Assembly: GCA_026392115.1 (NCBI GenBank)
Contig: JAPLCQ010000035.1
Location: 2,914 to 66,913 of the forward strand
Direction of reading: 5' to 3'
Length of the DNA: 64,000 bases
Source: Armatimonadota bacterium
Lineage (GTDB): Bacteria > Armatimonadota > Chthonomonadetes > Chthonomonadales > CAJBBX01
In this document: piece after piece, positions 1-64,000 of the stretch
Position numbering within the stretch: the first letter of the stretch is position 1
How the letters are laid out: each line of letters starts with the position of its first letter
The notes under the pieces: model-generated
What the model saw: the letters and a program-made list of their open reading frames with translations, nothing else
Told to the model about the DNA's origin: nothing
Databases searched by the model: none
Program-made: the position numbers and the translations under genes

Positions 1-408
1 GGGATCGTCCGCGAGGTGGACCGCGACGGCAAGGTCCTCCGCGAGTGGCCGCCTGCGCCCATGCCGGTCTGCGCCCTGCGCCTGCCCAACGGCAACACGC
101 TGATCAGCGCCAACGGCGCCGTCACCGAGTACGCGCCCGACCTGGCGGTCGTCTGGCGCGTGGACAAGGAGTGGTTGGCCGACATCGACGTGGCTGTCCC
201 GGCAGGGATCCAGCGTTTGCCGAACGGCAACACGGTGATCTGCAACTGGAACACGCAGGGTGCAGGGGGCAAGGACGCGGCGCACATCATCGAGGTGACG
301 CCGGACAAGCGGGTGGTATGGCAGGTGAACAACGCCGCCATCGGGCAGGTTGCCCAGTGCCAACTGCTGGACGACCGCTGGCTGCCGCGTACGGACCCGA
401 TCCGGTAG
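1..408 (+). CDS. C-terminal fragment of a beta-propeller repeat protein (5' end lies outside the window)
   Basis: The frame is open from base 1 (GIVREVDRDGK...) to the TAG at 406-408. It has repeated LPNGNT(L/V)I ... VVW blade-like segments. No precise family could be assigned. Confidence 0.5.
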   Translation, partial: GIVREVDRDGKVLREWPPAPMPVCALRLPNGNTLISANGAVTEYAPDLAVVWRVDKEWLADIDVAVPAGIQRLPNGNTVICNWNTQGAGGKDAAHIIEVTPDKRVVWQVNNAAIGQVAQCQLLDDRWLPRTDPIR

Positions 409-434
409 GCCGGGATCGGGCAACTGACTGGGAG

Positions 435-463
435 AAGGCGGGGCCGGCAGCGACCCCGCCTTT
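435..463 (+). terminator. Intrinsic-terminator-like hairpin between convergent genes
   Basis: AAGGCGGGG (435-443) pairs with CCCCGCCTT (454-462) across a 10-nt loop, followed by T/G-rich sequence. It lies in the 66-nt gap between two convergent stop codons. Confidence 0.45.
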
Positions 464-474
464 GGTCGGCAGGG

Positions 475-1479
475 CTAGTCGAGGGCGAAGAACTCCAGCG
501 TTCGGCCCGCGTTGTCCTTACCCGCGGTCAGCACGAGGAAACCCCAGGTCTTGCCGTCCTTGGGATCGAGACCGTAAGCGACGTCCAGCACCGAACCCGC
601 CAGCTTGGGGCTGGTCCAGACAGGCTTCACGGAACCCGTGGCGATGGCCGCCATGTCGGTGACCACGATCTTTGCCTCAAGGCCCTCGCCGATCACAGCC
701 CAGGCGTTGAGCGTATTGTCCGCGCGGGCGTCCACCAGGCCGAAGATGCCGGCCTTGGCGATGTCCGCCGGCCAGCCGAGGGCGGACAGGGCGTCGGCGG
801 GGAGCTTGGCGGTGAGCCAGGAATAGGTCCCCGCGCCCTGGTCGGGCATCACCATGGAAGGCCCGTAGCCGATCCCATCGGTGGCGTCGGCCTTCACGGT
901 CCAGACGGCAGGCTGGCCGGCGCCATCGAAGAAGAAGGCGCACTCGGCGCCGTCGGTGAAGCGCACCGTTCCCGTGATTGTCTCAACCGAGGGCGACGGG
1001 ATTTTTGCGTACGTGTCGCCCTTCTTCACGAAGACCGCGCCCGGCACGATGATGCTGCCCGGCGCGTTGGAGCCGGCGAAGGAGCCCGCGACGAACTGCG
1101 AGGCTTTGGGACCCAGGTCCACGGTCCCATCGGACGCGGCCTTCCCCTCGGCGATCTTGTGCAGCGTCAGCGTGGTCCCTGCGCCCAGTGTGGCGACGCG
1201 CATGCTGTGCTTGCCGTCGGCGTCCACCAGGGCGGCTCGGCGAGCGTCGGCCGGAGCCTCAACACGCCAGGATGAGACGTATGCCGGAGGCATGCCCGCC
1301 AGACTGAGCTTGTGGGCCTTGTAGTAGGTCCCCTTGGCGTTGAGCTTGGTGCTGTCCGCTGCGACGTGGCAGTAGGTGCACGCCTTCTTCTCCTTGGCGG
1401 CGTACTTGGGCATCGCCTGCGCGGACATCGTCGCCATCAGGCTCGCGGCGGCCAACCCGCCGGCTATCCATCGATGCAT
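475..1479 (-). CDS. Secreted protein with a single N-terminal CxxCH heme-c motif and a large uncharacterised domain
   Basis: ATG at 1479 is preceded by GGGAG with a 6-nt spacer. There is a signal peptide (MHRWIAGGLAAASLMATMSAQA) followed by CTYCH. The remaining ~280 aa have no motif I recognise. Confidence 0.6.
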   Translation of the reverse strand: MHRWIAGGLAAASLMATMSAQAMPKYAAKEKKACTYCHVAADSTKLNAKGTYYKAHKLSLAGMPPAYVSSWRVEAPADARRAALVDADGKHSMRVATLGAGTTLTLHKIAEGKAASDGTVDLGPKASQFVAGSFAGSNAPGSIIVPGAVFVKKGDTYAKIPSPSVETITGTVRFTDGAECAFFFDGAGQPAVWTVKADATDGIGYGPSMVMPDQGAGTYSWLTAKLPADALSALGWPADIAKAGIFGLVDARADNTLNAWAVIGEGLEAKIVVTDMAAIATGSVKPVWTSPKLAGSVLDVAYGLDPKDGKTWGFLVLTAGKDNAGRTLEFFALD

Positions 1480-1509
1480 TCGTTTCTCCCTCGACCGGTA
1501 AGGTCGTCC

Positions 1510-1956
1510 TTACTTCCATGAACGAGTGGCGACCGCCACCATGACGCAGGGACCGCCGAAGACGGCCTGCATGCCGTGGGAGCGCGCCAGGTTGACCGCC
1601 GCCTCGGACTCCGATCCGGGCTGCATCCAGACGATGCGGATGTCCGCATGGCCTGCCGCCTGCATGGCCGCCTCCGTGGCGGCGGGCGGCGTCACTGTGA
1701 TCAGCAAATCCGGCCGCTCAGGCAGGCAGTCGATCTGCGGGTAGACGGTGTCGCCGTCGATGTCGTCCGCGTTTGGGTTCACGGCATAGACCTTGTACCC
1801 GGCGCGCTTCATCGACGTATAGACCTTGTGTCCGTATTTGGCCGGATCGCGCGAGGCGCCCAGCACTGCCACGGACCGGGCGCCCAGGGCGGCGTCGATG
1901 ATGGGCCTGAACTGGGCCGCGGTCTCGCCGCCGAATCGCGTACCGTCGTCGGGCAT
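1510..1956 (-). CDS. CoA-binding domain protein (YccU/YneT-like)
   Basis: The internal ATG at 1956 gives 148 aa with SVAVLGASRDPAKYGHKV and a Rossmann-like CoA-binding pattern. The longer track ORF (to 2466) runs antisense through the RNase P RNA gene and was rejected. Confidence 0.8.
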   Translation of the reverse strand: MPDDGTRFGGETAAQFRPIIDAALGARSVAVLGASRDPAKYGHKVYTSMKRAGYKVYAVNPNADDIDGDTVYPQIDCLPERPDLLITVTPPAATEAAMQAAGHADIRIVWMQPGSESEAAVNLARSHGMQAVFGGPCVMVAVATRSWK

Positions 1957-2000
1957 TGCACTCTCCTCTGCCCGGCGCGAGTCGCGTGTGGGCGATCCCA

Positions 2001-2030
2001 TTCTACCGGGTTGGGCCGTCGTGCTACAAT
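2001..2030 (+). promoter_or_regulatory. Candidate promoter of rnpB
   Basis: An extended -10 TGcTACAAT lies at 2022-2030, about 7 nt before the predicted 5' end of RNase P RNA. The -35 is weak (TTCTAC, 2001-2006). Confidence 0.4.
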
Positions 2031-2035
2031 CACAG

Positions 2036-2375
2036 CCGGCAGAGGGTTGGGTGGCCGCTCCGGCTTCGGCTGGAGAGGAAAGTCCGGGCTCCACAGGGCA
2101 CGATGCCGGATAACGTCCGGGCGGGGCGACCCGACGGAAAGTGGCACAGAAATGACACAGCCGCTTCGGCGGCAACGGTGAAATGGTGCGGTAAGAGCGC
2201 ACCGGCGGCCGGGAGACCGGTCGGCCTGCCAAACCCCATTGGGAGCAAGGCTCGACAGGAGGGGGTGATGCTGCCCGCTGACCCTCCGGGTGAGCCGCTT
2301 GAGGCCGCGAGCAATCGCGCGTCCCAGACAGATGGCCACACAAAGACAGAACCCGGCTTATAGACCCTCTGCCAC
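2036..2375 (+). ncRNA. rnpB: RNase P RNA, bacterial type A
   Basis: Contains GAGGAAAGTCCGGGCTCCACAGGGCA, GGATAACGTCCGGG, GAAAGTGGCACAGAAA and ACAGAACCCGGCTTA. P1 pairing is GGCAGAGGGT (2038-2047) with ACCCTCTGCC (2364-2373). Confidence 0.9.
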
Positions 2376-2399
2376 TATCGCCTGCCGCGCGCGGGCCGT

Positions 2400-2428
2400 T
2401 TGACTTGCCCGTAGGGGTCTGGTATACT
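2400..2428 (+). promoter_or_regulatory. Sigma-70-type promoter for infC-rpmI-rplT
   Basis: TTGACT (2400-2405), a 17-nt spacer, then TATACT (2423-2428). Confidence 0.55.
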
Positions 2429-2468
2429 TGACCCCGTTCGAGTCGAGTACCACACTGGGGGTCCATCC

Positions 2469-2999
2469 ATCAATAAAGATTTCCGCGTCAATGAGCAAAT
2501 CCTGCGCTTTTCCCGGGAGTACCCGAGGGTGCGGGACGTACGCCTGATCGGTGAAGAGGGCGAGCAGCTCGGCATCATCGAAGTTCGGCAGGCCCTGGCA
2601 ATGGCCAAGGAGCGTGGCCTCGACCTGATCGAGGTGGCTCCACAGGCGGCGCCTCCTGTCTGCCGCGTCATGGACTACGGCCGCTACAAGTACGAGCAAG
2701 GCAAGCGCGACAGGGAATCCCAGAAGAAGCAGAAGGGCGGCGACCTGAAGGGACTCTTCCTCAGGCCGGGCACCGACGATCATGACCTTGAGTTCAAGCT
2801 CAAGAACACCATGAAGTTTCTTCAGGATGGGGACAAGGTGAAGGTGACCGTCAGGTTCCGGAGCCGCGAGATCACCCATCCCGAGTTCGGAAGGCGACTT
2901 CTGGACCGGGTGGTGGAGGCCTCGACGGACGTGGCGGTGGTTGAGAAGCCACCGTCCATGGAAGGCCGGACCATGACGATGATACTCGCACCGAAGTAG
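2469..2999 (+). CDS. infC: Translation initiation factor IF-3; likely non-canonical ATC start (the first canonical start is GTG 2529)
   Basis: VRLIGEEGEQLGII and the C-terminal domain are unmistakable. The frame is open upstream to 2415 and encodes the conserved (I)NKDFRVNEQI segment. GGGGG (2457-2461) lies 7 nt before ATC 2469. Confidence 0.75.
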   Translation: MNKDFRVNEQILRFSREYPRVRDVRLIGEEGEQLGIIEVRQALAMAKERGLDLIEVAPQAAPPVCRVMDYGRYKYEQGKRDRESQKKQKGGDLKGLFLRPGTDDHDLEFKLKNTMKFLQDGDKVKVTVRFRSREITHPEFGRRLLDRVVEASTDVAVVEKPPSMEGRTMTMILAPK

Positions 3000-3110
3000 C
3001 TCGACGGGTTCTACGGACTGGATGTGGCGGCGACGACCCGCTCGCGGGTCGTCGCCCGTTTGTTCGTGTACGGCTTGGCGGACCTAACTGCCACGCCTCG
3101 AGGTGACAGG

Positions 3111-3311
3111 ATGCCGAAGCAGAAGACGCGTAAGACCGTGGCCAAGCGGTTCAAGATCACCGGTACCGGCAAGCTCATGCGCCGTTCAACCGGTATGAAC
3201 CACCTGATGCGGAAGAAGACCAACTCCCAGAAGCGCGTGCTCACCAAGGGCACCGAGCTCTTCAAGGGTGACAAGTCCCGCATCGTCCGCATGCTTGCCG
3301 GAATCAGCTAA
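3111..3311 (+). CDS. rpmI: 50S ribosomal protein L35
   Basis: MPKQKTRKTVAKRFKITGTGKLMRR. The ATG at 3111 is preceded by AGGTGA. Confidence 0.9.
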   Translation: MPKQKTRKTVAKRFKITGTGKLMRRSTGMNHLMRKKTNSQKRVLTKGTELFKGDKSRIVRMLAGIS

Positions 3312-3396
3312 CCCAAGTCCCAGCCGCACCGCGGCGCTCGAGCACGGGAACCCAAAGTGGGCGGCATGCCCCTCCCGTCTGTGAGGAGAGTTTTGT

Positions 3397-3762
3397 ATGG
3401 CTAGAGTCAAACGTGGCATGATGGTCCACAAGCGCCACAAAAAGGTGCTTGAGGCCGCAAGCGGCTATTTCGCCGGCAAGAGGTCGCTCTTCAAGACCGC
3501 CAACGAGCAGATCCAGAAGAGCGGCAACTACGCGTATCGCGACCGGCGCAACAAGAAGCGCAACTTCCGCCGCCTCTGGATCACTCGTATCAACGCCGCC
3601 TGCCGCATGAACGGTATGCCGTACAACCGCTTCATGGAGGGCCTGCGCAAGGGCGGCGTGATGATCGACCGGAAGGTCCTTGCCGATCTGGCAGTGCATG
3701 ATCCGGCGACGTTTGCGAAGATCGTGGCCCAGGCTGCGAGCGGGCTGACGGTCACCGAGTAG
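3397..3762 (+). CDS. rplT: 50S ribosomal protein L20
   Basis: [24 protein letters not shown]...[30 protein letters not shown] Shine-Dalgarno lies upstream. Confidence 0.95.
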
Positions 3763-3799
3763 CCGGCGTCTCAGTTCGAACATCTGTCAGGCAAGGCTT

Positions 3800-3848
3800 A
3801 CGCCCCGCTCGCAGGCTCTTCCGGGAGCTTGCACGCGGGGCGTTTGTG
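3800..3848 (+). terminator. Long interrupted hairpin between rplT and pheS (terminator or attenuator)
   Basis: A 9-bp outer stem (ACGCCCCGC 3800-3808 / GCGGGGCGT 3835-3843) encloses an 8-bp inner stem, followed by TTGTG. No T-box motif and no Phe-rich leader peptide were seen. Confidence 0.5.
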
Positions 3849-3876
3849 CGAGGGGCGTAGGTCAGGGGGCGACTGC

Positions 3877-4857
3877 ATGGATGATCTGGCACGGTTGGTG
3901 GCGGAGGCGGAGGCCGAGGTGGCTGGGGCCGCCTCCACGGCGCAGTTGGCCCGGGCGGAGGCCGCCTATCTCGGCGGCAAGGGCGCGCTACAGGCGCAGT
4001 TGAAGACCATCGGATCGCTGCCCAAGGAGGAGCGGCCCGGGTTCGGCGCCCGGCTGAACGCGGCCAAGGCGACGGTGCTGGCCTCCATCGAGGCGCGGCG
4101 CGGCGATCTGGCGGCCGCTGAGGCGCAGGGGCGCCTGGCCGCCGAGTCCATCGATGTCACCCTTCCCGGCGCGCCGCCCTTGCTCGGACGCATCCACCCC
4201 CTGACGCGGACCATCCAGCAGGTGAAGTCGGTCCTCATCGGCCTCGGCTTCCGGATCGTGGACGGACCCGAGCTGGAGGACTACGCCTATAACTTCGCCG
4301 CCCTGAACTACCCCGAGGACCACCCGGCCTTCGACGAGCAGATGACCTTCTATGTGGATGACACGCGCCTGCTCCGCACGCAGACCACGGCCCTGCAGGG
4401 GCGCACGCTCCAGGGAGCACGGCTTCCGCTTCGGTGCGCCACAGTGGGCCGGTGCTTCCGATACGAGGCCGTCGATGCCACGCACCACCACACCTTCCAC
4501 CAGGTCGATGTCTTCATGGTCGACGAGGGCGTCTCCATGGCCGACCTCAAGGGTGCGCTCAAGCAGTTCGCCGGGGCCATGTTCGGCGGCGACGTGCAGG
4601 TGCGCTTCCGGCCCGACTACTTCCCGTTTGTTGAGCCGGGCGTCGACTACTCAATCTACTGGCAGGGGCGCTGGCTGGAGCTTGGCGGGGCGGGGCTCAT
4701 CCACCCGAACATCCTGGAGAGCCACGGCATCGACTCGGAGCGCTACAGCGGCTTCGCCTTCGGTCTGGGCATCGAGCGGATTCACATGATCCAGAACGGC
4801 GTCACCGACCTGCGCTGGTACCTGGCCAACGACCTGCGGTTCCTGCGCCAGTTCTAG
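3877..4857 (+). CDS. pheS: Phenylalanine--tRNA ligase alpha subunit
   Basis: Class II aaRS motifs are present (FRxE: RCFRYEAVDATHHHTFHQVD; GLGIERI). The ATG at 3877 has AGGGGG 7 nt upstream. The track start at 3829 lies inside the hairpin. Confidence 0.9.
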   Translation: MDDLARLVAEAEAEVAGAASTAQLARAEAAYLGGKGALQAQLKTIGSLPKEERPGFGARLNAAKATVLASIEARRGDLAAAEAQGRLAAESIDVTLPGAPPLLGRIHPLTRTIQQVKSVLIGLGFRIVDGPELEDYAYNFAALNYPEDHPAFDEQMTFYVDDTRLLRTQTTALQGRTLQGARLPLRCATVGRCFRYEAVDATHHHTFHQVDVFMVDEGVSMADLKGALKQFAGAMFGGDVQVRFRPDYFPFVEPGVDYSIYWQGRWLELGGAGLIHPNILESHGIDSERYSGFAFGLGIERIHMIQNGVTDLRWYLANDLRFLRQF

Positions 4858-4895
4858 GGCGCGCCCCATGAAGACCCGATGATCGGAGTGACCCC

Positions 4896-6941
4896 ATGAG
4901 ACTCTCGCTTGAATGGCTGGAACAGCACGCACCCACCGGCATGGCCGCCGACGAGGCCGCCACCACGCTGACCATGGCGGGTCTAGAGGTGGAGGAGACC
5001 GAGGAGTCCGATCTGGGGCCCGTCCTCAACATCAAGGTGACGCCGAACCGGGGCGACTGCTTGTCGGTCATTGGCCTCGCTCGCGAGATGGCCGCCGCGG
5101 CGCGGAAGCCGTTCATCGATGTCGCTGCCGCGGCAACGCCGGACGGAGGCGAGGCCGGCGACCTGGTCCAAGTGACCATCGAGGCGCCCGACCTCTGTCC
5201 ACGCTATGCCGCCCGCGTGGTGCGGAACGTGACCATCGGCGCGTCGCCGGAGTGGATGCGGCGGCGCCTCGTCGCCGCAGGCATGCGGCCCATCAATAGT
5301 GTCGTCGATATCACCAACTACGTTATGCTCGAACTCGGCCAGCCGCTTCACGCCTTCGACCTGCCGCTGTTGCGCGGCGCCGCCATCCGCGTGCGGCGCT
5401 CGAAGCCGGGCGAGGCGATCACCACGCTGGACGGCGCCGAGCGCCCGCTGGCCGAGGGCCTGCTCATCATCGCGGACGATGAGCGCCCGGTGGCCGTGGC
5501 AGGCGTCATGGGCGGCGCCGACACGGAGATCGGGCCGAGGACGACGACGATCCTGCTGGAGTCCGCCCATTTCGACCGCAAGGCCGTCCGGCGCTCCTCC
5601 AAGGCGCTTGGGCTGCAGACCGAGGCGTCGTACCGGTTCGAGCGTATCGTGGACCCCGCCGGCGTGGTGCGCGCCCTGAACCGCGCGTGCGACCTCATCG
5701 CCGACCTGGGCGCGGGAACGCCGGTTGACGGTGTCGTTGACGTCTATCCCGGCGCCGTTCCCGTGCGGACCGTGACGCTGCGACTTGCCCGCGTCTCGCA
5801 GATGCTCGGCTTCGACCTCTCGGCCGACGAGGTGCAGAAGAGCCTGCAGGCCCTTGGCTTCGACGTGACCGAGTGCGAGGGCGAGGCCCTGGCCGTTCAG
5901 ACGCCGTCGTGGCGGCCCGACGTGGTGCGCGAGATCGACCTAATCGAGGAGGTCGGCCGCGTGGTGGGCTATGGGCGCATGCCCGAGAAGCTGCCGTCCG
6001 GCGCCACCACGCAGGGCGGCGACAGCGACCTCGGGCGGCAGATGACGCTGGCGCGCGAGGTGCTGGTGGGCGCAGGGCTCACCGAGGTCGTGGGGCACTC
6101 GCTGGTTGCCGCCACGCCCCTGGACGACGACGGCGGTGAGCGCGTTGCCATCCGCACCGCTCTCTCGTCGGAGCTCTCCGGCCTGCGCAGGAGCCTCCTG
6201 CCGGGCCTCGCCGATGTGCTCGCCAGATCCGTCCGGCGCGGGCAGCCGCAGGTCGCTCTGTTCGAGGTGGCCCGCGTGTTCCATGAGGCGCCGGGCGGCC
6301 ACACGGAGACGCTATCCGTCGGCGCGCTCCTGCACGGCGCTCCGTCGACCGATGCCTGGCGTGCCGCCGATCGACCGGCGCCGGCTGACTACTACACCGT
6401 CGCGGGCCTGGCGCAGGCCCTCTGCGCTGCGTTCAAGACCGAGCCGCCGGTCATGCGCCGCGCTTCCGACGCCCGCTTCCATCCCGGCCGCAGCGCCGAG
6501 ATCGTGGTGGGCGGCGAGGTCATCGGCGTGGCCGGCGAACTGCACCCGGCCGTTGCCGCCGACCTGGACCTGCGGGAGCGCGCCGTGGCGTTGGAGCTCT
6601 CACTGGCGGACCTCGTGGCGGCAGGACGGCGCACCATGGGGTTCGTTGAGCCCAGCGCATTCCCCGGCGTTACCCGCGACCTGGCGCCGCGCATCGCGTC
6701 CGACACGCCCCACGAGGCGGTGCGGCAGGCGGCCCTCGATGCGGCCCCGGAGACGCTGGAGGGGTTGGCCCTGACCGATGTCTACTCCGGTCCCAACCTG
6801 CCCGCGGGCGCCCGGAGCCTCACGCTCTCGTTCACCTTCCGTGCGCTGGACCGCACGCTGACCGACGACGAGGTGGAGACGGCCATGGCCGCCATTCGCG
6901 CCGCACTGGAGCGGGAGTGTGGGGCGACCTTCGTCGCCTGA
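4896..6941 (+). CDS. pheT: Phenylalanine--tRNA ligase beta subunit (short form lacking the N-terminal OB/tRNA-binding insert)
   Basis: Contains MRLSLEWL...TMAGLEVEE, then VTPNRGDCLSVIGLAREM, the B3/4 region (MRPINSVVDITNYVMLELGQPLHAFD), B5 and a C-terminal FDX-ACB-like domain. Confidence 0.9.
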   Translation: MRLSLEWLEQHAPTGMAADEAATTLTMAGLEVEETEESDLGPVLNIKVTPNRGDCLSVIGLAREMAAAARKPFIDVAAAATPDGGEAGDLVQVTIEAPDLCPRYAARVVRNVTIGASPEWMRRRLVAAGMRPINSVVDITNYVMLELGQPLHAFDLPLLRGAAIRVRRSKPGEAITTLDGAERPLAEGLLIIADDERPVAVAGVMGGADTEIGPRTTTILLESAHFDRKAVRRSSKALGLQTEASYRFERIVDPAGVVRALNRACDLIADLGAGTPVDGVVDVYPGAVPVRTVTLRLARVSQMLGFDLSADEVQKSLQALGFDVTECEGEALAVQTPSWRPDVVREIDLIEEVGRVVGYGRMPEKLPSGATTQGGDSDLGRQMTLAREVLVGAGLTEVVGHSLVAATPLDDDGGERVAIRTALSSELSGLRRSLLPGLADVLARSVRRGQPQVALFEVARVFHEAPGGHTETLSVGALLHGAPSTDAWRAADRPAPADYYTVAGLAQALCAAFKTEPPVMRRASDARFHPGRSAEIVVGGEVIGVAGELHPAVAADLDLRERAVALELSLADLVAAGRRTMGFVEPSAFPGVTRDLAPRIASDTPHEAVRQAALDAAPETLEGLALTDVYSGPNLPAGARSLTLSFTFRALDRTLTDDEVETAMAAIRAALERECGATFVA

Positions 6942-8598
6942 GCGCCTTCCCACTAAGCCACCGTTGCCGCCGGCCGAGCGAGCCTGGCGGCTGGCGCTGG
7001 CGCTCGTCGTCGCGGCGGCCCTGGCGGTGCGCCTGTGGGGCGTCACCTGGTCGTTGCCGGCCGGCGAGCGCCTGCTGACCTACCACCCGGACGAGGGCGT
7101 CAACCTGGTCTCCGGCGTGCTTCAGGAGGGCAGGCTCCGACCGCACCTCGACCTGGGCTTCTACAACTACGGCACGCTCTACTTCTACGTCTGGCAGGCG
7201 GCGGCCGCCGTCAACAGCGCGTACGGGCTCGTTTCGTGGCCCGCTCCGCCGGCGGCGCCGAGCACCGACGGCGCCGGCGCGCTCATCCTGGTGGGTCGGC
7301 TCGTCTCCGTCGGGTCTGCGGCCCTCACGGTGCTGCTCTGCGGCCTTACCGGGCGTCGGCTGCATGGGCGCAGGGGCGGACTCGTGGCCGCCGCCGTGGT
7401 GGCCGCGGCGCCGCTTTCTATCATCCACAGCCGCTTCGCCACCGTAGATGCGTTCGCTACGCTGCTGACCACCGCCGCGATCTGGGCCTCGGTCCGAGCC
7501 CGCCGGGAGGGCCGTGTGGGGCTCTGGATGGCCGTGGCAGGCGGCCTTGCGGGCCTTGCCGGAGCTGCCCGGTACAACGCCGTCCTTGCGCTGGCGGCGC
7601 CGCTGGTGGCCGCGTTCTGCCTCCAGGTTCCGTGGCGCCGTCGTGCCAAGTACGCCCTGATGGCGGCTGCGGCTTGCGTTCTCCTGTTCCTCTTGGCTTG
7701 CCCCGGCGTCTTCCTCAACTGGCCCCGGTTCAGCGCGGACCTGCTCTTCGAGATGCGCAAGTCGCGCACGGGCATGGGTCTGCTCTTCGCCCAGACCGGC
7801 AACGGCTGGTGGTACCACCTGGTCACGTCGCTCCGCCTTGCCGTGGGCTGGCCGCTGCTGGCGGCGGGTCTGGCGGGCTGGGCGCTGACCGCGCGGCGGG
7901 GCCTGAGCGAGGCGGCGCCCGTGGCGGCGTTCGCACTGGTCACCTACGCGCTCATCGGTGCGGCCGCGGTTCGCTTCTGGCGTTACGTGATGCCGCTGCT
8001 GCCGGCGCTGGCCATCGGGGCCTCGGCCCTGATAGCCTGTCGCGGAGGCATGGGTAGGTGGTTCAGGGCGCCTGCCCTGGCCGCGGCGCTCGTGGCCGCG
8101 GGTCTGGCATACGCTGCGTGGCTCTCGCTGGCATACACGAAACTGATGGTGACGGCCGATCCCCGCGACCAGGCTGCGGCAGCAATCGGCGCCGCCGGTC
8201 CCGAGATCACCGTGGCGTTCGCCACCACGCCCTGGTACTGGTCGCCTCCGCTGGCGCCAGAGTTCGGCCTGCCCTCGTCGGGGGTCTCGCGCCGCCGCGC
8301 CATCCTCGCGTCGGAGGCAGGCGCCCGCCTGCGCCTTCCGGCCGAGAACACCGAATGGGACCAGTCAGCGCTGAACCCGCCGCCCACGGTCGTGGCCGTC
8401 GGCGACTTGGAGAGCCAGGATGCCCTGCGCCTGCGCGTGGCGAGCGCCGTGGCCTTTATGGCGGCCCTTCGGCCACGCCGGGCGCAGGCGTTCGAGGGGC
8501 GCGCCGAGGCGCTGGGCCTGAGGCTGCGCAAGGAGCCGACGCTGCCGAACGACCTGCTCTACATCTGGCCCCGCGTGACGCTCTACTGGACCCGTTGA
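6919..8598 (+). CDS. Polytopic membrane glycosyltransferase, GT-C fold (GT39/PMT_2/ArnT-like)
   Basis: About 12 hydrophobic segments with an early luminal-loop motif (YHPDEGVNLVSG). The start is uncertain: GTG 6919 overlaps the pheT end, and TTG 6964 is an alternative. Confidence 0.7.
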   Translation: MGRPSSPERLPTKPPLPPAERAWRLALALVVAAALAVRLWGVTWSLPAGERLLTYHPDEGVNLVSGVLQEGRLRPHLDLGFYNYGTLYFYVWQAAAAVNSAYGLVSWPAPPAAPSTDGAGALILVGRLVSVGSAALTVLLCGLTGRRLHGRRGGLVAAAVVAAAPLSIIHSRFATVDAFATLLTTAAIWASVRARREGRVGLWMAVAGGLAGLAGAARYNAVLALAAPLVAAFCLQVPWRRRAKYALMAAAACVLLFLLACPGVFLNWPRFSADLLFEMRKSRTGMGLLFAQTGNGWWYHLVTSLRLAVGWPLLAAGLAGWALTARRGLSEAAPVAAFALVTYALIGAAAVRFWRYVMPLLPALAIGASALIACRGGMGRWFRAPALAAALVAAGLAYAAWLSLAYTKLMVTADPRDQAAAAIGAAGPEITVAFATTPWYWSPPLAPEFGLPSSGVSRRRAILASEAGARLRLPAENTEWDQSALNPPPTVVAVGDLESQDALRLRVASAVAFMAALRPRRAQAFEGRAEALGLRLRKEPTLPNDLLYIWPRVTLYWTR

Positions 8599-9494
8599 TG
8601 CCTCCCGTCTGCGCGCTCTCCGAGTGGATCGAGCGCTACCACGACCACCTCGTCTCCGAGCGCGGCATGAGCAGGAACACGGTGGCGGCGTACATGAGCG
8701 ACCTCAAGCAGTTCGGGGCGGGCCTTGCTGATCGAAGCGACGGCCCGCTGTTCGGAGCGCCCGAGATGCGGCTCCACATGGCCCGGCTCAGACGCGAGGG
8801 GCTCAAAGAGGCTTCGCTGGCCCGCAAACAGGCGGCGCTGCGCATGTTCGCGCGCTTTCTCTACGGCGAGGGCGCCCTCCTGAGTGATCCCAGCGACCTT
8901 GTGGAGAGCGGCCATGTCCGTCGCAAGCTGCCCGTGGTCCTCTCTCCATCGTCCGTGCGCCGACTGCTGCGAGCCGGGCAGACGGTGACGGCCGAGGGCT
9001 TGCGCGACCGCGCGCTACTGGAGTTGCTCTACTCGTCCGGGCTTCGCGTCAGCGAGGCCGCGGCGTTGCGCTGGCGCGATATCGACCCCCAGGCGCGGAC
9101 CGTGACGTGCCTCGGCAAGGGCGGCAAGGAGCGCGTGGTTCCCGTGGGCCGACATGCGCTGGCGTGGTTGGATGTCCACCTGGCCCGCCGGTCGCGCGGC
9201 GGCGCGGTGCGTCCCGCCGATCCGGTCTTTGCCGGCCGCGTGGGACGGCCGATGACGCGCTTCCGGGCGTGGCAGGTGGTGAAGGAGGCTTCCCGCGCCT
9301 CCGGTGTCGAGGCGACGCCGCACCGGTTCCGTCACTCCTTTGCCACTCACCTGCTGGCTGGCGGCGCCGACCTGCGGGCGATCCAGGAGATGCTGGGCCA
9401 CGCACGCGTCACCACCACTGAGATCTATACGCACGTCGAGACCTCGCGCCTGCGAGGCGTCTACGACGCGGCGCATCCGAGGGCGAAGCGATGA
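8598..9494 (+). CDS. Tyrosine recombinase, XerC/XerD family
   Basis: The ATG at 8598 overlaps the upstream TGA (TGATG). The catalytic signature is present: ...RLRVSEAAAL..., HRFRHSFATHLL, LGHARVTTTEIYTHV. No flanking repeats suggest a mobile element. Confidence 0.85.
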   Translation: MPPVCALSEWIERYHDHLVSERGMSRNTVAAYMSDLKQFGAGLADRSDGPLFGAPEMRLHMARLRREGLKEASLARKQAALRMFARFLYGEGALLSDPSDLVESGHVRRKLPVVLSPSSVRRLLRAGQTVTAEGLRDRALLELLYSSGLRVSEAAALRWRDIDPQARTVTCLGKGGKERVVPVGRHALAWLDVHLARRSRGGAVRPADPVFAGRVGRPMTRFRAWQVVKEASRASGVEATPHRFRHSFATHLLAGGADLRAIQEMLGHARVTTTEIYTHVETSRLRGVYDAAHPRAKR

Positions 9495-10654
9495 AGTGGT
9501 CGCGCGTTGCGGTGGTGGTACTCGATGGCGTGGGCTGCGGCGAACTGCCCGACGCGGCGGCGTACGGCGACGAGGGCAGCAGCACCCTGGCCAACATGGC
9601 GCTGGCCGTGGGCGGCCTCTCCGTGCCGTGCCTCACGTCGCTGGGGCTCGGATCCATACTGCCGATCGACGGCGCTCCGCCCGCCGCCCGTCCGCAAGCC
9701 GACTACGGACGCATGGCGGAGAGGTCGCCGGGCAAGGACTCGATCTCCGGCCACTGGGAACTCATGGGCGTCAGTCCGGTCGCCGCCATGCCGACGTACC
9801 CTCATGGCTTTCCGCGCGAGGTGCTGGACGCGCTGGCGCCGCTGGTCCCGGGCGGCTTCCTGGGCAACGAGGTCGCCTCCGGCACGGAGATCATCCAGCG
9901 CTTGGGCGAGTGCCATCTGCGAACCGGCAAGCCGATCCTCTACACTTCGGCGGACAGCGTCCTGCAGATCGCCGCGCATGAGGCCGTGCTGCCGTTGGCT
10001 GAGTTGCATGCCATCTGCGGGGCCGTGAGAGCCGTCCTGACGGGCCGTCACGCCGTTGGGCGGGTCATTGCGCGTCCGTTCGCAGGCGTGCCCGGCGCCT
10101 TCGCTCGGACGCGGGGACGGCGCGACTACCCCCTGTCGCCGCCGCCGAACCTGCTCGACGCGCTCGCGGCGGCGGGCGTTCGGGTGGGTGCGGTGGGTAA
10201 GATCGCCGAGTACTTCTCCGGCCGGGGTATCGCGACGTCGCACCCGGTGGAGGGGACCGTGGGCCAGATGGCGGCCTTGCGGCGCATGGTCGTCAACCCG
10301 ACGCTGGGTTTGGTCTTCGCCAACATCGAGGACTTCGACATGCTCTATGGCCACCGCAAAGACACGCCGGGCTTCGCCGCGCATCTGGCAGAGTTCGACG
10401 CCATGCTGTCCGATCTGCTGCCCGCTGTGCCGCCCGACCTCCTGCTCCTGCTCGTCAGCGACCACGGCAACGATCCTACGACACCCTCAACGGACCACAG
10501 CCGTGAGCACGCCCTCCTGCTCGCCTACCCCGGAACGGGCAGGGACCTGGGCGTCCGGGCCACGTTCGCGGATGTTGCCGCCACCGTGGCCGAGACGCTG
10601 GGTGTGACCTGGGATCAGGGCGTCAGCCGGTCGTTCCGTGCCCCTTGCCCGTGA
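9491..10654 (+). CDS. deoB: Phosphopentomutase
   Basis: VVVLDGVGCGELPDAAAYGDEGSSTL and SDHGNDPT metal-site motifs are present. ATGA overlap with the recombinase gene. Confidence 0.85.
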   Translation: MKWSRVAVVVLDGVGCGELPDAAAYGDEGSSTLANMALAVGGLSVPCLTSLGLGSILPIDGAPPAARPQADYGRMAERSPGKDSISGHWELMGVSPVAAMPTYPHGFPREVLDALAPLVPGGFLGNEVASGTEIIQRLGECHLRTGKPILYTSADSVLQIAAHEAVLPLAELHAICGAVRAVLTGRHAVGRVIARPFAGVPGAFARTRGRRDYPLSPPPNLLDALAAAGVRVGAVGKIAEYFSGRGIATSHPVEGTVGQMAALRRMVVNPTLGLVFANIEDFDMLYGHRKDTPGFAAHLAEFDAMLSDLLPAVPPDLLLLLVSDHGNDPTTPSTDHSREHALLLAYPGTGRDLGVRATFADVAATVAETLGVTWDQGVSRSFRAPCP

Positions 10655-11492
10655 TGTAGTTGTATTCGGATCCGAAGATGCTGTGCGGCACCAGGAAGAT
10701 GGCCAGCGTGGCCACCCCCGCGACGACCACCGACCAGCGGTCGCGCCGTTCGCCCCGGTTCCGCCAGATGGCCACGAGCCAGAACGCCAGCTCCACCACG
10801 ACCTTGTTGTCGGTCCAGTCGTAGCCGTAGGGGAAGCCCGACCAGAGCACGCCGAAGGCATACCACTGCACGATCGGCCCCAGCACGAAGCCGCCCACCA
10901 GCAGCAGCGCCAGCGTCCAGCGTAGCAGGGCCTTCAGCGAACCGCCGCCCAGCGCGGCCAGCGCCGTGCGCACGGCCACCAGCAGAGAGGCGAAGATGGC
11001 GAGGATGTGCAGGCCCAGCACCGGCCCAGGCACGGGCGCCTTGTACCGGGCGTAGATCGGCTTGGAGCCCGTGGCTGAGACCGTTGCTCCGCCCCCTGTC
11101 ACGTCCACGAAGTACTCGTACTTCCCGGCGCGCTCGCGCAGGCTGGGCAGTTCGACGCCCAGTCCCCGGATCACCCGCTTCCGGCCCCGGCGCGTCATGG
11201 TGAACTCGCCGCGCCGCATGTCAACCGTGGTCCAGCCGTCGTTGGACTTTAGGCGCCGATAGCGCACCCGCGCCGATACTCCCGATGGTACGGGGTCAAC
11301 CAGCATCACCTGTAGCGGCGTGCCGATGGTTTCGCTCCGCAGGAAGAGGCCGTGCGCCGGCCCCGCGGCCGTCGTCACCGTGACCTCCAACGGGTAGGTG
11401 GGGCCTGTCTTGTCCTGATAGGCCATCGTGCCGAGAGTGAGCATCGCTGCCGCGACCCAGGGCAGGGCGCGGCGCGGGAGCGAGGGTCCCAT
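10623..11492 (-). CDS. Hypothetical membrane protein (N-terminal anchor, beta-rich domain, C-terminal multi-TM region)
   Basis: The ATG at 11492 gives MGPSLPRRALPWVAAAMLTLGTMA. There are four C-terminal hydrophobic helices. No recognisable family. Confidence 0.6.
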   Translation of the reverse strand: MGPSLPRRALPWVAAAMLTLGTMAYQDKTGPTYPLEVTVTTAAGPAHGLFLRSETIGTPLQVMLVDPVPSGVSARVRYRRLKSNDGWTTVDMRRGEFTMTRRGRKRVIRGLGVELPSLRERAGKYEYFVDVTGGGATVSATGSKPIYARYKAPVPGPVLGLHILAIFASLLVAVRTALAALGGGSLKALLRWTLALLLVGGFVLGPIVQWYAFGVLWSGFPYGYDWTDNKVVVELAFWLVAIWRNRGERRDRWSVVVAGVATLAIFLVPHSIFGSEYNYITGKGHGTTG

Positions 11493-11556
11493 GGTTACGA
11501 TTCCTTGGCGCCCCGAACCGGCGGGCGTGCGCGCATCATACCCGCCCGACGGGCCG

Positions 11557-12285
11557 ATGGGGTACAGTAGCGCAACCGTGGCGACCAGCACAGATACCGG
11601 CGTCTATTCCGTCCGCATCACGGACCTGCCCGCTCAGGACAGGCCGCGCGAGCGTCTCCGGGACAAGGGCGCCAACAGCCTCTCCAATGCCGAGCTACTG
11701 GCCATCCTGCTTCGGACCGGGTCCAGGGGGCGCAGCGCGCTGCATGTGGCGCAGACGCTGCTGGAGAACCGGGACCTTCACGGCCTGGTACGGGCGAGTT
11801 TGACCGACCTGAAGCGAGCGCCCGGAGTGGGCGAAGTGAAGGCGATCCAGATTGCCGCCGCCATCGAACTCGGCAAGCGCATCGCCGCCCTGACTCCGGA
11901 GGCCCGGCCGGCGGTGAACGCGCCTGAGGACGCCGTGAACCTGCTGATGCCCGATATGCGCTTCCTCGCGGTGGAGGAGTTCCGCATGGTCATGCTGGAC
12001 AGCCGCAACAACGTGCTGGGCGTGGAGCGCGTCTCCACCGGCACGGCCGACAGCAGCATGGCGCACCCGCGTGACGTCTTCCGGCCCGCCATCGCGGCCA
12101 ACGCCGTGGCGGTCATCGTGGCGCACAACCACCCCGGCGGAAGCGCCGATCCCAGCGCCGAGGACCGATCCGTGACGCGGCGCCTGACCGACGCCGGAGC
12201 GCTGATCGGCATCGACGTTCTCGACCACATCATCATAGGAGATGGGCGATGGACCAGCATGAAACGCATCAAGGCCATGGGCTGA
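11557..12285 (+). CDS. radC: RadC-family JAMM protein
   Basis: Contains ERPRERL...LSNAELLAILLRTG, an HhH motif (GVGEVKAIQIAAAIELGKR) and the JAMM motif HNHPGGSADPSAED. Confidence 0.8.
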   Translation: MGYSSATVATSTDTGVYSVRITDLPAQDRPRERLRDKGANSLSNAELLAILLRTGSRGRSALHVAQTLLENRDLHGLVRASLTDLKRAPGVGEVKAIQIAAAIELGKRIAALTPEARPAVNAPEDAVNLLMPDMRFLAVEEFRMVMLDSRNNVLGVERVSTGTADSSMAHPRDVFRPAIAANAVAVIVAHNHPGGSADPSAEDRSVTRRLTDAGALIGIDVLDHIIIGDGRWTSMKRIKAMG

Positions 12286-12914
12286 TCGCCCTGGACGCCA
12301 TCGCCGCCCAGTTGCGCGAGGCGTTGGACAGGAAGAACGCCGCCCGCGAAGCCGCCCTGAGGCTTTGCCGCGAGACGATCCGCATCTCGTCGCGTGCCAT
12401 CCGGGCCGTCCATCGCCTTGAGTTCGAGGCCGCCCGGGGCCTGATCGACGAAGCCCGCGCCACCGTGGAGCGAGCCAAGGAGGCCCTGGACCAGCACCCG
12501 GACCTCTTCTTCGCGGGCTACGTGCACGACTCGCAGAAGGAGTACGTGGAGGCCGAGGCCGTCTATGCCATGGTGCGCAACATGCCCCTGCCCGATCCGA
12601 CCGTCCTGGGCGTGGAGCCGGCAGCCTACCTGAACGGCCTCGCCGAAGCCGGTTCCGAGTGCCGCCGGTTTGTGTTGGATCGCCTGCGTGAGGGGAGCAC
12701 CGAGGGCGCCGACGCCGTCATGCGCGCCATGGACGATATCTACTATGAACTCGTGACCTTCGACTATCCCGACGCGATCACCGGTGGCCTCCGCCGCACG
12801 ACGGACGCCTTCCGAGCCGTGTTGGAGCGTACGCGCGGCGATCTGACGCTCACCGTGCAGAACAACGCGCTCCGCGAAGCGCTCCGCCAGGCGGCCGAGG
12901 CGAAGGGCGGCTAG
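12249..12914 (+). CDS. Translin/TRAX-like protein
   Basis: All-helical, with SQKEYVEAEA and YLNGLAEAGSECRRFVL blocks that match my recollection of TRAX (QEYVEA; YLLG..D..GEL.R), plus a C-terminal LRRTTDAFRAVLERTRGDL. Confidence 0.6.
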   Translation: MDQHETHQGHGLIALDAIAAQLREALDRKNAAREAALRLCRETIRISSRAIRAVHRLEFEAARGLIDEARATVERAKEALDQHPDLFFAGYVHDSQKEYVEAEAVYAMVRNMPLPDPTVLGVEPAAYLNGLAEAGSECRRFVLDRLREGSTEGADAVMRAMDDIYYELVTFDYPDAITGGLRRTTDAFRAVLERTRGDLTLTVQNNALREALRQAAEAKGG

Positions 12915-13621
12915 TGGCCGACCCATCGCGTCGCCCGAAGCTGTCCGTCCTCATGCCGCTCTACAACGAGGCGGCGACACTTCCCCTGCTCCTTCGGCGG
13001 GTGTCGGCCGTGCCCGTTGAGATGCAGATCGTCATGGTCGACGATGCGTCCACCGACGGCACGCGCGACGTGTTGGCCGCCGAGGCCGCGGCGCGGGGCG
13101 ACGCCGTCACGGTGGTGTTGCTGCCGGCCAACGGCGGAAAGGGCGCTGCCATCCGGGCAGGGCTACCGCATGCTCTGGGCGAGTACGTCATCATCCAGGA
13201 CGGCGACCTGGAGTACGATCCGGCAGACTACGTGAAGCTCCTGGCCACAGCCGAAGAGACCGGCGCACCCGTCGTCTACGGCACCCGCTTCAGCCGGGGC
13301 TGGCCCGCCATGCGGCTGCCGAACAAGGTGGTGAACTGGCTGCTGGCCGCCATGGTTCGCGGGCTCTACGGCGCCAGGCTGACGGACGAGGCCACCTGCT
13401 ACAAGCTCTTTCGGCGCGAGGTGCTCATATCGCTGCCGCTGGTGTGCCGCCGCTTCGAGTTCTGCCCGGAGGTGACGGCCAAGGCCTTGCGCCGCGGCCA
13501 CCGCATCGTCGAGGCGCCCATCAGCTACCAGGCGCGAGGGTTCGCCGAGGGTAAGAAGATACGCTGGACCGACGGCGTGCAGGCTATCTGGACACTGCTC
13601 CGGTACCGATTCTGGCGCTGA
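12914..13621 (+). CDS. Family 2 glycosyltransferase (polyprenol-phosphate sugar synthase-like)
   Basis: Contains LSVLMPLYNEA, VDDASTDGT, the DxD motif in IIQDGDLEYDP, and a C-terminal basic tail. The GTG start overlaps the upstream TAG. Confidence 0.8.
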   Translation: MADPSRRPKLSVLMPLYNEAATLPLLLRRVSAVPVEMQIVMVDDASTDGTRDVLAAEAAARGDAVTVVLLPANGGKGAAIRAGLPHALGEYVIIQDGDLEYDPADYVKLLATAEETGAPVVYGTRFSRGWPAMRLPNKVVNWLLAAMVRGLYGARLTDEATCYKLFRREVLISLPLVCRRFEFCPEVTAKALRRGHRIVEAPISYQARGFAEGKKIRWTDGVQAIWTLLRYRFWR

Positions 13622-13641
13622 GCGCCACAGGGAGACGAGAT

Positions 13642-13851
13642 ATGGCATCGCAGACGTACACCTGCCCGGCCATCCACTGCGAGGGCTGTGCGGGTTCCAT
13701 CAGCCGCTCGCTGGGCAAGCTGCGCGGCGTGACTGCCGTGGAGGTGACCGTGTCGACGAAGGCCGTCACCGTGCAGTATGACGAGGCCGCCACCGACGGT
13801 GCGGCCATCACCGCACGGCTTGAGGCGGCGGGATTCCCGGCGGAACCGTGA
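13642..13851 (+). CDS. Heavy-metal-associated (HMA) domain protein, CopZ-like
   Basis: 69 aa with a CxxC motif (HCEGCAGSI) and a beta-alpha-beta-beta-alpha-beta pattern. Confidence 0.75.
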   Translation: MASQTYTCPAIHCEGCAGSISRSLGKLRGVTAVEVTVSTKAVTVQYDEAATDGAAITARLEAAGFPAEP

Positions 13852-14780
13852 TGGCAGCCGGCATCGTGCCGCCGCGCCTGCGCCACGGCGACACCATCGC
13901 GGTCGTGTCGCCCTCCAGCGCGGTCCGGACCAGGCGCTTCGCCGCGGGCGTCCGCGCCATCGAGGCCAGAGGGTACCGCGTGCGCGTCTATCCGCACGCC
14001 CACGACTGTCTCGGGTACCTTGCCGGCGATGATGAGGCCCGCGCCCGCGACCTGCAGGCGGCGCTCACCGATCCGGGCATCGCCATGGTCCTCTGCAGCA
14101 GGGGCGGCTACGGCGCGTGCCGCCTTCTCGACCGCATCGACTGGGAGGCGGTGGCCGCCGCACCGCGCCTCTTCTCGGGGTACAGCGACATCACCTCGCT
14201 TCACCTCGCCTTCGCCGCGCGGACCCGCGTGCCGACGCTCCACGGCCTCATGGCCGCGAGCCTGGGGGACAAGCTCGCTCCTGAGCCGCTTGCCTGCTTC
14301 TGGGCCATGGTGGAGGGCTTCGAGCCGCCCTACCTCATGCCGTCGGCTGGGGCGGCCGTGCGCACGGTGACGCCCGGGGTAGCCGAGGGTCGGCTGGCTG
14401 GAGGCTGCATCACGATCCTCACGGCGGCGCTGGGGTGCTGGGAGGCGCCCGACCTGACCGGCAAGATGGTCATTCTGGAGGATGTCGGCGAGCCGGTCTA
14501 CCGCATGGACCGTTACGTCACGCAACTCATCCGCGGCGCCGGACTGGGACGCGCCGCGGGTATCGTCATCGGCAACGCCACGGGCTGGCAGCGGCTCTCG
14601 CGGAAAGGCCCCACGCTGGACGAACTATGGGACGAGATCATAGCGCCGTTGGGGGTCCCTGCCGTGGCGGGCTTCCCAATGGGCCACGAGCCGCAGCCGC
14701 TCACCTTCCCGCTCGGCTGCATGGCGCGGCTCGACGCCTGTGCGGGCACGCTTACGCTGCTGGAGTCGCCCGTTTCGTGA
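13848..14780 (+). CDS. ldcA: LD-carboxypeptidase (peptidase S66)
   Basis: Contains IAVVSPSS, YLAGDDEARARDL, RGGYGA and the nucleophile motif GYSDITSLH. The start is either GTG 13848 or ATG 13851; both overlap the upstream stop. Confidence 0.8.
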   Translation: MMAAGIVPPRLRHGDTIAVVSPSSAVRTRRFAAGVRAIEARGYRVRVYPHAHDCLGYLAGDDEARARDLQAALTDPGIAMVLCSRGGYGACRLLDRIDWEAVAAAPRLFSGYSDITSLHLAFAARTRVPTLHGLMAASLGDKLAPEPLACFWAMVEGFEPPYLMPSAGAAVRTVTPGVAEGRLAGGCITILTAALGCWEAPDLTGKMVILEDVGEPVYRMDRYVTQLIRGAGLGRAAGIVIGNATGWQRLSRKGPTLDELWDEIIAPLGVPAVAGFPMGHEPQPLTFPLGCMARLDACAGTLTLLESPVS

Positions 14781-16188
14781 TCCGGCCTTCCGCCAGGCCG
14801 AACGCCCAGGGGAGGGCGCCTGCCACCAGCCCGGGGTACATGGGCTGGATGCCGAAGGGGAAGATGGAGCTATCGGCGACGTCGGCGCCCGCGCCCTTCG
14901 CCGCCCATCCCACAGCCAGGCAGGCCGCCGACGTGAGCGAGCCACAGAGCATGGATGCCACCGCCCAGCGAGGCGGCAGGGCATCGATGCGCCAGTAGGC
15001 CGTCAGCAGCGAGAATGACATCCCCGGCACGAAGACCGTGCCGATGGCCCACCATTGCCGGACGACCGACGGAAGCCAGAGGCTGATCGCAATCGCCACG
15101 CCGCACGTCGCGATAAAGCCCAGGCGGGCATAGCCGGGGACGTTCTCCGTGGAGGTCTCGCCGCGGGCGCGCCAGATCATGTCGCGCCCCACCGTCATGG
15201 CGCCCAGGAACGTGTACGACACTACCGTGGACATGACTGTGGCCAGCATCGCCACGTAGAAGAGCCCCCGCACCCCTCCCGGCAGGAGGCGCTGGGCCAG
15301 CATGGGGAACGCGAGCCCCGCACCCTTGTCGCCCAGGTCCGGCATGGCGGCGCGGGCGTAGAGGCCTGTCATCGTCGTGAGCGTGTCAAAGAGCAGCCAG
15401 CATCCCACGGCCGCCAGCACGCCCCACTTGGCCACTCCCGGCGACCGGGCGGCGTAGCAGCGCTGGTGGAAGCCGGGGTCGATGAGCGTCCAAAGCGCGA
15501 TACAGAACCAGACGGCGATGTAGCCCGCGCCCAGCCCGCCGTCCAGCGACAGGTGCCCCGGAGGCAGCGTGCGGCTCAGCCAGGGCAGGTCGCCCGTGCG
15601 CGCCATGAGTACGGGCAGCGCCACGCCGAAGCCGAGGAACATCAGGCAGAACTGGTAGATGTTGATCCGGACGTCGGACTGAAAGCCGCCCACGTAGACG
15701 TAGCACGTCGATGCTATGGTGCCGGCCAGCACGGCCCATACCAGCGGCATGCCCGTGGCCACCGTGATGAGCTGCCCCACCATGAGGATGTAGGGTGCCG
15801 GCGTGGACATGAAGAACGTGAAGACCGAGCCCACCAGCGCCGCGGGCCTCCCGTAGGCCTCGTTCAGCTTGTCTGGGATGGTGTAGTGCGCCGCTTTGCG
15901 CACGCGGGCAGCAAGCACGAGCCCGAAGACGATGGCGAAGAGGTAGTAGGGCAGCCCCTGCGTGGTCCAGTTCACCAGGCCGTACCGATAGGTGAACTCG
16001 CCCACGCCGAGGATGCCGCCGTACCAGGTAGCCACCAGCGTGGCGACGAAGACGGGCAAGCCCAGTGCGCGGTCACCGATGAGGAACTGCTCGGCGGTCT
16101 GTCGCCGCCTCCAGAACCCCACGGCCAGCGTGAAGACCATGTAGGCCGCGAGGATGGCGATGTCGGCCGGCTCGAACCGCGCCCTCAT
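14752..16188 (-). CDS. Sodium:solute symporter family transporter (candidate thiamine/precursor importer, ThiV-like)
   Basis: The ATG at 16188 overlaps the thiN stop (ATGA). It has 12-13 TM helices and an SSS-type N-terminus (FLIGDRALGLPVFVATLVATWYGG). It is the last gene of the TPP-riboswitch operon. Confidence 0.85.
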   Translation of the reverse strand: MRARFEPADIAILAAYMVFTLAVGFWRRRQTAEQFLIGDRALGLPVFVATLVATWYGGILGVGEFTYRYGLVNWTTQGLPYYLFAIVFGLVLAARVRKAAHYTIPDKLNEAYGRPAALVGSVFTFFMSTPAPYILMVGQLITVATGMPLVWAVLAGTIASTCYVYVGGFQSDVRINIYQFCLMFLGFGVALPVLMARTGDLPWLSRTLPPGHLSLDGGLGAGYIAVWFCIALWTLIDPGFHQRCYAARSPGVAKWGVLAAVGCWLLFDTLTTMTGLYARAAMPDLGDKGAGLAFPMLAQRLLPGGVRGLFYVAMLATVMSTVVSYTFLGAMTVGRDMIWRARGETSTENVPGYARLGFIATCGVAIAISLWLPSVVRQWWAIGTVFVPGMSFSLLTAYWRIDALPPRWAVASMLCGSLTSAACLAVGWAAKGAGADVADSSIFPFGIQPMYPGLVAGALPWAFGLAEGRITKRATPAA

Positions 16189-16838
16189 ATCTGTGGCCCG
16201 TCGACTGCGAAGTGCGTCACCAGCACGACGCCCTGCTCCACCGTGACTTCGGCCGCGGCTTCGGTCATCACGTTGCTCACGCCGCGCGAGCCCGGCAACA
16301 GCGTCTCGGCTTGCAGCGGCCACTGCACGCCTCTCAGGCCCACGCCCCGGGCAGGCGCCATGGCCGTCAGCGAGAGCCGGTCGCCGGGCGATCCGGACAC
16401 CGTCATGCGGCTTGAGCAAGCCCGGGTGACCGAGCCGCCGCTCACCACGCGCAGGTCGGCCTCCAGGTGGAGCGCGAGTAGGATCGAGACGGTTGTGATG
16501 GTGTGGTCGAACCTACGACCGGTGGCCCCCACGACCGTGATGGCTGTGGCGCCCCGCGCCAGGCACCAGCGAACCGCCTTCTCCAGATCGCACGCCTCCT
16601 GGTCGGGGGTGGGTTCCACGGCGCCCTCCGGCAGCGACGCGAGCGCATCCGGCGACGCCGAGTCCATGTCGCCCAGGACGCGGTCGGGCGCCTGGCCCAT
16701 CCGGAGCATCCAGTCCGCGGCCCCATCCGTGGCGATGCAGAGGTCGTGGGCCGCACGCAGCCGCGCCAGGGAGGCGTCCGATGGCGGCTCGCCGTTGGCG
16801 CAGATGAGGACGCGGGCGGCCGTGCAAGACCGGCTCAC
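16185..16838 (-). CDS. thiN: Thiamine pyrophosphokinase
   Basis: Contains ICANGE, ATDGAA, GDMDS, PDQEACDLEKA and a C-terminal thiamine-binding beta domain. The GTG start lies 1 nt after the upstream stop. Confidence 0.85.
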   Translation of the reverse strand: MSRSCTAARVLICANGEPPSDASLARLRAAHDLCIATDGAADWMLRMGQAPDRVLGDMDSASPDALASLPEGAVEPTPDQEACDLEKAVRWCLARGATAITVVGATGRRFDHTITTVSILLALHLEADLRVVSGGSVTRACSSRMTVSGSPGDRLSLTAMAPARGVGLRGVQWPLQAETLLPGSRGVSNVMTEAAAEVTVEQGVVLVTHFAVDGPQI

Positions 16839-16839
16839 G

Positions 16840-17580
16840 CTAGTCGCAGCCCCAGTAGTACATCGATCCTGTTGCGGGGTTGATGTCGCCGCTCCGTCCG
16901 CCCGATGCGCAGACGACCTGCTGGTCGAAGGCGCCGGCGCTGACGGTGAACTTGGCGTGGCCGTCGATGAAGATCGCCGAGCCTCCCCGAGGGTGCCACT
17001 GCCGGTAGTAGTCCGGCGAGTAGCCGTAGCGCGGGTCGGTGAAGAAGGCCATCATGTCGTCCCGCATCATGCGCGTCTCGGCCGGCGCGACGAAGGAGGC
17101 GTCGGCCACAAGGTCGCTGCCGGCGTAGGGCTCATTGTTCTGGCTCGACTCGCCGGCCACGGTGCTGAAGCTGCCGTGGCAGAACCGGTAGCTGGACCCG
17201 TAGCATGCGTGGTAGGAGGCCAGTCCGGGGCAGCCGTAGGTGGCGTCGGCCACGGCGGGCCCGCCTGCGTCGTCCGGGCACCGGAAGATCTGACGGTTCC
17301 TGCCGTATGGGAGGATGAGCTCTTCCACGCCCTTGTGGCCGGGCCTGCCGGACGCCGGGTTGCTGTTGTAGGCGTAGAAGATGGGCATCGTCTCGTCGTA
17401 GTCCTGCACGTACATCCGCACCTGCAGTCCCACCTGCCGGCTGTTGGAGGTGCAACTGGTCTCCCGGGCGTTCTCGCGCGCCTGGGCGAAGACGGGGAAG
17501 AGGATCGCCGCCAGGATCGCGATGATCGCGATGACGACGAGAAACTCGATGAGCGTGAATGCGTTCGGCTTGTGTGACAT
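16840..17580 (-). CDS. Prepilin-type N-terminal cleavage/methylation domain protein with a C-terminal H-X9-DG motif (pseudopilin-like, DUF1559-type)
   Basis: GAGGAGG precedes the ATG at 17580. The leader is MSHKPNA-FTLIEFLVVIAIIAILAAILFPVF, and the C-terminal motif is WHPRGGSAIFIDGH (H-X9-DG). Confidence 0.85.
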   Translation of the reverse strand: MSHKPNAFTLIEFLVVIAIIAILAAILFPVFAQARENARETSCTSNSRQVGLQVRMYVQDYDETMPIFYAYNSNPASGRPGHKGVEELILPYGRNRQIFRCPDDAGGPAVADATYGCPGLASYHACYGSSYRFCHGSFSTVAGESSQNNEPYAGSDLVADASFVAPAETRMMRDDMMAFFTDPRYGYSPDYYRQWHPRGGSAIFIDGHAKFTVSAGAFDQQVVCASGGRSGDINPATGSMYYWGCD

Positions 17581-17634
17581 TCCTTGTGCCTCCTCAGGAA
17601 GAGGCGGGTCCTCTGTTGGTCGTCGGACGCATGG

Positions 17635-17685
17635 CGCAAGAAAGGCACCGCGCACCGGCAACCTCCCGGAAAAGCGCGGCGCCTT
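17635..17685 (-). terminator. Terminator-type expression platform of the TPP riboswitch
   Basis: In the RNA, AAGGCGCCGCGC (17685-17674) pairs with GCGCGGUGCCUU (17653-17642), giving 12 bp with one G-U. An inner CCGG/CCGG helix is present, followed by UCUUGC. Confidence 0.55.
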
Positions 17686-17697
17686 CCGACGCCTCAG

Positions 17698-17795
17698 TAT
17701 CGCTTCCCTCCGTCGGGATTACCCGCATCAGGTTCCAGGAGTTCCTCGTTTGGCACGAGGTCTCAGCCGGCCCATACCGGCACCCCCAGCGTTCA
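17698..17795 (-). promoter_or_regulatory. TPP riboswitch (THI element)
   Basis: The minus strand reads CGCUGGGGGUGCC GGUAUGGGCC GGCUGAGA CCUCGUGCCAAACGAGG AACUCCUGGA ACCUGAUGCGGGUAAUCCCGACG GAGGGAAGCG. All conserved THI-box blocks are present, with P1 CGCU/AGCG. Confidence 0.9.
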
Positions 17796-17836
17796 TTCAG
17801 TTGTCGACCCGGCAACTCAGCGACCGGACTTACGAC

Positions 17837-18163
17837 CTACTCTACCAGACGCTGCAGCTTCTCGGCAATGGCTTTCTTCGGCAGCGCGCCGACGATCTGG
17901 TCGACCATCTTTCCGTCTTTGAAGAAGAGCAGCGTGGGGATGGACATGATGCCGTACTTGCCCGCCACCTCTCCCTCGGTGTCCACGTCGACCTTGAAGA
18001 CCTTCGCCTTGCCCTCGAACTCGGCGGCGACGGCGTCGACGTGCGGCGCGATCTGGCGGCACGGCCCACACCAGGTGGCCCAGAAGTCGACAAGGACGGG
18101 AACGGTGGACTGCAGGACTTCGGTCTCGAAGTCGGCGGACGTGACGGCTTTGGCGGCGCTCAT
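17837..18163 (-). CDS. trxA: Thioredoxin
   Basis: 108 aa with the WCGPC active site. Confidence 0.95.
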   Translation of the reverse strand: MSAAKAVTSADFETEVLQSTVPVLVDFWATWCGPCRQIAPHVDAVAAEFEGKAKVFKVDVDTEGEVAGKYGIMSIPTLLFFKDGKMVDQIVGALPKKAIAEKLQRLVE

Positions 18164-18204
18164 GCAAGTACTCTCCTTAGATGGTCTGCCCTCGTTTCCG
18201 AGGG

Positions 18205-18234
18205 GTTATACGCTAACGGCTCCCGAGGAGTCAA
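18205..18234 (-). promoter_or_regulatory. Candidate promoter of trxA
   Basis: TTGACT (18234-18229), an 18-nt spacer, then TATAAC (18210-18205). Confidence 0.5.
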
Positions 18235-18248
18235 CCGGAACCGGTCAC

Positions 18249-19439
18249 TCAGGCGACCAAACCCATGCTTCGGCCGACGCGGCCCATGGTCTGCAGGGCC
18301 TCATCGAGCTCCTCGAGGCTGTGCGAGGCGTTGGGCATGGTTCGGATGCGGGCCCTGCCCCGCGGCACGGTGGGGAAGACCACGGCCAACGCCAGCACTC
18401 CCTCGGCCATCAGCCTGCGCTGTAGCTCAAGGGCCTTCGCCTCGCTGCCGGTCATGATGGGCGTGATCGGGGTCTCCGTGACGCCGATGTCGAAGCCCAT
18501 GGCCTTCAGGCCGCCCTGCCAGTGCCGCGTATTCGCCCAGAGCCGCTCGGTGAAGCTCGGGTCGGTCTCCATCAGGTCCAGCGCGGCTAAGATGGCTCCC
18601 GCCACGGCCGGCGGGTGGGCCGTGCTGAAGAGGAATGGCCGCGCGCGCTGCACGAGCCAGTCCCGGAGGAGCGCGCGGCCGGCGATGTAGCCGCCCATGA
18701 CCCCAACCGCCTTCGAGAGCGTGCCCAGCTGCACATCGACGCGCTGGTGGACGCCGAAGTGGTAGGCGGTGCCGCGACCGCCGCCCAACACGCCGGAGCC
18801 GTGGGCATCGTCCACCATCACGGCCGCGTCGTAGCGCTCGGCAAGCTCCACGATGTCGGGCAGGGGCGCCACGTCGCCGTCCATGCTGAAGACGCCGTCG
18901 GTGATGATGAGCCGCTTCTCGGAGGCCTTGCAGCGCTGCAAGGCCTCCTCCAGCGAGTTCATGTCGCGATGCTTGTAGACGGGCCGTTGGTCGGACGGCA
19001 ATCCTGCGAGGCGGCATCCGTCGATTATGCTGGCGTGGTTCAGTTCGTCCGAGATGATGGCATCGGCCTTGGTGATGATCGTGGGGATTGTGCCCGCGTT
19101 GGCCGTGAAGCCGGACTGGAACACGATGGCCGCCTCCACGTGCTTGAATGCCGCGATTCGGCGCTCCAGCTCCTGGTGAATCTCCATGGTTCCGATGATG
19201 GTCCGCACAGCGCCCGCGCCGGCCCCCCAACGCTCCACCGCCTCGATGGCGGCCTGCTTCAGCTTCGGGTGGTTGGCCAGGCCAAGGTAGGTGTTGGAGG
19301 CCAGGTTGATGACCCGGCGTCCCTCCACCGTGATGCTGCCGCCCTGCGGGGATTGGACCTCCACCAGCGGCTTGTACAGGTGCTGCTCGTGCAGCGCGTC
19401 CAGCTGATTGCCCAGCCAGTCGCCAAGCGTCTTGTTCAC
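18249..19439 (-). CDS. kbl: Glycine C-acetyltransferase / 2-amino-3-ketobutyrate CoA ligase (alpha-oxoamine synthase family)
   Basis: Contains NTYLGLANHP, TIIGTMEIHQELE, DDAHGSG and the PLP lysine in GTLSKAVG. The GTG start has GAGGAG 7 nt upstream. Confidence 0.85.
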   Translation of the reverse strand: MNKTLGDWLGNQLDALHEQHLYKPLVEVQSPQGGSITVEGRRVINLASNTYLGLANHPKLKQAAIEAVERWGAGAGAVRTIIGTMEIHQELERRIAAFKHVEAAIVFQSGFTANAGTIPTIITKADAIISDELNHASIIDGCRLAGLPSDQRPVYKHRDMNSLEEALQRCKASEKRLIITDGVFSMDGDVAPLPDIVELAERYDAAVMVDDAHGSGVLGGGRGTAYHFGVHQRVDVQLGTLSKAVGVMGGYIAGRALLRDWLVQRARPFLFSTAHPPAVAGAILAALDLMETDPSFTERLWANTRHWQGGLKAMGFDIGVTETPITPIMTGSEAKALELQRRLMAEGVLALAVVFPTVPRGRARIRTMPNASHSLEELDEALQTMGRVGRSMGLVA

Positions 19440-19488
19440 GGCACATCTCCTCGGAGCGGGGCCGCCCTGGTGGACCGCCCCGGCGATG

Positions 19489-20790
19489 CTACCTACCGAC
19501 GTCCTCGTCTATGTACTCAAACTCGAAGCCCCCGATGGTGACGGTGTCGCCGTCGACGGCGCCCTCCAGGGCCAGCTTGCGGTAGACGCCCAGCCGTTCC
19601 ATGGTGCGTTGCAGGCGAACCAGGGCGTACTCGTTCTCCAAGTCCGTGCGCCGGGTCAGCCGATCGAGCGCCTCGCCGGCAACGATCCAGGCGTTGGGCC
19701 CGCTCTTCTCGACGTGCCAGTCCTTCAGGTGCGCCGTTTCGGGTGGCCCGAAGTGGGCCACGTCGTCGGGTATGACGCCCGGCGTCGGGGCCGGGGTGGC
19801 CTGTAGGGCCTCCCACAGCGCGAAGAGCCACGGGCGCAGGCCCTGGTGCGTGGCCGCGGAGACGCAGAAGACGCGACATCCGCGCGCCTCCAGGTCCTGC
19901 GTGACCCGGGTCACCAGATCCTCGCTGCCGGCCACATCGACCTTGTTGAGAGTGACGATCTGCGGAGCCTCGGCCAGGTTCTCGTCGTAGGCGCGCAACT
20001 CGCGGTTCAGGACATCATAGTCCTCCAGCGGGTCGCGGTCGGTGAGGCCCGATACGTCGAGGACGTGGGCGAGCACGCGCGTACGCTCGATGTGGCGAAG
20101 GAACCGCAGCCCCAGACCCGCGCCTTTGTGCGCGCCTTCGATGAGTCCCGGCATGTCCGCCATGACGAACGAGCGACCGTCGTCCACGGCCACGACGCCC
20201 AGGTTCGGAACCAGCGTCGTGAAGGGGTAGTCCGCAATCTTCGGGCGCGCGGCCGATACGGCGGCGATGAGGGTCGACTTGCCCACGCTGGGGAACCCGA
20301 TGATGCCCACATCGGCCAGCAGCTTCAGGTCCAGCCGCAGCTTGGCCGTGACGCCGGGCTCGCCCTTCTCGGCGAACCGAGGCGTCTGGCGCACGGCGGT
20401 CGCGAAGTGCGAGTTGCCCTTGCCGCCACCGCCGCCCTTGGCGACCACGAAGTGCATCACGGGCGGCGCCATGTCCACGACGAGTTGGCCGGTCTTCGCG
20501 TCATACACCTGGGTGCCTGGAGGGACGCGGAGGACGAGGTCCTGCCCGTTCTTTCCCGACATGTCCTTGCTCTGTCCGTCGCCGCCGCGGTCTGCGTGGT
20601 AGCGGCTCTTGTAGCGGAAGTCCAGCAGCGTGGAGAGGCTCAGGTCGATCTCGATGATGATGGAACCGCCCCGTCCGCCATCGCCGCCATTGGGGCCGCC
20701 CCGGGGAACGCATTTTTCGCGGCGAAACGAAACGGCTCCGTTGCCGCCGTCGCCGGCTTTGACATCGATCTCGACTTGGTCGACAAACAT
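19489..20790 (-). CDS. obg: GTPase Obg/CgtA
   Basis: Contains MFVDQVEIDVKAGDGGNGAVSFRREK, a Gly-rich Obg fold, G1 (GFPSVGKST), G4 (NKVD) and the C-terminal OCT domain. Confidence 0.9.
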   Translation of the reverse strand: MFVDQVEIDVKAGDGGNGAVSFRREKCVPRGGPNGGDGGRGGSIIIEIDLSLSTLLDFRYKSRYHADRGGDGQSKDMSGKNGQDLVLRVPPGTQVYDAKTGQLVVDMAPPVMHFVVAKGGGGGKGNSHFATAVRQTPRFAEKGEPGVTAKLRLDLKLLADVGIIGFPSVGKSTLIAAVSAARPKIADYPFTTLVPNLGVVAVDDGRSFVMADMPGLIEGAHKGAGLGLRFLRHIERTRVLAHVLDVSGLTDRDPLEDYDVLNRELRAYDENLAEAPQIVTLNKVDVAGSEDLVTRVTQDLEARGCRVFCVSAATHQGLRPWLFALWEALQATPAPTPGVIPDDVAHFGPPETAHLKDWHVEKSGPNAWIVAGEALDRLTRRTDLENEYALVRLQRTMERLGVYRKLALEGAVDGDTVTIGGFEFEYIDEDVGR

Positions 20791-20824
20791 GGGTCTCGTT
20801 TCAGCGCCTGCCACCGTGGCGGCG

Positions 20825-20863
20825 CACAAACAAAGAAAGGGGTGACGCGCAAGCGTCACCCCT
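20825..20863 (-). terminator. Strong intrinsic terminator between rpmA and obg
   Basis: In the RNA, AGGGGUGACGC-UUGC-GCGUCACCCCU forms a perfect 11-bp stem (20863-20838), followed by UUCUUUGUUUGUG (20837-20825). Confidence 0.8.
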
Positions 20864-20878
20864 CTCGGAACCTGGCGC

Positions 20879-21169
20879 CTAGACTGCGGGCGCCGCTACC
20901 TCGGCCACCACCGCCGCTTCGTGCGGATAGACGCTGACCTTGCGGCTGCCCTTCGGCCCCTCGAACTTAACGGTGCCGTCCTTCAGCGCGAACAGGGTGT
21001 GGTCGCGGCCCAGCCCAACGTTCTTGCCGGGGCGGAACGGGGTGCCGCGCTGGCGAACGAGGATCGCGCCGCAACGCACCTCGTGCCCCGCAAACTCCTT
21101 CACGCCCAGACGCTTTGGATTGCTGTCGCGCCCGTTGCGCGAGCTTCCTACGCCCTTCTTATGTGCCAT
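20879..21169 (-). CDS. rpmA: 50S ribosomal protein L27 (no N-terminal propeptide)
   Basis: [32 protein letters not shown] Shine-Dalgarno lies upstream. Confidence 0.95.
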
Positions 21170-21214
21170 AGCAGAACTCCTTCTATGATGCGCCGGCCAA
21201 GGCCAAGGAGGGCT

Positions 21215-21526
21215 CTAGACCGTGATGGCTGTAACCTTCAGCTTCGTGTACGGCTGTCGATGGCCGTAATGGCGCTGCGTCCCCTTGGTCGGGCGGTAGG
21301 TGTAGCCGTGTATCTTCTTACCGAGGCCATGCTCCATGATCGTCGCCGTCACGGTGGCGCCCGGCACCACAGGCTGGCCGATCGTAACGCCGTCGCCGTC
21401 AGCGACCATGAGCACGTCCGTCAACTGCAGGGTTTCGCCGACTTCACCCGTGAGCTTCTCGACGCTGAAAACGGTCTTCTCGTTCACCCTGTACTGCTTG
21501 CCGCCTGTTCGCACTATCGCGTACAC
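21215..21526 (-). CDS. rplU: 50S ribosomal protein L21
   Basis: GTG 21526 gives the canonical N-terminus (M)YAIVRTGGKQYRV, with GGAGG 8 nt upstream. The track start ATG 21541 would add five residues and contains that Shine-Dalgarno sequence. Confidence 0.9.
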   Translation of the reverse strand: MYAIVRTGGKQYRVNEKTVFSVEKLTGEVGETLQLTDVLMVADGDGVTIGQPVVPGATVTATIMEHGLGKKIHGYTYRPTKGTQRHYGHRQPYTKLKVTAITV

Positions 21527-21583
21527 GTTGCCGTCCTCCATTCTCTACGCCGCCACGACCCTGTCTGGAGGGTCAATCACACA

Positions 21584-21617
21584 GGAGCGCTCCTCCGGCA
21601 CGCCGGAGGAGCGCTCC
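21584..21617 (-). promoter_or_regulatory. Perfect 15-bp hairpin in the rplU 5' leader (candidate r-protein autoregulatory or processing element)
   Basis: GGAGCGCTCCTCCGG (21584-21598), loop CACG, then CCGGAGGAGCGCTCC (21603-21617). It lies between the predicted TSS (~21663) and the rplU start. Confidence 0.5.
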
Positions 21618-21669
21618 CTGGCGACTTGGTGCGGCCGCCAACCTAGCGCAATGCCGCAGACAGACCAGT

Positions 21670-21698
21670 ATTATGCGCTATCGAGCCGCTCCTGTCAA
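21670..21698 (-). promoter_or_regulatory. Near-consensus promoter for rplU-rpmA
   Basis: TTGACA (21698-21693, overlapping the rng stop codon), a 17-nt spacer, then CATAAT (21675-21670). Confidence 0.65.
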
Positions 21699-23473
21699 CC
21701 GCGCGACGACATCGGAGCGCCTTCCGCGAAGGATCGGCGCACGCTGTCGATGCGCACCCTCAGTTTGGGCTGGTTGCACCGGGTTGTATCGTCCAGTGCG
21801 ACAAGCATCCCGTCAGCCCAGCCCACGCACGCGGGCGCCTGCTCCAGGGCAGACTGCGTGATGGTGAGCTCGACCACCTGACCCCGCCGCGGACCGGCCA
21901 GGCGCCGGTCGAACTCCGCGATGGTGCCGGGGGTGATGGTGTGGGTCTCCACGTGCAGGTCATGCTTGCAGCGGACATAGACGGCCGCCCTGAGTTCGGA
22001 CTCAAGCCGATCCACGTTGGAGCCCTGCTCCCCGACGAGGATCTCCGCCACCTCGGGGCTGCACTCCACCAGGAACGCTTCCTTGCCCGCCTTGGCCGAA
22101 CGGACGGCCTGTTGCAGGGCGTGCTCCACCTGAATGGAGACGGTCTCCGGGCTCGAGACCTTGCCGCGCCCCTGGCAGTGCGGGCACGCGTCGGTCATGA
22201 AGCCGGCGAACGTCTCGGCCGTGCGCTTGCGGGTCATCTCCACCAGGCCCAGGGGGCTGATGTTGCTGATCTTGGTCCGGCTCCGGTCGCGGCTCAGTGC
22301 CGTTTCCAGGGTCTTGATGACCTGCTGCTTGTCGCGCGCGTTGTTCATGTCGATGAAGTCGATGACGATGATCCCGCCAATATCTCGGATGCGGAGTTGC
22401 CGTGCGATCTCGGCCGCCGCGTCCATGTTGGTGCGCAGGATCGTCTCGCCCAAGCTGTGGCCGCCCGTGAACTTGCCGCTGTTCACGTCGATCACGGTCA
22501 GGGCCTCGGTCTCGTCGATGATCAGGTAACCGCCCGACTTGAGCCACACCTTCCGGCGCAGGCTCTTCTCGATCTCCGGTTCAACGCCGAACTGGTCGAA
22601 GATCGGCGTCTCATCGGAGTAGAGCTGCAGCCGCCCGCGGAGCTTGGGCGACACCATGCCCAGCAGGTCGTGTGCCTTGGCGTATTCCACCGGGTCGTTG
22701 ATGACCAGGCGGCTCACGTCCGACCCGAAGATGTCGCGCAGGGTCTGGTAGATCAGCGTGAAGTCCTGATGGATCAGCGCCGGCGCCCGCGTCTTCGCGG
22801 CGTGCCCGGTAATCTGTAGCCAGAGGTTCTTCAGGAACTCCTTGTCGGCCACCAGGTCGGCTTCCGGCTTGTCCTCGGCCTCGGTACGGATGATGATGCC
22901 GTAACCCGGCTCGCGCATCCGCTCGCCGATCTTCTTCAGCCGGTCACGCTCCGAGCCCTCGGTGATCTTCCGAGAGACGCCGACGTTGTCCGCATCGGGC
23001 ATCAGCACCAGGTAGTGTCCCGGCAACGAGATCAGCGTGGAGACGCGTGCGCCCTTGGTGCCGCGCGGCCCCTTGGTAACCTGAACCAGGATATCCTGGC
23101 CGACCTTCAGCACCTCATTGATGCGCTGGCGGCGTCGGCTTCCGCGCCGAAGCAGCTTGGAGTTTCGTCCATGCCCGTCGCGGCCCTTCGCATCCGCATC
23201 GTTGTCGTCATCGTCGTAATCGTCCTGTGCCGCGGGCTCTGACGACGACTGCGTCGGCAGCACGTCGCCGACGTAGAGGAAGGCGTTGCGGCCCAACCCG
23301 ATGTCCACGAACGCCGCGTCCATACCGGGTCGAATGGTGTCGACGCGCGCCTTGTACACGTTGCCGACGACGCGCTCTTCGCGCTCGACGTGCAGCTCTG
23401 CGAGCTTACCGTCCTCCAGCACGGCGATGCGCGTCTCGCGCTCGCCGACATCGATCAAAATCTGTTTGTCGAT
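21695..23473 (-). CDS. rng: Ribonuclease E/G family protein (RNase G-like), possibly starting at a non-canonical ATC (the first canonical start is TTG 23458)
   Basis: Contains an S1 domain (GNVYKARVDTIRPGMDAAFVDIG), an acidic/basic insert, and the catalytic core (VIDFIDM, TALSRDRSRT, CPHCQGRG). AGGAGG (23488-23483) lies 9 nt before ATC 23473 and 24 nt before TTG 23458. Confidence 0.85.
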   Translation of the reverse strand: MDKQILIDVGERETRIAVLEDGKLAELHVEREERVVGNVYKARVDTIRPGMDAAFVDIGLGRNAFLYVGDVLPTQSSSEPAAQDDYDDDDNDADAKGRDGHGRNSKLLRRGSRRRQRINEVLKVGQDILVQVTKGPRGTKGARVSTLISLPGHYLVLMPDADNVGVSRKITEGSERDRLKKIGERMREPGYGIIIRTEAEDKPEADLVADKEFLKNLWLQITGHAAKTRAPALIHQDFTLIYQTLRDIFGSDVSRLVINDPVEYAKAHDLLGMVSPKLRGRLQLYSDETPIFDQFGVEPEIEKSLRRKVWLKSGGYLIIDETEALTVIDVNSGKFTGGHSLGETILRTNMDAAAEIARQLRIRDIGGIIVIDFIDMNNARDKQQVIKTLETALSRDRSRTKISNISPLGLVEMTRKRTAETFAGFMTDACPHCQGRGKVSSPETVSIQVEHALQQAVRSAKAGKEAFLVECSPEVAEILVGEQGSNVDRLESELRAAVYVRCKHDLHVETHTITPGTIAEFDRRLAGPRRGQVVELTITQSALEQAPACVGWADGMLVALDDTTRCNQPKLRVRIDSVRRSFAEGAPMSSRG

Positions 23474-23493
23474 ACTAAGTCACCTCCTTTCTG

Positions 23494-24396
23494 TCATATT
23501 TGGTCGTCTTCCGTCTCGTCTTGCTCCGGCGCCACGCCCGAAGGTGCGCTTCCGGAGCCGAAAAGCCGCGCCCGCACGATGGCGGCGACGCGGCACTCCG
23601 GCGCACGGGCCTCCAGCAGCGCGCCCAGTTCCGAGGGGCGCACGCCGCCGTTTTGACGCACTTCGACGGTGATCCGCACCGAGCCGGCTTCCGCCGATGC
23701 GGCGTGGAGGAACGGGCGGGCGTCGAACGCGATGATGCGCCGGTCCTTCTCGCGCGTCACGGGCAACGTCTCCGCGCCCATCAGCGCCTCGGCGCCGGCT
23801 TGAGCCGCCTCGTGCGGACCGCGCACCGCCATGACGTACTCGGCCCGATCGTATTCGGCGAGCACAGACCCCGCGGTGGAGGTACCCATTGCCTCGGCGT
23901 TCAGGATTTCGAACCCGGACGGGAGGACCGAGTTGAGGCCGTTGCAAACATCCTGTGGCGTCGCGGTCCCGCTCAGGAGCACAACCGCAGCCTCCCGGTC
24001 GCCCGTGACGCCCACGGGTAGCGGGCTGGCGAAGGCGAGGCGGATGCGTGGGTTGTAGCCCTCGGTGTAAGCTACCGGGAGGTCGGTCCGGCGGAACGCG
24101 CGCTCGAATGCGCGCATCACGTCCAGATGGCCCAGCCAGCGAGCCGGCTCGAGCTTACGGTAGCGCAGCAGAACAGCGGCGGGCCTGGCGGCTCCGTCGC
24201 GCGAGGGAAGGGCTTCTACACCGGCGCCGGCGATGGTCAGCGGAACTCCTCGGTGACCCCAAGGGGAAGGACCGGAGCGCGGGATGTCGACCTCCGGTCC
24301 GAGGTCGGATATTATGATACCCGCGCCGCCCCATGCGCCGCCGTCTGAATCGCGGCTCGTACGCCGACCCCATTGCATACGGCCCATCGGAGTCAC
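23494..24396 (-). CDS. DUF2344 / TIGR03936-type protein (radical-SAM-associated family)
   Basis: The conserved core is LLRYRKLEPARWLGHLDVMRAFERAFRRTDLPVAYTEGYNPRIRLAFASPLPVG. The first ~55 residues of the track ORF look non-coding. GAGGAG (24251-24246) lies 5 nt before a CTG at 24240, so the true start is uncertain. Confidence 0.65.
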   Translation of the reverse strand: MTPMGRMQWGRRTSRDSDGGAWGGAGIIISDLGPEVDIPRSGPSPWGHRGVPLTIAGAGVEALPSRDGAARPAAVLLRYRKLEPARWLGHLDVMRAFERAFRRTDLPVAYTEGYNPRIRLAFASPLPVGVTGDREAAVVLLSGTATPQDVCNGLNSVLPSGFEILNAEAMGTSTAGSVLAEYDRAEYVMAVRGPHEAAQAGAEALMGAETLPVTREKDRRIIAFDARPFLHAASAEAGSVRITVEVRQNGGVRPSELGALLEARAPECRVAAIVRARLFGSGSAPSGVAPEQDETEDDQI

Positions 24397-24398
24397 CC

Positions 24399-25853
24399 AT
24401 GTTCATCCGGAAGTTGCGTCGCCTTGCCTTCGCCGCGGTCGTCGCCGCTCTCGCCGCGCATGCCGCCTCCGCGCCGGCGGCGACGCTCCAAGACCGCGTC
24501 GCACGGCTACTGGCATCGCCGAACCTGGCGGGCGGCATCCAGGGCGTGGTGGTCCGCTCGCTGCGCACGGGCAGCGATCTGGTCAGCGTCAACGCCGACC
24601 TGCGCTTCATGCCGGCCAGCAATATGAAGCTCGTAACGTCCGGCGCCTACCTCAGCCTCGTGGGGTTGCAGACGCCCTTCAGGACACGCGTCGTTACGAC
24701 CGCCGGATTGGATGAGCGGGGCGTCCTGCGCGGGGACATGGCGCTGGTGGGCGGCGGCGACCCGCTGCTCGACACCGCGGCGCTCAAGGGGCTGGCGGAG
24801 GCCGTGAAGCGCGCCGGCGTGAGCGCCGTCACGGGTCGCATCATAGGCGACGCCTCGGTCTTCGAGGAGCAGCGCTACGGCGACGGCTGGTCTTGGGACG
24901 ATATGCCCTACTACTACTCCGTCCCCGTGACGGGCCTCAACGTCAATGAGAACGTGGTTCGCGTGGCAGCGCTGCCCGGACGGCGCACCGGGGACCGCGT
25001 GCAGGTGACGAGGGCCCTGGCGCCGCCCTGGCAGAAGGTGCGCGTCTCGGCCCTGACCGGCGCCAAGGGCTCCGCGTCGTCGCTCAACATCTGGCGCGAA
25101 CTGGTGCACGACGTGGTGCGCGTGGACGGCGCGTTGGCGCTGGAGGCCCCGGAGGCCGATCGGAAGCCCGAGCCGATCTCCGTGGAGGATCCGCCCCGCT
25201 ATGCCGCCTGGCTCTTCCGCAAGTGCCTGGTCGAGGCCGGCGTGGAGGTGTCCGGGGGCTGGGTTGCCGGTCGCGCGCCCGATAACGGTCGTCCGCTGGC
25301 CGAGCATACCGGCGCCGCCGCGGCCGACCTGATGAAGAGCCTGAACAAGCCTAGCGATAACCTGGTGGCAGAGTGTCTGTTGCGCCAGATCGGCCGCATG
25401 AAGGGCAAGGCGGGTTCGGCCGTGGCGGGCCGCACAGCGGTGGCCGAGTGGCTCAAGTCGATCGGGGTCGCCGACCGCGACGTGGCCATGTTCGACGGCT
25501 CGGGCCTGTCCCGTCAGGATCTAGTGACGCCGCGCGCCATCGTGACGCTGCTTGGGCACATGCGCGCCGCGCCGGCGGCGTCGGCGTTCGTCGACTCGCT
25601 GCCGATCGCCGGGGTGGACGGTTCGCTCCGCAACCGCATGAAGGGAACGCCCGCCCAGGCCAACTGCCACGCAAAGACGGGCTACGTCATGCACGCCAGT
25701 TCGCTGTCGGGCTACGTGAACGCTGCCGACGGTGAGCCGCTGGTCTTCTCCATCCTGATGAACCACCACAACGCCCGCAACGCCCAGGCCATGGCCGTGC
25801 AGGACGAGATCGTGCTGGAACTGGCGCGCGCCACGGGGCTGGGAGGCCTGTAG
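24399..25853 (+). CDS. dacB: D-alanyl-D-alanine carboxypeptidase/endopeptidase (PBP4, peptidase S13)
   Basis: Has a signal peptide (MFIRKLRRLAFAAVVAALAAHAASA), SxxK (ASNMKL), DGSGLS and KTGY motifs. Confidence 0.85.
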   Translation: MFIRKLRRLAFAAVVAALAAHAASAPAATLQDRVARLLASPNLAGGIQGVVVRSLRTGSDLVSVNADLRFMPASNMKLVTSGAYLSLVGLQTPFRTRVVTTAGLDERGVLRGDMALVGGGDPLLDTAALKGLAEAVKRAGVSAVTGRIIGDASVFEEQRYGDGWSWDDMPYYYSVPVTGLNVNENVVRVAALPGRRTGDRVQVTRALAPPWQKVRVSALTGAKGSASSLNIWRELVHDVVRVDGALALEAPEADRKPEPISVEDPPRYAAWLFRKCLVEAGVEVSGGWVAGRAPDNGRPLAEHTGAAAADLMKSLNKPSDNLVAECLLRQIGRMKGKAGSAVAGRTAVAEWLKSIGVADRDVAMFDGSGLSRQDLVTPRAIVTLLGHMRAAPAASAFVDSLPIAGVDGSLRNRMKGTPAQANCHAKTGYVMHASSLSGYVNAADGEPLVFSILMNHHNARNAQAMAVQDEIVLELARATGLGGL

Positions 25854-25862
25854 CCCCCCGGA

Positions 25863-26951
25863 TCAGGCGATCTCGAGCATCCGCTCCAGTGCGGCCCGTG
25901 CGTGGGGCTTCACGTCCGGCGGCACCGCGACGCGGTTCACCACGCGCCCTTCTGCCAGGTTTTCCAGCACCCAGGCCAGGTAGCGCGGGTGGATGCGGTA
26001 CATGGTGGAGCAGGGGCAGACAACCGGATCGAGGCAGAAGATGGTGCGGTCGGGGAAGCGCTCGGCGAGGCGATGCACCAGGTTGATCTCGGTACCGACC
26101 CCCCAGACGCTGCCCGGTTCCGAAGCGGTGATCGCCGCCACGATGGCCTCGGTCGAGCCGTTGAGGTCGGCTGCTTGCACCACGTCCAGCGTACATTCGG
26201 GGTGGACGATGACCTGGACGCCGGAGTGTGCCGCCCGCGCCTGCTCGATCTGCTCCACGGTGAAGCGCATGTGGACGGAGCAGTGGCCTTTCCAGAGGAT
26301 CAGCGTCGAGGCGGCGAGCCGTTCGGCCGTGTTGCCGCCGACGGCCAGGGCGGGGTCCCACATGGCCGTGTCTTGATGGGCGTCGAGGCCCATGGCCACG
26401 CCGGTGTTCCGCGCCAGGTGCTGGTCCGGGAAGAAGAGCACGCGGCGGCCCTGTGTCAGGGCCCACTCCAGCACCTGTCGTGCGTTGGACGAGGTGCAGC
26501 AGGCGCCACCATGCCTCCCAACGAACGCCTTGATGGCGGCGGTGGAGTTCACGTAGGTGACCGGCACCACGTCCGCTGTACCGCCGTTGGCATCGATCTC
26601 GCTCCAGGCGCGCTCCACCTGGCCGATGCCCGCCATGTCCGCCATGGAGCAACCCGCGGAGAGGTTGGGCAGGATGACCGTCTGGTCGTCCGACGTGAGT
26701 ATGTCCGCCGACTCGGCCATAAAGTGGACGCCGCAGAAGACCACCGTGGGCCACGAGCCCGAGGCGGCCACGCGGGAGAGCTTGAAGCTGTCACCGATGT
26801 GGTCTGCCCAGCGGATGATCTCGTCGCGCTGGTAGTGGTGCCCGAGGATGACCACGGAGTCGCCCAGCGCCTTCCGCGCCCCGGCGATGGCGTCGGCGGC
26901 CTCGGCGGGCGAGAGGCCGGAGTAGTCGGGCGGAAGGGGTGGCTGGAACAT
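25863..26951 (-). CDS. nadA: Quinolinate synthase
   Basis: The ATG at 26951 is preceded by AGGAG with a 6-nt spacer. Contains ILGHHYQRDEII, GDSFKLS and conserved Cys ligands (CSMA, CTSSNA, CPCSTM). Confidence 0.9.
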   Translation of the reverse strand: MFQPPLPPDYSGLSPAEAADAIAGARKALGDSVVILGHHYQRDEIIRWADHIGDSFKLSRVAASGSWPTVVFCGVHFMAESADILTSDDQTVILPNLSAGCSMADMAGIGQVERAWSEIDANGGTADVVPVTYVNSTAAIKAFVGRHGGACCTSSNARQVLEWALTQGRRVLFFPDQHLARNTGVAMGLDAHQDTAMWDPALAVGGNTAERLAASTLILWKGHCSVHMRFTVEQIEQARAAHSGVQVIVHPECTLDVVQAADLNGSTEAIVAAITASEPGSVWGVGTEINLVHRLAERFPDRTIFCLDPVVCPCSTMYRIHPRYLAWVLENLAEGRVVNRVAVPPDVKPHARAALERMLEIA

Positions 26952-26953
26952 GG

Positions 26954-27355
26954 CTAGCTCCTGTCGGCGCCGCCGGCCCCACCGGCGGGGCGGCATCGCT
27001 CGATCTCAACGCCGGCCAGGCGGGCGGGCGTCGGCATGGGCGGGTTCAGCTTGGCCACGCGGAGCCTCACCCGATTGCAGCCGTCCAGTTTCAGCAACTG
27101 CTGTGCCAGCCGTTCGGTCAGCGTCTCCACCAGCCGATAGGGCGTGCGGCAGGCCTCGTCCACGAGGGTTTGCGCGACCAGGCCGTAGTCGACGGTCTTG
27201 GCAAGGTCGTCGTCCAGGGCCGCGGGCCGCACGTCGAGCCAGAGCGACACATCGGCCGTGAACCGGTGACCCACGCGCCGCTCCTCGGCGGAGACGCCGT
27301 GGTACGCATAGAACTCAATGCCTTCTACGAAGACGCGATCCGGTTCGGCGCTCAT
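26954..27355 (-). CDS. folB: Dihydroneopterin aldolase
   Basis: Contains VFVEGIEFYAYHGVSAEERRVGHRF.VDVSL and DDLAKTVDYG. The longer track ORF overlaps the tRNA and was rejected. Confidence 0.85.
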   Translation of the reverse strand: MSAEPDRVFVEGIEFYAYHGVSAEERRVGHRFTADVSLWLDVRPAALDDDLAKTVDYGLVAQTLVDEACRTPYRLVETLTERLAQQLLKLDGCNRVRLRVAKLNPPMPTPARLAGVEIERCRPAGGAGGADRS

Positions 27356-27371
27356 CGAAGCGTTGCCCTGT

Positions 27372-27408
27372 AGAAACAACAAGCCGCGCACCCCAGGGGG
27401 CGCGCGGC
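27372..27408 (-). terminator. Intrinsic terminator downstream of tRNA-Asn
   Basis: An 11-bp GC stem (27408-27383) with loop CCUG is followed by UUGUUGUUUCU (27382-27372). Confidence 0.75.
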
Positions 27409-27417
27409 TGAGGGGGA

Positions 27418-27492
27418 TGGCTCCCCGTGGTAGATTCGAACTACCAACATTTCGGTTAACAGCCGAACGCTCTGCCATTGAGCTAACGGGGA
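27418..27492 (-). tRNA. tRNA-Asn (anticodon GTT), CCA encoded
   Basis: Cloverleaf folded by hand: acceptor TCCCCGT/ACGGGGA, D arm GCTC-AATGGCA-GAGC, anticodon arm TTCGG-CTGTTAA-CCGAA, T arm GGTAG-TTCGAAT-CTACC, discriminator G, then CCA. Confidence 0.95.
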
Positions 27493-27519
27493 ACGGTGGT
27501 GGTGACCCACGACGTGGGG

Positions 27520-27550
27520 ATTATACCCCGCCCCCGTGCGGGGCTGTCAA
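27520..27550 (-). promoter_or_regulatory. Candidate promoter of tRNA-Asn
   Basis: TTGACA (27550-27545) and a perfect TATAAT (27525-27520), but with a long 19-nt spacer. Confidence 0.45.
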
Positions 27551-27696
27551 CGCTTGCGGCAGGCATCGTGCGGCGCGGCTTCGTCCATGGTGGCTCGGGC
27601 CTCCGTGCCCGGGTCCGCCGTGGCTGGGGCGCACCAATGGACTCGATCCGGCACGCGCGGCGGCGGCGGTCTGTGGCATGGTCCTCGCCGGTTGCG

Positions 27697-29433
27697 CTAC
27701 CGCCGTAGGATCATGGGTATGAGCTGCGCCAGCACGATCTTGGCGATGATGGCCACGGGGTACATGCCGGCGAACGCCACTGCCTGCGAATCAGTGTCGG
27801 CCAGGGCCGTGGCCGCGCTCAGGCCGGGGGAACTGGTCATCACGCCGCCCAAGGCCCCGGCGGCCGTGAGCAGGTTCCACCTGAGCACCCGAAGCATCAT
27901 GAAGAGCGCCGTGCCCACGCCCACCAGCGTCACCGTCGCGCCAGCTAGCACTATTTGCGGCCCCGCCTCGCGCACGACGGCCGCGAAGTGCTGCCCGGCC
28001 TCCAGCCCGGCGCCCGCCAGGAAGATGACCAGCCCCAGTTCACGGGCCAGCAGCTTGGCGGCCGTGGGCACATAGACGCGCCATTTGCCGATGTGCCCGA
28101 AGTGGCCCAGCGCCAGGGCGACGATGAAGGCCCCACCGCCTGCGCCCAGTCGCGTCTGCAGTCCGCCCGGCATGGGCAGTGGCAGCATCCCGACCACGGC
28201 GCCCAGCGCGATGCCGAGCACGAAGGGGACCAGGCTGGTCTCGTCCAGCCGCCGCTCCTCCTGCCCGACGGCCTCCTGGAAGGCCGCCACGCCGGACCGT
28301 GCGCCGACCACGCGCAGCGTGTCTCCCGGCTCGATCTCCAGGCTCCCGGCGGGCGTGAACTCCAGCCCCTCGCGGCGAACGCGTGTGACCACCACGCCGT
28401 AGGCGCTGGCGGGGTCGAGGTCGCCCAGCCGCTTGCCGAAGGCCGCGGGCCGGCTCACCACGATGTCCTCGGCCGTGACGACGCCGGTGGGATCATCCAT
28501 TGGCTCTTCCACACGCGCTCCCAGCACCGCCTCCAGCTTGGCGTGCTCGGTTTCCACCGCAACCGCCATGATAACGTCGCGCAGTTGGATGGTCAGCGCC
28601 GGGGTCACGGGCACCACCGTCCCCTCACGCTTGAGCCGTGAGTAGGAGGCGTCGACCAGCTTCGCGTTTTGCAGTTGCGCCACGGTGCGGCCGGCTACGT
28701 TGGGGTTCGTGACGCGGTACGCCACGGCGCGCAGCGAGGGCGAGAGGACCTCGGCGTCCGAGCGGGCTTGCACTATCGCCTGGGCCACCGGCGTGCGGAG
28801 GAGAGCCGGCAGCAACTGCACCAGCAGCACCACGGTCAGCGTGGAGAACGGGTAGGCGATGCCGTAGCCGACGGAGGCCTGGCTTACGTCGCCGGGGAAG
28901 AGCGACCCCGCGATGTCGCGGACCGCGGCAAGCGCCGGAGTGCAGGTGAGCGCACCCGTGAAGACGCCGCCCGCCAGCGTGGGCCGGATATGCAGCGCCA
29001 TGGCCAGGCCCAGCGTCGTCAGGCTCGCGGCGCCGATGGAGACTGCCGCCACGCTGAAGTAGGCCTTGCCCCGCCGTCGGTACACGCTCAGGAACTGCGG
29101 TCCGGCTTGCAGGCCCACCGGGTAGACGAAGAGGAGCAGGCCGAGATCGGTGAGCACTCGGGGCAGCGTGAGCATCTCAGGCTGGGCGGCCAGCCAGTCG
29201 GCGGGCAGGTACTGGCGGCAGTGTCCCACAAGCAGCGCGACGAAGAGCACGCCGGACGCGCCGAGCGACACGCCGCGGAACCGGAGCGATCCGGCCCAGG
29301 CGCCGACGCCGATGATTGTGAACAGCGCGAACAGGGGAGATGTTAGGAGTTGGGCTGGTAACCCTGGCATATGGCATGGGACGGCGGCGCGCGGCCCTAA
29401 GTGCGAGGCTTCCCGCGCCGCCTGTCCCATCAT
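27697..29433 (-). CDS. AspT/YidE/YbjL-family transporter (duplicated membrane domain with central RCK_C/TrkA-C-like domains)
   Basis: Two homologous 5-6 TM halves flank about 170 soluble residues. GGGGG lies 4 nt before ATG 29433. ATG 29370 is an alternative start. Confidence 0.75.
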   Translation of the reverse strand: MMGQAAREASHLGPRAAVPCHMPGLPAQLLTSPLFALFTIIGVGAWAGSLRFRGVSLGASGVLFVALLVGHCRQYLPADWLAAQPEMLTLPRVLTDLGLLLFVYPVGLQAGPQFLSVYRRRGKAYFSVAAVSIGAASLTTLGLAMALHIRPTLAGGVFTGALTCTPALAAVRDIAGSLFPGDVSQASVGYGIAYPFSTLTVVLLVQLLPALLRTPVAQAIVQARSDAEVLSPSLRAVAYRVTNPNVAGRTVAQLQNAKLVDASYSRLKREGTVVPVTPALTIQLRDVIMAVAVETEHAKLEAVLGARVEEPMDDPTGVVTAEDIVVSRPAAFGKRLGDLDPASAYGVVVTRVRREGLEFTPAGSLEIEPGDTLRVVGARSGVAAFQEAVGQEERRLDETSLVPFVLGIALGAVVGMLPLPMPGGLQTRLGAGGGAFIVALALGHFGHIGKWRVYVPTAAKLLARELGLVIFLAGAGLEAGQHFAAVVREAGPQIVLAGATVTLVGVGTALFMMLRVLRWNLLTAAGALGGVMTSSPGLSAATALADTDSQAVAFAGMYPVAIIAKIVLAQLIPMILRR

Positions 29434-29448
29434 GGTACCCCCGGCGCG

Positions 29449-30639
29449 CTACGGGGCTGCGGCGCCCTCCAGCAGCCACGCCTCGGAGAAGACGGCGTGC
29501 CTGATGGCTGAGCCGCCGCTTGCGGGGCCGTACCGGTAGGTGGCGTGAAGTGAGCCGTTCCTGGCCTGGATGATCGACGGGTAGCCGTAGGAGCCGGCGG
29601 CCGGCCCCGGCTCGTCGCGCTCGAGGTACCGGGCCAACTTCCACGTGCGGCCCTCATCCTCGGAGAGGTGGACCGCCAGCCGGTGGCGGCCTGATTCGGT
29701 ATCGTTGTTCACCAGGATCCAACGCCCGCTGGTCAGCCGTATCGCCTCAAGGCCCGCGCCCGGGTCCGGCACGTCGATGTCGCGCGGGGTGGTCCACGTC
29801 ACGCCCTGGTCGGCTGACTCGGCGGCCATGACGCGCTGGGGCGGCGGTCCGTTGTCGCGGAAGTAGGCCGCCAGCGATCCGTCGCGCCGCTCAACCACGC
29901 TGGGCTGCACCGCCCCGGCCGCGACGATGGGCCGGCTGCAGCTCCATGTGCGGCCCTGGTCATCGGAGAGGGCCATCATGGAGAAGTCGAAGCCGTCGGA
30001 GTAGAGCGGCAGGATGATGCGTCCCGAGCGAAGCGTGGTGGGGTGTGCGCGCGGCATCCAGCCCAGGCGCACCGAGAGCTTCCGTTCTGCCTTCTCGCGC
30101 ACGTCGGCAAGGTAGCCGTCCAGCTTGGCACGGTCCTCGGGCCCGGCCACGGCGCGGTAGTGCTCCCAGACGCCCGGTAGCGCGGCCTTCACCTGGGCGC
30201 CGAACGCCTCATCGGGCTTCAGCAGCACGACCGCCCGCATATCGAAGGCCGGCGAGCCGCTCCGCTGCATGAAGCGCGAGGCGTCCCACTGGTTCAGGAG
30301 GGCCGACTCCCACTGGTTGTCGATGATCGTGGGCCAGAAGAGCAGCAGCCGCTTGTCCCGGGTGATCGTCATGCAGGGGTTGCAGTCCGGGAATCCGCGC
30401 GTGTCGGCCATGAGGAACGGGGCGCTCCACTTACCGGTGGAGGGGCTGAAGCGGGCGCCCATGATGACGACGTCGTCGGCGGTCCGCTCGCCTGAGCCCC
30501 GGTACCAGCAGGCCAGTAAGCGGCCGTCCGGACACTCCACGACGCAGCTGCCGTGGTTGTGCTTCGGCTCGACCTGAGCGATCAGGTGGTACCGGGGCGG
30601 CGCTGCGGCCGGCTGGGCGGGGGCAAAGGCGAGCGGCAT
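29449..30639 (-). CDS. BNR/Asp-box repeat protein, sialidase-like beta-propeller, no signal peptide
   Basis: Three Asp-boxes are present: SDDQGRTW, SADQGVTW, SEDEGRTW. TAGGAGGA precedes the ATG. Confidence 0.75.
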   Translation of the reverse strand: MPLAFAPAQPAAAPPRYHLIAQVEPKHNHGSCVVECPDGRLLACWYRGSGERTADDVVIMGARFSPSTGKWSAPFLMADTRGFPDCNPCMTITRDKRLLLFWPTIIDNQWESALLNQWDASRFMQRSGSPAFDMRAVVLLKPDEAFGAQVKAALPGVWEHYRAVAGPEDRAKLDGYLADVREKAERKLSVRLGWMPRAHPTTLRSGRIILPLYSDGFDFSMMALSDDQGRTWSCSRPIVAAGAVQPSVVERRDGSLAAYFRDNGPPPQRVMAAESADQGVTWTTPRDIDVPDPGAGLEAIRLTSGRWILVNNDTESGRHRLAVHLSEDEGRTWKLARYLERDEPGPAAGSYGYPSIIQARNGSLHATYRYGPASGGSAIRHAVFSEAWLLEGAAAP

Positions 30640-30648
30640 CGAATCCTC

Positions 30649-31683
30649 CTACAGGACGGCTTCCAGTTCGGCCAGCCGCACATGCTTGCCTGTGGCGGCC
30701 GCGTGGTCGAGGGCGAGGCAGACCTCGTGGGTCTTTACGGCGTCGGCGAGGTTCACGTGCGACTCCTTGCCCGTGAGGATGCAGTCGACGAAGTGGTCAA
30801 CCTCGCCTTCGAACGGGTGGTGCGTCACGTCGCCGCTGTCGGGGCGGATCGTCGGCGTGTCCATCCAGCCGGTCTGCCCCGCGAAGAACTCCTTGGCGAA
30901 GATGCGATTGTCGCGGATGGCGCCCTTGTCGCCCAGCAGGTCGATGTTCAGCGCGTAGGGGCACTGGACGTCGAAGCTGGCCGAGACCTTGGCGATGGCG
31001 CCCGAGGCCATCGTCAGGATGCCCACAAGGTTCGTGTCGTACTCGTAGTCCGGGTTGATCTTGTTGGAGTAGGCGGCGACCTCCACCACCTCGTCGCCCG
31101 TCAGGTACCGCAGGGCATCGACGGCGTGGCAACCCGCCGAGAGCAGCACGGAGCCGGCGATCTCCTTCTTCACGTTCCATTCGTACTGCCGGTACTGCGG
31201 CCCGATGTTGTGCCAGTAATCGACCTCGGCGTAAAAGACCTTGCCGATGGCCTCCTTGTCCATCATGCTGCGGATCCACATGAACTCGGGGTTCCAGTGG
31301 AGCACGAAGCTGACGACGGTCCTGACGCCCGACCTGCGCACTGCCTCGGCCATGGCCCGCAGCGAGGCCAGGTCGTTGGCGGCCGCCTTCTCGATGAGCA
31401 CGTGCTTGCCGGCGCCGGCGGCGGCGATGGTCTCGGTCGGGTGCTGGTTCGGCGGCGAGCAGAGCGAGATGGCCTGCACGTTCGGATCGGAGGTCAGGTC
31501 GCCGTAGTCCGAGACGATGCGCACATCGCCCAGTCCCATCTCTGATGCAATCCGGCGGGCCGCGTCAGGCCGCCGGCTGCAGAGCGCGGTGACCTGCGTG
31601 GCGGGGTTCTTCATGTAGGCCCGGATGTGCTCGGTCGAGACCCAGCCCAGGCCATGTACGGCGACTCCCAGCGTGTCTGCCAT
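30649..31683 (-). CDS. Gfo/Idh/MocA family oxidoreductase
   Basis: Has an N-terminal Rossmann fold (VAVHGLGWVSTEHIRAY) and EKAAA (family EKP-like motif). GAAGGAGGA Shine-Dalgarno upstream. Confidence 0.85.
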   Translation of the reverse strand: MADTLGVAVHGLGWVSTEHIRAYMKNPATQVTALCSRRPDAARRIASEMGLGDVRIVSDYGDLTSDPNVQAISLCSPPNQHPTETIAAAGAGKHVLIEKAAANDLASLRAMAEAVRRSGVRTVVSFVLHWNPEFMWIRSMMDKEAIGKVFYAEVDYWHNIGPQYRQYEWNVKKEIAGSVLLSAGCHAVDALRYLTGDEVVEVAAYSNKINPDYEYDTNLVGILTMASGAIAKVSASFDVQCPYALNIDLLGDKGAIRDNRIFAKEFFAGQTGWMDTPTIRPDSGDVTHHPFEGEVDHFVDCILTGKESHVNLADAVKTHEVCLALDHAAATGKHVRLAELEAVL

Positions 31684-31834
31684 AGTCGTCCTCCTTCTCC
31701 CGACGCCCGCGTGCGATGCGCGCCGCGGTGCGCCGGAGTTGCTTCATGTTTCGCCGCGCCGGGCCGCCTCTCCTCTGTCTGGTAGACTCAGCCGTGGCCA
31801 TGCGGCGCCAAACCGGCCTAGATGGAGCGAAACC

Positions 31835-33793
31835 TTGGCGGATTTGCCTTCGCGCACACTCGATGTCCTGCGCCAGTTGCGGGCGGCGTACCCTCGGACC
31901 CCCTTCCTTGCGCTGGGGCAGACGATCTGGTGGGACGAACCCATGAAGGCGTCACTTCTCGCCTGCCTGCAGCATGCCGATCTCGGCGGCGCCATGGTGC
32001 TGGGCGTGCACGACACGGACTACTTCGCCAAGGCCCTGCTCGGCGGCGCGTCTGCGACCGGCTTCGAGTTGGTGCCGCACAACGACGGCTCCACACGCGA
32101 CCTCTGGTCGGCCGCCGGCGAGATATCGCGGCTCTTCGGGGCGGAATGCGTGCCTACCCGCCACGACCTGCTGCGCCACGGCGTGCCGCTCCGCAGGCTG
32201 GCCGGACGGGCCGAGTCGCCGGGCGCCTTCGTTGACGAGGTGACCGAGGCCTGGGGCTGGCGCGGCCTGGTCTACACCGGTTCCCGCGACGTGCTCGTGC
32301 GCGATATCCGTCTGAAGGACGTCGGCCCGGCCCTGAAGCAGCTCCTCGACTACGGCTTCCACGGCACGCTGGAGTGCCTGCCCGAGGAGCGTCGTCCCGC
32401 CGCCCGGCAGTTGGCTGACGGCCTGCTGGCCCGGTGCGGCGAGTTCTGCCGGACCAGGCCCGACGCAACGCTCACCGACCTCTACCGTTACGGCTATCCG
32501 ATCCTGTTCGAGATGATGCTTGGCCGCGCACCCGCCAACGTAACGGTTACGGCGACGTCGGAACTGCTGGAGTTCAGCCCGGCGCAGGTAGCCTCCCCTC
32601 GGTGGCGGCTCCTGGATGCGTTCCTGCGGCCGGCCACGCGGGCGGCGGCGCGATGGGCCTATAACACGGCGGTGGCCGGCTCGGAGATGTATGGGCTGGA
32701 CCAGTTCGGCCTGGGGGCGCTACCCTTTGACGCCGTGGCGCCGGGCGTGGGCCGCGGCACGCTGCGGGTCACCCGCCGCGCCGTCCACATCGACGCCCGC
32801 AAGCCCGTCCGCATTCGTACAGAAAAGCCTATAGAGTCCGCTGACGAGCTTGCGGAGCTCCTGGAGCGCCACTTCGGGCCGGGCGTGGTGGTGGTGGGGA
32901 AGGCCGTAACGCTGGTCCTGATGCTCGCGGCCGAGCATATGTTCGTCTTCAACGAGGAGGGCTCGGCCTACGTGTGCCGCACCCGCAAGCTGAACCACCT
33001 GCTGCGCGAGGCCGGGATCGTGGTGCCTGTCCACCCGCTCTTGAGGCTTCGGTATGCGACGTGGGATGCCCTGGGTGGCGTCGACACATCGTTCAACCTG
33101 CCGGACCACATGGCTTCGGCATTCGGGGCGCCCGTCGTCACGGCCGCGCGGTTCGCACAGGGCTGGCGGCCGGCGCTCGATGGGCAGAAGGCGCTGATGG
33201 AGAAGCTGAAGCGCACTCGGAAGCCCCGGAAGCTGATGGCCTTCCTGGAGGCGAGCGAGGGGGCGCAATGGACCGAGAGGATGCGCGAGTACGACGAGGC
33301 CGCCCGTCAGCTCATGGACGTCTCCGCGGTGGCCGAGGCCGTCCGCGCACGCCTCCGCGCCTTGCATGAGCGTTGCCGACAGGTGCGCCGCGAACTCGAC
33401 ACCACGCAGCTACTGATGGGTGAGCACTTCCGATCAACGGCGCTCTGGACCGATGAGGCCGTGGCCGCCCGGAACGACTACAGCGCCTCCATCGCCCGCC
33501 TCATCGCGCACCGTAACGCCCTGCGTGCGGATATTGCCAAGCATCGCCGGGCGCTGATGGACCTGGAGCGCGGCCCCATGCCCGTGGCCGCGCGCCGGGC
33601 CATGCGGGTCATAGAGGACCAGGCCGAGCTCGCCCGGCTACGGCTTGTGCGGGGAGCGTTGATGATGACGCGTGGAATGGTACATGCGCAACACAGGCCC
33701 GCAGCTTGGTGGTTCCCTATGGCCGACCCGAGCGGGAAGTGGTTCGGAGCGACGGTGGCGTCCTTGGACGCCTATACGGAGGCGCTGGTCTAG
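31835..33793 (+). CDS. Large hypothetical protein (~652 aa) with a C-terminal coiled-coil region; no recognisable domain
   Basis: The ORF is open from 31625, but its first 70 codons overlap the divergent gene and look non-coding. TTG 31835 has GGAG 7 nt upstream. The codon pattern is coding-like throughout. Confidence 0.6.
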   Translation: MADLPSRTLDVLRQLRAAYPRTPFLALGQTIWWDEPMKASLLACLQHADLGGAMVLGVHDTDYFAKALLGGASATGFELVPHNDGSTRDLWSAAGEISRLFGAECVPTRHDLLRHGVPLRRLAGRAESPGAFVDEVTEAWGWRGLVYTGSRDVLVRDIRLKDVGPALKQLLDYGFHGTLECLPEERRPAARQLADGLLARCGEFCRTRPDATLTDLYRYGYPILFEMMLGRAPANVTVTATSELLEFSPAQVASPRWRLLDAFLRPATRAAARWAYNTAVAGSEMYGLDQFGLGALPFDAVAPGVGRGTLRVTRRAVHIDARKPVRIRTEKPIESADELAELLERHFGPGVVVVGKAVTLVLMLAAEHMFVFNEEGSAYVCRTRKLNHLLREAGIVVPVHPLLRLRYATWDALGGVDTSFNLPDHMASAFGAPVVTAARFAQGWRPALDGQKALMEKLKRTRKPRKLMAFLEASEGAQWTERMREYDEAARQLMDVSAVAEAVRARLRALHERCRQVRRELDTTQLLMGEHFRSTALWTDEAVAARNDYSASIARLIAHRNALRADIAKHRRALMDLERGPMPVAARRAMRVIEDQAELARLRLVRGALMMTRGMVHAQHRPAAWWFPMADPSGKWFGATVASLDAYTEALV

Positions 33794-34908
33794 GCTTCCA
33801 GTTCGTCGGGTAGCGCCTGGCGGCCGGCTCGGGCGCGAATCGCGGCGATCTCGCCCTCCTCGACGGCACGCTCGAACGAGCGGAAGCCGGCGAGGCGGAA
33901 CCCGTGCCTGTCGCATATCTCACTGATCTCGGCGACCTGACCCACACTTACATCCTTACCCAGCGTGAAGCTCTCCATGCGCCCCTCCAGCGTCAGGGCC
34001 ATGGTTTCCGACATGCAGGCGTAGGCCGTGCCGGGCGGGAAGCCGAAGCTGAAGTGACGGCCTGAACTGAGGCTGGTGCATGCCACCGGGCCGGGCACCT
34101 GCACGACGCCGCCCTCGATGATGAGCACATCGTCGCGCTCGCGCGCCACGCTTACGCTCACGTCCCTGGGCCGCGCAACGTCGCAGACGACGGCTCCGCG
34201 CTTGATATGCCGGGGCTGGACGATGGCCTCCGCAGCGCTGCTGACCGCGATGACGATGTCGGCGTCGCGCAGGCCCGCGGCGATGTCAGTGGTCTGGGTC
34301 ACCTGCGCATGGGCGCCCGGCGCAAGCCGCTCCTGCAGAGCCGCCAGCTTGTCCGTCGAGCGTCCGATCAGGACCACATGCGCAACGTCCCGCGCCAACA
34401 CCTCGGCGCAGGTGGCGCCCACGGAGCCGGTGGCCCCGATGACTGCGGCGGTGGCCTCAGAGGGCCGGATGCCCATCAGGCGGGCGCCGCGCTCGGCTCC
34501 GCGGAGGGCGGTGGCCACTGTATAGCTGTTTCCCGTCGTCACGGCGATGGAGAGCCGTTTGGCGAGAGTGATCCCGCCGTCGCCGACCACCGAGGTGAAC
34601 GCGCCAAGGCCCACGAGGCCGCAACCCAACTCCTCGGCAATGTGGCCGCACTTCTCAAGCTTGTCGTAGATTTGCTCGACCGGCAAGGTGAGGAACTGGC
34701 GCGGTGTGAAGGGGCACGCGATGAACCAGCCCTCGGTCTCGGCGCCGGTGGCCGACCGAATGCCGGTGATGTGGGCTACGGCCATGGGATCGCGCTTGGC
34801 GAAAACCCACTCGACGGCGCGCTCGGGCAGCAGCTTGGCGATGGGGTACCGCCGCGCGACGTCCCGCCGTGCGTTGAGGGGATGGATGATGAATGCGAAC
34901 TTGCCCAT
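33790..34908 (-). CDS. Homolog of cyanobacterial long-chain acyl-ACP reductase (AAR; COG5322-type dehydrogenase)
   Basis: From memory of AAR, these blocks align: GKFAFIIHP, GLGAFTS, TTGNSYT, Rossmann VIGATGSVG, the Cys-containing YACMSETMALTLEG, and C-terminal RHGF. Confidence 0.7.
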   Translation of the reverse strand: MGKFAFIIHPLNARRDVARRYPIAKLLPERAVEWVFAKRDPMAVAHITGIRSATGAETEGWFIACPFTPRQFLTLPVEQIYDKLEKCGHIAEELGCGLVGLGAFTSVVGDGGITLAKRLSIAVTTGNSYTVATALRGAERGARLMGIRPSEATAAVIGATGSVGATCAEVLARDVAHVVLIGRSTDKLAALQERLAPGAHAQVTQTTDIAAGLRDADIVIAVSSAAEAIVQPRHIKRGAVVCDVARPRDVSVSVARERDDVLIIEGGVVQVPGPVACTSLSSGRHFSFGFPPGTAYACMSETMALTLEGRMESFTLGKDVSVGQVAEISEICDRHGFRLAGFRSFERAVEEGEIAAIRARAGRQALPDELEA

Positions 34909-34959
34909 GGTTGGACGGAACGGGGGTGGCTGGCAGCGACGCCTTGGAGCCTGCCGGTC

Positions 34960-35874
34960 CTATACCTCCAGCGATTGGACGCTCGGCGTCCAGCCCAGAC
35001 GGGTCAGTGTACCCAGATAGTCCTCAGTGGTCAACTCGGTCGGCCGCTTGCCCAGCACGGCCACCAGCGCCGCCTCCATCACGTTTGTGGCGAAGGCGAC
35101 GCCACCGATCTCCGGCGTGGTGGTGATGAGCAGCTTGGCGCCGCGCCGGCGCAGGAGCTCGGTTTCGTCGGCCCGGCTCGACTGGGTGAGGATGATCTTG
35201 CCGTCCAGCCGCTCGGGCATGTAGCGACGGATGATATGCCAGTCGCCGGCGATGATGTCGGCCTCGGCGAAGAGGCCCCCGTACTTGGGCGTGTTCCGGT
35301 CCTGCTTCTCTCCGGTGGGATAGAGCCACGAGATGGGCATTCGCACCACCAGGGGCAGCGCGACGGCGGCCAGCCGCTGCAATCCGGCCCAGCTTCGGAC
35401 GGCGATGGGGATGCCGAGGCCGAAAGCCAGGTCGCCGAAAGCGATGGAGCGCGCCCGGCTCGCCAGCGCCTCGGCCATGCCGAACCGGTCCACGCCAGCC
35501 ACCAGCAGCACGCGCAGCTGCCCGAAGTCCACTATGCCCTGGTCCTGCAGGTAGGCGACCGTGGCGCGCTCCAGCGTGTGCTTGAGGCCGCTGCCGTCGA
35601 CCCATGGCGTGATGCGGGCGGGCTCCATCAGCGCCAGCGTCTCGCGGAAGGCGTAGCGGCGCGTGCCGGCGTGGAGGTAGGCGTCGGTCCCGCCGACACC
35701 GAAGCAGTCCACCTTGCCGTCCAGCTCGGCGAGGATGGCCCGGTACCGCTCTTTGCTGCCGTCGGTCCCGCGTCGCTCAATGGTGAGCGGGACGCCCAGC
35801 ATCTCGGTCTGGACCGTCTTGTCGCGCCTGGAAGTGCCCAGGCTCACGCTCACGACTCGCTTCATCTCGGGCAT
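34960..35874 (-). CDS. Uncharacterised conserved protein (a family I recall being auto-annotated as quinate 5-dehydrogenase-like; function unproven)
   Basis: ATG 35874. Contains MKRVVSVSLGTSRRDK...ERRGTDGS...DGKVDCFGVGGTDAYL...VDGSGLKHTLER. It starts 16 nt downstream of the ABC-F stop. Confidence 0.65.
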   Translation of the reverse strand: MPEMKRVVSVSLGTSRRDKTVQTEMLGVPLTIERRGTDGSKERYRAILAELDGKVDCFGVGGTDAYLHAGTRRYAFRETLALMEPARITPWVDGSGLKHTLERATVAYLQDQGIVDFGQLRVLLVAGVDRFGMAEALASRARSIAFGDLAFGLGIPIAVRSWAGLQRLAAVALPLVVRMPISWLYPTGEKQDRNTPKYGGLFAEADIIAGDWHIIRRYMPERLDGKIILTQSSRADETELLRRRGAKLLITTTPEIGGVAFATNVMEAALVAVLGKRPTELTTEDYLGTLTRLGWTPSVQSLEV

Positions 35875-35890
35875 GGTGGTGGTCTCCCTG

Positions 35891-37822
35891 CTACTGCGTG
35901 GCGCCCAACGCCTCGCCGCGCTGGGAGGCCTCCTCCCAGGACGCCATGGCCGCTTCCAGGCGGACCTGGACATCGGCGTGGTCTTGTGAGAGCTTCACGA
36001 TGTCGTCCTGCGGCGTCGGCGTAGAGAGCGTCTCCTCGATCCGCAGGAGCAGGTCCTCCAGCTCGGCCACCAGCCCCTCGGCGCCGGCGATGTCCTTGAG
36101 GGCCTGTCGGCGTGCGCGCGATAGCTCGAACGAGTTCATGCCGTGCGTGGCCGAGGGCTTTTCGGGCTCCGGCGCGGCGGCCCTCGCCGGTGTGGCGGCG
36201 GCCTCGGCCTCCTGCTCGCAGGCTGAGCGGAAAGTGGAGTAGGGGCCGTCGAAGAGCCGCGCCGATCCGCGTGCGATCTCGAGCGTCAGGTCCGTGACGC
36301 TGTCGAGCAGATAGCGGTCGTGGGAGGCCAGGATCAGGGTTCCGCCATACTCGGCCAGCATCTCCGTGAGGGCGTGCCTGGCGGCGAGGTCGAGGTGGTT
36401 GGTCGGTTCGTCCAATACGAGCAGGTTCGGCTCTGCGAGGACGAGCTGCGCCAGCACAAGCCGGTTCTTCTCCCCTCCAGAGAGCGCACTGACCCTTCGG
36501 CCGACATCGTCGCCGGTGAACAGGAACCTCGCCAGGAACCCGCGCGCCTCGCCCGGGGTCAGTGTGGAGACGCCCTGGATGGTCTCCAGCAACGTCAAGT
36601 CGCCGTTCAGGTCCGAGGCCTCCTGGGCGAAGTATCCCACGCGTACTCCGGCACCCAGCCGAACGGAACCGGCTGTGGCCGCCTCCAGGCCGAGCATGGT
36701 GCGCAGGAAGGTGGACTTCCCGGAGCCGTTCGGCCCCACGATGCCGAGGCGCTGCCCGCGCTCCACGAGCAGGTTCACATCCTGGAAGAGCGTCCGCTCT
36801 CCGAACCCCTTGGCGAGACGGTCCACGATGACGACCTCTTCGCCGCTCCGGTTGCGCTCGTTGATCTTGAGGCGCAGTTCCTTGGCGGCGGGCGGGCGGG
36901 TGACGCCGTTGCGCCGAATCTTGTCAGCCGCCTTCAGCCGGCTCCACGCCATGTTCCGGTTCTGGCCGGCCTTGTTGCGCCGCCAGAAGGCCTCCAGCCG
37001 CTCGATCTCCTGCTGCTGCCTGCCGAAGGTCTCCTCCTGCAGTCGCCGTTGTTCGGACTTCTGCTCCCAGTAGGCGCTGAAGTTGCCGGTGAAGAAGCTG
37101 ATGCGCGATCCCTCGATCTCGGCCACCGTACGCACGGTCTGGTCCAGGAAGTAGCGGTCGTGGGAGACCAGGATCACGGCGCCGCCGAAGTCGCGGAGAA
37201 AGCCCTCCAACCACTCGGTGGCCTGCAGGTCCAGGTGGTTCGTCGGCTCGTCGAGCAGCAGCACATCGGGTCCGCTCAGCAGGAGGCGGGCCAGCGCCAA
37301 CCGTGTCTTCTCGCCGCCGGAGAGCGAGCAGGTCTTCTTGTCGTGGGTCTCGCGGGGAAAGCCCATGCGCTCGAGCACGACCCCGATGTCCCGCAGGTTG
37401 TCGTAGCCGCCCATGGCGTCGAACCGGTCGCGCAGGAGGCCGTACTCCTCCATGGCGGACTCGACGGAGGCGGCGTCCTGGACGCGCTCGCCGTGGGCCA
37501 TGGCGTGCTCCAGTTCGCGGAATCTTCGCTCCATGGCCAGCACGGGCGCGAAAGCATCCTCGGCCTCCTGGTAAACCGTGCGGCCCCGCTCCACCATCTG
37601 CTCCTGGCGCAGGTAGCCCCGGCGAATGCCACGCGCGAACGTGGCCGAACCGCGATCGGGTTCCAGGTCCCCGTTCAGGATGCGTAGCAGCGTGGTCTTG
37701 CCCGTGCCGTTGCGTCCCACGAGGCCGATCTTCTGCCGCCACTCGAGTCGAAACGAGACGTCCACCAGGATGGGCGTGGCGCCGTAGAACTTCTCGATTT
37801 CGCGGACGGTCAGCAGGCTCAT
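35891..37822 (-). CDS. ABC-F family ATPase (two ABC domains, no TM domain, C-terminal coiled-coil; Uup-like)
   Basis: Walker A motifs GRNGTGKTT and GPNGSGKST are present, with two LSGGEK signatures and a linker between the cassettes. Confidence 0.9.
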   Translation of the reverse strand: MSLLTVREIEKFYGATPILVDVSFRLEWRQKIGLVGRNGTGKTTLLRILNGDLEPDRGSATFARGIRRGYLRQEQMVERGRTVYQEAEDAFAPVLAMERRFRELEHAMAHGERVQDAASVESAMEEYGLLRDRFDAMGGYDNLRDIGVVLERMGFPRETHDKKTCSLSGGEKTRLALARLLLSGPDVLLLDEPTNHLDLQATEWLEGFLRDFGGAVILVSHDRYFLDQTVRTVAEIEGSRISFFTGNFSAYWEQKSEQRRLQEETFGRQQQEIERLEAFWRRNKAGQNRNMAWSRLKAADKIRRNGVTRPPAAKELRLKINERNRSGEEVVIVDRLAKGFGERTLFQDVNLLVERGQRLGIVGPNGSGKSTFLRTMLGLEAATAGSVRLGAGVRVGYFAQEASDLNGDLTLLETIQGVSTLTPGEARGFLARFLFTGDDVGRRVSALSGGEKNRLVLAQLVLAEPNLLVLDEPTNHLDLAARHALTEMLAEYGGTLILASHDRYLLDSVTDLTLEIARGSARLFDGPYSTFRSACEQEAEAAATPARAAAPEPEKPSATHGMNSFELSRARRQALKDIAGAEGLVAELEDLLLRIEETLSTPTPQDDIVKLSQDHADVQVRLEAAMASWEEASQRGEALGATQ

Positions 37823-37961
37823 GGCGGCGCTATTGTACCTGCGGCCCGCGACGGCGCCGGGGCGGGCCAACGCGGGCGGTTCATGTATAATGGTGAGGTT
37901 CGATGGAAGATCTCAGCGGGCAGGCCGTATGTGCGCCTGCATCGCGATGGGGAGGTGTGCC

Positions 37962-39254
37962 GTGCCGAACACTGTTGTCGTGGGTGCGCAATGGGGCGAC
38001 GAAGCCAAGGGCAAGGTCGTCGACTATCTAGCCGAGCGCGCCGGCATGGTGGTGCGGTACGGGGGCGGAAACAACGCCGGCCACACCGTCACAGTGGAGG
38101 GCGCCACCTATAAGTTCCACCTCGTGCCCTGCGGCATTCTGCATGGCGGGGTCGTCTGCGTGATCGCCGACGGCGTCGTCGTCGACCCAGAGGTTCTGGT
38201 TCAGGAACTGCACGGCCTCGCGGCCCAGGGCGTGAGCGTCGCCAACCTGCGCATCTCCGCCAACGCGCATGTGATCATGCCGTACCACAAGGAGTTCGAC
38301 AGGCTGGAGGAGGCCGCCAAGGGCTCCTCCGCCATCGGCACCACGGGACGCGGCATCGGACCAGCCTATGCCGACAAGGCGTCGCGCATCGGGGTGCGGA
38401 TGCATGACCTGGTCGATGAAGCCCGCCTCCGCAAGGCGCTGGACCGGGTGAAGGAGCAGAAGAACGCCATCCTGACGCGCGTGCATGGCGCCGCCGCGCT
38501 GGACTTCGAGGATATCGCGCAGTCCTACGCGGCCCTCGGCGCCGAGCTGCGGCCCTACGTCTGCTCCACCGCGTACCTGGTGGGCGAGGCGGCTGCATCC
38601 GATGCGGGCGTCGTGTTCGAGGGCGCCCAGGGAGCCCTGCTGGACCTCGACATGGGCACCTATCCCTTCGTCACCTCCTCGCATCCGCTTGCCGGAGGCG
38701 CCTGCCTCGGCACCGGCGTCGGCCCGACCCGCATCGACGCCGTTCTGGGTGTCGCCAAGAGCTACACCACCCGAGTCGGCGCAGGCATTTTCCCCACGGA
38801 GCTTGAGGACGAGACCGGCAGCTACATCCGCGAGCGCGGTCACGAGTACGGCACCACCACGGGCCGTCCCCGCCGCTGCGGCTGGATCGACACGGTCGTG
38901 CTCCGCTACTCGGCCATGGTTAACGGCCTCACCTGCCTCGCGCTGGGCCACCTGGACGTGCTCAGCGGTCTCGACACAGTGCGTCTGGCCACTGCCTACC
39001 GCATCGATGGCGAGGTGACCGACAAGATGCCCGTGGACCTGGTCTCGCAGGTGGGCCTCACGCCCATCTACGAGGAGATGCCCGGGTGGTCCGAGGACGT
39101 GAGCGGCGTCACCCGGTTCGAGGACCTGCCCGAGGCGTGCCGCGCCTACGTGCGACGCGTTGAGGAACTGGTCGGCGTGCCCGTCGGCAGCGTGAGCGTT
39201 GGCCCTGGCCGCGAGCAACTCATCGTCCGCACCGGGGTCTTCCCAGGCGCGTAG
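37962..39254 (+). CDS. purA: Adenylosuccinate synthetase
   Basis: GTG 37962 has GGAGG 6 nt upstream. Contains VVVGAQWGDEAKGKVVD, GGGNNAGHT and GTTGRGIGPAY. A perfect TATAAT lies at 37886-37891. Confidence 0.9.
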   Translation: MPNTVVVGAQWGDEAKGKVVDYLAERAGMVVRYGGGNNAGHTVTVEGATYKFHLVPCGILHGGVVCVIADGVVVDPEVLVQELHGLAAQGVSVANLRISANAHVIMPYHKEFDRLEEAAKGSSAIGTTGRGIGPAYADKASRIGVRMHDLVDEARLRKALDRVKEQKNAILTRVHGAAALDFEDIAQSYAALGAELRPYVCSTAYLVGEAAASDAGVVFEGAQGALLDLDMGTYPFVTSSHPLAGGACLGTGVGPTRIDAVLGVAKSYTTRVGAGIFPTELEDETGSYIRERGHEYGTTTGRPRRCGWIDTVVLRYSAMVNGLTCLALGHLDVLSGLDTVRLATAYRIDGEVTDKMPVDLVSQVGLTPIYEEMPGWSEDVSGVTRFEDLPEACRAYVRRVEELVGVPVGSVSVGPGREQLIVRTGVFPGA

Positions 39255-39280
39255 CCCCGCCCCAGCCCGGCAGTAAGCGA

Positions 39281-39314
39281 TGAGGCGCCGAGTGCCGGTG
39301 GGCCCGGCGCCTCA
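39281..39314. terminator. Hairpin between convergent purA and higA (possible bidirectional terminator, no clear U-tract)
   Basis: TGAGGCGCCG (39281-39290) pairs with CGGCGCCTCA (39305-39314), with a 14-nt loop. Confidence 0.35.
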
Positions 39315-39316
39315 CT

Positions 39317-39862
39317 TCATCTACTGTGTGCAGCGCTTGCTGGTGCGGGCACGTCGTACAAGCAAGCCGATTCAGCCGCGGCATGCGCGCGAACCGGCGG
39401 CGCTCCCTTCTCGAGTGCAGCGGCTGCATAGGCAAGCACGCTTTCCGCAAGACGCTCTACCGATACGCCCTGGGCGTCGGCCGACCGGCTCAAGCTATCG
39501 ACCACGTAGGCCGGAACCGATAGCGTGCAAGCGGCAGTGTCGGGGGCCGGTTCTTCGGCGCCATCACCGATACCCGTGCCGACGGTCCTGACGCCCAGCA
39601 CCAGTCCCCTTGCCCGCAGCACTGCCGCCACCGACCGTAGCTCCGGGTTGCCGTCCCTGCGCAGCATTCGGTGCAACGCCTCACGCGACAGCCCTGTCTC
39701 TCGAGCGCACTGCGTCATGCCCCCGTTGGCCCGGACGATGTGGCCGACCGCAGCGAGGAAGGCGTCGAGGCCCTCATCAACGGCAGCCTCCAGGAATGCC
39801 GCCGCGAACTCGCGGTCGCGCAACTCCGTCGCCAGTGCAACGTCAAAGTCGAGCAGTCGCAT
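39317..39862 (-). CDS. higA: HigA-type addiction-module antidote protein (HTH) with an ~80-aa C-terminal extension
   Basis: The N-terminal ~100 aa contain FAAAFLEAAVDEG...IVRANGGMTQCARETGLSREALHRMLRRDGNPELRSVAAVLRARGLVL. The extension contains TLSVPAYVVDSLSRSADAQGVSVERLAESVL, which is RHH-like. Confidence 0.75.
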   Translation of the reverse strand: MRLLDFDVALATELRDREFAAAFLEAAVDEGLDAFLAAVGHIVRANGGMTQCARETGLSREALHRMLRRDGNPELRSVAAVLRARGLVLGVRTVGTGIGDGAEEPAPDTAACTLSVPAYVVDSLSRSADAQGVSVERLAESVLAYAAAALEKGAPPVRAHAAAESACLYDVPAPASAAHSR

Positions 39863-39888
39863 TGCCGGCCTCCTGTCGCGTTCGAATC

Positions 39889-40257
39889 CTAAGGCCCACG
39901 CCTGCTGCCTACGCGGTCATCCGGGCGCTGCTCGAGGTACGCCCTCCATCGATCACGCGCCGCGGCGATGTCAGCTTGTTGGCCTCTCTTGACGCCGCCG
40001 CCGAGCAGTACGACCAGGACGCGGCCTCCTCGACCGAAGTAGACGCGGTAACCTGGACCGAAGTCGAGGCGGCGCTCAAACACGCCGCCTCCGACCTCCT
40101 TGTGGTCGCCCAGGTTGCCGACCGACATGCGCTCGATTGCCAATGCTACCCGAGCGCGCGTGGTCTTGTCGGTGAGCGAGCCAAGCCAGTCGAGCAGCGG
40201 GCAGGTTCCGTCGCGCAGTTCGAGCATCGTAACGCGTAGTCGCGGCTCCGACAACAC
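39889..40257 (-). CDS. higB: HigB/RelE-superfamily addiction-module killer protein
   Basis: Contains PLLDWLGSL.D...RARVALAIERMSVGNLGDHKEVGGGVFERRLDFGPGYRVYF...VLVVLLGGGVKRGQQADIAAA. The toxin gene lies upstream of the antitoxin gene with a 26-nt gap. Confidence 0.75.
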   Translation of the reverse strand: MLSEPRLRVTMLELRDGTCPLLDWLGSLTDKTTRARVALAIERMSVGNLGDHKEVGGGVFERRLDFGPGYRVYFGRGGRVLVVLLGGGVKRGQQADIAAARDRWRAYLEQRPDDRVGSRRGP

Positions 40258-40282
40258 ACTCTCCTGTTACGTTCGCCGTAGC

Positions 40283-40330
40283 TTACACGTTACACTGCAT
40301 GATCTCAGCATCACGCTGGGCCTCAGCATC
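40283..40330. repeat. Two sets of short direct repeats in the higBA upstream region (candidate operators)
   Basis: TTACAC-G-TTACAC at 40283-40295, and CTCAGCATC at 40304-40312 and 40322-40330 (18-bp period). Confidence 0.4.
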
Positions 40331-40368
40331 GGCGTATTACAGCCACGCGCCGACGCCCTGCGACCTCA

Positions 40369-40956
40369 CTAGGTGCAGCGCTTGCCGTGCGGCTTGCCTT
40401 CGGGAGCGTGGCACTGCGGGCACTGGCCCGGCCCGGCCCAAATCCGCTCGGGACCTCGCGACGCGTCGGCGCCGCGGCCGGAGGAGCGACCGTTGGCCTC
40501 TGCACGAACCTCCTCCTCGTCCAGGTCCATGGCGAACTGCGTGCCGTAACCTGCCACCGCGAGGGCGCGACCGATGGCGCCCGTCTCGGCCTTCTCCACC
40601 CATCCGGCGGGGAAGTCGGAGCGCGTCTCGGTCTTCATGCTTGTGGCGATCACCCGGCCCTCCGGCGTCCGGATGGAGGCCTTCACGGTGGCGAAGCCGG
40701 CCTCCTGGCCACCTTCCAGCAGTTCGGTGTGGATTTCCCAGTCCGGCTTCTCGTCACGGAACCAGACCAGCCGCTGCGCCGCCGGCAGGTAGAGGCGGCC
40801 GCTGGGCAACCGCACCAGGTTGCGGCGTGCGAGCTCCGGGATGCGGCGCTTGTCTGCGACTTCGCCTGCCTCGCGCTTGGCCGCATCCGCGGCGCTCAAC
40901 GCTTCCGGCGCCTCGTCAACCGGCTTGCCTGCGTCCTGCTTGTCTCCATTCGTCAT
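40369..40956 (-). CDS. Rad52/Sak-like single-strand annealing protein candidate with a C-terminal Cys/His zinc-knuckle
   Basis: The core is RLVWFRDEKPDWEIHTELLE...ATVKASIRTPEGRVI...EKAETGAIGRALAVAGYGTQFA, which resembles the Sak/Rad52 signature as I recall it. The tail is CPQCHAPEGKPHGKRC. GGGAGGA Shine-Dalgarno upstream. Confidence 0.5.
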   Translation of the reverse strand: MTNGDKQDAGKPVDEAPEALSAADAAKREAGEVADKRRIPELARRNLVRLPSGRLYLPAAQRLVWFRDEKPDWEIHTELLEGGQEAGFATVKASIRTPEGRVIATSMKTETRSDFPAGWVEKAETGAIGRALAVAGYGTQFAMDLDEEEVRAEANGRSSGRGADASRGPERIWAGPGQCPQCHAPEGKPHGKRCT

Positions 40957-41059
40957 CTGATCCTCCCATGGCCCAGGGCCTCCGCATCGGCCCTGCTACC
41001 GGAGCAACTCGCGCGGCGGTCGCCAAACCGGAAAGCCGCACCGAAGGTTCGTCCGCAAG

Positions 41060-43066
41060 TTACTCCTCTGGCGCCGTGATCTCGTGCCACACCGTCTCAA
41101 AGACCTCGCGCGTAGCCGCCTTGCGCATGGGCGGCATGGCGCGTACGAGTTGCCAGCCGTAGGACTTGTTCGCCAGTCGGCTGTCAAGGATGCAAACGGC
41201 GCCGCAGTCGGTCTTGGTCCGTATCAGGCGACCCAGTCCCTGCTTCAGCCGGATCAGCGTCTGGGGCAACGTGAACTCGCCGAAGGAACTGCCGCCGCGC
41301 TGCTCGACGGCGTCGGCCCGCGACTTCTGGATCGGCGAGTCGGGCACCGCGAAGGGTAGCTTGTCGATGATCACCACGCTGAGCGCCTCGCCGGGCACGT
41401 CGACGCCCTCCCAGAACGTGCTCGTGCCGAAGAGGCAGCCACCCGCGCTGGCGCGGAAGTCCGCAACCAACTGGCCCGCCGGCTTGGAGCCCTGGCGGAA
41501 GAGCGGGTAGGGGAGCCGGTCCTTCAGTGTCTCGTAAGCCTCGGTCAGCATGCGGTGGGAGGTGAAGAGCACCAGCGCACGGCCGTTGGTCACGCGGAGG
41601 ATAGCCTCGATTTCGTCGGTGAGAAGGCGAGTGTAGTCGGGCGTCGGCGCCCGCGGCGGGGCAGGGAAGGCCCGAGGCACGTAGAGGACGGCCTGCCGCC
41701 CATAGTCGAATGGGCTGCCGACCTGGGCCTCCATGACGTCGGGGTTGAGCCCCAGCCTGCCTCGGATGTAGCCGAACCCGGCCGTATCGGCCAGCGTGGC
41801 GGAGACGAGGACCGCCGAGCGGATGCGCTCCCAGAGTTGCTCACGAAGCATGTCCGATATGTCGGTGGGTGTGCTTCGGACCGAGACCATGGGACTTGCC
41901 GAGGCGGCCCGGCGCCGCGGCCCCTCGGCTCGTCGCGTCTCGCCCCACGCGATGAAGCCCTCCTCGGCCTCCGTCAGCGCCCGGATCATGTCGGTGCGCG
42001 TGCTCACGCAGAGGCAGGCAAGCACCTCGGCCCGGTCGCGAATCTCCTGCGGCGCTTCCAGCGGCACGGTGCGGAGTTGGGCCGCTAGCGCCTCCAGCGA
42101 TGCTGCCGCGGCTGCCGACGCCTCCTTGGCCCGGTCCAGTGCGCCGGAAGGCAGCTCGGATAGGAAGTACTCCTGCTTGTCCAGCGCCACCAGGTCAAAC
42201 ATGGCGATATTGAGGTCGCGCAGGGCGTCGAGGCGCGCCGTGTCGGGCTGGATGCCCCGGAGCCGCTCAATGCGGTCCACCACGTAGGGTATGCGCCAAC
42301 TAGCCGCCTCGGCGCCGAAGACGCTGGTCGCGGCGTCCTCCAGGTGGTGCGCTTCGTCGAAGATGACGTAGTCGTGGTTGGGCAGGACGGTCTTGTTTGT
42401 GTCCATGCTCCGCAGGGCCAGGTCGGAGAAGTAGAGAGCATGGTTGGCGATGACGATGTCGGCCTTGGCGGTCTCGCGCCGATTACGGAAGTAGAAGCAC
42501 CGGTCGAAGTAGCGGCACTGCATGTTCGGGCAGGTGTCGGCCCGAGCTGCCAGGTCGGACCATCCGGCGTAGGTGAAGGGAAGCTCTGCCACGTCGCCGG
42601 TGCGCGTTTCGGCCGCCCAGCGCTTGATCTCCGCGAAATGGGGCTCGGCGTCGTGGAAGATGTCGCCGCCCGCCGCGTCGAGGTCGCGCAGGCAAAGGTA
42701 GTTGCCGCGACCCTTGGCGACCACCACCCGAGGCCTGGCGCCGGAGGCCGCCTGTATGGCCAGCGGAATGTCTTTCTCGGCAAGCTGCGACTGGAGGCCG
42801 ATGGTCTGCGTGGAGATGACCACGGGGCCCGCCTTGTCCGGCAGCGTAAGGATGGCTGACAGGTAGGCCAGCGATTTGCCTACGCCCGTCCCGGCCTCCA
42901 CGAGGCAGTGACGCCCCTGGGCCATGGCCTCGGCGATGGCGCTTCCAGCCTGCACCTGCTGCGGTCGATGCTCGAATGCTGGCAGCAAACGCGACAGCGC
43001 GCCGTCGGGCCCCAGGATCGCCTCGACCTTCTCCACCGCGTCCTCGGATGCCCTCTTGGCGCGCAC
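41060..43066 (-). CDS. dinG: DinG/XPD-like Fe-S DNA helicase
   Basis: Has Walker A (EAGTGVGKS), a DEAH box (FDEAHHLED), and a 4-Cys cluster (YLCLRD ... CPNMQCRYFDRC). GGAGG lies 7 nt before the GTG start. Confidence 0.85.
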   Translation of the reverse strand: MRAKRASEDAVEKVEAILGPDGALSRLLPAFEHRPQQVQAGSAIAEAMAQGRHCLVEAGTGVGKSLAYLSAILTLPDKAGPVVISTQTIGLQSQLAEKDIPLAIQAASGARPRVVVAKGRGNYLCLRDLDAAGGDIFHDAEPHFAEIKRWAAETRTGDVAELPFTYAGWSDLAARADTCPNMQCRYFDRCFYFRNRRETAKADIVIANHALYFSDLALRSMDTNKTVLPNHDYVIFDEAHHLEDAATSVFGAEAASWRIPYVVDRIERLRGIQPDTARLDALRDLNIAMFDLVALDKQEYFLSELPSGALDRAKEASAAAAASLEALAAQLRTVPLEAPQEIRDRAEVLACLCVSTRTDMIRALTEAEEGFIAWGETRRAEGPRRRAASASPMVSVRSTPTDISDMLREQLWERIRSAVLVSATLADTAGFGYIRGRLGLNPDVMEAQVGSPFDYGRQAVLYVPRAFPAPPRAPTPDYTRLLTDEIEAILRVTNGRALVLFTSHRMLTEAYETLKDRLPYPLFRQGSKPAGQLVADFRASAGGCLFGTSTFWEGVDVPGEALSVVIIDKLPFAVPDSPIQKSRADAVEQRGGSSFGEFTLPQTLIRLKQGLGRLIRTKTDCGAVCILDSRLANKSYGWQLVRAMPPMRKAATREVFETVWHEITAPEE

Positions 43067-43069
43067 CTG

Positions 43070-44800
43070 CTATCCTCCGCCGGCCTGCCAGGGCACCGTT
43101 GACAGTGTGCCGGCGGATCGCGCCGCCTCGGAGTTGTCGAAGGCGGCATCCCGTGCGGCACGCATCTGTAGAAAGAGCCCGGGCACCCGGTGCGGCGCCA
43201 TCGCGGGCTGGCTCATGGCCCTCTGCAGCGAGTCCCACCAGCCGTAGTCGTAGATATATGAAATATCGAAGATCATCACGCCGTTTGAGAAGCGGCATGC
43301 GGCCGAGATGGCGTCCTCGAAGGCCTTGGGACGATCTTTGTAGTTCACCGCGTAGAGCCCCGCATAGACCGGAACGCTCGCCGATACCGCACGGGTCGAG
43401 ACATCGGCGGCGGCCTCCACGGAGCCGCCCGGCGATGCGCCGGCAGCCCGGGCCTCGTCCCGTGTGGGATAGCCGTAGTAGCACCCGGTGGTGAGCCAGT
43501 CCAACTGCTCGGCGTAGCCTGCCTCGTTGTAGTCCGGCGTGGCCCACGAGGTGCGCACCGGCAGCTTCTCGCTCCCCCAGTTCACGCCCACGCCGTAGTA
43601 CTCCGTGAACCAGCTTCCCACGTAGGCGGCCACCTGGATGCCTGGCCGGGCGGCACGCACGGCGGCCGAGGCTTCGGCGATCAGGTCGCGGATCGTTCGC
43701 GCCCGGAACTCCAGCCAGGGCCTGAAGAGCGGCCCGCGCCGCGGCGGCTCGCCGGGCACGGGGTCGAAGGAGATGATGTCGTCCGGGAAGTTGGCCACCC
43801 GCTTGCCGATCCACTGCTCAAATGCGCGGCGGGCGGCGTCGCTGGTGTCGTTGTAGAGGTTGGCGTACCGTAGCCGGTCGAATACGATGGCGTCCACGGC
43901 GTAGTTGGAGGCGATCTCACGAACGATGTCGATGGCCCGCTTTCGGGCCTCAGCCTGGTAGGGGCTCACGAAGACGGCCACCTTCTCGGCGGGCTCGTCG
44001 GCCGACGGGACGCGCCTACCCCTGGCGTCGAACCGGGCGCTGACGCCGGGCTGGATATTGGCCGCGGCCCAGTCGGTCTGTTCGCCGGTGAGGGCCAGGA
44101 GCCGGCCGCCCTCGGGCGCGGCGATGGGCTCGTCGCCCCACATGGCGGCGTCCGCCATGGCCTCGACCTCGCCTGTGGGGGACATGGTGACGACCAGCGT
44201 GCCCGCGGGTTCGCCGGAAGGCGGCCCGGCGTAGGTGTCGTCGCGGGCAAGCGGGCGCTTCCGGTCTTCAGGGTCGCCCTGGCCGCGCACGGGCAGCCGG
44301 TTGCCGTTGGCGGTCACCAGCGCGCGGTCGACCACATAGGCGACGGATTGCAGGTCCGGTCGTCCGAAGGCCATGCCCGCGCCGAACTGCTTGTGGCCCT
44401 CGGAGAGCATGTTCACGCTGGCCGCGACCTCGATCCCCGCCGCGTGGCCGGCCTGCACGAACTCGGCGAGGATATCCAGGTCGGGAACATCGCGGCCGTT
44501 CCATCGGCGCATGCGCTCGGCGATCTTGCTGGGGTAGAGCACCTGGCCGCTGACCGGCTTCACATCCACAACCAGTGTGCTGATGTTGGCCGCCTTGCAT
44601 CGGGCCACGATGTCGCGGATGCCCTCGGCGGTGGCGGTTCGCACGAGGTTGGCGGTGCCGTCGACCCACATGACACGGCCTTGCAGCCCGGACTGGATGG
44701 TAAGGACGCGCCCGAAGACGGGCATGCCGTTCTGAGCCATGCATGGGCCGGCAGCCGCAAGGAGCGCCAGCAATAGATAGCGGGCAACGGCTCGCGTCAC
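43070..44800 (-). CDS. Secreted glycoside hydrolase-like family 10 (GHL10/DUF187, YngK-like) protein
   Basis: GTG 44800 overlaps the rfbD stop (GTGA). It has a signal peptide (VTRAVARYLLLALLAAAGPCMA) and TIM-barrel-like blocks (TLVVDVKP, GIEVAASVNM). The upstream part of the track ORF was rejected. Confidence 0.75.
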   Translation of the reverse strand: MTRAVARYLLLALLAAAGPCMAQNGMPVFGRVLTIQSGLQGRVMWVDGTANLVRTATAEGIRDIVARCKAANISTLVVDVKPVSGQVLYPSKIAERMRRWNGRDVPDLDILAEFVQAGHAAGIEVAASVNMLSEGHKQFGAGMAFGRPDLQSVAYVVDRALVTANGNRLPVRGQGDPEDRKRPLARDDTYAGPPSGEPAGTLVVTMSPTGEVEAMADAAMWGDEPIAAPEGGRLLALTGEQTDWAAANIQPGVSARFDARGRRVPSADEPAEKVAVFVSPYQAEARKRAIDIVREIASNYAVDAIVFDRLRYANLYNDTSDAARRAFEQWIGKRVANFPDDIISFDPVPGEPPRRGPLFRPWLEFRARTIRDLIAEASAAVRAARPGIQVAAYVGSWFTEYYGVGVNWGSEKLPVRTSWATPDYNEAGYAEQLDWLTTGCYYGYPTRDEARAAGASPGGSVEAAADVSTRAVSASVPVYAGLYAVNYKDRPKAFEDAISAACRFSNGVMIFDISYIYDYGWWDSLQRAMSQPAMAPHRVPGLFLQMRAARDAAFDNSEAARSAGTLSTVPWQAGGG

Positions 44801-45672
44801 TGAGCGCCTCCGTCCAGGGCCTGCCTCTGGCGCACGTAGTCGCGCACCGCCTCTTCCCAGGGCCGAAGCGTCGGCAGGCCCGCGGCCCGCAGTGCGCAGG
44901 GCTCGAGGACGGATCGGCGCGGCCTCCGGGCTGGTGTGGGCCACTGGACCGTGGCGATGGGATGTACGCGGGCAGGCAGGCCGGCCTCGGTCAGGACGCA
45001 GCCGGCGAACTCGTACCAGGACGTGGCGCCGGCGTTGGTGGCGTGGTAGGTGCCGTAGGGCGCATCGTCCACGATCTGCAGCAGCGTATCGGCCAGGTCC
45101 TGCGTGAACGTGGGGCATCCGAACTGGTCGGCCACGACGCGGAGCGGCTTGCCTTGTGCCGCGGCGTTCAGCATGACAGCCGGGAAGCATCGACCCTGGA
45201 GACCGTAGAGCCACGCGGTCCGCACCACCCAGTGGCGCGGGTTGGCTTGCCGGATGGCGTTCTCGCCGGCCAGCTTGGTCGCGCCATACGCGCTGAGCGG
45301 GTCCGTGGCGTCCCATTCACCGTAGGGGCGGGCGGACTCGCCGTCGAAGACGTAGTCGGTGCTGATGCCGCAGACGGGCACTTCCGCTTCCGCGCAGGCC
45401 GTGGCCACGACCCAGGACCCGACCGCGTTGGCTCGGTAAGCCAGGTCGTACTCCTTTTCGGCATCATCGACGCGCGTGTAGGCGGCGCAGTGGATGACGG
45501 CGTCGGGCCGATGCCGCCGCACGGCGGCCCGCACGGCAGCGAGGTCCGCGATGTCGATGGGCTCTGCGGCGTCCGCGGCGTCGAGACCCACGACCTGCCG
45601 GCCTTGCGCCGAGGCCCGTGCGAGCACATCGCGGCCCAGCATTCCCATATGGCCGGTCACCAGTAGCTTCAT
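44797..45672 (-). CDS. rfbD: dTDP-4-dehydrorhamnose reductase
   Basis: Contains MKLLVTGHMGMLG, VIHCAAYTRVD, STDYVFDG and YGATKLAGE. Confidence 0.85.
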   Translation of the reverse strand: MKLLVTGHMGMLGRDVLARASAQGRQVVGLDAADAAEPIDIADLAAVRAAVRRHRPDAVIHCAAYTRVDDAEKEYDLAYRANAVGSWVVATACAEAEVPVCGISTDYVFDGESARPYGEWDATDPLSAYGATKLAGENAIRQANPRHWVVRTAWLYGLQGRCFPAVMLNAAAQGKPLRVVADQFGCPTFTQDLADTLLQIVDDAPYGTYHATNAGATSWYEFAGCVLTEAGLPARVHPIATVQWPTPARRPRRSVLEPCALRAAGLPTLRPWEEAVRDYVRQRQALDGGAQ

Positions 45673-45680
45673 TCTGCCCC

Positions 45681-46574
45681 TCACCAACGGAACGCGGCGA
45701 CGACCGCCAGCAGCCAGAGGCCCAGGTCGGCTTGCATGGTGCGGTCCTGCGCCAGAATCTTCTCTGGAGTTCCGCCGCGATGCTCGATGTGGATCAGGTA
45801 GAGGTACCGGAACACCCCGAACATGACGAACGGCAGCGACAGCGCCAGCAGGGGATGCCTGATGGCAGTGGGGGAGTTGATGCAGTAGACGGCGTACGAA
45901 ACCGTCAGCCCTCCCAGCGTCACGGCGATGATCTGGTCCAGCAGCGGCAGGCTGTAGGAGGACAGGGCCTGCCGATGGTCGGCCGCATCGCCCTCCAGAG
46001 CCACCAACTCATGGCGCCGCTTGCCGAAAGCCAGGAAGAGCGCCAACTGCAGCGTACAGACCAGCAGCCACGCCGAGACCGGTACCTGAAGGGCCCATCC
46101 GCCAGCCGCCGCCCGGATCACGAACCCGGCGGCAATGGCGAATGCATCCACCAGAACCACGTGCTTCAGCGCGTAGGTGTAGGCCACCTGCAGCAGGAGA
46201 TAGCCCACGACGCCCATGCCGAACATGGTCGAGACCCCGAAGGAGGCGGCCGCGCCGCCGATCCCTAGTAGGGCTGCCGCAACCGCGGCCGCCGACACGG
46301 GGAGCCTGCCCGACGCGATGGGCCGGTTTTGCTTCTCAGGGTGGACACGGTCCTGCTCGCGGTCGGAGATGTCGTTCAGCAAGTAGACCGCGCCGGAGAC
46401 CAGGCAGAAGAGGCCGAAGCATAGGGTCACCAGCAGCCAGCTTCGCCAGTTGTCGGTGAAGACCATTGCGGCGTAGACGAAGAGGTTCTTCGACCACTGG
46501 CGGGGTCGCATGGCCTCGACAACCAACAGGGGCAGGCAGTTGCAGCCGGACCGCGCGGCGGGAGCGACAGGCAC
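45681..46574 (-). CDS. Decaprenyl-phosphate phosphoribosyltransferase homolog (UbiA superfamily)
   Basis: Contains RPRQWSKN, AVYLLNDISDREQDRVHPEKQNRPIASG, ALKH....IRAAAGG and GKRRHEL, which closely parallel my recollection of M. tuberculosis Rv3806c. The start is uncertain: GTG 46574, TTG 46526 or ATG 46511. Confidence 0.75.
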   Translation of the reverse strand: MPVAPAARSGCNCLPLLVVEAMRPRQWSKNLFVYAAMVFTDNWRSWLLVTLCFGLFCLVSGAVYLLNDISDREQDRVHPEKQNRPIASGRLPVSAAAVAAALLGIGGAAASFGVSTMFGMGVVGYLLLQVAYTYALKHVVLVDAFAIAAGFVIRAAAGGWALQVPVSAWLLVCTLQLALFLAFGKRRHELVALEGDAADHRQALSSYSLPLLDQIIAVTLGGLTVSYAVYCINSPTAIRHPLLALSLPFVMFGVFRYLYLIHIEHRGGTPEKILAQDRTMQADLGLWLLAVVAAFRW

Positions 46575-46579
46575 GGATG

Positions 46580-47101
46580 CTATCCGGCGCTCGAGGCGGC
46601 GTAGCTCTGGAGGACGCGCTCGATGACGTTCGTTGTGCTGCGCTGGGCGATGAGGCTGGCGATGTAGACGCAGCCGCCATGCTTCTCCACGGTGGCGGCC
46701 TCGGGTATCGTCTGGCCCTGCCTGTCGCCGCCCTTCACGTAGACGTCGGGCCGCACGACCTCGGCCAGCGCAATCGCGGTGGCCTCGTCGAAGATGCTCA
46801 CCAGGTCGACGGCCTCCAGGTGTGCCAGCATGTCCGCACGCTCGCACTCGGGGATGAGAGGCCGCTGCGGGCCCTTGAGCGCCGCCACGGAGGCGTCGCT
46901 GTTGAGGCCCACCACGAGCAGGTCGCCCTGCGCCCTGGCCTCGGCCAGATAGCGGGCGTGACCCACATGGAGGATATCGAAGCAGCCGTTCGTCATCACG
47001 ACGCGCTTACCCGCAGTGCGCGCCAGGGACAGCCGCTCTGCCAGCTCAGTACGGCTCACCACCTTCGTGTGCGCGCCGGCGCCGGTGGGTTCGTATGTCA
47101 T
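46580..47101 (-). CDS. Cytidylyl/adenylyltransferase, RfaE domain II-like (D-glycero-beta-D-manno-heptose-1-phosphate adenylyltransferase)
   Basis: Contains NGCFDILHVGHARYL and VVGLNSD.S. The ATG overlaps the galE TGA, with GGAGG 5 nt upstream. Confidence 0.8.
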   Translation of the reverse strand: MTYEPTGAGAHTKVVSRTELAERLSLARTAGKRVVMTNGCFDILHVGHARYLAEARAQGDLLVVGLNSDASVAALKGPQRPLIPECERADMLAHLEAVDLVSIFDEATAIALAEVVRPDVYVKGGDRQGQTIPEAATVEKHGGCVYIASLIAQRSTTNVIERVLQSYAASSAG

Positions 47102-48072
47102 CAGTACCTCCGGTTCCGTTCCCACGCCCAGGCCGTCTGCACGATGTCCTGCAGCGATTCGTACTGCGGCGCCCAGCCCAACGTCTCGCGCGCCCGGTCC
47201 GACGATGCCACCAGCGCGGGGGGGTCGCCGGGGCGGCGGCCCTCCACCACGGCGGGGATCGGGTGGCCCGTCACGCGGCGGCAGACCTCAAGCACCTCCA
47301 GCACGCTGTTGCCGCGGGCGGTCCCCAGGTTCATGATGCCGCCATCGCCGCCCTCCGCCAGGTGGTCCAGCGCTCGGGAGTGTGCGTCGGCCAGGTCGAG
47401 GATGTGGATGTAGTCACGAATGCAGGTGCCGTCGGGCGTGTCGTAATCGGCTCCGAAGACCGAGATCGCGGGCCGTTGGCCCAGCGCCACCTGCAGCACG
47501 ATGGGTACGAGGTGCCACTCAGGCGAATGGCTCTCGCCGATCAGCGCGTCGGGATGCGCCCCGGCGGCGTTGAAGTACCGCAGCGCCACATACGAGATGC
47601 CGTGCGCCTCGCGGAAGTCCTGCAGCACGGTCTCGCACATCACCTTGCTGCGCCCGTAGGGGTTGATGGGCTGTCGCGGGTGCTCCTCGTCCAGCGGGAG
47701 GCGCACCGGGTTCCCGTAGGTTGCCGCGGTCGATGAGAAGACGATGCGACGCACGTCGTGGTCGCGCATGGCCTCCAGGAGTGTGATGGTGTTGCCGACG
47801 TTGTTGCGATAGTAGGCGCCCGGGTTCGTCACCGATTCGCCCACCGACGAGTATGCGGCGAAGTGCACGACAGCGTCGATGCGGTTCTGGCTGAATACGG
47901 CGTCGAGCAGCGCCCGGTCGCCCGTGCTGCCCACCACCAGAGGCGCATCCAGGACTGCCTCGCGATGCCCCTTCTCAAGCGTGTCGAGCACCAGGACGTC
48001 CGAACCCCGCCCGCGCTCGTGCCGGACGAAGTGGCTGCCGATGTAGCCGGCCCCACCCACCACCAGAATCAC
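47101..48072 (-). CDS. galE: UDP-glucose 4-epimerase
   Basis: GTG 48072 (AAGGAG 8 nt upstream) overlaps the rsmI stop (GTGA). Contains VVGGAGYIGSH, SSTAATYG and PYGRSK. Confidence 0.85.
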   Translation of the reverse strand: MILVVGGAGYIGSHFVRHERGRGSDVLVLDTLEKGHREAVLDAPLVVGSTGDRALLDAVFSQNRIDAVVHFAAYSSVGESVTNPGAYYRNNVGNTITLLEAMRDHDVRRIVFSSTAATYGNPVRLPLDEEHPRQPINPYGRSKVMCETVLQDFREAHGISYVALRYFNAAGAHPDALIGESHSPEWHLVPIVLQVALGQRPAISVFGADYDTPDGTCIRDYIHILDLADAHSRALDHLAEGGDGGIMNLGTARGNSVLEVLEVCRRVTGHPIPAVVEGRRPGDPPALVASSDRARETLGWAPQYESLQDIVQTAWAWERNRRY

Positions 48073-48929
48073 GCCTCGTTCTCCTTGCACTGTGGCCCAT
48101 CGTCCTTAACAATGCTCCCGTAGAGCGTCCTTCGCGACAGTTGCCTTCGTTGGGCCACGCTCCGCGAGGCGTCGCGCACCGAGACGCCGTCGGCAACCAG
48201 ACGCCGGACCTCTTCCTGCGCCGAAGCCTGCTCCTCTGCTCGGTCGATCGGAACCGCCGCGGGCGGGCCGACCACAACGGTGAATTCGCCGCGTTGCGGC
48301 GCCTCCGCGAAGTGGTCGGCGGCCTCGACCGCACCGCACCGGAGCCATGTCTCGAACTTCTTGGTGATCTCTCGACCGACGCACACGGCGCGGTCGCCGG
48401 CCGCTGCGTGCAGCTCGGACAGCGTGGCGGCGATGCGGGGCGCCGTCTCATAGATCACCACCGTGCAGGTGGCGCGGGCGATCTCCGCCATGAAGGCGAC
48501 GCGGTCCGTCTTTGTGCGTGGCGGGAAGCCCAGGAACAGGAAACGGCCTGTGGGCAACCCGGCGACCGACAGCGCCGCCAGCGAGGCGGACGCGCCGGGC
48601 ACAGGGCAAACATCCACACCGGCTTCCAGCGCCTTGCGAACCAGCGGCACCCCTGGGTCCGATATGCCCGGCGTACCGGCATCGCAGACCAGGGCCACAT
48701 CGGCGCCGGCGACCAGCCTGCTCACGATCTTGTCCAGTCCGGCATCCGCGCTGTGCTGATGGGCGCTCGACATCGGCACGTGGATATCGAAATGGCTCAG
48801 TAGTTTGCGGGTCACCCGCGTGTCCTCGGCGCAGACCATTGCCACGCTTCGTAGAATCCGCACGGCCCTGAGCGTGATGTCCTCAAGGTTCCCAATGGGC
48901 GTCGCGACGACGTAGAGGGTGCCTGCCAT
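48069..48929 (-). CDS. rsmI: 16S rRNA (cytidine1402-2'-O)-methyltransferase
   Basis: MAGTLYVVATPIGNLEDITLRAVRIL...CAEDTR. ATG 48929 has GGAG 4 nt upstream. It lies in the same reading frame as the upstream PPIase ORF, with no intervening stop. Confidence 0.8.
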   Translation of the reverse strand: MAGTLYVVATPIGNLEDITLRAVRILRSVAMVCAEDTRVTRKLLSHFDIHVPMSSAHQHSADAGLDKIVSRLVAGADVALVCDAGTPGISDPGVPLVRKALEAGVDVCPVPGASASLAALSVAGLPTGRFLFLGFPPRTKTDRVAFMAEIARATCTVVIYETAPRIAATLSELHAAAGDRAVCVGREITKKFETWLRCGAVEAADHFAEAPQRGEFTVVVGPPAAVPIDRAEEQASAQEEVRRLVADGVSVRDASRSVAQRRQLSRRTLYGSIVKDDGPQCKENEA

Positions 48930-50756
48930 GGCGCTCCAATGGCCGGGCGGCATCCCTGCTGCGCCCGGCCATTGTCGTTGTCTTAGGGCTTCGCCGTTGG
49001 GAGCCGCGTCCTTGGCTGGTGTCGGGGCGGAGGTTGCGCCCGGTGCAACGGTGGCCGACGGCTTCTTGGCATCCTTGGCCGCGGCGGCCTTCGCGGCGGC
49101 TTCCTTGGCGGCAGCCTCCTTGTCGGCTTTCTCCTTGGCTTCCAGCGCTGTGATCTTGGTGGCCTGCTCCGCGGCCAGATCGACGGCGCCCAGCCGCGCA
49201 AAGGCATCCTTCAGCTGCTGGCGCGTGGGCTTGGCGGCTGCCGAATCGTCCCACTGCATGAGCCTGTCAACCATCTTGTAGTGGGTGAGGGCCTTCTCCT
49301 TGTCGCCGGAGTCCTCATAGAGGCGCGCGAGGCTCAGGCGGGTGGGCTGGTCCTCGGTATGCTGCAGGGCCAGTTCGTAGGCCTCCGTCACCTGCTTGCG
49401 CAGCTCCTCGCGGTTAGCCGGCGGCTTGGCCTGGGTGGCGCCCATGTTGAGGCCCGACATGATGTACTGCTGATAGAGCGTCCGGCCCATGATCAGCGCC
49501 GCGGCGGAGTCATCCTTGTGCGTCGCCGTGTACTTGCGGAGCATGGCCACGAGGGCCTTGCCGGAGGCTTCCTGATCCTGGCCGAAGTTCATCTGGCCCA
49601 TCATGCCCATGGGGCTGCTCTTGGCGTACTGGTAGCGCCACTCGAACCACGGGTCCTTCCAGACGATCTTGGCGGTCTTCTGCTCTTTGTCGCGCTGCTC
49701 GCGCAGCGCCTCGCTCGTCTTTGTGTCGCGCAGGTCGTCCAGGAGCTTGCCCTTCTCCTTCTCGAAGTCCTTGGGCAGGTTCCTGCGGGTGGCGTCCACC
49801 TTGATGATGTGGTAACCAAAGGGCGTCTTGACCACGCCGCTGACCTGGCCGGGCTGGAGGGCGAATGCGGCCTCCTCGAAGGCTTTGTCGAAGCCGCTGC
49901 CGCGCTTGTACCAGTCCATGCTGCCGCCCTTGGGTGGCGCGGGCACGGACTTCTTCAGCTTCTCGTCCCACTTGGGGGCTTTGTTGCTCGGGTCGTCGGT
50001 GTACTGGTTCGCCAATGCCGCGAAGTCGCCGCCAGCGTTGACCTTGGCGAGTATCTGCGCGGCCTTGCGCTTGGCCTGCTCATCGGGCAGGCCCTTGCCT
50101 TCGGCCCGCGGGCTGGTGTTGGAGGCGACCAGGATGTGGCGGACATTGATCTCATCGTAGGTCTTGATGAGGTCATCGACGGTCAGTTTGTCGGTGTTGG
50201 CTCTCTTGGCGCCCAATGCCTGGGGCATCAGGTCGGTGCGCAGCTTGTCGCGCACGTCCCGGATGCTCGTCTCGCCCATGAGCTTCACCAGGTCGTCATC
50301 GGCGATGGGCTTCTTGCTGGAGCCGCCGTATTGGCTTCGCACCCGGTCGAGCGTCCGGTCGATCATGGCGTCGGTGACAGAGACGCCATCCTTCTTGGCC
50401 AATCCGCGCAGCATGGCGGCATCGAGCATGCTGGAGATCAGCTGGCCCTGTTGGCCGGCGATCATCTCATCGCTGCCCATGCCCGATCGGCGGATCATCT
50501 CGTCCTGCTTGCTGAAGTCGCCGCGCAGGACCTCTTCGCCGTTCACCGTGGCGATGACGTCGCTGCTGGTGGTGTCGGCGCCGCGGCCGGCGTTGGGGCC
50601 GACTTGCGAGGTGCCGAAGTACATGATGACGCCGAGGCCGAACACGAACGCCAGGAACAGATAGATGACGCGGTGTGTGGCGAACTTCCGCCAGTAGGTG
50701 ATCGAGCCGATATGATGCTTGCTTGAGGCCCGTCGAGCGGGTGGCTTGTTGGCCAT
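48930..50756 (-). CDS. Membrane-anchored PpiD/SurA-like parvulin peptidyl-prolyl isomerase; the ORF has no stop of its own and continues in frame into rsmI
   Basis: ATG 50756 lies 7 nt after the upstream stop. Has a TM anchor (VIYLFLAFVFGLGVIMYFG), a parvulin core (INVRHILV ... FGYHIIKV), helical repeats, and an Ala/Lys/Pro-rich tail. Confidence 0.65.
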
Positions 50757-50763
50757 GTGTGAG

Positions 50764-51618
50764 CTATACCCCCAGGAGCGTTCGCAGGGCTTGCAGGCAC
50801 GGCCTCGAGCCGTCCTCCGGTGTTCCGCCCTTCGGTACGTAGTGAGTCTCGAGCGACAGGTAACCGTTGTATCCGTCATTTCGCAGGGCGGCGATGTGCG
50901 CATCGTAGCCGATGATGCCCTGGCCGACGACGCACCACTCAGGTGAGACCCCGTCCGCTGCCGGCGTCAGGTCTTTCACGTGTACATGATCGATGAGGCC
51001 GCGCGCGGCCTCGTAGCCGTCCGGGAACGCCCTCTCGCCCGCAGTCGCGGCGTTGCCGGGATCCCAGCAGACGCGGACGTGCGGCGAATCGATGGCCCGG
51101 ACGACGCGGGCAACCTCGACACCCGTGCCGATCATGCAGGCGAACTCGTTCTCCAGCAACAGCGTGACGCCCTCCCGCTCGGCGATGGCGGCGGGTTCCG
51201 AGAAGGCGTCCACGATGCGCCGTTCCAAGTCCGCCGTAAGCGCGGCCTTGCGCCAGAACGCGAAGACGCGTATGTAGGGCGTCTCGAAGTCGTGGGCCAG
51301 GCCGCAGCATCGCCGGAGCAACTCCATCTGCCCCGCCAACGGAGTGGACGAGGCAAGATGCATACGGCCGTGTACGGTGGTGTCGTCCGTCTCGATATCG
51401 CACTTGTAGATGGGAGTCGCGAGGCAGGCGACGGTCATCTCCCGCGCGGCCAGCGCGGCCTTCGCGCGGGCGGTCTGGGTGCGGTCTAGGTCGCCGATGT
51501 TGGCGCCCCAGAGGCCCCGCAACTCGGCGCCGCGGACGTCGTACTCCAGCAAGACGTCGAGGGCGTGCTCGAACTCCTGCGAGATCTCGTCGGTGATCGC
51601 CGCCAGCTTTATGCCCAA
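50764..51618 (-). CDS. Sugar phosphate isomerase/epimerase (xylose isomerase-like TIM barrel)
   Basis: Contains KLAAITDEIS, LENEF and HVHVKD. TTG start with GGAGGGG upstream. Confidence 0.8.
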   Translation of the reverse strand: MGIKLAAITDEISQEFEHALDVLLEYDVRGAELRGLWGANIGDLDRTQTARAKAALAAREMTVACLATPIYKCDIETDDTTVHGRMHLASSTPLAGQMELLRRCCGLAHDFETPYIRVFAFWRKAALTADLERRIVDAFSEPAAIAEREGVTLLLENEFACMIGTGVEVARVVRAIDSPHVRVCWDPGNAATAGERAFPDGYEAARGLIDHVHVKDLTPAADGVSPEWCVVGQGIIGYDAHIAALRNDGYNGYLSLETHYVPKGGTPEDGSRPCLQALRTLLGV

Positions 51619-51700
51619 AACACCCCTCCGGGTCGGTGGGATCGCGCGCCGTGCGCCGGGCGCACAGAAACGCAGAACTCAGTGAGAGCCCTATCGGCGT

Positions 51701-51730
51701 ATGGTACCGCACCGCCGGAAGACCTGTCAA
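51701..51730 (-). promoter_or_regulatory. Candidate promoter of the long minus-strand gene train
   Basis: TTGACA (51730-51725), an 18-nt spacer, then TACCAT (51706-51701). Confidence 0.45.
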
Positions 51731-51810
51731 ACCCGGCAGCGATCCGGACAGCCTCGGAACAGGGTGTATGCATGTCGGTCATTTTGCCTCGAATCGCCTC
51801 CGGGCCGCTC

Positions 51811-51843
51811 TTGACAGTAGACGCCTGTAAGTGTACACTTACA
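51811..51843 (+). promoter_or_regulatory. lexA promoter with overlapping palindromic operator
   Basis: TTGACA (51811-51816), a 17-nt spacer, then TACACT (51834-51839). A perfect 18-bp palindrome TGTAAGTGTACACTTACA (51826-51843) covers the -10 element. Confidence 0.65.
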
Positions 51844-51865
51844 CCGCCACTGGAGGTGGGCGTCT

Positions 51866-52507
51866 ATGACCCGAGGCCTAACGGAGAGGCAAGAGTTCAT
51901 CCTGCAGTTCATTTCGGATTACATTGATGATCGTGGGTATCCGCCGTCCATTCGCGAGATAGGTGCGCATTTCGAGATCACCAGCCTGCGCGGGGTCACG
52001 GTGCATCTCGACGCCCTGGAGCGCAAGGGCTACATCCGCCGGAAGAGCACCTCCAGGTCCATCGCCATCGTGGGCCGCACCACGGGTCCCGGCGGCCACC
52101 GGAGCGTTGAGTTCCTGCCGCTGGTCGGTACGATCGCGGCCGGGGTGCCCATTACGGCCACCGAAAACGTCGAGACGTACGTGCCCGTTCCGGTTGAGAT
52201 CGTGCGGAACATCGAGGGCGCCTTCGTCCTTCGCGTTCGCGGCGACAGCATGATCGGCGACCACATCATGCCGCGCGACCTGGTGATCATCCGCCCCCAA
52301 TCTGCTGCCGACAACAACGACCTCGTGGCCGTGCTTCTGGGCGACGAGGCCACCGTGAAGCGCATCCAGTTTGTGGATGGGCGCGTGCGCCTGGTCCCCG
52401 CCAATCCGCACTACGAGCCCATGGAGATCAGCCGCGAGGACAGCCGGGTCATCGGCAAAGTGATCGGCCTTATCCGCCAGTACCAGCCGCAAACGAGCCT
52501 GTTCTGA
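51866..52507 (+). CDS. lexA: LexA repressor
   Basis: Has a winged HTH (YPPSIREIG), the Ala-Gly cleavage site (GTIAAGVPI), Ser in GDSM and Lys in VKR. Confidence 0.95.
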   Translation: MTRGLTERQEFILQFISDYIDDRGYPPSIREIGAHFEITSLRGVTVHLDALERKGYIRRKSTSRSIAIVGRTTGPGGHRSVEFLPLVGTIAAGVPITATENVETYVPVPVEIVRNIEGAFVLRVRGDSMIGDHIMPRDLVIIRPQSAADNNDLVAVLLGDEATVKRIQFVDGRVRLVPANPHYEPMEISREDSRVIGKVIGLIRQYQPQTSLF

Positions 52508-53195
52508 GGTTGGGCTTGGCAGGGGGCGGCGCCACGTAGGTCGGGACCGCCGCCATGGCATCGGTGAACTCGCCCCGGTCCGCCCGCGCGGCGGCCAGCG
52601 TGGCGAGTTGGGCCGGTGATGGCGCGGCGCCCGGCCCCATCGTGGCAGCGACGCCCGCAGAAGCCAACTCGGTCGCCAACTCGACGGCGTGGCGGCTGAG
52701 GGCGTCGCCCACGACTCGAACAGCAGAGATGCCTGCGGCGGCTGTCAGACGCGCAATGCCGGCCATGTCGCCGCAGGCGATGCCGCCGTCGGCGGGAGCC
52801 ACGATCTCGCTTCCGGCGTAGACCCGTGCGTAGGCGGTGCCAAACCGCGACCGCACCACGGTGAGTACCGGCTCCCCGCCGCGGCCATGGGCGTGGGCCA
52901 GGGCGTCGAGGGAGCAGACCCCTACCAGCGGCTTCTGTAGCGTGTGTGCCCAGGTCTTTGCGGTCATCACGCCGATACGTAGCCCGGTGAACGTGCCCGG
53001 TCCCTGGTCGACCCCGAAAACGTCGATGTCTCGCAGCGACAATGACCGCTGCGCGAGCATCTCGACCACTTCGGCGGTCAGGTTCCGCAATAGCTGCATG
53101 GGGTCGGCCACGAGCCGCTCGGCGACGACCTGGCCGTCAGCCATCAGCGCCGCTCCGCACGGTTGGCCCGAGGTTTCGATCACGAGCAGGTTCAT
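52470..53195 (-). CDS. tsaB: tRNA t6A37 biosynthesis protein TsaB
   Basis: Contains LLVIETSG and GPGTFTGLRIGV. Confidence 0.85.
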   Translation of the reverse strand: MNLLVIETSGQPCGAALMADGQVVAERLVADPMQLLRNLTAEVVEMLAQRSLSLRDIDVFGVDQGPGTFTGLRIGVMTAKTWAHTLQKPLVGVCSLDALAHAHGRGGEPVLTVVRSRFGTAYARVYAGSEIVAPADGGIACGDMAGIARLTAAAGISAVRVVGDALSRHAVELATELASAGVAATMGPGAAPSPAQLATLAAARADRGEFTDAMAAVPTYVAPPPAKPNLRTGSFAAGTGG

Positions 53196-53656
53196 GGCGC
53201 CTCCCGCCGGTGCGCCATGGCAGCCGGGCGCTGGACTAACACGTGCCGCGTTCGGCCACGTACCTCAATGGTGATCCGCAAGGGATCGCCGGGCGTCAAG
53301 TACCCCAACCGTTCGGGCCACTCCACCGCCAGCACGCAGGGCAGGTCCAGGTAGTCGCAGTACCCGATGTTCTCCAACTCGTCGGGGCCCTGCAGCCGGT
53401 AGGGATCGATGTGGATCAGCGGCGTGCGGCCCGACCGGTACTCGTGGATCAGGTCGAACGTGGGGCTTGTCACGGGTTCCGCGCAGCCGATGCCCAGCGC
53501 GATGCCCTGGACCAGCGTGGTCTTTCCGGCGCCCAGTTGGCCCTCGAGCAGGACCACGTCGCCGGGCGCCAGGAGCCGGCCAAGCGCCGCACCCAGTTCC
53601 ACCATCTGGGCGGCCCCGCGAACGGCGTGCCGCTCCGACAGGGGTTCGCTATCCAT
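53192..53656 (-). CDS. tsaE: tRNA t6A37 biosynthesis ATPase TsaE
   Basis: Contains LEGQLGAGKTTLVQG, SPTF.LIHEY and H.D.YRL. Confidence 0.85.
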   Translation of the reverse strand: MDSEPLSERHAVRGAAQMVELGAALGRLLAPGDVVLLEGQLGAGKTTLVQGIALGIGCAEPVTSPTFDLIHEYRSGRTPLIHIDPYRLQGPDELENIGYCDYLDLPCVLAVEWPERLGYLTPGDPLRITIEVRGRTRHVLVQRPAAMAHRREAP

Positions 53657-55016
53657 AGGCGGGCATCACGCCGGCGAACAGGAGCGCGGCGGAGAGGATG
53701 GCGCCAAGCGCGGCGCAGCCAAGGAGCGCCATGGGGGTCCGTTTCTCACCATTGAGCCTGTAGAGGCCGCCCGCTACGAGCGCGGTGAGCGGCAACATGG
53801 CCGGGTAGAGGTAACGCCCCTGAGCCTGGAAGTAGGTCCACGTGAAGGCCGCAAAGGCCGCCGTCGTGGCTGCCAGCAACACGCCCAGCACGATAGCGTC
53901 GGTGCGGCATGGCTCACCGTCAACCGCTGTGCCGCCGAGCCTGAGCCAGCCAAGCAGCGCTACGGCCAGCGGAAGCCAGGCCAGCAAGTAGAGCTGCTGC
54001 GGCAGGAAGATCGGCATCCCGATGGCGGCGCCGCGCCTGGAGGTGTAGGCGGCCACGAAGGTTCGCGATGTCCAGTCGGCCACCAGGGCTACGTAGCCTG
54101 CGCGGCTCATGGGTGGGCCCGGAACCAGCGATCCGGACGCGGGATCGACCTGTAGCGGACGCTTGCCGATCCAGTCCGCGGCCCTGGCCGTTCCGGCGAA
54201 CTCGCGGGCGAAGACGCGCGTGAGTGTGGCATCGCCGTACAGCGCGGCGTTGCGTGCGAACCACCAGCCCGAGCCCACGGCCATGGCGGCAGCCGCATAG
54301 GCCAGCCAAACGACTCGTTGGCGTCGGGTGGGGCCCGCTGCCATGGCCGCGGTCGCAAGCAGCGGCGCCATCAGCACGAGGCCCGAGGCCTTGGTCAGCG
54401 TTGTCGCCGCTACGGCCGCGCCGCAGATCACACCCCAGCGCCGGGTGAGCCCGGCCCGGGCGGCCATGAGCAGGGCCACGGTGGCGGCGGTGAACCAGAA
54501 CTCAGCGGCGGCGTCATTGCCGACGGAGGCGCAGATCGCCTGTCGCATGGGCAGACCTGCGGCCAGCACGACCATCAGGCAGGCGGGTGCCTCTGAGCGT
54601 CGCCACAGGAGGCATCCGCCGAGGTAGAGCAGCGCCAGCGTCGCCGCGCCGGTGAGGACGCCTAGGAGCCGAACCGCGCGCGGTCCGGCGGGCCATGCCG
54701 GTGCGGCGGTCAGGTAGTAGAGCGGCGGCTGGTGCCACTCGTAGGTATGGCCCGGCGTGTCGGCGCGCCGGGGGAGCCGCTGCTGTTCAGCCACCACGCG
54801 GACGTAGCCCACGTGCGCCGCCTCGTCGGGGGCGTTGATGAAGCTCCCCTCGGCCAGGACGGGCGTGGTGCACGCATGGGCGCATGCGGCCAGAACGAAG
54901 CCCAGCGCGGCCACCGCCGCCACGGTTCGGTATGTGCGGCGGGTACTGACCGGATCGATTCGGCGTGCTGCGGGCGCGGCGTGCGCCGGACTCCGCTCTG
55001 CGTTGCGACGGCTCAC
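53649..55016 (-). CDS. Polytopic membrane glycosyltransferase, GT-C fold (GT39/PMT_2-like), paralog B
   Basis: GTG 55016 overlaps the TGA of the upstream frame (GTGA). Contains FINAPDEAAHVGYV ... HQPPLYYL followed by many TM helices. The 1112-aa track ORF is an artefactual merge. Confidence 0.7.
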   Translation of the reverse strand: MSRRNAERSPAHAAPAARRIDPVSTRRTYRTVAAVAALGFVLAACAHACTTPVLAEGSFINAPDEAAHVGYVRVVAEQQRLPRRADTPGHTYEWHQPPLYYLTAAPAWPAGPRAVRLLGVLTGAATLALLYLGGCLLWRRSEAPACLMVVLAAGLPMRQAICASVGNDAAAEFWFTAATVALLMAARAGLTRRWGVICGAAVAATTLTKASGLVLMAPLLATAAMAAGPTRRQRVVWLAYAAAAMAVGSGWWFARNAALYGDATLTRVFAREFAGTARAADWIGKRPLQVDPASGSLVPGPPMSRAGYVALVADWTSRTFVAAYTSRRGAAIGMPIFLPQQLYLLAWLPLAVALLGWLRLGGTAVDGEPCRTDAIVLGVLLAATTAAFAAFTWTYFQAQGRYLYPAMLPLTALVAGGLYRLNGEKRTPMALLGCAALGAILSAALLFAGVMPAYG

Positions 55017-56903
55017 GGCTTGGACCCCGGAAGCAGGCGAAGGACGATGCAACCGCTGCGGCAGCCGTCCTGCGCCACCTCGGCACGGCCCGTCGCCAAA
55101 GCATCGGCGAGCAGATAGCGCCACCTCTCGCCGTCGCGCGGCGCTGAGCGGTAGGCCTCCAGGAAGGTGCTCGCCTCGGTACCCTCGCGGACGGCAGTGC
55201 GCAAGCGCTCGCCCGAAGCGGCGTCCTGGAAGAAGGGCCCGCCGATCGAGGCCGAAGCCGCGCGTCTCCTCGAAGAGGACGACCTGTGCGTCCGCCGGCG
55301 CATTGGCGTTGATCCACTCCTCCGAGGCCGCGCAGTTCACCTGCCGCCGCATGTGCCGCATGTCGGCCTCGGGGCCTGCCGCGCGTTCCATGGCGCCCGG
55401 CAGGCGCGGAAGGAACACCGAGCCGGTGAAGGCGCACTGCAAGGCCAGCAGGCACGCGGCGATCGCGGCGCCGGGGCGGCCCCGGGACGGCGACAGCAGA
55501 GCTGAGGCGCCGGCTATGCTCAGCAGCGGCGCCAGGGGTATGAGATACCGTGCGTACTGCATGCTCAGGCTCCAGACGACGAACCAGCAGCCGGCCACCG
55601 CCAGCGCCGCGCCACCGAGGCGCCCCTGCGGGCGCAGGACCAGCGCCGCGCCGAGCAACGCCAGCAACCCCATGCCCAGATGGGATTCGGCCCCCGGGCT
55701 GTTGTAGTTGCTGAAGAGCCTCGGTACGCTCACGAGCGCGAACGGGGCCAGCATCAGGTTGCGAAGCCGGTCGCCGATGGCGGGGGGCACATGGACAGGG
55801 CTTCGCGCCGGGACCAGATCGTCGCCGGGCCGAGCCAGCCGCGCATCGAGGCCGAAGCTGGTCTGCTCGCCCGAATAGCGTTGCGCCAGGTCTGCGTTCC
55901 AGTACCGACCGCCGAAGAGCTTGTAGGCGAAGGGATAGACCGGGTTGCCCGTCTGCACCCAGGCCTTCACGTAGAACGGCGCGCCCAACGCCACAGCGCA
56001 GGCTGCGTAGGCCAGTACAGCCCTGGGCTTTCGGCTGGAGAGCAGAATCCACCCGCCGAGCAGGGCCGCCGGCGCCAGCGAGAGTGTCTTGACCCCCAGG
56101 CCCAGTCCCGCGAAGAGGCCGGCCGCGCCCGCCGCGCGGCATGAGCGCGAGGCGGCGTGCTCGGCGGCCAGTGCGAAGGCGACGGTGGTCATCAGCGCCT
56201 GGGCGATGTCGATGTAGGCCGTGCTGGCTTCCCATAGGGCCACGGGGGTCAGGGCGCAGAGCGCCGCCGCGAATGCGCCCGCACCGGGCCGCGCGGCCCG
56301 ATCACCCAGTCCGGCCACGGCTGCCAGCAGTAGCGCGAAACACCACCAGTGGAAGAGCTTGGCCAGGGCGGGCCCCTGCAACGCCAGGCCCAGGGTGTAG
56401 AGCATCTGGGTGAGGAACGGGAAGTTGGAGTGGTGATCGGTGGGCAGGAAGACGATGCGCCCGGCGGCAAGGTACTGCTTGGGGACGGCCAGATGGTAGG
56501 AGAGCGAGTCCCACTCCATGGCGTCAGGCAGGCAGAGAGCGCTGATCAACGAACACGCCAGGCATGCGACAACCACAACGCCGGACGCCAGTCGCAACCA
56601 GTCGAGACGCCTTTCGCGCGGCGCCCAGGCCGAGGCCATGGCCCCGATATCCGCCAACATGGGGCGCCAGCCAGCGATTCCCGCCGCCGCCATGAGGGCG
56701 AGCAGCGCCACAAAGGCTGTCCGGTTCAACTGGCCTGCCAGACCAACGGCCAGGATCGCGTACCCGAGCAGTCCCATGCCCATGGCGCCGGACGCCGCGA
56801 ACCGAACCTCGGCAGGCTGGAGTTCCACGCGAATGGCCCGGAGGCACGCTCGCCCGGCTGCGCCGCAGAGCGCGGCGATGACGATCAGCCATATCAACGC
56901 CAT
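55013..56903 (-). pseudogene. GT-C-like membrane protein, paralog A, interrupted by a +1 frame change near 55235-55247 (pseudogene or assembly indel)
   Basis: The frame from ATG 56903 is protein-like up to ...VVLFEETRGFGLD. A protein-like continuation (GGPFFQDAASGERLRTAV...LLPGSKP, stop at 55013) lies in the +1 frame. The original frame turns Arg-rich and junk-like after the shift. Confidence 0.6.
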
Positions 56904-57640
56904 CAGAGGGCCTCCAGCGAGGCGCGCATCCGCGGCCTGCCGGCGTCCATGCTGACCTCCACCCGGCCCAACAGCTTCGCGTGGCACCCAGCCTGAACGA
57001 TCAGCGTCTCACCGACGGCCTCGCCCTCGGGCAACGTGGCGTGCGTGTGGCCACCGACGATGAGGTCGATCCCGGGCGCCGCCTGGGCGATCCGGCGATC
57101 CTGGCCCAGGCCGCAGTGGCTGATGCAGACCAGCACGTCGCACTGGTCGCGCATCTCCGCGCAGAGGTCCCGCGCCGATTCGACCGGGTCGTCGAACACG
57201 AAGGCCGAGACGGCCGACGCGGCCATTCGCTCGGTCACCATGGGCGCCATCACGCCGAACACGCCGACGCGTATGCACCCTACAGCGTCGAAGGTGTGGT
57301 TCCGAAGCGTGGGCACGGCCGCACCGGCCTTCCGCGCACGCACGTTGGCGCAGAGCACGGGGAACTCGGCGCAGGAGACCTTGGTCCGGAAGCCCAGCGA
57401 TGTCACATGGAACTCGCGGTTGCCCGTGGCCATGGCGTCGTACCCGGCCCGGCTCATCCGCTCCAGCATGGGCTCGCCGCCGGGCCGAAACGTGATGTTT
57501 CCGGAACTCACGGCATCGCCCGCGTCCAGGAGCAAACCCGCTGCGCCGAGATCGGCCCGGGCCTGGCGGAGCCTGGTGACCTGGTCAGGCATGAGGCGGC
57601 CATGCATATCATTTGTGTGCAGGATCGTCAGGGCGCTCAT
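56903..57640 (-). CDS. Calcineurin-like metallophosphoesterase (5'-nucleotidase N-terminal-domain type)
   Basis: Contains ILHTNDMHG, DAGD, GNREF and GGHTH. Confidence 0.8.
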   Translation of the reverse strand: MSALTILHTNDMHGRLMPDQVTRLRQARADLGAAGLLLDAGDAVSSGNITFRPGGEPMLERMSRAGYDAMATGNREFHVTSLGFRTKVSCAEFPVLCANVRARKAGAAVPTLRNHTFDAVGCIRVGVFGVMAPMVTERMAASAVSAFVFDDPVESARDLCAEMRDQCDVLVCISHCGLGQDRRIAQAAPGIDLIVGGHTHATLPEGEAVGETLIVQAGCHAKLLGRVEVSMDAGRPRMRASLEAL

Positions 57641-57772
57641 ACCGCGCGGCCCGTGAAACAGATTGGCGAGTGGCGCCGTCTACTGGTGTGTAGGCGCCAC
57701 AGCACGTCGCCCGGCGGCGAGACGCCGTGGCGCGGTCGGGCCGTACCGTTCGAAGCCAAGGAGGGTGGAGTC

Positions 57773-57967
57773 ATGTCCGAAAGCACCGCGGCATCATCGG
57801 CGACTGGTCAGACGTGGGACTACAAGCTGCTGAGTGTCCATGCCCGCCACAACGACAAGCTTGAGGAGACGCTGAAGGAACTGGGCGGCCAGGGGTGGGA
57901 CCTCGTGTTTGTCAGCGAGGAGGCGGCCAACGAGTTCCGTCTGATCTTCAAGAAGCCCCTGGCGTGA
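57773..57967 (+). CDS. DUF4177-like small protein
   Basis: 64 aa: WDYKLLSV...LKELGGQGWDLVFV...FKKP. AAGGAGG Shine-Dalgarno upstream. The rest of the 328-aa track ORF was rejected. Confidence 0.65.
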   Translation: MSESTAASSATGQTWDYKLLSVHARHNDKLEETLKELGGQGWDLVFVSEEAANEFRLIFKKPLA

Positions 57968-58082
57968 CGTCATCGTTCGGAAGTTCTCCCGGAGCCGCGG
58001 CCCTTGCCGGTCGCGGCTCACCCAGCAACATCACATACCGTACCCCAGACGGCGCGGGAGCCCGCAAGCCGGAGGCCTTTGC

Positions 58083-58700
58083 GTGACCATCCGCGACATC
58101 ACGCAGCTCCTCGGTCCGTCTACGCCCGTCTGGCCGGGCGATACTCCGCCCACCGTGACGCGGACATCTAGCATCGAGGCGGGCGACCTCTGCACCACCT
58201 CGTCGCTGAGCCTCTCGGCCCACGTGGGCACGCACATCGACGCGCCCTGCCATGTCCTCGGGGGCGGCGGCGATACCGAGGCGATATCGCTGGCAGTGCT
58301 GGTCGGCCGCTGCGTCGTGGTCTCGGCTGGCGCCGGGCGGGCGCTCTCCGCAGCCGACCTCTCGCGTCTTCTGCCTGATCCAGCGCCGGAGCGGCTTCTG
58401 CTGCGTTTTGCGGCAGGCGTCCCGCCTGATGCGGACGACTGGGCAGGCGGCCTCCTGCCTGATGCTGCCGACCTGCTGGTTGGGCTCGACGTGCGGCTCG
58501 TGGGCGTCAGCGGCCCCTCCGTGGAGCCGCCCGGTGATGTGCTGCCGGTCCACCTTCGGCTACTGGGCGCCGGTGTCGTCATCCTGGAGGGGATCGATCT
58601 GAGCGGCGTGCCGGACGGACATTACCAGCTGGTGTGCGCTCCGCTGCGCTGGGAGGGGCTTGACGGCGCCCCGTGCCGGGCACTCCTGCTCGAGGCGTAG
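58083..58700 (+). CDS. Cyclase-family protein (kynurenine formamidase-like)
   Basis: Contains the motif HVGTHIDAPCH and a C-terminal ...GAPCRALL. Confidence 0.75.
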   Translation: MTIRDITQLLGPSTPVWPGDTPPTVTRTSSIEAGDLCTTSSLSLSAHVGTHIDAPCHVLGGGGDTEAISLAVLVGRCVVVSAGAGRALSAADLSRLLPDPAPERLLLRFAAGVPPDADDWAGGLLPDAADLLVGLDVRLVGVSGPSVEPPGDVLPVHLRLLGAGVVILEGIDLSGVPDGHYQLVCAPLRWEGLDGAPCRALLLEA

Positions 58701-58707
58701 GCCCGCG

Positions 58708-59637
58708 CTACGGGTCGAATCGCGTCTCGCCGGGCGTGATACGGCATCCGCACGCCCAGGCCGATGCGGGCATTCGCTTGCATCCTTCCGGCTGGGCTTC
58801 GGTCACCAGCAGGCAACCGTCACCGGCGCCGACCGTGACCCCGGCGTTGCCCTGCGCCACGATGAGCCCCGGCTCGGCCCGACCGTCCACGCATCGGGCG
58901 GACCAGACCTTCACTCGCTTGCCGCAGAGCGTCGTCACCGCGCCCGGCCTCGGCGCCATGGCTTGCACCCGGCGCAGGCAGCGGGCGGCGGGTTCGTTCC
59001 AGCGGATGCGGGCGTCGTCCGGCGTTATCGGCGCGGCATACGTGCTGAGCGCTCCGTCCTGGGGGATGCGCGTCACAGACCCCGAGGCAAGGCCCTCCAG
59101 CGTCTGCGGCAGCAGGCCGGCGCCAATCTCCGCCAATCGCATCGTTAGCGTCCCTGTATCGTCGTCGGGCAGTATGGGCGTTTCGCGGCAAAGGAGGATG
59201 TCGCCGGTATCCAGCGTGGCATCCATGAACATGGTGGTCACGCCCGTGGCGGCATCGCCTTCGAGGATGGCCCGGTGGATTGGCGCGGCTCCGCGCCAGC
59301 GCGGAAGGAGCGAGGCATGGACGTTGACGGGCCCCAGCCGCGGCGCGTCCAGCATCGCCTGCGGGATGATCTGCCCGAAGGCGGCCACGACCAGCGCATC
59401 CGGTCGCAGGTCCGCCACCCGCTCCACGAACTCGGGCGCCCGGACACGCGGCGGCTGGGCCACGGGGATGCCGGCTTCATCGGCCGCCAGGCGCACGGGT
59501 GTGCAGGTGGTGCATCGCCCGCGGCCGCGCGGCCGGTCCGGCTGCGTGACCACCAGCGGCACATCGGCGCCGCTCTCAAGGAGCCGCCAAAGCGTGGGCA
59601 CGCAGAACTCGGATGAGCCGAAGACGATCACTCGCAT
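58708..59637 (-). CDS. fmt: Methionyl-tRNA formyltransferase
   Basis: Contains MRVIVFGS, VVTQPDRPRGRG and NVHASLLPRWRGAAPI. Confidence 0.9.
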   Translation of the reverse strand: MRVIVFGSSEFCVPTLWRLLESGADVPLVVTQPDRPRGRGRCTTCTPVRLAADEAGIPVAQPPRVRAPEFVERVADLRPDALVVAAFGQIIPQAMLDAPRLGPVNVHASLLPRWRGAAPIHRAILEGDAATGVTTMFMDATLDTGDILLCRETPILPDDDTGTLTMRLAEIGAGLLPQTLEGLASGSVTRIPQDGALSTYAAPITPDDARIRWNEPAARCLRRVQAMAPRPGAVTTLCGKRVKVWSARCVDGRAEPGLIVAQGNAGVTVGAGDGCLLVTEAQPEGCKRMPASAWACGCRITPGETRFDP

Positions 59638-59646
59638 ATGGGATGC

Positions 59647-60198
59647 CTAGGGTTCCTGTTCCGGCTTGGCGCCGGGTTCGGCGGGCTCGGACCACTCCAA
59701 TGTGCTGGGGTCGGCGCGGTCGATGTACAAGATGCCGTCGAGGTGGTCGACCTCGTGCTGGATGACGCGCGCCTCCAGTTCCGTGGCGCGCACGGTGATC
59801 GGCCGACCCAGCAGGTCAAGCGCCTTGACGATGATGGAGTTGGCTCGCGTGACTTCGCCATGGAGCAAGGGTATCGACAGGCATCCCTCCTCGCCCGTCT
59901 GCTCACCCTTGGCCGAGACGATGCGGGGATTGATGAGCGAGCGTGTGGGGGCGTCATCCTCCGAGCCGCGGTATACGATCACCCTTAGCGGCACCCCAAC
60001 CTGCGGAGCCGCCAGTCCGATGCCGTTACTCGCCAGCATCGTCGCTTTCATGCGGTCCACAAGCTCACGGGTCTCGCGACCGGGTCGTCCCACCGGTTGC
60101 GCCTTGGCACGGAGCACGGGCTCTCCGTAACGGAAGATGCCGTCTGTCCGCGCCTGCCAGTTGGCCCGAACCTCGTCGGGCACCACGATGTCTAGCAT
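59647..60198 (-). CDS. def: Peptide deformylase
   Basis: ATG 60198 has GAGG 5 nt upstream. Contains GIGLAAPQ, EGCLS and HEVDH. Confidence 0.9.
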   Translation of the reverse strand: MLDIVVPDEVRANWQARTDGIFRYGEPVLRAKAQPVGRPGRETRELVDRMKATMLASNGIGLAAPQVGVPLRVIVYRGSEDDAPTRSLINPRIVSAKGEQTGEEGCLSIPLLHGEVTRANSIIVKALDLLGRPITVRATELEARVIQHEVDHLDGILYIDRADPSTLEWSEPAEPGAKPEQEP

Positions 60199-60390
60199 AC
60201 TTACCTCTACGCGTGTTTCAGTCCAGGCCCGGGGCCGCGTGTGGCGCACCCAAGCTGCATACCATGATAGCGTACGCCCGGCGGCCCGGCCAAGTCGCCG
60301 GGAGTCGCCGGGAGCGCGGGTAGAATATCGCGGCAATCTTACGGGCCCGTGGCCCGGAGACGATAGCATGCGCAAGGAGGACTGTACTGC

Positions 60391-63051
60391 ATGAGCAACA
60401 ATAAGCGCGTCTGGCTGTTCCAAGAGGGCAACGCGACACTCCGCGACCTACTCGGAGGCAAAGGCGCCAACCTGGCGGAGATGACCAACATCGGGCTTCC
60501 CGTACCGCCGGGCTTCACGATTACCACCGAGGTCTGCACCGAGTATTACGAGAACGGCAAGCAGCTTCCCGACGGCCTGATGGGCGAGATCAAGACCGCC
60601 TTGGCGGACGTCGAGGCCAATATCGGCAAGACGTTCGGCGACAACGCCAACCCGCTGCTCGTCTCCGTCCGCTCCGGCGCCAAGTTCAGCATGCCCGGCA
60701 TGATGGACACGATCCTCAACCTCGGCCTGAACGACGAAACCATCAAGGCGGTGATCGCCCTGACCGGCAACGACCGCTTCGCCTACGATGCATACCGCCG
60801 CCTCATCATGATGTACTCCGACGTGGTCATGGACGTGCCCAAGCACGAGTACGAGCACATCTTCTATGCCATGAAGGCGAAGCTCGGCGTCACGCAGGAC
60901 ACCGAAGTCGGCGCCGCCGACCTCAAGGAGCTCTGCGAGCAGTTCAAGGCGCACACCCTTGAGCGCGCCGGCAAGCCCTTCCCGCAGGACGTGGTGGCGC
61001 AGCTGCAGTTGGCCGTGGAGGCCGTCTTCCGCTCCTGGAACAACGACCGCGCGATCCTTTACCGCAAGAAGGAGAAGATCAGCGACTCCATCGGCACCGC
61101 CGTCAACGTGCAGTCCATGGTCTTCGGCAACACAGGCAACGACTCCGGCACCGGCGTGGCCTTCACCCGCAATCCGGCCACTGGCGAGAAGAAGCTCTAC
61201 GGCGAGTACCTGATGAACGCCCAGGGCGAGGATGTGGTCGCAGGCGTCCGCACGCCCATGGACATCCAGAGCCTGGCCGAGCAGAACCCGGCCATCTACA
61301 ACCAGTTCGCCGAGATCGCCACGACGCTCGAGAACCACTATCGCGACGTGCAGGACATCGAGTTCACCATCGAGCACGGCCGCCTCTACATCCTTCAGTG
61401 CCGCTCCGGCAAGCGCACCGGCACCGCCGCCGTCAAGATCGCGGTGGACATGGTGGGCGAGGGCCTCATCACGAAGGAAGAGGCTATCGCCGCCCGCGTG
61501 ACGCCCGAACTCCTCGAGCAGACGATGCACCCGCACTTCGTCTCCAAGCCCAAGGACCGCATCATCGCCAAGGGCATGAACGCCGGCCCCGGCGCCGCCA
61601 CCGGCAAGGTGGTCCTGGACTCCGAGACCGCGGTCGCGCAGAACAAGAAGGACCCGTCGACCCCGCTGATCCTCGTCCGCGAAGAGACCAATCCCGATGA
61701 CCTGGGCGGCATGCTCGCCAGCAAGGCCGTCCTCACCAGCCGCGGCGGACGCACTTCGCACGCCGCCCTGGTTGCCCGCCAGTTCGGCATCCCCACCATC
61801 TGCGGCTGCAATGACATCAAGATCGACCACGCCGCCCGCACCGTCACCGCCGGCGCCGTCGTGCTGAACGAGGGCGATTGGATCTCCATTGACGGCACCG
61901 AGGGCATCGTCTACTCGGGTCAGTTGGCCACCGAGGCGCCCAAGGAGGCGGGTGAGGTCGGCGAGCTGATGAAGTGGGCCGACGCCTTCCGCAAGCTGGG
62001 CGTCCGCGCCAATGCCGACACGCCCGAGCAGGCCGCCGAGGCCCTGGAGCTGGGCGCCGAGGGCATCGGACTCTGCCGCACCGAGCATATGTTCCTGGGC
62101 GACCGCGTGCCGCTGGTCCAGAACATGATCCTCGCCGAGAACGAGGACGAGCGGAACGCCGCCCTGGCAGCCCTCCTGCCCTTGCAGCGCGAGGACTTCG
62201 TCGGTATCTTCAAGGCGATGAAGGGCAAACCGGTGACGGTTCGCCTGATCGACCCGCCGCTGCACGAGTTCCTTCCCAACCAGGCCGAGCTCCTCGTCGA
62301 TCTGACCAAGCTCGAGTGTACCGACCCGACATCCGACAAGCTGCCGGGCCTCCGCAAGATGCTGGCCGCCGTCCGCGACATGCATGAGGCCAACCCCATG
62401 CTGGGCCTGCGCGGCTGCCGCCTCAGCATCTACATGCCGGGCATCGTCCAGATGCAGGTGGCCGCCATCATCGGCGCCGCATGCGAAGTGAAGAAGGCCG
62501 GCCTGGACGTTCACCCCGAGATCATGATTCCGCTGATCGGCCACATCAACGAGCTCACTTGGGTCAAGTCCCGCCTTGAGCAGACCGCCCAGGAGACGAT
62601 GAAGTCCGAGGGTGTGGAAGTCGACTACATGTTCGGCACCATGATCGAGATTCCACGCGCAGCGCTCACGGCCGCCGAGATCGCCGGCGAGGCGTCGTTC
62701 TTCAGCTTCGGCACGAACGACCTGACCCAGATGACCTACGGCATCAGCCGCGACGACGCCGGCAAGTTCATGCCGCTCTACATCGACCAGAAGATCTTCC
62801 CCGGCGACCCGACCGAGAGCATCGATCGCGCTGGCGTTGGCAAGCTGATGAAGATGTGCGTCCAGGATGCCCGCGAGATCAACCCGAAGCTCAAGATCGG
62901 TATCTGCGGCGAGCATGGCGGCGACCCGAACTCCATCCAGTTCTGCCACATGATCAACATGAACTACGTGAGCTGCTCCCCGAAGCGCGTTCCCATCGCC
63001 CGCTTCGCCGCAGCCCAGGCCAATCTCGCCGCGGCGGACCGCGACAAGTAG
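60391..63051 (+). CDS. ppdK: Pyruvate, phosphate dikinase
   Basis: Contains GGKGANLAEM, the phospho-His motif GGRTSHAALVARQFG, and the PEP-utiliser TIM barrel (NDLTQ, CGEHGGDP). Confidence 0.95.
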   Translation: MSNNKRVWLFQEGNATLRDLLGGKGANLAEMTNIGLPVPPGFTITTEVCTEYYENGKQLPDGLMGEIKTALADVEANIGKTFGDNANPLLVSVRSGAKFSMPGMMDTILNLGLNDETIKAVIALTGNDRFAYDAYRRLIMMYSDVVMDVPKHEYEHIFYAMKAKLGVTQDTEVGAADLKELCEQFKAHTLERAGKPFPQDVVAQLQLAVEAVFRSWNNDRAILYRKKEKISDSIGTAVNVQSMVFGNTGNDSGTGVAFTRNPATGEKKLYGEYLMNAQGEDVVAGVRTPMDIQSLAEQNPAIYNQFAEIATTLENHYRDVQDIEFTIEHGRLYILQCRSGKRTGTAAVKIAVDMVGEGLITKEEAIAARVTPELLEQTMHPHFVSKPKDRIIAKGMNAGPGAATGKVVLDSETAVAQNKKDPSTPLILVREETNPDDLGGMLASKAVLTSRGGRTSHAALVARQFGIPTICGCNDIKIDHAARTVTAGAVVLNEGDWISIDGTEGIVYSGQLATEAPKEAGEVGELMKWADAFRKLGVRANADTPEQAAEALELGAEGIGLCRTEHMFLGDRVPLVQNMILAENEDERNAALAALLPLQREDFVGIFKAMKGKPVTVRLIDPPLHEFLPNQAELLVDLTKLECTDPTSDKLPGLRKMLAAVRDMHEANPMLGLRGCRLSIYMPGIVQMQVAAIIGAACEVKKAGLDVHPEIMIPLIGHINELTWVKSRLEQTAQETMKSEGVEVDYMFGTMIEIPRAALTAAEIAGEASFFSFGTNDLTQMTYGISRDDAGKFMPLYIDQKIFPGDPTESIDRAGVGKLMKMCVQDAREINPKLKIGICGEHGGDPNSIQFCHMINMNYVSCSPKRVPIARFAAAQANLAAADRDK

Positions 63052-63077
63052 GCCAACCCGTCACTCTGGCGGTCCCC

Positions 63078-63118
63078 GCAACGGCCGGCGTCCCTCCATC
63101 AGGGGCGCCGGCCGTTGC
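63078..63118 (+). terminator. Hairpin downstream of ppdK (weak U-tract)
   Basis: GCAACGGCCGGCG(TCCC) at 63078-63094 pairs with (GGGG)CGCCGGCCGTTGC at 63102-63118, with a 7-nt loop. Confidence 0.4.
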
Positions 63119-63213
63119 CGTATGTGCGTCTGCATCGCCCCCGCGCGGATTTGCCGGCATTTCGTGCTGCGCGTGAAACCCTCATCCGGCTTGCGTCGTA
63201 TCATCCCATGAGA

Positions 63214-63234
63214 CATGAGTGTGGTACACTCAAG
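63214..63234 (+). promoter_or_regulatory. HAIR-like (HspR-associated inverted repeat) operator upstream of clpB
   Basis: CATGAGT-N7-ACTCAAG compared with the consensus CTTGAGT-N7-ACTCAAG (one mismatch). It overlaps a TACACT -10-like hexamer (63225-63230), 45 nt before the clpB ATG. Confidence 0.55.
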
Positions 63235-63278
63235 TCACATTAGCCGGATGTCCGCTTCGGCCAAGGGGGAGGCAGCAT

Positions 63279-64000
<722 letters not shown>

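Follow-up and report, generated by a model that had tools for sequence, protein, structure and literature searches.

A TPP riboswitch heads a three-gene operon in the window (the whole stretch of 64,000 nucleotides analysed here), and the first gene of this operon encodes a pilin-like protein, P0001. The TPP-linked pilin-like genes form a discrete, mostly single-copy subfamily, and across Armatimonadota the invariant target of the riboswitch is the pilin-like gene, which is often monocistronic. We think it reasonably probable that the operon is a thiamine-acquisition operon of the host, turned off by TPP, with the pilin-like protein as a putative ligand-specific component of vitamin capture or uptake.

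Table 1 Features of the riboswitch-controlled operon and its surroundings (window positions)
Feature	Position	Strand	Evidence
TPP riboswitch aptamer (THI element), full length	17688..17797	-	RF00059
Expression-platform hairpin, terminator-like	17633..17693	-	-43 kcal/mol folded alone
Small hairpin CCUCUUC/GAGGAGG including the Shine-Dalgarno sequence (17595-17589)	17588..17605	-	MFE and centroid leader structures
Prepilin-type H-X9-DG pilin-like protein P0001, 246 aa	16840..17580	-	translation, Pfam, AlphaFold2 model
Thiamine pyrophosphokinase (TPK) P0002, 217 aa	16185..16838	-	TIGR01378, PF04263, PF04265
Sodium:solute symporter (SSS) family transporter P0003, 478 aa	14752..16188	-	PF00474, TIGR00813
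Convergent LD-carboxypeptidase gene, ends operon	13848-14780	+	

The aptamer matches the whole RF00059 model (positions 1-105) with 68.3 bits against a gathering score of 54.3 (E 2.7e-11), in agreement with the full THI element that a preliminary description of this DNA had placed on the minus strand, and it is the single TPP aptamer of the host genome (98.6% complete). The same description had read the leader as a terminator-type off switch; the strong hairpin of this reading stands, with a core stem at 17687-17640 (GGAAGGCGCCGCGC/GCGCGGUGCCUUUC, then UUCUUGCG) and terminator-like sites at 17660-17644 of the minus strand in a consensus scan, while the termination signal must be qualified, the U-tract 3' of the hairpin being short and able to pair into an extended stem. 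Folding predicts an alternative pairing between the P1 3' strand GGGAAGCG and the loop-side GCGCUUUUCC, a candidate antiterminator, and in the nascent-RNA fold the 5' half of the terminator is paired by the P1 3' strand. Of 64 orthologous leaders, 47 have a hairpin with a U-rich tail; many leaders of orthologs lack the length for a terminator, therefore the regulatory mode varies. After the leader, GAGGAGG and the ATG (17580) follow as described, the former within a small hairpin of -10.5 kcal/mol when folded alone. Only about 40 nt separate the stop of the upstream thioredoxin gene from the aptamer, and a consensus scan found no sigma-70-like promoter for the operon.

P0001 begins with MSHKPNA followed by FTLIEFLVV and carries the H-X9-DG signature at residues 195-208 (WHPRGGSAIFIDGH), both read directly from the translation, so that the first gene is indeed, as had been stated, that of a prepilin-type H-X9-DG protein with a pilin-like leader. 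Its Pfam matches are N_methyl and the N-terminal part of DUF1559/SBP_bac_10, the DUF1559 model being aligned over its first 38-43 positions only. The NCBIfam scan (E<=0.01) matched prepilin and pseudopilin N-terminal models and returned no H-X9-DG domain model, therefore the signature is confirmed by direct reading only. The tight coupling and the identities given earlier for the other two genes hold as well: one base lies between the stop of P0001 (TAG, 16842-16840) and the GTG of TPK, the TPK and SSS genes overlap in ATGA (16188-16185), TPK scores 122.8 bits with TIGR01378 against a cut-off of 76.4, and the SSS protein scores 70 bits with PF00474 and also matches TIGR00813. P0003 is a probable thiamine importer.

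ThiC, ThiE and ThiG were not found in the host genome (98.6% complete), therefore the host must import thiamine; with these enzymes absent and TPK present, intact thiamine must be the substrate. In an auxotroph, thiV under a TPP riboswitch is the sole route of vitamin B1 acquisition (PMC11452348). ThiV-type salvage operons (e.g. SAR11 thiV) and the host operon share a THI-element aptamer upstream of a sodium:solute symporter and the logic of feedback repression by TPP, and the TPK and SSS proteins of the host match their families at the profile level; SAR11 ThiV, however, imports the precursor HMP rather than intact thiamine. No known thiamine regulon with a pilin-like first gene was found.

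At E<=1e-50, 159 of the 401 Armatimonadota genomes contain a match to the subfamily of P0001, which is nearly always single-copy. All of the 150 subfamily matches listed score at least 290 bits, against 118 bits for the best in-genome paralog of P0001, and in an exhaustive search about 16 representatives score at least 218 bits, the others forming a continuum near 150 bits. Linkage of riboswitch and pseudopilin in related genomes, named beforehand as a test, is borne out: a TPP aptamer lies directly upstream of the pilin-like gene in 36 of 40 relatives (25 of the 30 loci examined plus 11 more by matching coordinates) and at 39 of 40 loci of distant families (f6, f11, f13, f14, f16, f27, f29 and f35), and the adjacency is present in 76 genomes, host included. 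The gene orders behind the aptamer are pilin-TPK-SSS, pilin-SSS, pilin-TPK and pilin alone. The last of these, with the next gene on the opposite strand, occurs at 15 of 39 distant loci; according to Pfam, the flanking opposite-strand gene is real and unrelated in six of the 15, and two more have a further opposite-strand gene. In many Armatimonadota an SSS ortholog has TPK or the pilin-like gene as its neighbour. Among 41 genomes of Fimbriimonadaceae, ThiC is present in one, TPK in all 41 and SSS in 27; the 14 genomes without an SSS ortholog imply that there is no fixed transporter partner. Upstream of 20 stand-alone TPK(-SSS) loci of this family no Rfam match was obtained (0/20).

A second vitamin riboswitch shows the same association. 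The sole cobalamin riboswitch of the host precedes P0154, a monocistronic H-X9-DG paralog, and this link recurs in 31 of 34 relatives and is kept by 17 of 18 distant orthologs. Similarity between P0001 and P0154 is confined to residues 4-112; the P0154 subfamily is the sister of the TPP-linked subfamily, with an unrelated head. Each riboswitch-linked subfamily keeps 47-78% identity across families, and no Rfam element was found upstream of 40 other paralogs. The host has about 48 paralogs of this family, yet both vitamin riboswitches of the genome precede one, an adjacency that exceeds chance.

The hint in the preliminary description that the linkage might extend to PVC-type genomes did not hold, a pilin-like first gene being found at none of the 30 Verrucomicrobiota and none of the 29 Planctomycetota TPP loci examined. 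The three TPP-controlled first genes tested in Verrucomicrobiota encode TonB-dependent receptors, and N-termini resembling theirs occur at several more of the 30 loci. Literature searches found no description of vitamin riboswitches controlling pilin-like proteins and the names of these proteins in public databases are generic, which is consistent with the claim that the linkage was undescribed.

The AlphaFold2 model of P0001 (pLDDT 96.4) shows the type IV pilin fold; the head is enlarged and specific to the subfamily. Every one of the 17 best structural matches of the model is a pilin or pseudopilin, the DNA-receptor pilin ComP among them (Z scores: PilA4 5.4, EpsG 4.9, ComP 4.4, PulG 3.9), and its ESM Atlas neighbours are DUF1559 clusters (TM 0.65-0.67). 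Fold and sequence searches yield the pilin scaffold only, the head matching neither a fold nor a motif known to bind thiamine or cobalamin. D60, D62, D206 and H208 are invariant across the family; Y71, H82, E86, Y123, Y127, F133, R170, R173, E175, F180, Y187, W195 and F218, many of them with aromatic or charged side chains, are the invariant residues specific to the subfamily. The TPP-linked proteins also have three conserved cysteine pairs and an invariant hydrophobic N-terminal helix with E+5.

We propose that at low TPP the P1 3' strand would pair into the 5' half of the terminator, resulting in transcriptional read-through. The pilin-like protein would then be held in the inner membrane via its hydrophobic helix, or one of the type IV filament machines of the host would assemble it into a short pseudopilus. 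Its enlarged head would bind thiamine, or a vitamer of it, either on the cell surface or within the periplasm. Binding would concentrate the vitamin, or draw it through the envelope (possibly via a secretin) to the inner-membrane importer, in the host genome the SSS protein P0003, and TPK would convert the imported thiamine directly to TPP.

The Sulfolobus bindosome consists of sugar-binding proteins whose signal peptides are of class III (pilin-type); these proteins require a type IV filament-like system (Bas) for assembly and work with membrane transporters (PMC3047682). Like these archaeal proteins, the bacterial protein proposed here would be a nutrient binder with a type IV pilin-like signal peptide. 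The binding domains of the bindosome, however, are classical ABC-type solute-binding proteins that borrow only the signal peptide from pilins, whereas P0001 as a whole is modelled as a pilin fold with an enlarged head, and the partner in Armatimonadota is either a secondary transporter or no particular protein; we know of no riboswitch control of the bindosome. Ligand-binding minor pilins of uptake machines (e.g. ComP of Neisseria, or ComGC in competence pseudopili) and T2SS pseudopilins (GspG/EpsG/PulG) share with P0001 the fold class and the FTLIE N-terminal motif with E+5, and the parts of such machines are present in the host (one prepilin peptidase, seven secretins and at least five PilB/GspE ATPases). 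For DNA it is established that a pilin head binds the cargo and that passage through a secretin follows, whereas the proposed cargo of P0001 is a small molecule. P0001 also stays far under the NCBIfam equivalog cut-offs (GspG 25 against 88.85 bits, ComGC 35.8 against 75), its head, specific to the subfamily, has roughly double the usual size, and its gene lies behind a vitamin riboswitch, outside pilus or T2SS gene clusters.

In other phyla, vitamins are captured by TonB-dependent thiamine or B12 receptors and by the surface B12-binding lipoproteins of Bacteroides. Regulation of thiamine transport by TPP riboswitches is described for Bacteroides (10.1101/867226). The gene of P0001 is likewise the first, riboswitch-controlled gene of a putative vitamin uptake system, with a predicted envelope location of the protein; its product, by the model, is a pilin fold and neither a beta-barrel nor a lipoprotein. 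No riboswitch was found near the single TonB-dependent receptor of the host. With the DUF1559/H-X9-DG superfamily (Planctomycetota, Verrucomicrobiota, Armatimonadota and others) P0001 shares N_methyl, the N-terminal part of DUF1559 and the C-terminal H-X9-DG, and the host shares the many paralogs per genome. Planctopirus limnophila has 68 such paralogs, two of them essential and of unknown function (PMC10632474). The superfamily has no assigned function, whereas the two Armatimonadota subfamilies are tied to vitamin riboswitches.

Instead of a binder, the pilin-like protein could be an envelope enzyme, anchored by the pilin helix, that makes external thiamine vitamers transportable (e.g. by dephosphorylation of TMP or TPP, or by release of bound or degraded forms), the B12-linked paralog acting analogously on corrinoids. 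The four family-wide invariant residues could bind metal, H82, E86, R170, R173 and E175 could be catalytic or phosphate-binding, SSS and TPK need free thiamine, and any thiamine-salvage step is compatible with riboswitch control. We nevertheless hold an enzyme to be unlikely: Pfam, NCBIfam, fold and sequence searches matched no enzyme family or fold, the scaffold is that of a pilin, to our knowledge not a catalytic fold, and some 48 paralogs per genome, together with over 300,000 cluster representatives whose heads vary, resemble a recognition repertoire more than an enzyme family. Unlikely, too, is a released or displayed scavenger (a "vitaminophore") that would leave by type II secretion-like export, capture thiamine outside the outer membrane and be returned to the cell. 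The secretins and several PilB/GspE ATPases would serve such an export, the cysteine pairs suggest an extracytoplasmic, disulfide-stabilised head, and with only one TonB-dependent receptor another outer-membrane vitamin route would be needed, especially for the bulky B12. The invariant N-terminal helix with E+5, however, marks membrane- or filament-embedded subunits and not secreted cargo, and no re-uptake receptor is evident in the loci.

The pilin fold and pilin-type leader of P0001 would also suit a structural or priming pseudopilin without ligand specificity, in a generic filament increased under vitamin scarcity (e.g. to adhere to vitamin producers or to move), and many functions of type IV filaments are described (PMC6668835). 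Such a pseudopilin is improbable given two vitamin riboswitches with two subfamilies whose heads show no relationship past residue ~112, the conservation of these subfamilies while generic paralogs are not riboswitch-controlled, and the co-localisation of the pilin-like gene with TPK and SSS in many genomes. That the pilin-like gene is a mere passenger, predicted to be co-transcribed in the window with two bona fide thiamine genes that the riboswitch serves, is highly improbable and already contradicted by the comparative data: the distant loci with the pilin-like gene alone behind the aptamer, the TPK-SSS pairs of Fimbriimonadaceae located elsewhere without a riboswitch, and the breadth of the adjacency.

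Both subfamilies are, as far as we have found, the first of their superfamily whose regulation ties them specifically to a metabolite. The linkage points to a so far undescribed role of pilin-like proteins, vitamin capture at the cell envelope, in which the pilin-like protein would replace the riboswitch-controlled TonB-dependent receptors, surface vitamin-binding lipoproteins or solute-binding proteins used elsewhere.

The preliminary description had read, on the minus strand, a full TPP riboswitch followed by a terminator-type hairpin and by a tightly joined three-gene operon, whose first gene carries a prepilin leader and an H-X9-DG signature, and each of these elements was recovered. The aptamer matches the TPP model of Rfam above its gathering score over the whole model and lies 107 nt ahead of the operon, on the same strand; the operon carries the genes of a thiamine pyrophosphokinase (TPK) and of a sodium:solute symporter (SSS). 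Counting the host, 76 genomes share this aptamer-first arrangement. The terminator-like hairpin has a weak U-tract (UUUCUU, partly pairable). In an alternative fold of the nascent leader, the 3' strand of P1, GGGAAGCG, pairs with GCGCUUUUCC on the loop side of the terminator, and GGCGUC pairs with GGCGCC in its 5' arm; on the basis of thermodynamic folding, this pairing of the P1 3' strand is a plausible candidate antiterminator, and closure of P1 would let the terminator hairpin form. A small hairpin, distinct from the terminator-like one, is predicted to be able to mask the Shine-Dalgarno sequence of the first gene. A stable hairpin with a U-rich tail occurs in 47 of 64 orthologous leaders, many of these hairpins resembling clean canonical terminators; short leaders (33-78 nt), mostly from Fimbriimonadaceae, have no terminator hairpin and, judged from the same kind of folding, probably act on translation.

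Features of the operon, its leader and its surroundings, and of the cobalamin riboswitch locus of the host (window positions unless a contig is given)
Feature	Position	Strand	Details
RNase P RNA class A	2039-2376	+	275 bits; ordinary
LD-carboxypeptidase (Peptidase_S66)	13848-14780	+	convergent, closes the operon; 29-nt overlap with the SSS 3' end
SSS gene (P0003)	14752-16188	-	
TPK gene (P0002)	16185-16838	-	
Pilin-like gene (P0001)	start ATG 17580, stop 16842-16840	-	246 aa
Shine-Dalgarno GAGGAGG	17595-17589	-	ahead of the P0001 ATG at 17580
Small hairpin CCUCUUC/GAGGAGG	17588-17605	-	-10.5 kcal/mol
Terminator-like hairpin	~17693-17633	-	-43 kcal/mol folded alone; core stem GGAAGGCGCCGCGC/GCGCGGUGCCUUUC, then UUCUUGCG
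TPP aptamer	17688-17797	-	RF00059 68.3 bits against a gathering score of 54.3; model positions 1-105; E 2.7e-11
Thioredoxin gene	40 nt upstream of the aptamer		
tRNA gene	27421-27492	-	ordinary
Cobalamin aptamer and P0154 gene	host genome (G000), contig C122:802-1837		locus L153: aptamer 802-925, gene 1085-1837

The thioredoxin stop codon is separated from the aptamer by only ~40 nt (17798-17837), and a sigma-70 promoter scan of 14000-18600 gave no match; the promoter may lie partly within the 3' end of the thioredoxin gene, or transcripts begun farther upstream may read through into the leader. No RNA run is listed among the sequencing runs that match the stretch, the DNA runs being freshwater and lake metagenomes.

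The stop codon of the pilin-like gene and the GTG of TPK are one base apart. TPK reaches equivalog level (TIGR01378, 122.8 bits; cut-off 76.4) and holds both the catalytic and the B1-binding domain (PF04263, 80.6 bits; PF04265, 32.4 bits). Its stop overlaps the start of the SSS gene (ATGA). The product of the latter, P0003, belongs to the SSS family (PF00474, 70 bits; cut-off 22.8), its score with the superfamily model TIGR00813 (81.6) being under the cut-off of 184. On the strength of its context (the riboswitch, the adjoining TPK and the auxotrophy of the host) P0003 is a candidate thiamine/HMP symporter of the ThiV type.

The host genome (5.7 Mb, 98.6% complete; order Chthonomonadales, phylum Armatimonadota) has exactly one TPP riboswitch. 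ThiC, ThiE and ThiG were not detected in it by searches whose controls did detect them; since TPK is present, the host should depend on imported intact thiamine, and apart from this operon no thiamine system under TPP control is recognisable in it. The same genome encodes ~48 paralogs of P0001, one prepilin peptidase (Peptidase_A24), seven secretins and at least five PilB/GspE-type (T2SSE) ATPases, against a single TonB-dependent receptor (C144:22393-24132), which is an unusual balance for an outer-membrane bacterium of this genome size. The secretins lie on contigs C24, C46, C68, C156 and C178.

P0001, the product of the first gene, has a class III signal peptide, MSHKPNA/FTLIEFLVVIAIIAILAAILFPVF (leader and start, MSHKPNA/FTLIEFLVV), with a short, positively charged leader and a hydrophobic helix; it is recognised by PF07963 (N_methyl; 31.2 bits, cut-off 21.2) and TIGR02532 (28.6 bits; cut-off 16.3), and the Glu at +5, E12, is invariant in 122 family sequences. 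DUF1559 (PF07596) matches marginally and at the N-terminus only (24.0 bits against 23.3, profile positions 2-38 of 268). The H-X9-DG signature, H196-X9-D206-G207, lies within WHPRGGSAIFIDGH (residues 195-208), and D206, G207 and H208 show little or no variation among the 122 members. Because an NCBIfam scan (E<=0.01) returned no H-X9-DG domain model, this assignment rests on the motif itself. Identity with the GspG or ComGC equivalogs was rejected (25 bits against 88.85, and 35.8 against 75); only the N-terminal ~55 residues match. Other NCBIfam equivalogs are also far under their cut-offs.

AlphaFold2, run on an alignment of 122 sequences (pLDDT 96.4, pTM 0.88) that replaced an earlier run on 24 sequences (pLDDT 67.8), predicts a single pilin-type domain with an N-terminal helix of ~50 residues (10-60) and a C-terminal sheet bearing the H-X9-DG strands. 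In an exhaustive structural comparison (VIA-align) the top 17 matches are all type IV pilins or pseudopilins, the best having a Z of 5.4 over 122 aligned residues (PilA4 5.4, EpsG 4.9, type IVb pilin 4.7, the DNA-receptor pilin ComP 4.4, PulG 3.9); the modest values are attributable to the enlarged head of P0001. Foldseek of the model against the PDB gave no match at E<=0.001, and a profile search among PDB sequences recovered nothing beyond the N-terminal pilin helix, the head being covered by no solved structure. The ESM Atlas neighbours of P0001 are DUF1559 clusters; a feature search with the head alone gave a best score of 0.81, which is under lead level. The Pfam name SBP_bac_10 was not taken as evidence of a solute-binding fold, for no two-lobed alpha/beta chain of the periplasmic-binding-protein type appears in the Foldseek or VIA-align lists, absence from such lists being no exclusion. 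Predicting the head domain and the SSS as a complex gave a score of 0.00 (mark 0.32), which counts neither way.

No route of search found a known thiamine- or B12-binding domain in P0001. Residues conserved only in the TPP-linked subfamily are Y71, H82, E86, P108, Y123, Y127, F133, S145, N148, R170, R173, E175, M176, F180, Y187, W195, G200, F218 and G227, an aromatic and charged composition of the kind seen in thiamine-binding pockets. Six conserved cysteines would be compatible with disulfides, which suggests an extracytoplasmic location.

The regulatory link between the riboswitch and the pilin-like gene is conserved across related genomes. The TPP aptamer is present in 38 of 40 relatives from three families of the order (39/41 with the host). 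In 25 of the 30 loci examined in relatives, the aptamer is followed first by a full-length P0001 ortholog (47-78% identity) and then usually by TPK, in one case directly by the SSS; coordinate comparison adds 11 relatives with the same adjacency, which brings the total to 36/40. The four exceptions are two genomes lacking both aptamer and ortholog and two in which a ThiC-like gene follows the aptamer. A profile built from 24 P0001 orthologs (A1), searched over 401 Armatimonadota genomes at E<=1e-50, found the subfamily in 159 of them, nearly always in single copy, with 45/47 genomes in Fimbriimonadaceae (f11) and, in four further families, 23/23 (f14), 6/6 (f27), 12/18 (f16) and 17/29 (f29). 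The 150 listed matches all score at least 290 bits, the in-genome paralogs of the host ~100 bits. An exhaustive search of 1.84 billion representatives likewise gave a discrete group of ~16 clusters at 218 bits or more, with a continuum below, near 150 bits; gaps in bit score already set the subfamilies apart within a superfamily of 320,818 representatives (E<=0.001). A pattern scan of named genomes derived from the ortholog alignment was discarded except for taxonomic placement (Chthonomonadales, Armatimonadota); it returned almost only paralogs, the patterns having sat in the generic pilin N-terminus.

Farther afield, 39 of 40 ortholog loci from eight distant Armatimonadota families have a TPP aptamer upstream, on the same strand and at gathering score. 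The sole examined ortholog locus lacking it is L150 (G391:C71:92977-93639), which may be a second, unregulated copy, since that genome has two matches. Some f14 and f16 genomes have tandem pilin-like pairs behind a single aptamer (L115 of G137, G064:C3:37313-38769 and G077:C264:3548-5071).

The pilin-like gene comes first in all 39 distant loci with an aptamer, while what lies downstream varies: TPK and SSS, SSS alone, TPK alone, a tandem second copy or nothing related. The next gene is on the opposite strand in 15 of the 39. A Pfam check of eight such loci identified every one of the opposite-strand ORFs as a genuine and unrelated gene (UPP synthase, epimerases, a GNAT acetyltransferase, FlhB, a MetH-like protein, a GGDEF protein and an erythromycin esterase). 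In six cases this gene is the immediate neighbour of the pilin-like gene; at L140 and L148 the two are separated by a smaller, uncalled ORF. The MetH-like gene, which is convergent with the pilin-like gene in a Fimbriimonadaceae genome (G198, L120:2920-4998), encodes homocysteine S-methyltransferase and pterin-binding domains, and its adjacency is probably coincidental.

Across 41 Fimbriimonadaceae genomes, ThiC was detected in 1, TPK in all 41 and an SSS ortholog in 27. The SSS gene usually adjoins TPK, hundreds of kilobases away from the pilin-like gene, and none of 20 TPK(-SSS) loci of this family has an Rfam match upstream. Thus, throughout a family of thiamine auxotrophs, the riboswitch was detected ahead of the pilin-like gene but not ahead of TPK-SSS; this placement excludes that the pilin-like gene, for all its juxtaposition to TPK and SSS in the host, is an incidental passenger of a riboswitch serving those two genes. 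The same arrangement implies that the pilin-like protein is not bound to one particular inner-membrane transporter.

A second H-X9-DG paralog of the host, P0154, stands directly behind the only cobalamin riboswitch of the genome (RF00174, 47.5 bits against 31.5). P0154 (250 aa) is encoded monocistronically, the next genes being ScpB/ScpA-like and on the opposite strand; its H-X9-DG motif is HLGMANTLFCDG and its DUF1559 match scores 44.5 bits (profile positions 2-43). The resemblance between P0001 and P0154 is limited to residues 4-112 (53% identity); the remainder of the head is unrelated. Orthologs of P0154 occur in 34 of the 40 relatives (55-98% identity), with a cobalamin aptamer directly upstream on the same strand in 31 of the 34; phylum-wide the subfamily is found in 60/401 Armatimonadota genomes, and beyond the order an aptamer of the cobalamin clan lies upstream of 17 of 18 orthologs. 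The 650 nt upstream of 40 other host paralogs contain no Rfam element at E<=0.01, which shows that riboswitch control is specific to two subfamilies, with one vitamin each. One relative (G015) has three cobalamin aptamers within 9 kb (C18:68771-77954), one of them before a further H-X9-DG paralog (C18:76958-77527).

An extension of the link to PVC-type genomes found no support in the loci sampled, though rarer cases may occur. None of the 30 best TPP loci from 150 Verrucomicrobiota genomes and none of 29 loci with downstream sequence from 100 Planctomycetota genomes, top-scoring loci in both samples, has a pilin-like first gene, so that among the groups sampled the link seems confined to Armatimonadota. 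The Verrucomicrobiota first genes resemble, by their N-termini, ThiC or TonB-dependent receptors; in L202, L206 and L212 the riboswitch stands directly before a TonB-dependent receptor (Pfam Plug and barrel), and these three proteins are candidate outer-membrane thiamine importers of Verrucomicrobiota. The pilin-like gene of Armatimonadota is in the regulon position held elsewhere by outer-membrane receptors. In Planctomycetota the first genes are apparently mostly ThiC, as confirmed in both of two tested. The TPP-controlled ThiC proteins of that phylum (L230, L243 and similar) share a conserved N-terminal extension of ~60-120 residues, ahead of the ThiC radical-SAM domain (e.g. ...GTNPGSFANPPQIGGP...FSSPDTPGMP).

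The riboswitch, TPK and SSS parts of the operon are ordinary; what is new is that two vitamin riboswitches have a pilin-like protein as their core target. The full-text literature that was searched, subscription-only papers lying outside it, contains nothing on a link between riboswitches and DUF1559, H-X9-DG or pilin-like proteins, and public records give these proteins generic names only. The best-supported reading is that both subfamilies are ligand-specific components of vitamin capture or uptake built on a pilin scaffold, a function that we infer. Three modes of action could apply to the pilin-like protein: it could be anchored in the membrane and bind its ligand in the periplasm, it could be one subunit of a retractile pseudopilus that operates through a secretin, or it could be displayed as a scavenger. 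A real alternative to such capture is that the protein acts enzymatically on vitamers. For the capture reading we propose two analogues, the cargo-binding pilins of DNA-uptake machines and the bindosome of Sulfolobus, the binding proteins of which bear pilin-type signal peptides (PMC3047682).

It is conceivable, if rather unlikely, that the H-X9-DG/DUF1559 superfamily as a whole is a general nutrient-recognition repertoire, in which each paralog would recognise one substrate on its variable head, and type IV machines and secretins would carry the substrates across the envelope, largely replacing TonB-dependent receptors in these lineages. Such a repertoire would be a bacterial equivalent of the archaeal bindosome, or an "uptake pseudopilus", and the thiamine- and cobalamin-linked subfamilies would be its first two members with nameable ligands.

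In Planctomycetota, Verrucomicrobiota and Armatimonadota, few paralog families are as large as that of the DUF1559/H-X9-DG proteins, with dozens per genome in Armatimonadota and the PVC group. Planctopirus limnophila has 68 DUF1559 copies, two of them essential, and the 2023 paper that reports them still describes DUF1559 as a family of unknown function (PMC10632474). As a riboswitch names the metabolite that is served, the two vitamin riboswitches give specific ligand hypotheses, thiamine and cobalamin, which can be tested with a purified domain in a binding assay and offer a handle on this large, functionally unassigned family. If confirmed, they would extend the known roles of the type IV pilin scaffold to the acquisition of small-molecule nutrients, could explain how bulky vitamins of the B12 type are supplied to outer-membrane bacteria nearly devoid of TonB-dependent receptors, and would allow better prediction of vitamin auxotrophy and cross-feeding in the freshwater and soil communities that these organisms inhabit.
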